A DNA stretch of 64,000 nucleotides, from positions 122,946,001 to 123,010,000 of the forward strand of contig OZ024742.1 of assembly GCA_964016885.1 (NCBI GenBank), written 5' to 3'. Each line of letters opens with the position of its first letter. The first letter of the stretch is position 1. Origin of the DNA: Eledone cirrhosa (Eukaryota). Position numbers and translations under genes: made by a program. This document shows, one piece after another, positions 1 through 64,000 of the stretch. The notes under the pieces were generated by a model. The model was not told where the DNA came from, made no database searches, and was given only the letters and a program-made list of their open reading frames with translations.

Positions 1-1024
1 CCCCATTGTCATTATTATGAGAACAGAATCTCAATATTCTGAGGCGATTCCGGCAAACCAAGCCAGCACTGGCATTTATTTTTGCAGTAAATCTTCTTAT
101 TGTTGCTTCAATTCATATGTCTCGCCTCGCACCTGGTGACCAGAAGCATACAGGATATAGACAAACGATAACTTAGAAACAACTACACAACACGGTGAAA
201 CGTTTTGACGCGAGCATAAGCATTTCGAATATGCATGTGTTAATATATGGATAGTGTTTTTCGATATGAACAGTTTTAAAATTATGAATATACATATGAA
301 TTAACGTAGCTTGCATTATTATCCATTTTGTATTACTGAAGTAAATTTTATATGCATTCTGCTTCACTTTCTAGGTGCTGTATGTCCTCTAAGCATTGAT
401 TTCGTATATGTCGATAATATTATGACAGAGAAAGTATAACATTTTTTACATGGTTTGAATTCAGGATATAATGCAAGTGAAGCTAGCTACAACAATAAAT
501 TTGGCATTTCGAGAAATATCGTGTTATCCTGTGAAAGCTACAGGATTGGTTTCAGACATGTTGCTCCGGAGACTAATAGCCTTCCGAATTTGTCACGAGG
601 GAAATCAGGGTATGTCATAAAGTTGTGTCTTTGTGAGTTTGTGTGTGTGTACGTGCACATTTTGAGAAATTAAAACATGAATGTGAACCTAAATTTCTAA
701 AGATGAAGGGAAAATGAAGTTTCCCTCCATATATTTTTTTCTTTTTGCTTTGTCTCTTTTGTTAGCAACGTTGAGTATAGTCTTAAACTTATATATATAT
801 ATGTATATCGGTGAAACATATGCTATAATAATTTAGAAATATTTCACCTAGACACCAAGACCGATATTACAATATTTGTAGCCATGAATAACAATCGTGA
901 GCTGACGAATGACATATTTTTAAATATTTCTCAGAAAACTGAATAGATTATTTATGAATCTAAGGCTCATTTAATAGAGCAAATTAAAAATCGTCATGAA
1001 CAGATGACGAAATTTCCTGTTTAT

Positions 1025-1173
<149 letters not shown>

Positions 1174-1373
1174 ATACTTGGGGAGGGTCATATTTGTGTA
1201 ATATTGCCAGAATTAATAACAGAACACACTCACTGTTTGGTTGGTTTTCGCTTCTCGCTTCTGTGTCATTTATATCGGTAATATAACTTACTCGGTCCTC
1301 AATGTTGCCATTGACTGACCGGCGGTCAAAAATAATACAGTTACAATATAGACACAAACACATATATATTGTT

Positions 1374-1417
1374 TATCATAAATCTTTCGTTGCACATCTG
1401 CAACATCGTCAGTGGTG
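1374..1417 (-). ncRNA. Minimal type I hammerhead motif in the 3' pLTR
   Basis: Minus strand reads cacca CUGACGA u GUUGCA gaug UGCAAC GAAA GAUU UA ugaua. Core and stem II are intact; stem I is weak. Confidence 0.6.
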
Positions 1418-1884
1418 TTATATTATCCTCCTGTTGTATTGTATGTCTACGCCATTTTTATTCAGTCTGTCTATATATTTATTTATTTATTTGCTTCTTT
1501 GTTTATTTTATTTTGTCTTCTTTGCGCATGCGTTTGCGTGTGTATAGTGTTTTGTTTGCTGTGTGATGGGTGACTAGTGTGTGTTTATGTGCTTGTTGTT
1601 ATTGTGCTTGTGTATGTATTTATTTATTTATTTATTTATTTAATTTTATTTACTTATTTATACTTCTCTTAGGTCAGTGTTGTTTGTTTGCGTGTTGTTG
1701 TTATTCCATTCATTATTTCTGTTTAGCCTTGGTCTTCTAATTTCTATTTCACTAGCCTCTCTGATTTGCCTATCTACTGGGTCATTTCTATGTTTAGATA
1801 TTATTCTAATTTCTATGTTGTCTATGTTACCCTCATGTTGTTGTCTAGCATGTTCGTATAGTACTGACCCGTTTTTTCGTCCTT

Positions 1885-3700
1885 TTAGTTCCCCCAGTGT
1901 TGGTCTATCCTTTCACCTATGCTACGAGCTGTCTCACCTATGTATGTTGTTGTCATGTTTCTGCAGGTACCCTCTGTACATCTTATGCTATAGACTACGT
2001 TTCTAGTTTTACAGTTTATCCGGGGGTTCATCTTACATATGATACATTTCCTATTGGTACAGTGGGTTTTCTTAAAAGGGTAGGTTTTGCTGATCAGGTA
2101 TTTTATGGTGGTTCCTGGCTTTTCTACCACCTTTATTTTTAAGTGGGTCTTTCGCAGGGCCTTTCTACACTGGTTAGATAATTTCCCTCCAGGGGTAGCG
2201 TCCACAAGCATGACACTCTGGTATCTCTGGTTGTCGTACAATGAGGTGGCTTTCCCTATCTTATGTCTAGCCCTATCTAAACTATTCCATGATTTGCTCC
2301 TGTATAATGGGCAAATTCCTTTCATATCCAGTTCTATGAGGGTTTTATACTTCTCCATGGCTCCTTCGTATACTCTGACTCTGTCTCTTTGGTTGTAGCC
2401 AGAGAACTGCATGCGATTGATGAAGTGTTGGATGTGTCTTTCCATTTCTGTTGGGTCGCACATGCGGGAGACATTCTTCATCACCCGTACCAAATCTGCG
2501 ATCACAATATTAAACTTAGCACTAATGGACATTGCTGAGTTTTTGAGTATCAGGTATTTGGAGGCCATGGGTTTAGCATAGTGTGAGTTTGGGCTCTTTC
2601 GTCTATAGTGTTAATCCAGAGTTCTGTGTCTAACACAGGTAGTCTATTGTTAGGGTGTTTGGAAGGGAAGTCGATAGTTACAGTTATACTCTGGTGTATG
2701 GAATTAGTTATCTGCTGGATGCTTTCCATCGTGCTACGTTCTAATTCAAACTTGATAGTTCTCTCTAGTGGGGGTGTTCTTATAACTATATTGATATCGT
2801 CTACATAACGAGAGTACATGATGAGGTCTATGGAATCTCATTAAGGAGATCTTTAAGTCTCCTTTCCCACCATACCATGAAAAGGTTGACAACATCACCA
2901 GCTATGCTGACACCGATGGCTGCTCCCTCATTTTGGGTGTAGATCTTCTCGTTAAACTTAAATATGTGGCCCTTTTGGGTAGTTTAGATACTAGCCCCTA
3001 TTGCATGTGCGACCATTTTTCTTACCTGATCATTGTTTTGTGGGGTCCGTATAGCTTTGGTCCACCCAGTCCACCTTCCCATGGGAGTCTTTTTTGCCAT
3101 AGAGGTTATGGTGGGGGGACTACCTCTTATAGGTCTACTAGGGCAGGAACATCTAAGGTCATGGTTGTCTAGGTAGTCAGTGTCGTAGGTAAGTCTATGT
3201 AGGAGGCCCAGTTCGTCTGTGTCGACGTCGCAGAAATCCACCTCACTCTCAATGATCATCTCCACACATCTTTTCACAGCAAAATCAATGTTAATGGATG
3301 GGTACAGTGACACCACATCCATGCTGCCTATTATGCAGTTGGATAGTTTACTGTTTTTGTTGCACTCACTGATTCTGCTGAAGAGGTCCTCTGTACTGTC
3401 ACATACATCTGGGGACATCTTGATTATGGGTCGTATAACCATTGAGAGGAAGTAGGAGTCTTGTTGGTGGTCCTGTTGTCGGGTCGTCGACTGTCTTGTG
3501 GTCTTTGCGGAGCCCATACAAGGGTGGTATGCCATTGTTAGACGCCTTGAAGTTGTTGGCAGTGCGTCTGCTTGGCTTTAGGATGTCAGTCCACATCATC
3601 ATGTGAGCGTTGAGGATTTTCTCTCTCCCATCGTGTGTTTGTTGTGCAATTTCGCTCGTGTTGGTGATGTGGGGTTGCATAGCCTTGATGTAGTTCGGCA
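1885..3700 (-). pseudogene. Disrupted PLE reverse transcriptase / GIY-YIG endonuclease coding region
   Basis: ORF pieces 3399-3818, 2984-3535, 2550-2819 and 1885-2568 are consecutive frameshifted parts of one RT-EN polypeptide. Confidence 0.9.
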
Positions 3701-3812
3701 TGCTATCTATTGACATCCTACCAGACAATCCACAAGCAAATAAATAAATAAATATATAGACAGACTGAATAAAAATGGCGTAGACATACAATACAACAGG
3801 AGGATAATATAA

Positions 3813-3856
3813 CACCACTGACGATGTTGCAGATGTGCAACGAAAGATTTATGATA
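3813..3856 (+). ncRNA. Minimal hammerhead motif in the inverted 5' pLTR
   Basis: CUGACGA 3818-3824, stem II gttgca/tgcaac, GAAA 3842-3845. Confidence 0.6.
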
Positions 3857-4118
3857 AACTATATATATGGGTTTGTCTCTATATTGTATCTGTATTATTT
3901 TTGACCGCCGGTCAATCAATGGCAACATTGAGGACCGAGTAAGTTAGATTACCGATATAAAAGACACAGAAGCGAGAAGCGAAAACCAACCAAAGAGTGA
4001 GTGTGTTCTGTTATTAATTCTGGCAATATTACACAAATATGACCCTCCCCAAGTATAACAATATTTGTTTCGACACACGATTTCATATAAAAAACCTCGC
4101 AAAACTAATTCATCGCCG

Positions 4119-4173
<55 letters not shown>

Positions 4174-4362
4174 GGTGGACACCTGATGTATATTGGGAGG
4201 TGACCACAGGAAAAAAACTTAATAGTTGAGTTCACTGTTTGTTTCTTACGAATGAAACAGGTCTAGCCCTGTTGAAATCATTTCCATAATAATTGTTTCT
4301 ACTTTTGGCAAAAGGCCAGCAAATTACCAGTGTATTACTGAAATATTGCTGAAATTAGAAGG

Positions 4363-6830
4363 TTGGCCCCTCTTGCACTGTGGAACAATTCTTTCGCGGT
4401 GATTGATTGGTTCAACGGCATATGTAACAAGGAACATTGCCGTTTTATCCAATTCGACATCAACAATTACTACTCCTCCATCACTTTACCAATTCTCCTT
4501 AGAGCTATCAATTTCGCTAAAACACTCACAGTGGTTAAGGATTTCGAAGTTGATGTCATCCTCAATGCCCGAAAGTCGGTGATTAATTTCGACGAGTCTA
4601 TTTGGATTAAAAAATCCAATAGCACCCCATTCGACGTGAGCATGGGCGCTTGTGATTCTGTGGAGGTTACTGATCTTAACGGCCTTTTCCTTCTTTTCTC
4701 CATCAAGGAAGAATTCCCCAACGCGGGCGGTGGTTTGTACCGTGACGATGGTCTTTTGACCATGACTAACTGCGGACCTCGTGCTTGCGACAGGTTCGGA
4801 AAAGAACTCACAGCCTTCTTTAAAGGCTTCAACCTCTCTACACAGGTTGAGGCCAATCTCTCGGTCGTTAATTACCTTGACGTTACCCTCAATTTATTGA
4901 ATGGGTTGTATTACCCGTATAGAAAGCCGAATGATACGCTTAATTATATAAGTAAGCATTCCAACCATCCTGCCAGCATAACCAAGAACCTGGTAAGAAA
5001 CGTTTCGTTGAGGCTTTCCCGTCTTTCCACCAACGAGCGTATTTTCAACGACCATTCCACTTATTACAATGAAGCTCTTGCTTGCTTGAAGTGGATTTGT
5101 CGATAAGGTAGCATATACAGAGTACGAAAATAGACCTAGAAGAAATAGATCCCGTCGCATTTGTTGGTATAACCCACCATATAATATGGAGGTGGCCACA
5201 CCATTAGCTAAGATTTTTCTTTCCCTTATTACGAAACATTTTCCCCCTACACATAAATATAGTAAAATTTTTAATAGAAATACTATTAAAATGTCATACA
5301 CTACGACTCCTAACCTTGCACATAACATCACAGCTTCAAATTTAGCTAAACTACCTAGCCGTAGGAACATGTGCAACCTTGTAGTTAGTACTAACTGTAA
5401 TTGTAAGAATCGGGTTGATTTCCCCCTATCCGGGAAATGCCTCTCTAGTAACATTGTCTACAAATGTAAGGTTGTAACACCCACGTCCCGTAGGGCCTAC
5501 ATAGGGTTAAACGCCAATAGATTCAAGCAGCGTCTTTACACGCATACCCATTCTTTTCGTTACCTTCTAAGAAGGAATATGACGTCACTTTCAGCTTATA
5601 TCTGGAGTCTAAAAGACAACCACACCCAATATAAGTTACACTGGGAGATCCTAGCTAGGGCTAGATCGTATAACGGAAATAAAATACCATATAACTTCTG
5701 CGCCGCTGAGGCCCTGGAAATACTCTACGCCACAGACCACATCTTAAACAAAAAATCTGAGGCAATTTCGGCTTGTAAACATAAATTGCACAAACATTTC
5801 CTGTATTAAAGCCCCACGTTATACCCTAATGGATAGTACGATCTATACGTGGATATTTTACGTCTTAATGTGGGAGCTAAGTATATGTTCTGTTTATACC
5901 ATTACTTATTTGCATAGGTAAGTATATATTACCCGTATGTTTCGGGAAGGTACGTATACCTTCTCGTACGTATATTTGATTGTTTATGTTATGGCGTATA
6001 AACATTTTTTTTTATTTTTTATTCTGGTACATATGGTTTGGCTATGTGTATACAGGAGTTTTGCATCTGTGTGAGTATGCAGGTTCGTACGTATGTAGGG
6101 CGTGTGTATATGTGTACTTCATGTTTTGGTTGACTTACGTCTCCGAACATTCGTGTATTTACATGTAGGTATGTGTGTGCGCTTGTTATTTACATATTTA
6201 TTTATTTATATACGTTTATATAATTATTTATTTATTTATTTATATACACGCATACACACACACACATATTTATATGTGCGTGGTTTTGTATACCTACGGT
6301 AAGTGTTTTGCGTATGCTTGTGTATGTACGTATTTGTTTGCGTGTATGTATTTATTTATTTCTATTACTTCTGTATTGTATTTATTTACTTTGTTCTTAA
6401 CTCTGTAGCGGAGATTCATTCGGTCTCCTAGTTAGAATGTTAGTCTACGACTTCTGCTATACCATTTACGTGGTTTTGTCTTTGCGTGCTATTGTTCTCC
6501 ACGCTCCACATATGACGTATTATCTTCGTTTTTTTCGTTGTATTGCCAGAGAACGTCTCTATGAACTACCTAAGAGAACATTAGTCTACGACCTCTTTTA
6601 TGCCATAAACGTGGTTCTGTCTTTGCGCGTAATTGTTTTTCACTGCTCCTATTAATGACGTATCTTATTCCTTTTTCCCCGTTCTTTGCCAGCGAACGTT
6701 TCCCTCCGGTTGCAACGTTTTTTGAAATATCCACTTCTGCGTTTACAGATTGACTTTGTTAGTTTCAGAAGATCCCGTTAAGGGTGAAAGCAGCGATTCT
6801 TTGCTTAAACTTTAATCTGTTATTTTAATA
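4363..6830 (+). mobile_element. Penelope-like element, Naiad-like, 5'-truncated, with long 3' UTR
   Basis: ORFs 4363-5106 and 5186-5809 contain FIQFDINNYYSSI, FDVSMGACDS, GLYRDDGL, NYLDVTL, YRKPN, CNCKNRVDFPLSGKC and NIVYKCKV...AYIGL. The UTR has a ~140 bp tandem duplication (6440-6705) and a degenerate HHR at 6762-6795. Confidence 0.9.
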
Positions 6831-6850
6831 AATATATATATATATATATA

Positions 6851-7366
6851 TATAAGTATGTATACGTACATACATATATGTGTACAGAGGTACAGTAGTT
6901 TGTATATATGTACATACATGCACACATATATATATGTATATGTACGTATGGGTTTACTGAACATTTATTATAATGTTCGGTTTGTTTGTAAACAATTATT
7001 ACGCCGTACAGTGCTCGGCAACCATCGTCGCCCTTTTGTTCAACACTGACACAGGAACGATGTACTAGTTTCAAGCTTATTAACTATCGTCAGCATAGTA
7101 TACCTTTCTGTCAGATGATTGAACGTTTGAAAGTATATACTTTGCTCATGCATATTAACGGCTGAGCAGCCTAATTTGCATATGTACGGCGAGCACTGTA
7201 CGGCGTATTTCGGGCTGTTTGTTTGCAAACAAACCGAACATTATAATAAATGTTCGGTAAACTCATACGTACATATATATATATATATATATGTGCATAT
7301 ATGTATATATATACATACTACTGTACGTCTGTACACATATATGTATGTACGTGTACGTACTTATAT
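6851..7366. repeat. Foldback element: ~170 bp inverted arms (6851-7017 / 7190-7366) with an HHR-bearing spacer
   Basis: The arms are reverse complements of each other, e.g. acgccgtacagtgctcg / cgagcactgtacggcgt. Confidence 0.88.
7058..7098 (-). ncRNA. Minimal type I hammerhead ribozyme
   Basis: Minus strand reads cuaug CUGACGA u AGUU aaua AGCU u GAAA CUAG UA caucg, with a palindromic ACUAGU stem III. Stem I is extended by ctgaca/tgtcag and gttcaa/ttgaac. Confidence 0.72.
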
Positions 7367-7419
7367 TTAAGTATCAGCCGTAATAAGAGTGAGAAATGAA
7401 ATTTCGTTTCATTTTTTTT

Positions 7420-7478
<59 letters not shown>

Positions 7479-7481
<3 letters not shown>

Positions 7482-10400
7482 TCTCGAAAAACCATGGATC
7501 TGCAGCTGGAGAATTTTGTGTCAGTGCTGTGACTGTACAGGCTCGCACGCGTGTGGAAGTCCTCTATACAGCGATATCATTTGAAGATGCTCCCGTCCCG
7601 TGCTACTGCGTTGTTCTTTTTTCGAGTATGCCTTTCCTCGTAGATAGGTTTCAGTTCCTCTTACCCTCGTGCAGTACGCGTCTCGATCTTGGGCACTCAT
7701 TTACAATATTCTCCCATCTCTGTATGTCCAATCAATAAACTTTGAAACGGAGATGAAGCTGTCATCGTGCTCATGTGTCGGATGCCGGTTCCCCGTAAAG
7801 TATGTCTTTAGGTAACCTCCCGACCGGCATACATCGTACTTGACCGAGCTAGCACCGGTGGTGCTGTTTGAGCAGCGTGTATATGCTGGGTATCTTGGTG
7901 CCTGTTGGTGACCCGGTGAATCCACTTGATATCCAGAATGTCTCTCATGTTAAGAAGGTGCAATACATTGGGGTGTTGCTCCTGGCCGGAGTAGAGATTC
8001 AATGTCGCGCTGCTATAAAGCAGTGCGCTGAGGACACATGCCTTGTAGACAGAAATCTTGGTTTTCTGGTTCTTTTTCTGTTCTTTCAAACTCTCTTCCT
8101 CAGCCTGGCAAATGTAGAGGTTACTCGTCCAACTCTCCTGCTCAACTCGGGGTCCAGGAAGATGTCAGTGTTGATAAAGGTGAGCTAGATAAATTCGTGG
8201 ACCACTTCCAGCTCGTGGTTGCTGATAGTGATGGTAGGAGCCGTCTCTACTAACTAGGTTGAATCTTCGTGAGGTCAATGAAGGTGGTGTAGAATGGTTA
8301 CCCTTGCTCTCGCTACTACTCCTATAGCTATCGTGGTATACCCTTACAGCGATCTTCTGTATTCTGTTCAAGACCACGGGCGCAAAGACTTCGTAACGAC
8401 GCTTGGATGCGAAAAGCCTCGGTAACTATTGCAGTCGATTCTATCGCCTTTATTCTTATAGAGTGTGACAATATTGCACTGTCATTTGTTGCGGGACAGT
8501 TCCCTTCTCCCAGCACTAGCGCAGTAGTTTCAACAAGTGGCTAAGTAGCACGCCCTTTACCCATCCGATGACCTCTGGATGGATGCCGTTAGATTCTGGT
8601 GCCTTCCCAGCATGCAAGCCATCAATGTCTCTGCACAGTTCTTCAGCAGTCGGCAATACATCTAGCTCCTCCACAACTGGTAGGTATTCCACGGTGTCTA
8701 ACGCATTGTCACAGACGCTGATTTCCTTGCAATAGAGTTTGGAGTAATTTTCCACCCATCTCTCCAACTGCTCTCTTGTACCATTGATGACCTCACATCT
8801 TCTAAATTTTAATGGAGTTGCCTTGATCTGGTTGGCGCCGATGGCTTTCTTGATGCCCTCATACATTCCCCGAATGTTACCTGCGTCAAATGACATTTGG
8901 ATTCCTTCACATAGCTGCAACCTGTAGTCATTTTCACAGCGTCTCGCAATATTTTTTCTCTTGTTCCTAGGTGATCGCAATGTTCGCAACGTTGCTCTAG
9001 TGGGTTATTTATCATTCTTCGGCAGGGCAGCGCTCTTCTCCTCTATGCTTGTATTGAACTCAAACTAGTCACGTCTAATTCCTGGCTTCAATGTAGTATC
9101 ATGGATCGGTTGTCTGAGAGAGGCCTATCTTTGCTGACCATCACATTCCGGGGGGTCTGCAAGGAGGGCATGCTCCAGCGACTTCAGGAAAGCAACTAAT
9201 TTGGATGACTGCTGGGTAGCAGCGGCATTGATATACTGCCTGCCCCGAAGCTTGGCATAGTGCATTATATTTGGTTCGGGTTTGAAATTACAGCAAACCA
9301 AGGAGTGATCTGTGCCATGAAGAGACCCAGTCAAGAACATGTCTCTCAGGTGGATGCATTTGTTAGGATCAGACTTAGCTGCTGCCAGTGTTCTGAACGA
9401 AGGTGACACCAGGAAACTTCGTGCTGAGCATTTGTCACGTAGCATACAGAGCCCAAGCAGTGGTTCCTCACTGTCATTAATTTTACCGTCTCCGTGTTGT
9501 CCCAGATATCCTGTCCAGGAGTCGTGGTCAGCTCCCACACTTCCGGTGAAGTCAACAAGTAGCACCAGCTGTTCTCCATTTGAGTTTACCTGTATTTTTA
9601 TTGAGTGCTGGTCATAAATCTTAACCTTGTCGTCTTGTGTGGAATGAAGGGTTGGGGTATAAGTTTGACAGGCCCATCTGGGGGCATAAGTTTGACAGGC
9701 TCCGCTCCAAACTGTCACTATCGGGTCCTACCATCTTCAACAGTGAGTTCATCTGCAAGAAAAATGTGTATTCTCTCTCATGAATTGTCCCGAATCAGGG
9801 AGCCACGTTTTTTAGAGTAATTCAATGTCTACTCCATGTCATGACAGTCTGTTGTTGATAACTACTGCTTTGTGGGTATCACTGATCTTTCGAACATCAT
9901 CTGACAGACTAGTAGTCATGATCCATATGTTCCAACATCCGAGGCCTAATACCGGTTTCTTACATGGTTTGTTTGTTCACTGATTTTCTCGTTTCAGTGT
10001 TTACTGCCCACAATTCACTCAGTGGAGCAGGTTAGCTGTGACAGGACTAAGTGGTTGGAGGCTGCTCAGCTTGAGACAGGCGGTAGCAGTCCAGTGAGTC
10101 ACAATAACCTATCCCTCCGTCGAAAGCAAACCCTGGCGCCTTGTTCATACAAAAATCATGTGCAGAGTTATATTCGGTAGACTGCTACTTTCTGTGTTTT
10201 GCTGCCGCGGTGATGCGACGTTGGAATTACCTCTCCGGGTCTGCGCCCTAGAGAGGATTTATGGGAAATTAGCAGTTACCCATGATGTATGTCTCCCCGA
10301 TCCATGCCACCGGTGTTGTTGATGGGAAAAGCACCGGCCGATACAACTTAGCACCGGTGGGGCCGCAGAAGTTGCCAGATCGAGGTAGGATATCTTCGGG

Positions 10401-10705
10401 ACTCCGGCTCAAATTGTTACTCACGAAGTCCTTCCCGTAGGTAGGTGTAGCCGCAATGCAGCGGATGTTTAATTTCAGAAGTTGATTTCTCTTAGATGGA
10501 CTGCCCTCCTAGGTTGACGAGTTCCATCTAGTCGGAGCACTGGTTTGAAGGTCCCAGAACCCGCCTACTGTCAGAAGGGTCAGTTCTACCGGGTTTGCAT
10601 CTTATGCTACACGAGAATTCCAGGATTTGGATTTGGTTTCCAGGGGCTATTTGAGGCTCATGTCACAAGGAGCATTTTTTAAGCAGTACAAGTACACCCA
10701 CACTG
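7479..10705 (-). mobile_element. Degenerate RTE-clade LINE (APE + RT) including its 5' UTR
   Basis: APE fragments lie at ~9100-9950 (GCWNI, LLVDF..SVG.DH, TDHSLV). Linker/RT fragments include GNIRGMYEGIKKAIG, GKAPESNGIHPE and TKISVYKACVLSALLYSS. There are many stops, frameshifts and internal deletions. Confidence 0.88.
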
Positions 10706-10720
10706 TCACAGAAAGCGGGT

Positions 10721-10850
<130 letters not shown>

Positions 10851-11914
10851 GTGAGCGTGTGTATGTGTGTGTGTGCGTTCGTATGTGTGCGCGTTTGTCT
10901 CTGCGCGTGCACGCGTGTCTTAGGGTATGCGGAGTCGGCAGATATGTAACAAAAGAGAACCAGAGAAATACAAAAATAAATACATAGACGCAGAAATATA
11001 GCGATTGAATTGGAGACAGTGTAAATATTCCCCAATAACGTAATATATGTAGATACATCAACCCCAATGTAACAATATTCTGCATATGTTTACTTACATC
11101 TTGTGCATTACAAATGAAATATAACATCCTTTATATAAACATATCTATGTATTATATTTTTTATAAAATTGGTGTAATATTCCACAAAGTTCTCAAGCAC
11201 AGTAGTGTAAGGCTCAGATTTGACCATCTCCTTCACATTTCCCCCCTTCTCTGGGAGAAATCAGCTGTGTTCAGACATATAAAGGGGATGGGCACCGCCA
11301 CGTTTAAAATGCCTAAAACACGGTATATATCACGACAGAGCCCCTACGACTCCATCAGATTGTTCGGATCCATACTTACAAACATATCGTGCAAGCGCTA
11401 AATTTTGGTTTGAATAAATATGTGAGTATGTGTGTTTACAAATGTGTGTATATGTGTGCGTATATGAATTACATGTAGTGTGCATACACGAATGTCTCTC
11501 ATTATGCATTATATTTACAGATAGATATTACCTTATCAACTGTGTATTATAATAGCATTATATATAATGGTATCAATGATAACATTCTCCTATCGTCTAT
11601 AATTATCAATCTTAGTGAATTAAAGTAAAGAAGATGGTCTTCCGTCTCTGTCAAGGAAAACAATGTGAGTTAATGTCGATAACTACACACTGGTTTATAT
11701 CTGTGCCATACACTGATGTATTTATGCAACTTTTACATCTGTAATGATAAGTACAATCCATTCGTCGAGCAGCCTGCCATTTTCTCTGTCCCCACTACCA
11801 TTCACAAGTCATGGATTGACATACAAGCATACATATATATACACCAACATTAACACAAACACACTTAAATCATAGATACATACATACATACACACGCCCC
11901 CCCCCCCACCCCCC

Positions 11915-11965
<51 letters not shown>

Positions 11966-11967
<2 letters not shown>

Positions 11968-13559
11968 CGAGGAAAACTATAGTTAAATTCGATGATAGCT
12001 ACTGGGTTCGCAAAGATAGACCTTCTAATTTTGATATCACAATGGGTTCTAATGATTCGGCGGAAGTAACTGATCTTGTGGGAATTTATATCACCCACAG
12101 ATTACAAGGAAAATTCAAGGATCTCCACGGTGGAATCTACCGTGACGATGCGCTCCTATTAGTTAAGCATATGAATAACCAGAATTTAGAAAGGATGCGT
12201 AAAAATATCAGAAAGCTTTTTAAGGAACTAGGATTAAATATTACATTTGAATATAACCTCAAAGAGGTCAATTTCCTTGATGTTACTTTCAATCTCAATA
12301 CAGATACGATTAAACCGTTCCATAAACTAAATGAGAACCTTAAATATGTAAATACGAGTTCTAACCATCCACTCTCTATAATTAAATCCATCCCTAGAAA
12401 TGTTTCTCTTAGAATCTCCCGCCTGTCGTCCAACCAACAAACCTTCAAAGAACATGCCGAATATTATGATGATGCACTTAGGAAAGCCGGTCACCTAGAT
12501 AATATAGAGTATATAGTCAAAGATCACCAAAACACCCAAAATAAATCCCATAGGAGTAGAAATAGCACAGAATCACCACCATACATACACTACCGCAATA
12601 GACACAATAATAGTCGCACACCACCAAACAGAAGGCGATGTAAGGAGTATATTTGGTACAACCCGGTCTATAACAACTCTATTAAAACCAATCTACCCTC
12701 AAAATTCTTTCGATTAGTTAAAAAACACTTTCCAACATCACATAAATATAATAAAATCTTAAACCCTAACACTATTCGACTTTCATATTCAACCGCCCCT
12801 AATATTGAACAACATATAAAAAAGCTTAACGCAAAACGGTTGTATAAACGCCTTCCAACACATAACAATACACGTAAAACATTAGCTATAACATCACAAA
12901 ACAACAAACAACATCCTGTCCTACATAAGCACCCTCATCAACCAATCCATGGCAATACAACAACGCAAAATTATAATTGCAACTGTGTCCAACCAGGAAT
13001 GTGTCCGTTGAACAATCAGTGTCTTGAACGCAACATCGTATACAAATGTACTATCGAATCGGATAGACAGAAGTGGTACTATGTGGGATCTACAGCCACC
13101 TCCTTCAAATCACGCCTTTATAGACATCGTTACTCGATAAAACATGAAAACCAGCGTTATGTAACAACACTCGCAGACAAGGCTTGGCAGCTGCGTGAAA
13201 ATAACCAACAATTTCACCTAAAGTGGGATATAATAGCGGCTGCTATACTCATGGTATTCTCATTAGAAACCCATTATATACTTGTTTGGCAGTAAATTAA
13301 TTTACCATCTGTCATATACTATCCCCTCTGTTTCTTCCTCTATTACTAATATAAATACTTCAATTTTTCTGATTTTATCCAATTTATCCAAAATCTCTGA
13401 AGAAGTGACAACTGATTATACATTTGCTATCGAATACTTGCTAACATTATATGATTACGCAAGCAGCGATACATAGGTATTCCGTCTGTTACAGAAACAT
13501 ATGTCAATACCTAATAAATTCCTTTTTTAAAAAAAGCACTTTCATTTTATATTCATCCT

Positions 13560-13562
<3 letters not shown>
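11966..13562 (+). mobile_element. Penelope-like element, Naiad-like, 5'-truncated at (TA)n
   Basis: The frame opens at the TA junction (ARKTIVKFDDSYWVRK...FDITMGS). ORF 12042-13295 has GGIYRDDALL, VNFLDVTF, YIWYNPVY, CNCVQPGMCPLNNQC (CxCx5Cx5C) and NIVYKCTI..YYVGST. The endonuclease C-terminus appears deleted near 13245. Confidence 0.92.
13396..13506 (+). ncRNA. Hammerhead-like motif with a large stem II insertion, at the PLE 3' end
   Basis: CUGAAGA 13397-13403, gtgaca...tgttac stem, then GAAA CAUAUG UC at 13494-13505. Stem I is poor. Confidence 0.5.
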
Positions 13563-13598
<36 letters not shown>

Positions 13599-13627
13599 AA
13601 AAACCACAGACTCTCCATCTCAACTCA

Positions 13628-13665
13628 CCTTTTGAAAAGCAGAAGAACTGCGAAACCGGTAAAGG
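13628..13665 (+). ncRNA. Degenerate minimal hammerhead
   Basis: CCUU uugaaaa GCAG aagaa CUGC GAAA CCGG UA AAGG. All three stems are intact, but CUGANGA has decayed to UUGAAAA. Confidence 0.6.
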
Positions 13666-13929
13666 AACCAAATAAATATATATATTTAAAAAAAAAATAA
13701 GACTCCAGTTGCATTTTCGATTTCATCTCTTTTTCTTTATACTTTCACTCGTGTAGGACACCTCGGTTATTTTTCATTTTGTAAAAAAAACCTCACTTTC
13801 TAATATATGTATATATATATACTTATATATATACATACATATGTAAATATACATATATATATATATATGATAATTATTAATAATGGTATATCGTGCAATG
13901 GGCATACTCGATAACGAGGAGGCAGCGAT

Positions 13930-13960
<31 letters not shown>

Positions 13961-14346
13961 TCTTGTTGCAACAGATATGAAATTTCCCGATATAAGGTAT
14001 GACTCTCTTTGTTTATTTTTTATATGTATATGGATTGTTTGTTCTTGTATCTCATTCTGTTATTTTGCCTGAGAAAATATCTATATGTGTCATTAAGCGG
14101 TGCGCACATATGGTTATTTTTTCATATCCAATTGAATTATTAGCGCGTGGCTTGAATTCTTATCGGAATTCAACGACCTGCGCATGTCTTGTTTTGGCGG
14201 TAGTCTCCTTCCTCCTATTTTCGAGACAGTGTGAGATTTTCTTCAGAACTGCTGGACTAACAACATAGCAGCTCCCTCAAGCACTGATGGTGATTATCGC
14301 TAAATATTGATGTTTATTTGGTTATAAATATTAATATTATTGGGCA

Positions 14347-14469
14347 CCCACTGAAGAATTATAAGAGCCAACTTGAATAAGTATCTGTTGATCTTATACA
14401 AGCTTCTACATAATTTGGTATAATTTCACCCAACTTGTAGAAATCTCATAATGAAACGAGTCATCTGGG
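14347..14469 (+). ncRNA. Hammerhead-like motif with a branched ~95 nt stem II
   Basis: CUGAAGA 14351-14357, attataaga/tctcataat, GAAA CGAG UC 14453-14462, and ccca/tggg stem I with a 3-nt bulge. Confidence 0.5.
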
Positions 14470-14689
14470 AAGTGATATATGTGATATATCTCATATGAAA
14501 TGATAGAGCCAATTCTCCACACAATACAATATAGTTAGCACTCTGAACGTTTAATTAGGAATATACTCAGATATTTCCTAATGTTTGTTGAGTGAGTTGG
14601 AATTTGGCCGGAGTATCGCTATTAGCTTTCTCCGTTTATGTGTTTATATATATATATTTTGGAACGATCGACTTCCGTCAAATCGGACC

Positions 14690-14879
14690 GAGGAAGCAAT
14701 GTTTGCGTTGGTCTTTCCAGTTGCTAATACTATCTATCGGTCGCAACTCCAGGTAGAAGGAGCAACGTGAAATAAAGTGTTTTGCTCAAGGACATAACGC
14801 ATCACCTGGTCTGGGAATCGAAATCACAACCTCACGATTGTGAATTCAATTCTCTAACAACTCAGCCACGCGCCTTCAC
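14690..14879 (-). mobile_element. tRNA-derived SINE (family A, CORE-like central domain)
   Basis: Minus strand shows a ggcgcgtggctgagt A-box, a tttcgattccc B-box and gtccttgagcaaaacactttatttcacgttgctcc. Related copies lie at ~22650-22750, 32820-33035, 39785-39930 and 50140-50400. Confidence 0.8.
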
Positions 14880-14890
14880 ATATATATATA

Positions 14891-15871
<981 letters not shown>

Positions 15872-17541
15872 GCATACATACGTTTATACGAACTGGGCAA
15901 TACAATGAAGATGTACGAATAAACCTGTCTCTCTTATTTATTATATATATATGAAAATATACGGGATAATGTTCCAGCATTCAACTATGTGCGATTTTAC
16001 GAATATATATTTACACACACAGAAACAGACACACATTCACATGCAAACGCACACACTTTTAAACATGGACAAATTTTGCATAAGAAGAATAATAAACTTC
16101 CACTAATTTCAAAGAATACAACTTGCCAGTTGGAATCCGATATAATATTGCAGCAAGTTGCAACGTGCGTGCAGCGCGGCATTATTGTATCAGCACAACT
16201 GACTGAGCGAGCAACAGAGAAAGACTGAGGGTGTATTGTAGATGAGAGAGAGAGAGAGTAACGGAGAGGCAGAAGGAGAGAGAACGTGTGTGTGTGTGAG
16301 AGAGAAAGAGAGATGGGTATGAGAGAGAAAGGGTGTTTGTGGGAGTTTGATAAAGAGAGAGTGTGTGTCTGTGTGCATGTATATGTGTGTGGGCGGGTTC
16401 GCGTGTGTGTGCATGTGTGCATGTGTGTGTGTGTGTGTGCGGGTTCGTGCACGTGTGCGCGTGTGTATGAGTGTGCGTGTGCGCGTGTATGTGTGTGCGT
16501 GTGCATGTGTGTGTGTGTATGCGGGTTCGTGCATGTGTGTGCGTGTGTATGAGTGTGCGTGTGCGCGTGTGTGTGATTGTATCTGAGAGAGAGAGAGATG
16601 CAGGCCATAATAAAGATGGAGGAAGCGAGAGCTGTAGTGGCGCCATAGGCCGCCCGCGCAGCCGCATCTGCACCATGTAACAACAAACCAGCAATCACTA
16701 GTTCTACTGTCGTTCAGTTTATCCAACTTAGCGTCTACAACTAACTGAAGTTTTACTAGAGTTTTAAGATCAATTCCACTTATTAATGTATATTTTACAT
16801 CCAACAGAGTCTTATAATTGCACTGCTTTGCTAACTTTCTCTTGGGTCACTCATTTTGACTTTCATAAAACACTTCAAACATTGTTCTATTGATTTGTTG
16901 AATACTTCAGTGAAGATATGAAGAGAAGTGAAACAAGCTGGACCTATACTATCTATATTGATGATAGAAAAAGCTAGAAGGATTCAAACAACAGCAACAA
17001 CAAGCAATACAAACAAAACATTGTGAAAACAAATACAAAATTAATTAATAACAACATGGAACAAAGCTACAAACAAAAGATATGTGTAGAGGGAATCAAA
17101 ATCGAACGAGGCAAGAAAATATAAACAAAAAAAGCCAAATAATTGAAATGATAAAAACATGAAAACATATATAACAAATCGTGGAACAAGAAATTTACTT
17201 CGATTTTTTCTCGGACATTATTATAAATTTATTGCCTGTGTGCCTTTTAGGGTTACTCGTAAATTGGGAGACAATAGCGTCTGTAGTAGTTCTGTTATGC
17301 CTATTGTTTAACATTGTTTACACACCGTTATTGTTGTTGGTTTTCATCCCGCACACACTGCCCACTATCAACATCCCCCACCTTCTTTTTTCTTCGTGTT
17401 GCTGCTGCTCTTGTGACCAATACAGGTTGCTGAGGGTGGGCGTAGCTGATCCAGTGGAGCAATATATATATATATATATACATACACAGAGAGAAAGTGA
17501 GAAAATACATAAATACACAAATATATCTATCTTTCTCTCTC

Positions 17542-17576
<35 letters not shown>

Positions 17577-17668
17577 ACATACATACACACATATATATAT
17601 ATATACACACACACAGACATATATATACACACACACATATATATACACACACACCCACACACATATAT

Positions 17669-17724
<56 letters not shown>

Positions 17725-19001
17725 GGGGGGGGGGGTTAGAAAGAGAGAAAATACAAACATACACACGCATATCCACACGGACATTTATATGTGTACATAT
17801 ATATTTGTACATATATACAATGTATATATATATTTATATATATATATATATATTTATACAAAGTAAAGAAAAAGGAAAATAATCAAGAAAATATATAAAA
17901 GAGTAAAACAGGATGAACGGGCCAGTTGATGCGGGTGGCCTATACTATAGCAATCATATGATCAGTACAGAGAAAGACGAAAATAGTAGCAGTATCACAG
18001 AATATTGGGCGACATACAACTTTTTCATTTTCTTTTTTTTTTAGTTATCGATTTATTTCACTTATGCCTGCCATTTTTGTTATTCTTATTGTGAATATAA
18101 CAGTGATAGTATGTTTTCCTTGTACAGTTGTTGCTACTGTTGTGGTGTTGTGGCTGTTGTTGTTGTTGTTGTTGTTGTTGTTAGTAAAGGCGAAAAATCA
18201 TGGATTCCTTCCTATAAACATAGAATGTATTGTTTGCATGGATGGGAAATAGTCAACTTGATCCCATATATCTGTGTTCAGACATATATAAATCAAGCCA
18301 GTAGCAGGCGTATAAACAGAAACACGTACAAACATGCACACCACCGGATTAATATGATCACTATAATGCAGAAAAGTCTACATATATATATATAGAGAGA
18401 GAGAGATACGTGTATGTGTGTGAGAAAGAGAGAGCGATACAGTGTGTGTGAGTGAGAGTGAGTGAGACAGAGACAGAGAGAAAAGAGAGAGAGAGAGAGA
18501 GAGAGAGAATGAGAGAGAGAAGGAGAACGAGAGGAAGAATCTCGGTTCAAGTTATATAAAGAATTTGACGCGTTTAGATCTAATAAATCACTGTGAATGA
18601 AGAAGTAACTGAAACTGTTAAAATAAATACCCTCAAATTCTACATTTTACCCGCACCACAATACACACACATACACAAAATACACACACACACACACATA
18701 CATACACACCCATACACTCTCATACCCACCTCCATATATATATATATATATAATTGCTCTGGTATTCTTTTAGTCCATTGAGCGCTTGCCGCATATCTCG
18801 AGGATTGCGTTTCGTTTTGTTTTTGGCCCCCGCCGAAATACAATCTCGATGAAATTATATTTGTATATATATATATATATATATATATAGAACGTTGAGA
18901 AGTGACACACGAGATGATATGTATAATAAGAACAGTCGAAAATGCTTAATGGGATTTTCTCATAGAATAACAGCAAAATATTTATTTACAAAAAATGAAT
19001 T

Positions 19002-19048
19002 TATCGTACCGGTTTCAGCCAAAAGTGTTTTGGCTTCTTCGTGCTACA
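19002..19048 (-). ncRNA. Degenerate minimal hammerhead
   Basis: Minus strand reads acGAAGA AGCCAAAA cac UUUUGGCU GAAA CCGG UA: 8-bp stem II, palindromic stem III, C3/U4 decayed. Confidence 0.6.
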
Positions 19049-19230
19049 AGAATAATGGTTTACATATATGTAAAAATGAGCTTACATTTTCGTTTATCGC
19101 TTTCTCTCTCTCTCTGTCCTCCTTGGTGGTTTGAAAGAGAAGTTGCTTTGTTCTCTGTTCTTGTCCGACTGTTGTTGACCTCAACTGTAGTGGTAGTAGT
19201 GGTAGTAGTAGAGAGGGAGAAGGAGAGCGG

Positions 19231-19600
19231 GAAGAAAGAGAAGAAGAAGGAGAAGAAGAAGAAGAAGAAGAAGAAGAAGAAGAAGAAGAAGAAGAAGAAG
19301 AAGAATCATAGGAGAAAGGAGAAGAAGAAGAAGAAGAAGAAGAAGAAGAAGAAGAAGAAGAAGAAGAAGAAGAAGAAGAAGAAGAAGAATCATAGGAGAA
19401 AGAAGAAGAAGAAGAAGAAGAAGAAGAAGAAGACGAAGAAGAAGAAGAAGAAAAAAGAAGAAGAAGAAGAAGAAGAAGAAGAAGAAGAAGAAGAAGAAGA
19501 AGAAGAAGAAGAAAAAGAAGAAGAAGAAGAAGAAGAAGAAGAAGAAGAAGAAGAAGAAGAAGAAGAAGAAGAAGAAGAAGAATCATAAGAGAAAAAAGAA
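19231..19600. repeat. (GAA)n trinucleotide tract, ~370 bp
   Basis: Direct sequence, interrupted three times by gaatcata(g/a)gagaaa. Confidence 0.97.
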
Positions 19601-21974
19601 GACGAAAAAGAAAATGGGGGTGGCGTGGTAGTAATAGTAGAGTTGTGGATAAGATGGAAGGGAAAGATGAAAGAAGGGTAGAGGAAGTAGTAGGAGACGA
19701 CGGGGAGGTGCGGTAGTAATAATAACACTATTAACAATAATAAAAGGACTGACATAAATGGTAGAGTGACCTTAAGGTTGATTGAGAGAGTAATTGCTTC
19801 TAAATATATCTATCTTTCTTAGTATTTCTGTAGGTAATACTGGCATCCTTAATGTGTCCACTGGTGGTAAAAATTGACCTGAAGTGTGATTGTTTCTAAA
19901 TATATTTATCTTAGTATTTCTGTAGGGAAAACTGTCTTTCTTAATTTGTTCATTGGCGTTAATGTTGAGTGCTTGTTGCAGTTTCGTCTGTGGTGGATGC
20001 ATTTAAATAGGGTCCGTATTTAGTGATAAAGTATGATTCTTTACTAATTCGTAGAATGTAGAAAGCGTTCTCTTTAAATCATTCTGAAATTGGGTTGTTC
20101 ATTAGAGGCGCAGGTGGCAATGTGTTTACTCAGTACTATTTTTCTGTATTCCTGTATATTAATTCGGGATCTATGAACGGTTATACCTTGACCGAGACTG
20201 TTTTTAGTTTGTCCTATGTACTGCTCTGGACATCCTAAGCAAGTTAACACATATATCAGGTTTTCTGATGCCCATGTGGAATTGTATTTCAGTGTAAACA
20301 ATGTCCTTGTTTGAAGCAGAACTCTGATCTCTCTATTAGGTTGACGCATATACCACAGTTGGGTCTTCCGCATTTTTTTTACTGTTGGTTTCGTTGTTAT
20401 GGTTGACTGGACTTTGGCCTGTGTTAGGATAATTTTCATTGATTTGGGTTGTCTTTTGTTCTTTATGATGCTGTGAGTTTGATTGATTTGGTTCATTCTA
20501 TGATCCCTTTTTAATAAAGGGATGTTCTGGAGGATGGTGTCGAAGGCTACATTGTTAAGGTGATTATGTGTGGAGATGTATGGTAGGGCTTTCACTTTCG
20601 ATTCATTCTTTAGTTCTGGGTGTCTAAGATCCTGGATACTCAGTTTTAGGGCACGTTGGAATCGATGGTTAATTAGGGATGGTGGGTAATTCCTGCTAAT
20701 AATTGTGTCTTTTAGTTCTTGTAGTCGTATGTAACAGGTGTTTCTATCAGATACTATTGTACATATCCTTTTGCATAGGTTGTAAGGGATATTTATTTTA
20801 GCGTGTCTCGGGTGGAATGATTTGAATGTAAGGTATTGCTTGGAGTCTGTGGGCTTATAGTATATGTCTGTTTCTATTTTTTTCTTAGATTTCTTGATAA
20901 GGATGTAGAGGAAAGGAAGTTGTTGATGGCTGTATTCCATGGACCGTTTTTGTGCAGATGGTGGTCCCAGATTTCTGTCTGCAGAATTTGCCATTGAATA
21001 CGTAATAGTTATTCTCCAAGACAAATTTGAGCTCTTCTATAAAAAATTCACTTATGATGCGGTGTGGGAGTTCATTGGAGAAATGTTCCAGCCATAATTG
21101 GATATTGGAATAAAGGTCGACTACATCAAAAGACACACTAGGGTCATTATTAAGTGGTTTGGGGAGGGGTTGGGCATAGATTATAAGTTGTCCCTTATGT
21201 AGCTTTTAATGTGTTTAAGAAATTGTTTTAATAAGATATCAAGGAAGTTACTGAGGCGATGGGTGTCGCAAGCGGGGCCTGCTATTATAGGTCTTAATTT
21301 GAGGTCATTAGGTGAGGGGACATTGATGAATATAAATATATATATATATCCAAAATTAAATTAAGGGTGTCATGTCAGAGAGACATGCGCTATATCCACT
21401 GTAGAATATTCTCCATGTTTCACAGATCTGAGGCTCCGTTGGATATTATGTCCAATCATGACATCTTAGGAGATAAGCTGAGATTAAGGGTTTGATGACG
21501 GAACTGAACGAGAAATGAGTTTAAGTTTTCAGTTTAATTTTTTAATTTCTTAGATGTGTTTGATTAAATAAATCAGTGAAAACAACATTAAATATACACA
21601 TGAGTTTTCCGACACTGACTAAAAAATTAGTAAAATTTTGAATTCAGAGTCTCATATTTTAATGCTGCTGACTAATATTGTTTCGGTGACATCTAGATAG
21701 TTTTACGGATTTTCCTAACATACAGATTACATTTGTTCTCAACAAACTTTACAATATCAAATTTAAGTGATAGTCCACTGAAAATGACCCCTTTACCACC
21801 ATCTACTGTGTGACCGTCATGCCACGTTTGACGATGTTAGAATGTCTTGTTCTTTGCTTTTAGGAGAGACAGCTTCAGCTAATAGGACGGCTCATCTGTC
21901 GATCTCTATCCAATGCACTATAGATATTCCTAATATGTGAGAAAGGTAGGGATTAATTTGTTAAGAATATTTCA

Positions 21975-22530
21975 TCAGCTCATCTTTAACTGATCTTCAA
22001 AAATTATAGATCCAAATGGCTCTCTGGAATTTGATTTGTTGTCAGACGCATTCGATCCTCTGGCAGTAGCATATTGTGACTTGTGAAAGGGCCAGTGGTG
22101 GGTGCAATTATCTAGAGCATGGCATAGGCATTGGTAAGGATCAAGTAAGCAATCAATTAGGGAGTCTTTTTTCTTGTACACACCAGCATGACCGGACTAT
22201 TAGCTGAGTTTTCCCTGCTGTCTGGAAAATATTTTAAACGTTACCCATGCTTTCAATCATATTCCGGAATTTCCTCGTTAGTGGAGTTATATCGAGTTAT
22301 TGTTATAATATGTGAGAATGATTTATCCACTATGAACATATTATCTTGTATCGTTCTTATATTGAAAGCAAAAATAATGTGATTGACCAAATAACAGGCC
22401 TTATCTTCTCCGATCAACAATTTAGGCACTGCATGTACATGAATGTAAAGATGGGGATAGAAGTGATACCCCCAGTAAATTTGCATAACATCTGGAAATA
22501 ATTTCAAGCTCGACAAACCAGTTCTCTGGT
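21975..22530 (-). mobile_element. Probable highly decayed Ty3/Gypsy RT N-terminal relic
   Basis: Frameshifted pieces LKLFPDVMQ...HAVPK and NSPVMLV/KKKDSLIDCLLDP...HWP resemble the Gypsy consensus FPDVF...DAVP and SPMVVVKKP.G.LRICLDP...HYP. Confidence 0.4.
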
Positions 22531-23511
22531 TTTGAGTGGAATATTGAAAAGGTTGCTTACCCTCAATAGTCGAGGATGCTTGGAACTGGTTTTGGATTTC
22601 TTATTTAAATACATCACATACACGTTGAGTGGACTGTAGCAATGTAAACTCTAGAAATATCTTGACTTTATCAAGGACAAAAAGCATCGCCGGGAATCAA
22701 AATGATGACCTTCAGGTCAGCAGCAGACCAATTTAACCACTAAGCCTTCCCCGAGAAACTATTGTCTGAAGCTAGAAATTTACTTTATTTAGATATCTTC
22801 CTAAAGTCTTTTACTCAGATGACATTTTGAGCAAGGTTTAAGAAATGCATTTAGGAAATACAAATAATTGTACTTTACAAAATTTGATCTGACATCTGAC
22901 GCCACATGACTTGAATGTTGCTTGTATAATTATAATATGGAAAACATCATGTGTTATCTTATTTATTACGGGTGATGAGGCTTCAACTCAAAACACTAAT
23001 AATAATAATAATGAAATTATTGTGTACGGTGTTCAAGTGCACTACAACTCATCAAAGGTGCATGTATAGTACATAGAATAATGTACAAATGTCAGGAAAA
23101 TTAACAGTATACGAGTCATGAAATACATATGTGCGTGTGTATGGAGGGGGGACATCAGGTGTAGTGATGGCGAATCTCAGGAAGCATGGAGGTTTTAATG
23201 GCAGAAACTTTTTGGAAACACAATTGTGTCCCCGTGTGTCTCATACCGCATTATAATAATAACAAGGAAAATTTGTGTGCAGAGTGTGTCGTTCATGTAT
23301 ATTAAATGTTATTATCTATACTTATAATAACGTTTTATTTAATAATTCTACATAATGTATGAAAATGCATCGCGTGGAACACAGTTTATTGTGCACTCTC
23401 GTTGATAATTGCTCACGGGCGCATTCTTAATACATTTAGGGAAGTATTTATATGAAGTTTCATATGTATAGTTAAAATTGTATTTATTTTTGCACTCTAC
23501 TGAAATAACTA

Positions 23512-23750
<239 letters not shown>

Positions 23751-23771
23751 TGTAAATATGTATATGTATAA

Positions 23772-23958
<187 letters not shown>

Positions 23959-25224
23959 TATGTGTGTATTTGAATGAATTCATTTTTTTATATATTTTGC
24001 TATTGGCACATCGACCTGCACTTTTAGGAATACAGTATGTTTGCAAAAACACAATTGTATCTGACCTCTCATGGTATGCATGTAGGGGCTCCTACCTGTT
24101 TCTGAAGGTCGGCCAGCATTGTTTATTTCAATTTATTGCCGGGTGGAGGTGTGTTTTGATTGTCTACATGTTAGTTTACGAAATCATTTTCAATCATATC
24201 CGGGATGGGGATTCTTCAATCTCCTTTCTGTTTCAATAAGCCTGTTTCAGATACGCTTGGCTAGATCGTTGAAGTGTACAATATCTGGGCCCTGTTTATA
24301 TAATTTCTTATATGTTTTCACATCAAAAGGCTTTCCGATTACCCGCTAACTCGATTGTGCATGTATATATATTCATACTTGACAGACTCTAAGAAACCAA
24401 AATGAATATGATAAAGTTTCTTATTTTCCTTGTTGGATATTCTGCATTTTATACTGTTTTCAGGATATTTTCAGGACTTTGTTCTTATTATTGATTGTGT
24501 CAGTTAATGACCTTCGGCTGTCAAATTAATCTTTCCCTGTTTGGTATTAGTCAGACAATTGCGAGACATTGTTAAATTTCGTTTTAACAAATTTCTCTCT
24601 GTTAAAACATACATACGTATTGTCCACGATTAAAAACAAATCCAAATTGCTCACATGTGTTTATGCTTCAAGACGGATTGCATGCCAATAACAATATCTT
24701 GTACTATTGACAACTACAGGAAATCCATTTTATGATTCTGTTGATCAGATATCTGACTAATGAGGATGTGGAAAAAATACGTCAAGAAACTGCAGTTCTT
24801 TCTTTGAATTCCCCAACAATAAAATCGTTATAATTTCAACATATCTGGCGTTTCCTGTTTAATACGGCCTCGGGGATACTAGATACACGGTACAATTGAG
24901 GTCAATGAAACGACGCTTTTCCAAAATGAAATAAAAAATTTAAAAAAGCATTGCGAATATTTAATAAACCTATATTAATTTTCTAGGAATATTATTTCGA
25001 TATATTTTTTTTAATATTTCAAATGAAATAATTTTATATCTTGTTTAATAATGTATTTCACCTAAGTTCCTGATTTGATATAAACTGGTGTAAGCTTATA
25101 TTTTTAATACAAATTTTAAAAATCCATCGATCTAATTTAAAGCTCCTCAATTCGTTATCAATTAAAGTAATTTAATTAGAAAATGCGATAAAGAAGTCAA
25201 TAGTAAATAAGAATATAAGTTATT

Positions 25225-26500
25225 TTTAGAGTAGTGGTTAGGTACGTAATCATAAGAACGTCTGATAGATCGCTTTGCGGTATTCATTCCAAATCTCTGA
25301 GTGTAAATCGCAACGAGTTCAACTTTCCTTTTCATCCAGTATTGGGCCGATTCTACCACTATACCTCATTCTCCCTTCCTCTCTCTCACTTCTATCCTTC
25401 TTTGGAAGAAATTTGCTATGTTCAGATAGTGTAGCACTCACGGCGACGTTGGAGAGAATAAAAGTTGAGCTTTTCTAATCGACTCCAATAGTCAAGGCCT
25501 GTCATGCCATCTATCTTTTTTGTAATCGATTTGGGGTGTTGCAACTTTCATGATACTTTGTTTCGTGTGGGGAGACCACAGTGGACAACAATATTTAAGG
25601 TGGGGTCAGGCAAAAATGGAGAAGAGAAGGATAACAGTGTGGATATCTCTCGGCTGAAAGGTTTCGAGAATCCAGGAAAACATTCTGCGGGCCATGTCAG
25701 CTTTGCTGTTTATATGAGTGGCCCAACTTAGGTTGTTGTCCACAATTACTCCCAAGTCTCTTTTGTTGTTGGATGCCACTATAGTTTCACCCGAAGGAAG
25801 AGAGTATGGTAGTTTGAGTGCATCCTTTTTTCCAAAGTTGATTAATTCAAACTTATCCTCATCCAACAACATTTTATTCTTTTCTGCCCATTGGATAACA
25901 GCCAGTAGGTCTGACTGAAGGCAAGTCCGATCACCCACCTCATTGATGAATGTTTGGAGCTTGGAATTAACTGGGAAGATTCTTTTGTTGCTGTGCTTGA
26001 TGATTTCAGTAATGTCATTAATGTAGATGATGAAAAGAAGTGGGCCCAACGCAGTGCCTTGTGGGACTCCACAGCTGAATTTGGCAGGGCTAGATTTTAC
26101 TCCTTCGACTGCAACATGTTGGGTCCTGTCTGTCAGGAAACATTTGATCCACTGTATTAACTTTCCAGAGACACCACTATTGGATAGTTTTTTCAGTAGA
26201 ATCTTATGATCAACCCTGTAAAAGGCCTTGCTGAAATCAAGGTAGATGATATCAGTGTTGGAGCCCTCTCCGAAGGCTATCAAAACATCGTCAAAGTGAT
26301 GCAGGAGCTGCGTTAGGTAGTCCCTTCCATTACGGAACCCATGTTGGTTGGAGTTCAGCAAGCCGTTACTTTCAAGAAAGTGGGTTATTCGTGATCTCGC
26401 CATACTCTCAAATACCTTGGTAATATGAGAGGTGAGTGAGATCGGACGGTAGTTCACTGCAAGGAACTTATTTCCCTTTTTGAAGACTGGGACAGAAGGT
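25225..26500 (-). mobile_element. CR1/L2-group LINE, 5'-truncated RT fragment
   Basis: ORF 25606-26457 has NYRPISLTSHITKVFE, NQHGFRNGR, IIYLDFSKAF, GVPQGTALGPLLFIIYINDI and RDLGVIVDNNLSW. The catalytic FADD motif has decayed. Confidence 0.92.
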
Positions 26501-26653
26501 TTTCATATATATATATATATAAATATATGTGAAAGCTTAGTAAAATCGAAGCTTTGGCTGTGGGCAAGCAAAGTCGACCTACAATAGGAATGAGTTAGCA
26601 AAACTCTCAATAAGTGTAATAACTTACGTTTAAATAGCTTGACAAATTGAACA

Positions 26654-27015
<362 letters not shown>

Positions 27016-27136
27016 CTAGCCAACCAACTGAGAGTGAAGGGCAACCACGCTCTAAATATGTATGTAAGAACTAATAATTTATTTCCCCTTTTTATTATTC
27101 GTATAAATATGCAACTTAACTGCATTATGCACATCC

Positions 27137-27174
27137 GCAGTTGAAAAAGCATATAATGCTGAAACAGGCACCGT
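27137..27174 (+). ncRNA. Degenerate minimal hammerhead
   Basis: gcag uugaaaa AGCAU aua AUGCU GAAA CAGG ca ccgu. It lies in a ~300 bp segment between TA tracts. Confidence 0.4.
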
Positions 27175-27315
27175 TATTAAATGCGGAAATACCCACTTTA
27201 TACATAAATGTTTTGATTTTATACCGAAAAAATCTCTCCACCATTTTCTACTGAAATTTCTTTTTTTCTTTTTACTATTTGTTTATATATATCAACTCGT
27301 GTGTTACTTTTCTAC

Positions 27316-27378
<63 letters not shown>

Positions 27379-27762
27379 GCATCAAGTTAACCGAAACAAC
27401 TGAACAAACGACACAGTACAATGAAGAAATATATTAGTTTAATGCTGGATATAATAGGAAAAGTGTTTCATCAAAATATAGGGTGATAAATAAAATGTGA
27501 AATAGAAATGTAAAGTGTGAGAAGAGGAAGGAACGGGAAGAAAGGGGGAAAAAACAATCTTTCAGCCATTTTGGGGATACCTAATTGCATGTTGACAAAC
27601 GTACGATTACATTATTTCAACACTCAGATTTAGCGCGTGTTTGGTTATGTGATATATGACAGTTGATAGTTAGCTGGTCGTGCTTCTGAGTTAATAAATT
27701 CATTCATAGTGGTGTCTAGGAAATCCATTATTTATATGAAACATGTCTGTGTGTAAGAATAT

Positions 27763-27819
<57 letters not shown>

Positions 27820-28910
27820 GAGAGAGTGTGTGTGTGTGTGTGATACGTGTAAATATATATAAATACACACACATATACATATATATATATATATATATGT
27901 ATGCAGATATGCACTTACATACACACACATATATGTATATATATATATATATATAAATGGGTTTTGCGCGAAGGTGTAAGATATCAGCGTATATTTTCTT
28001 AGAAAAGTTATGGAAGTCATAAAAACATGTGTATAAGTCCCCACATACACTCATAAAGGCATGCATTTATTTGTTTGGCAAAAAACATATACCTCTATAA
28101 ATATTTTTTTTTTGCGTTATGTAAATATTATATGGCTTTATGTCAACCATTAAACCGACCATCGGCAATATTATCTGTTCTATTAAACGACCTATACTAA
28201 TCCTTACATGTGTGTGGCTGTACGTGTGTATGTGTTTGTATTTTTTGTTTGTGTGTTCGTATATGTGGATATCACCATTCGCTGAATTAAAAGCTTTCAG
28301 TGAAGGTAAAACAATGAAAATGAATCAATAAAACAGAACTCAAATACAGTATACCACCTTAATCTAACATGCTGCAACTTACACTAATTTTCCAATACTA
28401 AATTTCCCCACTTGTTTATTGTTTTAAGTGTATTATTTATTAGAATGTCTACCATTATCTAGAGAGTCAAATCTTCTACAGAGGCTCCCATGTGCGTCAA
28501 TTATCTTTGTGTTGTGATTAATTAGTTGCAGGCCATCTCTGTTTGAGCAGAACTGTTATCGCACTCATTCTATTCGTAATCATCCTATCTGTCTCTATAA
28601 AAATATATACAGCTGTATTAGTCAATGTGTAAACCTTTGTTTAAGATGTTTGAGTTAGCACTAATGACATCTGGTTGATGTTTCTAAGGTATAGCTTCCT
28701 CAACTGTCCCTTAATAACATTATGCCCTGATTATAAGTTCGTTCGCTTGTTATGTATAATTCTTTTATTTGTATGTATGCGAGTCTGCTTCACACTTTTT
28801 TTTGCTTATATGTGTACGTTCTTTGTTATGTGTAGGTTTATTTGTGTGTGCGTTTCAAATTGAGTACGTGTCTTGCGAATAAATTCATGTATATATATAT
28901 ATATATATAT

Positions 28911-29230
28911 ATGTGAATATAGACATAGAATATTCGAAAATATTCTGTATGTTTATAATAAACATTTTGAAGACCTAATCGCTATAGAATAGAATACGTC
29001 ACGTATTACAATTAGATTCTCGATAAAAGCAAGGGAAGTAATCTACGCGTTTCATTCTTGTTAGAAATCATCAGGACTACATATCCAGTGCTTTTATCGA
29101 GAATGACACAGCTAGAGACTTATAGAATACTTAGCTGTGTACAGGAACTGGTTTGAAAGAGCGGTTGCCGGTCCGGCAGAAATTAGAAATTGGAATAAAT
29201 GCTCTGAAATAGCGATATATATGTGAATAT
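28911..29230 (-). mobile_element. Retrozyme-like 310 nt non-coding unit (copy 1)
   Basis: Direct repeat atgtgaatat at 28911 and 29221 gives a period of 310. It contains an HHR and is homologous to 55885-56270. Confidence 0.7.
29016..29104 (-). ncRNA. Type I hammerhead ribozyme with extended stem I
   Basis: Minus strand reads GUAGUC CUGAUGA u UUCU aaca AGAA u GAAA CGCG UA GAUUAC, plus a perfect 16-bp distal stem I (29016-29031 / 29089-29104). Confidence 0.82.
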
Positions 29231-29248
29231 ATATATATATATTATATA

Positions 29249-29500
29249 AATAATAAAAAGACGATTGGTTTTGTCTTCATTACACTTATTGTCAAGTGAC
29301 GCGGGTTTCCGTATTGATCAGCTGAAGGTTCGATCTGCATCGATCTAGCCCGACTCTAGAATCAAAAGCTCGTCGGACCTCTGCTGTGGTCCGACGAACT
29401 TTTGATGCAGATCAAACCTTCAGCTGATCAATAGCGAAACGCGCGTCACTACTCAATAAACGTAATGAAGACATAACGAATGTTCCTTTTTATTATTATT
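29249..29500. repeat. ~250 bp foldback whose two arms each carry an HHR-like motif (CCGACGA core variant)
   Basis: The arms are reverse-complementary around tctgctgt. Right arm 29386-29452 reads guggu CCGACGA acuuuugau...aucaauagc GAAA CGCGCG UC acuac. Confidence 0.75.
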
Positions 29501-29501
29501 A

Positions 29502-30145
29502 CTAGCACTGGTACCCGGCGTTGTACGGGATAAGGTATTTTGGAACGCGGGCCGCCAACAGACCTAATCGTGGAAAAACTGCATTCCTCGACATTATGTA
29601 AGGAAAATAAAGCGAATACTCTGATGGCTGGATAATCTTTCAGATTTTCCTCGATGAAGAAGGAAAAAATGCAGGTTTTCACCTAATGCGGGCCCTAGGG
29701 GATCAAGAAAATGAATTTTTTATGTGCATAATATGCTTTGAAATTTCGGGAAAATCAGCTAGACGTAACGCCTCAAAAAAGCCATAAAAAGATGAAAAAA
29801 TGAAGTTTTTCACCTAATGCGGACCCTAGACCACAACAAAGTTGGATTTTGTTTGCTAAAGGTATGAAAAAAAGACTGATTAATACATCGTTACAATTTC
29901 AAGGAAATTGGTCTGACGTAACGCCCTAAGACACCCCTAAAAACCTGAAAAAGTTGAATTTTGTATGTGCATAACACTCTCTGAAACATAAGTGTTACAC
30001 ATGTAAAGTTTCAAAAATCGATTGGGTACTTCTCGAGGTTTGGGGATTCAAACTCACACACACACACTGACATCCTCAGGGAAGTGACGTAATGCAGACA
30101 GTCAGATATACAGACATATATTATAAGGGCGCGACGTTATATGTA
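29502..30145 (-). mobile_element. Non-autonomous Helitron-like element
   Basis: The minus-strand 3' end is CTAG|T at 29502-29505 with a subterminal hairpin cccg...cggg (29514-29529). Internal subrepeats read ttttcacctaatgcgg(g/a)ccctag. The 5' boundary is uncertain. Confidence 0.55.
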
Positions 30146-30551
30146 TGTATCTATCTAAAAAGAGAAAGACTAAGAATTATAGAGGGAGATCGCTAAATCG
30201 CCTAATGCGGTCCCTAGGACAATGACAATTTGAAATTTCCCCTCCCCCTGAATTACTGCCCTTGTGATTTTACTAGAAATCATGGTTATGCCTGTGCGTA
30301 AACATTGTGGTTTTATGTTTCTTTTCCTTTCAGTAAGTCTGCGTGTTTCCTTGTAGTGTTTTCTATTAGTGGTTTGAATCGTCATTACTCTATGATTTAT
30401 ATATAAACAATCAATATTATTCTGTCCCGAGTGATCCGGTCAAAGAAATGTAAGTTATTTTAGGAAAAAGAGCTCGTATTTAAGAGTAAATTAGACGAAA
30501 TTATTTTGTGATACGTTGGAACGTATAAAGAGAAATGTGGTTTCAAAGTTT

Positions 30552-30612
<61 letters not shown>

Positions 30613-31069
30613 GCACATACACAATCGCGCACGCACATACACACACACACATATATATGTCTAGGTTTTTATGTGTGAATTCGGAGCATTAAATATATTC
30701 TCTCGCGTAGAATTTGACTACATTTTATTATTCTTTATTATCAATCGCATAAATCAATTAAAAATCTGATGGTAGAATAAATAAATATACGCAAGTTGTG
30801 GCAAATAGATGTTATCTGTTCATATAGGTGCGTTGAGCTTTGGTTTCTTCACGCCAACATGTGGAACTATTTTTCTGGTTAACTTCAGTTCCACTATTCG
30901 AGAAGGTGTGTGCATGTGGAAGTGAAGTCTTTCGTACTGTTAATCCAATCAACAGCGATCAGGTGTTAGTTTAGTATATAATTGTTTATAAAATGTTTTG
31001 TTTTGTTATATTCAAATATTTTCTGTAGAAATGAGAAAAAAACATATCTTATTATTATTTGTTAACAGA

Positions 31070-31260
31070 AAAGCGGCGGATTAGTAGTATCCGGACGATA
31101 TTTTGCGGTATATAGTGACGTCCCTTTACTTTCTGAGCCGAGTTTAGCTTCGACTTCCATATTTACGGGGCCAAAGTCGCACTGTTGTCGATTTAATCGA
31201 CTTTCCCACCCGCCTAAATTGATAACCTTGTATCAAAATCAGAAACCGTTATTATTTTTT
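31070..31260 (+). mobile_element. tRNA-derived SINE (family B), decayed
   Basis: Shares head, central (gactttgcctttcatcc-like) and tail (gtcgatttaatcgact...ccttgt) segments with copies at ~31430-31580, 35455-35640, 38200-38340, 43460-43620, 46090-46230 and 49295-49510. Confidence 0.65.
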
Positions 31261-31680
31261 GCAGAAAATAACTTTTCTTCTGTTATTATGGCATTCGGTA
31301 CTGAAATCAGAAAGATGATGATGGTGTTGATGATGTTGAGAAAGTATTAAGTGGATTGTGTGGAGAATATTTCATGATATTTATTAAGCTAGAAGTGAGA
31401 AGAATATCCCCGAAGAATTATAATAATACTTTCTAGTATTTGCACGAGGCCAGCAATTTAGGAGAAGGGAAATTTGTTCGCGGTGGGTGTTGAACTCAGA
31501 TTGTCAGAATGTAGTGAGTTGTACATAAATACATCAAAGCATTTCGTTCAATGCCTTAACAACTATGCCAACCCATGCCCTCTCCCTCTTCGTAGAATTT
31601 TAACCATAAACCATTTCATAGTATTGTACAATATTTATTTCAGTTGACATCTGCATTAAATATGTTAAATCATATATACA

Positions 31681-31685
<5 letters not shown>

Positions 31686-31770
<85 letters not shown>
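31686..31770. repeat. (CT)n microsatellite
   Basis: Direct sequence. Confidence 0.97.
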
Positions 31771-31772
<2 letters not shown>

Positions 31773-33930
31773 TTCTCAATCTCTGTATCTCTCCCTCACA
31801 CAAATGCACATATATATATACAATATTATATGTATAATATATATATGTATACTTTATATATATATATATATATATATATAATTACATATACATACATACA
31901 CATATACATATATATGTATGTGTATGTGAAGGGTGTGTGTGTGTGTGTGTACGTGTGTAAGTGTGTGTACTCGGGCGGCATTTGGATCATTAACCGTTAA
32001 AACCTTTACCGCTATTGAATCTTCGTGCTGGCGCCATCACATGAATCTTTTGGCTCGTTGTTACTAGTGTTGAACCAGAACAATTGACCACATGAAAATT
32101 CATGTTTCTCTAAACATAACACTAATACAAATATAATTGAATTGTTTCATTGCTAAATTCACCGAAGCAAAATCTACCAGGTGTGACCGTAACAGTTCTA
32201 ACGGAAAAATAGAATGTTCCCTTCCCTATATCAATGGAAATAATTCCTTTAGCATAAAGGGATAATATCAAATTTAGAATGCAGTGTTATAATGTGTTGA
32301 GTTATTCGTTGTGTGCGTTGATCAACAGTAACCACTCATGAGCTTCGTTTTGGTACCACAAACCTATTTCTTGCAGCTGAAAAGCACACACACACCTTCA
32401 CACACTGACAGTCAGATATATACAAATGTATCTATCTATTTCTCTATTTATGTGTCTGTGTTTGTGCCCACCTGCTGTCAATGCCATCGTGCAGGGGAAT
32501 CGTATTATTCAAATTTTGTTTGTGTTGCAGTGTTGTAATAGGAAATAAAGTGTTTAGGATCCCTGTTGTGGGAAAGAGATACATGGTGGACCGCAAGTTA
32601 AGATTTAGTTGATAGTCAACAAACAAAGTATCATATGTAGTATAAACGAGAATCTACACAATACTTAGGAATGTTCCAAATCGGGTAGAATACAGGTTAT
32701 TAACGAATTTATGGTAAAGTGTACATCGATAGGTTTCCTGTCCTAAAACAATTTATAATGTTCTTTCCACAACCGGTGTTATGGTTATGAAATAGCCCCC
32801 ATCTAAATTCTAAAGTCTGTCTCGAGCCCGGATGCTCATGAGACCGATGTTTATACCGGTTTCCGTGGCGTGACGTGACTGAGAGTACACCACCTCCACC
32901 ATTGCTGGTATTCGTTTTCAACTGAGTATATGAAGCAATGTGGAATGAAGTATTTTGCTCAAGAACACATCCCAATCCATGAATCGAACCCACGGCCTTA
33001 TCGTCATAGGCTCAACACCGTTACATTTAGGCCACTATGTAACATAGTTACATCATAGCCACTATGAGAGGAAGAACAAAAATGGAATGATAATATGATA
33101 GGAATAGTGACGTAATTGAACCGATTATACACTTTGGACACATTTTGTCATTGTTTTACTGAGACGATGTTCTGTTTATGAAGTTAGTTTTTCTTTATAT
33201 AAATCAATTAAGCATAAAACTGATGAGGGTAGAAAGTTGTGTACTATATAGATAATCGTTTTAATCAGTGCTTTTGGGCTTATGCCCTGGTTTGAGTATG
33301 TTCTATGTTTTACATGTTTGATGAAGCGGAGTTTTCTGCAAAATTAGGAGTTGTACTATAGGGGATATAATGGTATTTCTATTGAGTATTGTAGGAACGC
33401 TATGCTGATTGTGAGGTCTTTATTGGCTACTATTGTGGTGACATTAACATCGTGTGGATGGTTGAACCAGATATTATTTACGGGTGTGGCAGCGGCAGCT
33501 GAGTCATTTATGAGCTGGAATGTCATATATTAATTCTTCGTTGAATACGCTCTAATTTAAGGCATCCTTGAATTAATGGGCAAGCTCGGTAGTTCAGATA
33601 CGAGGAATTCGCAGAGAGATGCTTTTATCCAAATCATTGGTAATCGTTCTGTGGTGATTTGCAATCTTTAAAGCATTTTAAAGGACTTAAAATCACTACA
33701 CAAAATTACCTTACCAGTATTGCTCTCAAAATTGATAACGGAATATTTGACCCTGGGTGTAAACCAATCGAGAGACTGCCCTACATTACAACTCAACAAC
33801 TCTTCGCACAGCAAGGTAACTCACCCAACTGTGAATTAACGCGTATTTCCTAGAAAATAAGGATTTGGCTGAATGTAACAAAGACTATCCAATTACGTTC
33901 CGAGATCACAGTCGAACTGATTTATGCTTG

Positions 33931-34382
33931 ATGTGAGATATTCTGTATTCTAATATGTCTGAATTATGTGAGATATTCTGTATTCTAATATGTCTGAATT
34001 ATGTGAGATATTCTGTATTCTAATATGTCTGAATTATGTGAGATATTCTGTATTCTAATATGTCTGAATTATGTGAGATATTCTGTATTCTAATATGTCT
34101 GAATTATGTGAGATATTCTGTATTCTAATATGTCTGAATTATGTGAGATATTCTGTATTCTAATATGTCTGAATTATGTGAGATATTCTGTATTCTAATA
34201 TGTCTGAATTATGTGAGATATTCTGTATTCTAATGTCTGAATAATGTGAGATATTCTGTATTCTAATATGTCTGAATTATGTGAGATATTCTGTATTCTA
34301 ATATGTCTGAATTATGTGAGATATTCTGTATTCTAATATGTCTGAATAATGTGAGATATTCTGTATTCTAATATGTCTGAAT
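33931..34382. repeat. 35 bp minisatellite, ~13 copies
   Basis: Unit atgtgagatattctgtattctaatatgtctgaatt, with one 33 bp variant. Confidence 0.97.
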
Positions 34383-35565
34383 ATATATACACGGAACAAG
34401 ATTATACGTAAATATTTGAAAGTGTCAATTGATACTCCGAAAGCAAATATTTTCTGTTTATGGAATATAAAGTTTTATTACAGAAAATGAAATACATTGA
34501 TGATCCCCCCCCCCCACACATATAATCATACATACATACACACACACATATACATATATACATGCAAACAAACATACATATATACACACACTCATACACA
34601 CACACATACACATCCTCTCGCTATATATATAGACATATATATATATATGTGTGTGTGTGTGTGCACTCATACGCAGGCATTTAGAGAGAGTGAGAGTGAG
34701 CGAGTGAAAGAGTGAGAGTGGGAATGCGAGAGAGAGGAGGGACGTTAAAAGAAAATATGATTTTATATCTATTGTTAGTTTCCATTGGATGAGGTTTTGG
34801 AAAATAATTTACCACGTCATCTTCGTATTTATTAGCAAAATGATTATCAATAAGTAGGAAAATGAAATGAAACATTCTAAATTCATCTTGACGGAGTTGG
34901 CAAGGAATCATACTTCTAATATATTGATATTCCTGAGTGTAGAGAAATAAATTGATCCAGGAGTTTACAAGATCAATACCCAACAGAACAGGATGTTGCT
35001 TGATTCAATATACTACAATTAGATTTTGCATTAATACTTTAAATAAATGCTGGCGAAAATATATGTTTAGCTTTAAATCTTCAATATGCTAAATATATGA
35101 TTTTTATTTCCATATTTAGAGTTACATTTCCCTTGAATATAATATGATTTACAATTCAGATTCTCATCTTAAAGAAATACTATAGTTTCTAAATTGTATG
35201 TTGTAAATCGTGTGGGCGATATGTTTTAAAACTTGTAACTTTTACACTATAATATATGTTTTCCAGTATTAAAACCGTCTTTCTTGTGTTAAGTTACAGG
35301 TTTAGTCACTTCAAATGGGAATAAAAAAAAAGAGCGTGAACAGTTTGTTACACACACAACAATTTTGAATTTTATTATCTAATTTTTTAATATTTCAACA
35401 AATATCAAAATTAAATTACTACTATTAACATTATGTATATAATTGTATAATAATTGTTTCTACTTTAGGCACAAGGCCAGCAATAACCCAGTGCATTACT
35501 GGTACTTTATTTTATCGACCCCGTAAGGATGAAAGGCAAAGTCAACCTCGGCGGGATTTGAACTC

Positions 35566-35663
35566 AGATCGTAAAGGGACGTAACTATGCTGGAAAGCAT
35601 GGCGTCCGACCCTCTACCGATACTGCCAATCCACCGCCATCATAATTGTATAATAATATCATC

Positions 35664-35740
<77 letters not shown>

Positions 35741-35923
35741 CATCTCTCTCTCTCTATCTCTCTCTTTCTCTTTCTTTCTTTCTTTCTCTTTCTCATGCTT
35801 GAATTATTGTCCTACACCACCCAGATCGTAAAGGGACGTAACTATGCTGGAAAGCATGGCGTCCGACCCTCTACCGATACTGCCAATCCACCGCCATCAT
35901 AATTGTATAATAATATCATCCCA

Positions 35924-36003
<80 letters not shown>

Positions 36004-36085
36004 CATCTCTCTCTCTCTATCTCTCTCTTTCTCTTTCCTTCTTTCTTTCTCTTTCTCATGCTTGAATTATTGTCCTACACCACCC
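35566..36085. repeat. ~257 bp tandem duplication (SINE head fragment + (CT)n)
   Basis: Units start at cagatcgtaaagggac (35566 and 35822). Confidence 0.93.
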
Positions 36086-38675
36086 GTTTCTCTATTACTC
36101 TATTTTCCTCGTTACCATTTACATCCACACATAGTTTGTGGCTCCTTCCATATATCAAACCATATATCTTTATTCGTTCATCTCATTTGATATAGCCTAT
36201 ACAAATTTACGCTGCTAAGTATCTTACATATTACCAGTAACGCTTTAGAACATTTAATATTTTCATCATGTCCACATGTCGTAGTATCTCATTAGTGGAA
36301 TCTGACAGTGTTAATGTATCCCAATGTCATGGTATCACATTGGTAGTGCGTCATATTGTCGCAGTGGCACGATATATATTTTAATTTTGAATCATGTTGT
36401 AGACTGAGATAGTAGAGCGTCGCGGTTACTTTAATAAGTAGATAAACAATTTAGTTTAAATGCTTTAACAAGTATGTAAACAAACGAACGCTAGAGTTGC
36501 TAGAAATAGCAAACAAATTGCTTCAAATCACACCATAAATTCTTAAAGGAAGGAGAACACTTTGGACAATATAGACTTAGACACAAAATCTTATTAAAAG
36601 CTGGAAAGTAATTGATCTTAAATGTGTTCGATCAAAGCTGACTGTATATACATGACAGCAGCATCTCCGAGTGCAGATATAAAAATTATGAATGCCATTA
36701 AATTGCTTCCGTTTAGATACAGGAAGTTGATATTTCCTGAGCGGTTGAAATACAATAAACTTACTTAACCGTCATTTGTTTCTTAATGGTTTAAGAAACA
36801 CTCAATTGCAGGCATATTTCCAGAATCCTCGTGTTAGTATTAGCCCTAGATGAACTGTGATTCAGTAGACCTATACTTATAGCCTTTCTTCGTCATACGC
36901 GATTATGTTATTAACTTAGTTCTTAACCAAATCAAGACAATTGCGTGGGAATTTGAAGATTGTTATTTGTAAAAGTTTTCATGGTTGTATTATCGTTTGT
37001 TGAGCAGTTTAATCGTATCTTTAATAACTGCAACTATTCTTTCTTATGACTGTCAACGAAGCCCAATTTCAAGCCAGCTAGTATAGAGCCTTATTCTTTT
37101 CTTATTTTGATTTTATTTAAAAATGTTCAGTAAATTCATCTGAGGCTAGTCAAAATGGAATTGAGCTACCCTCCAACTGAATATCTGACTTTAGTGTGAA
37201 CTCCGCTAGAGGGCCGCAAGGACCACTCAGTGGCGTTACAAATGATAACAACATGAATGTAATAACAAAGGCCAAAGATCGAAAGAAATATGGCAAGAAG
37301 TATCGGAATACGCTCTAATGATTGCTGTCAATTCATTGCCCATTGACATGAAGAAAGGCAAAGCGGACATTATCATGATAGTATTTAAGAGCTCAGAGGT
37401 CAACAAACCAACATTAAAAGAAAAAGCTCGGGTTGAGATGAACTAGCATAGTGGTAGCGCGGAAACTTGATAAAATATATATGACTTCTAAGGTATCTAC
37501 GATTAATTCTATACTAAATATTCAATTTTTGTATCTGAATCTGTGTCAATTACTTATTTCTTGGTGGAATTTATTAGTTCAGTAACATGAACCTTAGTTT
37601 GACATTTAACGATGAAATTATGATGAAGTTTCTATCACTAACAATATTGTTTGTAATCACTCTCCTATTAACAAAGTGTTCTTTTTTTTCAAAAGCTTTC
37701 TCAATATGATATGAACTGTGAGGCATCTATTCGCCCAACCATATAACTATAAATACGTCAGCTTATAGAATATTCTAGATTTAATATAGTCGTATATTTC
37801 ACCCATTGCAATTCTAGTGAAAAATGTTTCATTGGTTCAGAATAGTAACACATTACGTACAACGCAAATGGAAATATAATAACGAGAAATATTGGATTGT
37901 GAAGAATGGAAATTGTCTGATTAACATATATCCATATTGATAATAGTACAAAATGCATTCTCTATTTATCAATATCGTACATCATTTTGCTTTTTCGTAA
38001 AGAAAAATGTACGCTAATGAAACATTAGATTGAATAATATATAGGTACACTCCTGCTGGAAATGTAGGGGTAACATATTGATATTTTAAAGTTGTTCGAA
38101 CCCGTCTCCTCGTAAGGTCTGAAAATACGATTCATTCCAGTGTAGGAGAGAAAATAATAAAGAAGGGGTGTGAATGATATATTGACGCGAATCTTCGCCA
38201 ATACTGAACTGGTTCTTTTTTATCGACCGAGAAATGATAAAAAAGCAATGTTGACCTAGATGGGTTTTGAACACAGAACGCACAGATAAGGACCATGTGC
38301 TACAAATCATTCTATCCGAGGTTCTATGAACTCTGTCGTTTCGACACATTCTACATCGGTACACTATAAATTATATTAAGTATATAGTGCATATATGTTA
38401 ATAACATGAAATATTGACTATTAGAGATGCTCACTTCTTAGGAAATCAGAATATATTGAAAATTGCTTATCTTTCGTTACAATATTATACGGGCATATTC
38501 TTATAAGAATTCTTTTATGCTCAATGGCATTGTAAGGAATGCGGCATGAAATATTCTGTAATATGACCTATTATCATTAAAAATATATTTGAAGTTAAGC
38601 GGTGAAACTTGCTGGTGTTCCTGCTGTTTAGATCAAACTGCCGTTATTATCTCTTCATGTTTTAAGAAATATAAA

Positions 38676-38758
<83 letters not shown>

Positions 38759-39222
38759 TATATATATATATATGAATATACAGAGAGAGAGAAAGAGAAA
38801 GAGATAGAGAGGGGGAAGGAAGTGTCAGAGGGAGAGAGATAACTATTTTGTTGAATCCCTCCTTCATTTTATAGAGTGTGATTTAAGAAGGGTTTGATTG
38901 TTATTTCTAACTAGTCGATAAACAATGTAAGTTATTCCACAAGGCATTCAATATTGTTTCGAGAATTCTATATGTACACACACTCCCTCTCTCTCTCTCA
39001 CACACACACACATACACACACATATATATATATATATATACATATATAACCCTCAAGCTTTTATATAAATTATATATTGTTAGGAAAGTATGTGTGCGCA
39101 CAAACCCACCTACACACATACACAAGCACATATATTTATATATATATATATGTGTGTATGTGAGTAAATATATACGTATATATTTGTATGTGTATGTACA
39201 TATATGTGTGCGTATATGGGTA

Positions 39223-39254
<32 letters not shown>

Positions 39255-40215
39255 ATGAATCCGTGCAACATCAAATATTAAAAGAGGATATGTAATCTGC
39301 ATCTGATAGTTATAGTTTTCAAAGCAGGAGAATCCTGTGGTCTTTATCTTTTGGGTAGGTAACAATAATTATAGGCACCAATAATTATATAATTATAGAT
39401 AATTATACATCATTTTATGCAATTGTAATTATATTATATTTCTAGCAGTTGCTTGTTAAATGTTTCCTGCAGTGAAGACTCGTACTCTCCACCCTCTTCT
39501 ATAATAAGGGTGTTATTTTAATTAATTCTTCTTTCTTGGCTCACAATATTAAGTTTGCTAGCACCGACATTTACGATGAGAATATTCTGTTTCGAACATG
39601 GACTATGTGTAGTGTCACAGATGAAATATAATCCATTGAGCCTTCAATTAGCAAGCTACTAACAATTATTATATTTATTTATTTGAACAAGTTCAGCTCG
39701 GATAGATGACTGTACAGCACTGAAGTTTACGATTACACAATGACTTTAACCACTTCAATTTTATAGAACGAAAAAAAAAAGGGTAGGCGCGTGGCTTAGT
39801 GTTTAGTGTATTAGATTCTCAACCATCAGGTTACAAGTTCGATTCCAGGACCGAGTGATGTGTTATGTCCTTGAACAAAGCACTTTATTTCACATTTCTC
39901 CTTCTGTCAAGAGTTGCAAACGGAGCATATCAATTTATGAGCAATGGAAACATTGTTTTCTTGGTTCGATTAGACACGTTCCATCCCACAAGGTAAGCGA
40001 ATGGGGGATCTTGTCGATCAAACTAATATATATATTAATAAATATATACAATATGTAGTAAAGATAACACACCAGAGAGAGATATAGTGCGCCATCAGTC
40101 AAACATGGAAAAACCATCAGTATATGGAATCTATAGCACATGGAAGGCAAAGTAGACACACAATAATTAAAAGTATAAGTCAAAGTGTAAATACGTACCT
40201 TGATAACTATCTAAC

Positions 40216-40296
40216 ACACACGTACAACCAACAGGATCTGTTTCACCAACTAATTTGTTGACAGAAATGATTAGCCTATGGTTCAGCAGCGTGTGT
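40216..40296 (-). ncRNA. Hammerhead copy with core mutation (CUGCUGA) and shortened stem III
   Basis: Inverted copy of 40553-40635 with A6>C and a 2-nt deletion in stem III. Confidence 0.7.
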
Positions 40297-40552
40297 AAGG
40301 CTATATATTTCAGTCAACACTAAAAGAATCTAAAGCGACCGTCCAGCCACACGTGGTAGAGAGAAATTCACAGCGTACCTAGGGCAGCAACCAGTGGACT
40401 CTGAGGGATGAGCTGCTAGAAAGGGCAGCCCAAACCACTCAGAGAAGTGTGCTCAACCAAACGGAGTGTGAAGATACTATTATAAGAAGCGAAATATATT
40501 GGCTGGACGATCGCTTTAGATTATTTTAATGTTGTCTGAAATGTGTAGCCTT

Positions 40553-40635
40553 ACACACGCTGATGAACCATAGGCTAATCATTTCTGTCAACAAATTAGT
40601 TGGTGAAACAGATCCTGTTGGATTTGTACGTGTGT
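40553..40635 (+). ncRNA. Core-intact type I hammerhead ribozyme, predicted cleavage after GUA (40628)
   Basis: ACACACG CUGAUGA ACCA..CUAAU..AUUAG.UGGU GAAA CAGAUCC uguu GGAUUUG UA CGUGUGU. All core bases and three stems are present. Confidence 0.9.
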
Positions 40636-43457
40636 GTTAGATAGTTATGAAGGTTCGTATTTGCACTTTGACTTATACTTTTAATTATTGTCTGTCTATT
40701 TTGCCTTCCATGGGCTATAGATTACATGCACTGGTGGTTTCTCCCTGTTTCACTGATGGCGCACTATATCTCTCTCTGGTGTGTTTTCTTATAAAGGGCT
40801 CGGGATTCCTTCTCCTTTGAGCACATTAATGACAGGGAATAACGAGAGTCTGTGGCTCCGTTAATTTATCGTTAATACACATATATATATATATATAATC
40901 CATTTATCATATTGACCAACCAATTTTGCCACAGAGCGGATTATGGTAAATGTTTCCAAGCAGCAGCTGTTTGTATTAAAACTTGTGACAGATTAAGTCT
41001 ACTAGCTAAATAGAGCTTGAAATTAAGATGTAAGAAACCGGAACCACTACCGCAAGGCATCTCGCCTGATACTTTAAACGTTCCACCAATCAACCACCTT
41101 AATTTTTATCAATATGTTATCTACCTCGAAATGAAGAAAAATTTGAACTGTAGACGCTGGAAGCAATACGCCATAGTATTTTGTCATGTGTTCACCTCCC
41201 ATAGCAAATTTTGCTGCCTACAGTCAATTTTCGCTTTATAATCAACCTGCCGCTGATTTAAAGTTTACATGTGCCTTATAGAAATGTTATATTTCTTTTA
41301 ATAAACATGTCTGCTTGTACGTTTGTATTTTTTAAATTTGATTTGAATTTATTTGCTCACCATAGTCATTTTATTTGCTTAATCTCTTCTTTTTTTAATC
41401 TCTTCTTAGTCTCACCGTCTCCCCCCTCCTCTCTATCTCTATCTCTCTCTCTCTCTATCTTTATTTCTCACACACTCGTTCTCCCTCTCTTTCTTTCTTT
41501 CAGACTTCTCACCAGAATTTACACAATGTATTTAGTTTCACGACCTTCTGCTGAATAATTAACCTTTCTATTCATTTTTCGATCCTGTTTTTAACATTCT
41601 AGAAATTCTTTTCTACTTAGCGATTTCACCCAAATACATTGCACCCGTAATTAAGTCTAAGCGTTCTACTTTACTAATCACAATCAATGATCTCATTCAT
41701 TTCTTTCTGAAAAGGCTTCATTAGAACAGAAAATCTGATGTTTCTTCTGAAAATAACAAATCCTTACAGTGCTCTACTAACAATCTCTTTCCCTCTTGTC
41801 ACAAATTTTCCACATAGTCTTCTAATTCTATTTCATACCAGTTTGATATAACATTTAATGAAGAATAGAAATTAGTTAAAGTGAATTATTACATTTAGCT
41901 CACTAGAAGACGCTTATACAATACTTCCATATTAATTCTTACCTCCTTCATTTCACACATTTAATAGATTAAGTTAACTGTAAAATATTTTATGTTATGT
42001 ATATATATATATATATATGTGTGTGGGGGGGGTGTAAGTATGTGTGTGGGTCTGTGTGTGCATGTGTGTGTGAGAGCGTGTGTGTGCGTGTGTCTGTATA
42101 AAAATGCATCTTGACAACGTTTAGGCGAATTACGACTTGAATATTAAGCTATCTTATAGATAACGGCTTCAACTCATGTTTTTTTACTATGAATAATAGT
42201 CGAATATCTTGGACATAAATCTAATGGAAGTACAATCGAACGGTATTCAGCCGTTATGAGGTCTAATCACACGCGTGACTCTTTCCACTTTTACCCTCTC
42301 CAGGGGCTTTTATACCCAACTAGGTTTTCAGTAACTCCACGAGAGGTGGGAGGAAGTTATTCCGCACCGGATATCTGGTCTACATAAATGTTATAAAGCA
42401 AACATTGCTAAAGTCAGACAATGGTCAGTTGATTGTACGACAAAGGACAGCGGATTAAGGTTTGCCAGTCAAATATATATCTTTATAAATAAGTATATAA
42501 AGGCACACTCTAGTGTGCCTTTCGCTGACACGCATTGGTAAAAGATATTAACACCAGCCACAAAAGAAAATCCTCGGAAATTTTGAAAGGATGGCCTTTC
42601 AGATATTTGTTCAATACTATGTTGCAAACATTCTCTTGCCTCTCTCATTCTGTCAGGTGTACAATGTGTTACTGGCCAACAGAAAACATTTAACAAATGG
42701 CGTTATCGATATCAAATTAAAATATAAAACCATTGAGTAAATAACTAGAAAAATACATTTCCTTATTGTATAATCCAAATAAAAAGAATCATTCAGACAC
42801 AGTATTCAGATCTACATATTATAATACAGATGATGATGCTGTAGGGGAGTAAATAGTACGAACTTTGGAAATCTTATTCCCGTTAGAACTGAATCATAGC
42901 CAAATAAACTGGTTATGTTTTTATATGTTCTTTTTGCCATAAAGTGATAAAATAAAGTAGGCAGTGGGATGTGGATTCTCCGATGAAGAAATTAAAGTGA
43001 ATTCTCAACGATTTGAACTCCCAACACAGAGAAGGGGAACAAATATCTCAAAAAATTCTATCCGATCAGCTATCCCCGCTGTTATTTTGCTGCCTCGCTT
43101 GGTGTATTCTTTCGTCCCTGAAGACCTTCTGTTGTTCAGCTCTCCCGAGAGTTGCTTACCACATATAATCCATTGGGAGTCTGTTGATGTCTCCTTTGGC
43201 ACTTATCCTCAAAAACACTGGTAAGATTTAATTAGGATTTTTAGAATACAGTTAAGGGATTATAAAGAATCTTTTTGCGATCTGAAATGTTAAATTGGTA
43301 ACCAACTTTAACTCACGCTTAATATTTTCAGCCATATAAGACCTTAAGGGAATAAAACTTGTTAAAATAGATTATTCGAAAATAATTGATGCCCACAATA
43401 TACGGTACAGTTCATAATTATTTCAAAGTGAGTGGAATAAGTCGTATGTGATATAAT

Positions 43458-64000: not shown

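Follow-up and report, generated by a model that had tools for sequence, protein, structure and literature searches.

A young hammerhead-bearing tandem repeat family in Eledone cirrhosa with the features of a non-LTR retrozyme probably mobilized by PLEs

The window analyzed here is a stretch of 64,000 nucleotides of Eledone cirrhosa contig OZ024742.1, in which a 310-nt unit with a predicted hammerhead ribozyme lies on the minus strand, a related copy lies on the plus strand and remains of Penelope-like elements (PLEs) are present (Table 1). The window also contains, at 4342–5806 and 20077–21264, remnants that were labeled by their motifs as a second Hydra-like PLE and a Penelope/Poseidon-like PLE. 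The rest of the window includes 13 copies of a 35-nt minisatellite (33931–34382, 98% identity), a 257-nt tandem duplication (35565–36085) and ORF fragments at 53677–54830 which we take to resemble a Helitron helicase.

Table 1. Positions of the hammerhead units, their parts and the candidate enzyme donors within the window.
Feature	Position	Strand	Remarks
Broken Neptune-like PLE ending in (TA)n	1168..3850	-	Its family is a candidate enzyme donor
Young Hydra-clade PLE, truncated at 5' and flanked by (TA)n tracts	11967..13562	+	Second candidate enzyme donor
(TA)n target tract at element 3' end	28890..28912	.	
Subfamily A insertion	28905..29232	-	310-nt unit copied over 1.05 turns; GC content 34%; starts (5') near unit position 123 and stops (3') at site 1
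Stem I, 3' strands (proximal and distal)	29016..29043	-	Distal arm 29104-29089 pairs with 29031-29016
Predicted cut after GUA	29044/29043	-	Core and stem III architecture as in PMC4209133 and PMC7229834
GAAA core (29053-29050), minimal palindromic stem III (ACGCGU), A17	29044..29053	-	
Stem II	29054..29067	-	4 bp; basal U.U pair
Hammerhead core CUGAUGA (C3-A9)	29068..29074	-	
Proximal stem I, 5' strand	29075..29080	-	6 bp with 29043-29038
Distal stem I, 5' arm	29089..29104	-	Perfect 16 bp; covariation across subfamilies
Tail between putative RT start sites 1 and 2	29182..29214	-	From end mapping and genome-wide junction counts
Site 1	29215, repeated at 28905	-	
Site 2	mostly 29189, range ~29191-29182	-	
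(TA)n tract at element 5' end	29227..29243	.	
Subfamily B fragment	55794..55866	+	Ends at the tail site, then TA
Subfamily B copy	55879..56272	+	~1.25 units, period 315, ends at site 1
Subfamily B hammerhead core	56099-56105	+	A6 replaced by C; long stem ~56071-56161, with the cut predicted after 56134

The initial annotation of this DNA had described a minus-strand type I hammerhead with a complete core and a perfect 16-bp distal stem I, which is borne out by both descriptor and fold. A strict hammerhead descriptor matched once in the window against no match in 200 order-1 shuffles, and the unit folded with a z-score of −4.8, which was equaled by none of 100 shuffled controls; the active hammerhead fold was computed to lie 6.5 kcal/mol above the minimum-energy fold. 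No match for the unit was obtained in Rfam at the gathering score. The hammerhead is of type I and the element has no LTR, so that it lacks the type III hammerheads within two LTRs by which plant LTR retrozymes are recognized. The unit was also confirmed to lie between TA tracts with a period of 310; the feature previously taken as its terminal direct repeat, however, is about 17 nt of mostly AT sequence, being the overlap of a copy of more than one turn and not an LTR. Adjoining the unit is a long imperfect palindrome (29246–29499) with 96-nt arms that are 81% complementary and an inner 19-nt hairpin, which would seem to be an independent insertion, MITE-like or fold-back, into the same TA tract.

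The related DNA near 55.9 kb had been reported as collinear with the reverse complement of the unit over 55885–56270. This was found to be true of three segments only, with 75–88% identity; the remainder differs, with a different hairpin and a hammerhead of its own at 56099 that had been overlooked, and the copy was assigned to a separate subfamily (B). In the window, subfamily B consists of a full unit (~55956–56272) and partial units at 55879–55955 and 55794–55866. Its core here reads CUGCGGA, whereas the other four of the five copies detected by exact pattern carry CUGAGGA. In a third subfamily (C), with 1,184 matches in the genome (e.g., loci L246–L275), the C3-G8 core pair is swapped for U3-A8; among the first 100 of these matches, 92 were U-A, seven C-G, one C-A and none U-G. 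Subfamily C is older, occurs in short arrays and shows covariation in stem II. The U3-A8 variant has been reported in the PLEs of Schistosoma (PMC4209133), where the compensatory core pair is the same as that of subfamily C; in Schistosoma these are minimal hammerheads within PLE pLTRs, in contrast to the full stem III inside a retrozyme unit that is found in subfamily C.

Further hammerhead repeats were encountered in the genome. A fourth, older subfamily at L133:1997–2325 and L348:2750–3166 has about 79% identity to C, a canonical CUGAUGA core and a short stem III. A second, unrelated hammerhead repeat at L074 (G000:C1:36894800–36902000), also seen at L065, L075, L190 and L219, has a tandem period of about 500 nt, a stem II with U.U as its basal pair, an ACUAGU palindrome and an internal TA run, and is probably another retrozyme family. 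A family at L074, L078, L196, L202, L207 and L239, with a stem II nearly identical to that of subfamily A, ends in TA at two sites separated by approximately 66 nt, and its inverted insertions are short; this is likely to be the 3' end of another PLE.

To assess conservation of the hammerhead, 16 sequences were aligned; 95.7% of the cells were paired and 12 of the 22 pairs showed double changes, although these sequences represent only about four lineages, so that the covariation amounts to few events and the score is inflated by relatedness. None of 500 shuffles scored as high, and slid controls were 33–50% paired. These compensatory changes fit a hammerhead fold that may be under selection. 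Hammerheads with a palindromic minimal helix III are of the type that cleaves as a dimer (PMC7229834; PMC4209133), and self-cleavage in vitro has been reported for just one of nine Xenopus retrozyme dimers (bioRxiv 10.64898/2026.07.22.740005). The U.U pair together with the minimal stem III leads to a prediction of weak hammerhead activity for subfamily A.

Copies were counted in the 3.0-Gb genome by exact pattern matching. Subfamily A cores numbered at least 14,912 (12,691 + 2,221), with no match for the reversed control patterns, and a motif common to all subfamilies gave 21,556 matches. Subfamily A occupies about 4.6 Mb with singleton changes at 0.03% per base, and is a very young family. 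For the anatomy of its insertions, the unit was numbered from the predicted cut and insertions were mapped in 25 + 60 + 18 loci, nearly all of them on contig C1. Most of the mapped insertions comprise a pair of arms in head-to-head orientation with (TA)n tracts on either side, and these tracts would mask target-site duplications, which in non-LTR retrozymes exceed 4 bp when present. The arms contain 0.3–27 units each, with more than one unit in 95% of the 108 arms, and the units are 308–311 nt in length. The tandem copies for which the initial annotation had proposed to look genome-wide are the rule. The extra base of the 311-nt units was considered as a ligation scar and discarded as such, since it lies two bases beyond the cut and restores pairing in stem I.

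It had also been proposed that these copies might turn out to occur only as pLTRs attached to PLE ORFs. A unit which was merely the pLTR of an autonomous PLE, its copies being truncated ends, would readily account for the tail described below, the inversion and the (TA)n target, all of which are PLE features (PMC8557442), and the search for a parent element covered three PLE families. Against this, the units run head to tail with no intervening ORF in all mapped multi-unit arrays, the unit was the pLTR of a PLE ORF in none of 78 mapped family-A loci and the one family-A copy adjoining a PLE ORF does so across a TA tract (L214). Very little probability is therefore attached to this explanation.

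The outer (3') ends of the arms were found at two internal sites, namely position 139 (site 1) and about 163–172 (site 2) past the predicted cut. Exact junctions with TA in the whole genome numbered 1,164 at site 1, 1,024 at site 2 and none at the cut. The inner (5') ends, on the other hand, are spread around the unit as would be expected of the permuted copies for which the initial annotation had proposed to look, with only one of 108 lying within 5 nt of the cut; the spread is uneven (chi-square p = 0.0002), with an excess near positions 62–93.

Of 61 insertions, 54 were inverted and all 54 of these had one end of each kind, although 41 of the 54 had been chosen as pairs by design. The same arrangement was seen in all 13 inverted insertions chosen on site 1 alone, in all 14 resolved insertions chosen on site 2 alone (L289 being unresolved and three others single-armed) and in all 14 chosen on internal motifs (L031 being ambiguous). 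In subfamily C the two sites and the distance between them are retained, the tail sequence being different; this subfamily also provides the exception to the rule of one site per arm in the form of an inversion (L255) with site 1 at both ends. In inversions of the autonomous PLEs of the same genome, a short end is likewise paired with a tailed one (three of three Neptune-like and one of one Hydra). No account of such a rule was found in the retrozyme and PLE literature on insertion anatomy that was covered, which was limited.

Among the traits described for PLEs are truncated 5' ends, a 5' copy in inverted orientation and a tail of 30–40 bp at one end (Craig et al., PMC8557442), and targeting of (TA)n has been described for the Hydra and Naiad elements (PMC8557442). 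A PLE protein was shown in vitro to cut and extend both strands, starting at two internal positions downstream of the hammerhead, with the tail formed by the stretch between them, a behavior called unique to PLEs (Frangieh et al., PMC11167929). The insertions of the unit combine two putative internal start sites with a one-ended tail, truncated 5' ends and inversion, and the two-site tail together with the inversions supports the involvement of a PLE. Priming at site 1 by annealing to an internal AUAUAU run was considered and set aside, as this leaves site 2 unexplained and the PLE protein PAc initiates without homology (PMC11167929).

Two young, intact families of autonomous PLE that insert in (TA)n coexist with the unit in this genome. 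The Hydra-clade family has a 774-aa ORF with RWK, DKT and CxCX5C motifs and copies that are 97–100% identical, and the Neptune-like family, so labeled on the basis of its motifs (a linker zinc finger, plus GIY-YIG at the C terminus), has ORFs of more than 1,000 aa that are 99.7–99.9% identical among five copies. Pfam gave nothing for the full ORFs of either family, apart from GIY-YIG on one fragment (E 4e-5); in the Atlas, RT, HTH_animal and GIY-YIG clusters were found. Their tails are about 110 nt (Hydra) and 45–60 nt (Neptune-like). It should be noted that the 3' UTR of the Hydra-clade copy in the window contains no more than a hammerhead-like half core and that its tail of about 110 nt exceeds the 30–40 nt usually cited. 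The unit itself does not have the ORF with RT and GIY-YIG between pLTRs which an autonomous EN+ PLE possesses. No sequence shared with the unit was detected in three PLE families (Hydra and two Neptune-like, including an older one; 30 loci each) of a genome that has further PLE families. A likeness between site 1 and the Neptune-like elements (ATATC..TTTC) was judged too weak to count.

Chimeras were present at two of 30 subfamily C loci (some of these loci overlap); both are flanked by TA tracts and lack TA where the two parts meet. In the first (L254/L276), a 5'-truncated Neptune-like ORF stops in mid-protein and is followed by a unit ending at site 1. In the second (L250/L333), a tailed Neptune-like arm leads into a unit fragment, and a unit arm terminating at site 2 is joined to it head to head. 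Both structures are what template switching would produce, the alternative being insertion followed by deletion. As judged from these joints, the chimeras point to Neptune-like PLEs as the possible partner. No chimera involving subfamily A, or Hydra, was seen in the mapped loci. The PLE beside L084 and those near L273, L214 and L348 were rejected as chimeras, with TA or unrelated DNA intervening in each.

The variation within and between arrays was then compared for 470 full units. Pairwise changes averaged 0.31 within the same arm, 0.27 between opposite arms and 2.55 between arrays, all read from the assembly, the polishing of which could make units look more alike. L182, which contains two insertions, was left out of the variant and arm-haplotype counts. 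The two arms of an insertion were of one haplotype in 36 of 36 cases (mean of 6.3 and maximum of 16 among 10,000 shuffles), which fits rolling-circle copying of one monomer. Among the 49 arrays of at least four units there were 20 haplotypes, each fixed in every unit; nine of the arrays had a private variant present in every unit, in eight cases in both arms. This pattern is most simply explained by one monomer having been copied many times in one event.

It could be argued that the homogeneity and the inversions are artefacts of assembly, collapsed or polished repeats being apt to appear homogeneous. This is scarcely credible in view of the array-specific haplotypes, of a strict site 1/site 2 rule that is common to the autonomous PLEs and of the 14 head-to-head joints present in an independent set of contigs (run X2). 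Three other runs with other organism labels (X1, X3 and X6) each gave one 340-nt contig of the unit at a depth of 10–15 and nothing else, for which trace host DNA is the simplest reading. These contigs (310 + 30 letters) were dismissed as evidence of a circle, as they are closed assembly loops and tandem DNA gives one equally.

Another source of homogeneous arrays would be growth in place, by unequal exchange or slippage as in satellites, following insertion of monomers or dimers by a PLE. Local growth has been proposed for vertebrate retrozymes (bioRxiv 10.64898/2026.07.22.740005) and also predicts that both arms share haplotypes. It is difficult to reconcile with the variants not fixed within arrays, of which 44 of 49 were singletons, compared with the 30–60% expected under a coalescent-like stepwise model, and the other five were never in adjacent units. 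Local growth as the source of the arrays appears highly unlikely, though a very recent burst of it may have taken place. It would explain the array at L158 (G000:C1:43586400–43594250), where a pair of variants, one of which occupies the base immediately following the cut, reappears jointly every seven units. This pattern suggests a multimeric template or a block duplication and is not expected from a monomer circle.

The 7-unit period of L158 is also in keeping with the same element and PLE enzyme acting on a long, uncleaved linear multimer transcribed from a homogeneous array, with a circle being unneeded. In vitro, uncleaved or unprocessed RNA was the dominant PLE substrate and the hammerhead was dispensable for insertion (PMC11167929), and the hammerhead of the unit is predicted to be weak. 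However, 5'-truncated copying of a linear template can only shorten arrays, yet the arms reach 27 units; 20 haplotypes fixed in every unit of 49 arrays need a monomer bottleneck; and the hammerhead fold has been kept through compensatory changes. A linear template is thus considered unlikely, while retaining more weight than local growth.

The reading that is considered probable is that the unit is a non-autonomous non-LTR retrozyme, the 310-nt circle of which is copied into (TA)n by a PLE RT through rolling-circle, target-primed synthesis. Its basis at the DNA level comprises the unit, the covariation of the fold, the arrays, the two fixed 3' ends, the variable 5' ends, the head-to-head arms and the (TA)n flanks. 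In this scheme, arrays would be transcribed and adjacent hammerheads would pair through the palindromic stem III and then cut, with a host ligase closing the monomer into a 310-nt circle which, once alone, would be spared from cutting by its weak stem III. The PLE protein would cut both strands of a (TA)n tract and each 3' end would prime a cDNA, one from site 1 (139 nt beyond the cut) and the other from site 2, which lies 24–33 nt further. Each polymerase would circle for 0.3–27 turns, after which the two cDNAs would join 5' to 5', or one arm alone would be fixed. The copy in the window would probably represent such a one-arm product of 1.05 turns. With a single hammerhead it is unable itself to release a unit-length circle, and it is probably a dead-end product. 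The initial annotation had read this copy as that of a retrozyme using a PLE RT, and at the genomic level that reading gains support from the tandem copies, the spread 5' ends, the two-site tail and the inversions.

A more specific version is offered tentatively, as a possibility to which less than even weight is given: that a single rolling-circle event gives rise to each inverted array, the two cut ends of the (TA)n tract priming at two ruler-spaced sites of the same circle with one polymerase per arm, and that the enzyme is Neptune-like and has no pLTR kinship with the unit, its link with the circle lying in the two chimeras that connect both RNAs with no intervening TA. If this were true, the circle would parasitize a PLE by its shape and spacing and would not be descended from its pLTR, and an intact, 99.8%-identical Neptune-like ORF with a 310-nt circle would provide a ready in vitro system for the chemistry of inverted insertion by retrozymes and PLEs.

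Which enzyme mobilizes the non-LTR retrozymes of animals, and whether the circle is the template, are matters of hypothesis in PMC4209133, PMC7229834 and bioRxiv 10.64898/2026.07.22.740005, and the mechanism of tandem and inverted PLE insertion is named as open in PMC8557442. This young family records both questions in its DNA, with ends matching the sites at which PLEs start in vitro, one site per arm and one haplotype per insertion. With candidate intact enzymes in the same genome, the model of a circle copied by a PLE is directly testable. An element of this kind was to be expected; if it is indeed copied from a circle, the manner in which RNA circles enter genomes would become testable.

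Compared with EN+ PLEs (Poseidon PAc, PMC11167929; Hydra and Neptune, PMC8557442), the unit has in common two putative starts downstream of the hammerhead, a tail confined to one end, truncated 5' ends, a 5' copy in inverted orientation and an AT-rich or (TA)n target. It differs in having no ORF and in forming many-unit arrays of 310 nt, in contrast to the partial tandems of a 3–4-kb element. The unit is likely to behave as a PLE-mobilized element and not as an autonomous PLE, and is placed among the retrozymes by its DNA features, with cleavage and circle predicted.

The features of non-LTR retrozymes found here are a type I hammerhead, short low-GC tandem repeats, the lack of coding sequence and LTRs and coexistence with PLEs. 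Like the retrozymes described from coral, mussel and axolotl (PMC7229834), which are non-coding tandem repeats of 170–400 nt with low GC and thousands of copies, subfamily A has one type I hammerhead per unit; its palindromic minimal helix III is as in the axolotl HHR_Amex1, and HHR_Amex2 likewise has U.U as the basal pair of helix II. Circles and cleavage have been demonstrated for those retrozymes, whereas the present unit is known from DNA and, as far as could be judged, is unrelated to them. The accessible part of PMC7229834 contains no report of fixed two-site ends, inverted arrays or (TA)n targeting, and its main text gave no match for "inverted". The non-LTR retrozymes of vertebrates (bioRxiv 10.64898/2026.07.22.740005) resemble the unit in their similar length, in ranging from monomers to multimers and in co-occurring with PLEs. 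In Xenopus, 24 of 57 families match Repbase, mostly PLE termini, whereas no matching pLTR was found for the unit in three families, and its link to PLEs lies in insertion anatomy and two chimeras; the accessible part of that study includes no mollusc. The family was not found described in the cephalopod and octopus ribozyme or retrozyme literature covered, which was limited, and the accessible part of the 2026 O. vulgaris repeat annotation gave no match for "ribozyme". It is likely that the family is a previously undescribed one among the non-LTR retrozymes, and the footprint of its mechanism is unusually clear.

Follow-up and report, generated by a model that had tools for sequence, protein, structure and literature searches.

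An inverted repeat of a high-copy, probably Penelope-like family in Eledone cirrhosa carries a hammerhead motif with a potential 20-bp flanking helix

Architecture of the inverted repeat

The locus is a foldback whose arms, at 40061-40349 and 40500-40790, are 92.1% identical over 291 nt. Their 5' ends point inward, giving a head-to-head arrangement around a 150-nt spacer, and they differ by 21 substitutions and one 2-nt deletion (Table 1). The inverted structure described in an earlier note on this DNA is thus upheld. The absence of an ORF, also claimed there, was confirmed in that no stop-free frame of at least 120 aa overlaps 40061-40880, and ARAGORN reported no tRNA. The limits of the element were revised. 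Because the right arm bears a short deletion near 40790, the left arm extends beyond 40061 to a real outer limit of about 40046, as judged from family loose ends before 40789-92. In addition, 40792-40872 is a one-sided tail of the same repeat family as the arms, which corrects the former span of 40061-40880. The left arm terminates in TA-rich DNA without a tail. Since both flanks are TA-rich, a target-site duplication is unreadable. The spacer hairpin was considered as a second hammerhead and rejected, as by eye at least four core positions differ.

Table 1. Features of the inverted repeat, in positions of the window (the whole 64,000-nucleotide stretch analysed)
Feature	Position	Strand	Basis
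TA-rich left flank, likely target microsatellite	40024-40045		Sequence
Left arm (pLTR-like), the element's 3' repeat inverted and head to head	40046-40349	-	Arm comparison; family loose ends
Hammerhead twin with mutated core CUGCUGA (A6 to C at 40286) and 2-nt stem III deletion	40215-40297	-	Arm alignment
Spacer, belonging to the repeat family; what remains of the element body after 5' truncation	40350-40499	+	Contig depth
Spacer hairpin in a well-covered family block	40399-40444	+	z -2.49, equalled in 2/200 shuffles; depth
Right arm, direct copy of the 3' repeat	40500-40790	+	Arm comparison
P0 5' strand (P0b 40530-43, P0a 40546-51), one base from stem I	40530-40551	+	Folding, shuffles
Type I hammerhead, complete core, predicted cut 40628/40629	40552-40636	+	Sequence, descriptor scan, shuffles
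P0 3' strand within loop II, one base from stem II	40572-40593	+	Folding; family loose-end strings
One-sided 3' tail, ~80 bp, deepest-covered family block	40792-40872	+	Depth
(TA)n right flank, likely target microsatellite	40873-40897		Sequence and depth drop

The family was surveyed by aligning 864 and 912 contigs and 1,604 and 1,363 RAD reads to 656 bases. These data revealed a high-copy repeat family covering spacer, arms and tail. Summed contig depth was 7,855-32,821 over spacer positions 40389-40476 and 20,507-78,499 over tail positions 40807-40872, falling to 0-5 at 40873-94 and standing at 0-45 in the flank past 40873. Depth also declines 5' of 40389; since loose ends before 40389 resemble the window's 40360-88, this fall looks like divergence rather than the end of the element. 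Read ends piled at 40365/68, 40597, 40683 and 40866 were rejected as RNA ends and attributed to RAD restriction cuts, because every one falls on an AATT site.

The right-arm hammerhead and helix P0

In the right arm, stem I pairs 40553-59 with 40629-35 (7 bp, or 8 counting a flanking U-G), the core strand CUGAUGA occupies 40560-66, stem II pairs 40567-70 with 40601-04 (4 bp) and encloses a 30-nt loop II, GAAA lies at 40605-08, and stem III pairs 40609-15 with 40620-26 (7 bp). The predicted cleavage site is GUA, cut 3' of 40628. Judged by the core and core-adjacent pair criteria of PMC3088659, core positions C3 U4 G5 A6 N7 G8 A9, G12 A13 A14 A15, U16 and H17 are all satisfied, the pairs 2.1-1.1, 10.1-11.1 and 15.1-16.1 are G-C, A-U and A-U, and the three stems measure 8, 4 and 7 bp, with stem I open. 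No equally strict match arose by chance in 100 dinucleotide shuffles of the 64-kb window on both strands. The descriptor scan and shuffles therefore confirm the earlier claim of a complete right-arm hammerhead with 7-bp stems I and III and a GUA site, and the arm alignment confirms its mutated left-arm twin with CUGCUGA and a stem III deletion. The 6-bp 'extended stem II' proposed at the same time can be drawn in both arms, yet it is disrupted by common family variants (at 40578 and 40595, and deletions at 40599/40600), and we rejected it as a family feature. Six stem III pairs are unaffected by common family variants at 40615-17. The proposed Rfam search, run with Hammerhead_1, HH9, HH10 and other covariance models, found no hammerhead anywhere in the window at gathering score; relaxed to E<=10 over 39500-41500, it returned three hits, none of them a hammerhead. 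In silico, the nested hammerhead fold was a minor species, with a probability of 5e-4 to 4e-6 across five stretches. The right-arm hammerhead is predicted to self-cut as a monomer.

Loop II is complementary to the 5' flank over about 18-20 bp. This potential helix, P0, was missed in the earlier note. The P0 duplex scored -22.7 kcal/mol in the right arm, a value equalled by none of 2,000 shuffled flanks, and -21.8 kcal/mol in the left arm (equalled in 2 of 2,000 shuffles). Its probability was 0.98-1.00 for nascent chains ending at 40586-40626 and just 0.00-0.01 for chains 40500-40636 and 40500-40650. RNAalifold on both arms gave a different fold, not P0. Most of the family variants listed preserve P0 pairing when judged by hand: 40572 A>G retains a wobble pair, and 40545 G>A with 40578 A>T would gain one pair. 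Among five loose-end strings, two of the four distinct variant patterns disrupt one or two P0 pairs. These variants, taken from those listed, are unphased and demonstrate no compensatory change. By a rough geometry estimate, the 7-nt linker is too short for full P0 and stem II to form together. P0 falls inside the construct (40530-40660) formerly proposed for cleavage assays.

According to PMC3088659, about 40% of hammerheads have a pseudoknot between stems I and II that is able to form ahead of the remaining ribozyme. P0 is most likely an oversized pseudoknot brace and possibly a lock: we give the brace about an even chance, and the lock and an incidental complementarity each a smaller, equal one.

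Affiliation and comparison with known systems

The likely identity of the present copy as a Penelope-like element (PLE) is drawn from its architecture. It shares with EN+ PLE insertions (Arkhipova 2013, PMC3846280; Craig 2021, PMC8557442) an inverted, 5'-truncated head-to-head arm, a one-sided tail, (TA)n flanks as target and a hammerhead in the terminal 3' repeat. The inverted-arm layout is published, with a (TA)n target in several clades (PMC8557442), and the head-to-head form is the commonest, the tail being optional (PMC3846280). In contrast to the published insertions, the present copy has no ORF, its parent was not found, and its tail measures ~80 bp rather than 30-40 bp. Collectively, this comparison supports the earlier suggestion that a PLE-type family gave rise to an inverted-pLTR product here. 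The same build recurs within the window at ~1170-4120, where a second element surrounds a PLE-like frame. No parent RT/GIY-YIG element was linked to the present repeat: no ORF with RT plus GIY-YIG lies in this copy, and PLE-type frames elsewhere in the window have no DNA likeness to it. A Naiad parent was considered because the 38-nt spacing from CUGAUGA to GAAA fits the 35-50 nt 'HHR_half_core' class; the last ~600 bases of four of five cephalopod Naiad 3' ends, compared by eye, showed no likeness, leaving this parent unsupported. Ten short motifs searched by exact match against the PLE supplement, where line breaks may hide matches, gave two matches, both to algal Chlamys consensi and taken as chance. 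Core-plus-stem-II pattern scans returned 12 viral and 107 metagenome loci, none of the 119 resembling the element (blastn E<=0.1); five such loci with a stem I of 4-5 bp looked like chance or coding sequence and were rejected. Family-specific pattern scans of prokaryotic genomes found six loci in one and none in another, and that of viral contigs found none.

Like the minimal animal PLE hammerheads (Cervera and de la Pena 2014, PMC4209133), the right-arm motif is type I with a complete core, and opposite-strand hammerhead pairs 100-700 bp apart have already been described (PMC4209133). It differs from them in its 7-bp non-palindromic stem III, 7-8-bp stem I, 30-nt loop II and 4-bp stem II, which starts with A-U (10.1-11.1) and has no bulged base. 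The right arm lacks the minimal dimer-type traits, namely an absent or tiny palindromic stem III and a bulged base before G10.1-C11.1. The earlier view that a stable stem III is atypical holds in part: this one is bigger than in minimal animal PLE hammerheads, but fungal and protist PLEs have stable ones (the only PLEs for which PMC4209133 reports a large helix III) and Hydra-clade motifs have 3-4 pairs (PMC8557442 File S2). Hydra-clade PLEs are also animal elements with a (TA)n target. Several of their stems III open with ACAG and close with CUGU or UUGU, as in the right arm, and Penelope-13_HM, with its inverted 5' copy, carries the motif on both strands, as here. In contrast, their stem III has only those 3-4 pairs, their loop II measures 3-10 nt and long flank pairing is not listed; the motif of Hydra-1_oBim, an octopus member of the clade, differs from that of the right arm.

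Pseudoknot-braced hammerheads, including human C10/HH10 (Perreault 2011, PMC3088659), likewise have a helix that joins loop II to sequence past stem I and may form early. In the part of that survey used here, the pseudoknots are of 4-6 bp, whereas P0 has 18-20 potential pairs; part of the survey excluded type I motifs that are highly repetitive. Animal non-LTR retrozymes (Cervera and de la Pena 2020, PMC7229834; PMC7761336) are, like the present family, non-coding, AT-rich and high-copy, with a monomer-capable type I hammerhead. They form head-to-tail arrays of 150-400 bp and circular RNAs, whereas the present copy is inverted and tailed; there is no direct copy in the window, and no such joint is listed.

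Interpretation and significance

The locus is probably a head-to-head inverted repeat of the 3' end of a high-copy family, likely a 5'-truncated PLE insertion in (TA)n that is now in neutral decay, with a hammerhead predicted to cut as a P0-braced monomer. Both arms would have arisen in one insertion event. The family allele matches the left arm at 11 of the 21 substituted sites and therefore both arms drifted, each by an estimated ~4%, so that the left core may have broken by chance. Under neutral decay the chance of a core hit in exactly one arm is 0.48, so that one intact and one broken core are to be expected. The parent element's ribozyme would cut tandem precursor RNAs at the position corresponding to 40628/40629. 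As transcription proceeds, P0 would be the first to form, holding the stem I 5' strand, CUGAUGA and the stem II 5' strand in a 20-nt loop. The downstream strand would then dock on this loop to give a pseudoknot, and the 3-6 distal pairs of P0 would need to open. At the locus itself, transcripts reading through from either side would form a ~290-bp duplex burying the ribozyme. Folding of the modelled read-through RNA (duplex -516 kcal/mol, stem I probability ~1e-72) predicts the masking by dsRNA put forward in the earlier note.

The same element may instead carry P0 as a lock that forms first, excludes stem II in cis and keeps the ribozyme inactive as long as the 5' flank stays in place; removal or displacement of that flank could come from transcription starting later, from splicing, from a protein or from another copy acting in trans. 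Modelled energies (-28.9 kcal/mol for P0 with stem III against -22.4 for the nested hammerhead), the completion of P0 11 nt ahead of stem II and 43 nt ahead of stem I, and a pair number well above that of the pseudoknots in the consulted part of PMC3088659 point this way. However, removing the P0 5' strand in silico leaves stem II at 2%, so that its loss alone does not free the fold; P0a begins one base from both stems, the position expected for a brace; and the folding model disregards pseudoknots and Mg2+. We regard the lock as rather unlikely. Equally modest is the probability that the family is a retrozyme-like, non-autonomous unit (~0.5 kb) that PLE enzymes mobilise in trans, and not the 3' end of an autonomous PLE. 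The missing ORF, the depth fall 5' of 40389 and the monomer-competent type I hammerheads with stable helix III of invertebrate retrozymes (PMC7761336) are consistent with such a unit, but the window holds no other direct copy, none of the five joints listed, nor the further tabulated one, is head to tail, and the depth fall looks like divergence, as set out above.

The ADAR idea implies selection on the right-arm ribozyme, whether domesticated or serving within a host transcript as an edited dsRNA regulator; this appears quite improbable. The 11 changes specific to the right arm all lie outside 40546-40648, the 85-nt hammerhead contains only 2 of the 22 arm differences (6.4 expected, P=0.025), a shortfall that neutral decay by itself would not predict, and read-through RNA would make the strong duplex described. 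Against this, the deficit is non-significant once P0 is included (5/22, P=0.12), and the same pattern would also result from gene conversion between the arms or from selection acting on source copies. With just two A>G and one T>C in 11 polarised changes there is no editing imprint, no host-gene Pfam family scored above cut-off in 105 frames from 24-64 kb, and the duplex would hide the very ribozyme supposedly selected. Still less probable is that the foldback is an assembly artefact of the repeat. No aligned read or contig spans the whole stretch or the copy's own inversion junction, and PLE inversions hamper assemblies (PMC8557442); however, the arms differ at 21 sites plus indels, one contig matches without a single difference from 40843 in the tail out to 41000 in the flank (30 letters lie within the element, one fewer than the bridging criterion asked for), and similar inversion joints occur in three other contigs. 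Of the four opposite-strand joints listed, three have the layout of the present copy, linking spacer positions 40368-40392 with the beginning of the arm at 40502-40555.

On the preferred reading of a decaying PLE insertion, the locus is probably ordinary and inert. Its inverted-twin layout is already known; what is new is a hammerhead variant with the predicted ~20-bp P0. The minimal hammerheads of animal PLEs show poor cleavage, and this only when dimeric, which makes their role an open question (PMC4209133, PMC6765202). We tentatively propose that a high-copy animal Penelope-type family may have an undescribed hammerhead layout, in which a ~20-bp P0 would form first and ring the catalytic strand, as an oversized brace or a switch timing monomeric cutting. 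If true, such long-loop motifs would evade Rfam and short-spacer PLE descriptors. With thousands of natural copies of a monomer-type motif to compare, covariation could be tested and kinetics measured cleanly. Should P0 turn out to act as a brace or switch, hammerhead pseudoknots would span a wider range of sizes than is now known, and the family would reveal what present searches overlook.

A type I hammerhead and its damaged twin

The locus is an inverted repeat whose arms (40061-40349 and 40500-40790) share 92.1% identity over 291 nt, lie 150 nt apart with their 5' ends pointing inward, and differ by 21 substitutions and one 2-nt deletion. The right arm (+) contains a type I hammerhead with the core and core-adjacent pairing that PMC3088659 uses as criteria. 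Its counterpart in the left arm (-) carries an A6 -> C change in the core and has lost 2 nt of stem III. A descriptor scan of the window returned these two motifs only, and the strict setting gave 0 matches in 100 dinucleotide shuffles (both strands). The inverted repeat, the complete ribozyme motif and the mutated antisense twin claimed in an earlier note are thus borne out, as is the absence of an ORF, since no stop-free frame of at least 120 aa overlaps the locus. The Rfam hammerhead search that this note had proposed left the motif undetected at the locus. The left arm extends to ~40046, as its outer end corresponds to family loose ends that precede 40789-92. Near that point a short deletion interrupts the right arm and is followed by a ~80-bp tail absent from the left arm.

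Features of the right-arm hammerhead and transposon remnants in the window
Feature	Position	Location	Size or sequence
Stem I		right arm	7-8 bp
Core	40560-66	right arm	CUGAUGA
Stem II		right arm	4 bp, then GAAA
Loop II		right arm	30 nt
Stem III		right arm	7 bp
GUA site	predicted cut after 40628 (40628/40629)	right arm	
Transposon remnants	4342-5809 (+), 11820-13295 (+), 20074-21036 (-), 8516-9727 (-), 25606-26502 (-), 53677-54833 (+)	window	

A high-copy family with Penelope-like architecture

Four of seven sequencing runs, none of the seven recorded as RNA, were surveyed (at most three samples, two studies) with 40345-41000 at 80% likeness, giving 864 and 912 matching contigs and 1,604 and 1,363 RAD reads. 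The locus is a member of a high-copy repeat family. Summed contig depth gives no copy number, yet it differs about a thousand-fold between inside and outside: over 40389-40476 and 40521-40872 it ran from thousands to tens of thousands, and past 40873 it was 0-45. This indicates that the spacer between the arms (40350-40499) is element body and places the element's end at a (TA)n run near 40872; one contig is identical to 40843-41000 (0 differences). Three of the four opposite-strand joints listed, each from a single contig, link spacer positions 40368-40392 to 40502-40555 and resemble the locus's own 40350/40500 junction, which is itself spanned by no contig or read. Two family joints jump from ~40466 to 40784-40809, suggesting that some copies lack the entire hammerhead region. 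Piled read ends were rejected as RNA ends, as they fall on AATT sites and are library cuts. A spacer hairpin at 40399-40444 (z -2.49), within a deeply covered family block, is vaguely hammerhead-shaped, yet at least four core positions differ and it was discarded as a second hammerhead.

In PMC8557442 and PMC3846280, insertions of endonuclease-bearing Penelope-like elements (PLEs) consist of a 5'-truncated copy paired with an inverted one, have a one-sided tail and sit in a microsatellite target, head-to-head being the commonest form in the latter paper. The locus shares this layout, and Schistosoma hammerhead pairs lie on opposite strands 100-700 bp apart (PMC4209133). The locus therefore likely belongs to the PLE type, an assignment based on architecture because the repeat could not be tied to a parent. 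The layout proposed earlier, a product of inverted terminal repeats (pLTRs) of a PLE or non-autonomous family, matches published PLE insertions, but no parent was linked to it; comparison with four cephalopod Naiads (PMC8557442 supplement) showed no likeness at their 3' ends. The same note had called the stem III atypical. Minimal animal PLE motifs do have a shorter one (PMC6765202), but the difference is one of degree only: a large helix III has already been described for PLE hammerheads of fungi and protists (PMC4209133), Hydra-clade animal PLEs have a 3-4-pair stem III with the same opening bases (PMC8557442 supplement), and invertebrate retrozymes cleave as monomers (PMC7761336, PMC7229834). 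Common family variants at 40615-17 alter only the loop and closing pair of stem III.

A second PLE-type insertion (~1170-4120) has the same divergent build, with broken RT/GIY-YIG-like frames (-), an inverted arm from ~3735, a one-sided extension (4066-4120) and (TA)n on both sides. Both of its arms carry a CUGACGA...GAAA core (-1412, +3818) that fails the stem I/III descriptor, and the core occurs a third time at +46486. Minimal-hammerhead-like cores, CUGANGA...GAAAC with a tiny stem III, at -7093, -29074 and -47195 all fail the descriptor. The transposon remnants include PLE-like frames and one RT (Pfam RVT_1), and some are presumably RTE-like and Helitron-like; relatives of the frame at 20077-21036 have RT and GIY-YIG domains. 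No host-gene Pfam family scored above cut-off in 105 frames from 24-64 kb, where one RT frame matched. A SINE-like repeat (39785-39975 and 14677-14875, 74% alike) has tRNA-like A/B-box wording by eye; ARAGORN found no tRNA. The 3' ends of Naiad_Obim and Naiad_Ovul (PMC8557442 File S5) show the order GUA site, GAAA, CUGAUGA; inspected by eye, stems I and III can pair and stem II is weak. This is the order of the non-circularly permuted type-SGC hammerhead (PMC10085705), and some Naiad half-core motifs may, judged from sequence, be permuted hammerheads.

Drift of the two arms

Of the 21 substituted sites, 11 have the left arm's base as the family allele, one has a family allele seen in neither arm, and nine have no row among the 40 variants listed, with 98 more unlisted. 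The 11 matches to the left arm suggest that both arms drifted, by ~4% each. The probability of exactly one core being hit at such drift is 0.48, and the broken twin is explicable without selection. Against this stands a deficit within the 85 nt of the hammerhead, which hold only 2 of the 22 arm differences where 6.4 would be expected (P=0.025), though the count is 5 (P=0.12) with P0, a predicted helix between loop II and the 5' flank, included. This deficit could come from gene conversion between the arms or selection in source copies. Any read-through RNA is predicted to fold into a duplex of ~-516 kcal/mol with the ribozyme buried within; the 11 polarised changes, among them A>G at two sites and T>C at one, bear no editing imprint.

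Predicted pairing of loop II with the 5' flank

In the right arm, 40572-40593 of loop II is predicted to pair with 40530-40551 in two segments, the 6-bp P0a and, across a 2x2 loop, P0b (12 of 14 pairs). The duplex (-22.7 kcal/mol) was equalled or bettered by 0 of 2000 shuffled flanks and its left-arm counterpart (-21.8 kcal/mol) by 2 of 2000, odds that are optimistic as the segments were picked after the pairing was seen. Among 8,530 window 30-mers, four score better, and three of these look like antisense copies of the loop itself. Judged by hand, the family variant 40572 A>G retains a wobble, and a further pair would come from 40545 G>A (222/226 and 179/181 reads in X5) together with 40578 A>T. 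Five loose-end consensus strings cover the loop: P0 pairing is complete in two of them, with one wobble and two wobbles respectively, two others lose one pair, and the last loses two P0a pairs. As the variants are unphased, a compensatory double change is not demonstrable. The 6-bp extended stem II of the earlier note, a rival pairing, was rejected as a family feature, because three kinds of variant disrupt it: 40578 A>T, 40595 A>C (76/86 reads in X5) and deletions at 40599-40600. At 40521-40529 the left arm and almost every family read have a pyrimidine tract ending in AG, speculatively a 3' splice site whose last base would directly precede P0; a Drosophila virilis Penelope intron ends at helix I (PMC4209133).

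For a chain growing from 40500, the modelled probability of P0 was 0.98-1.00 while the chain ended at 40586-40626, fell to 0.00-0.01 for ends 40636 and 40650, and was back at 0.94 when the end reached 40700. RNAalifold on the two arms gave a fold other than P0. The nested hammerhead was a minor predicted species in every stretch computed; hammerhead folds are often minor in predictions that ignore pseudoknots and Mg2+.

Following the model in PMC4209133, the ribozyme in the parent RNA would cut tandem precursors at 40628/40629. P0 might be a lock or an incidental relic, both rather improbable and equally so. The favoured reading, with an even chance, is that it acts as a brace. P0 starts one base from stem I and from stem II, a brace-like position, and ~40% of hammerheads have such a pseudoknot, which can form ahead of the rest (PMC3088659). 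As a brace, P0 would fold first and the downstream strand would dock onto it, while its far end would fray because, on a rough estimate, 7 nt cannot span ~22 base-pair steps; opening the whole distal segment is computed to cost 6.6 kcal/mol. In the literature covered, which includes PMC10085705 and PMC6962438, neither this motif nor a pairing of such length was found described. The layout of the locus is itself already known, and its unusual part is the hammerhead with a long predicted pairing between loop II and the 5' flank.
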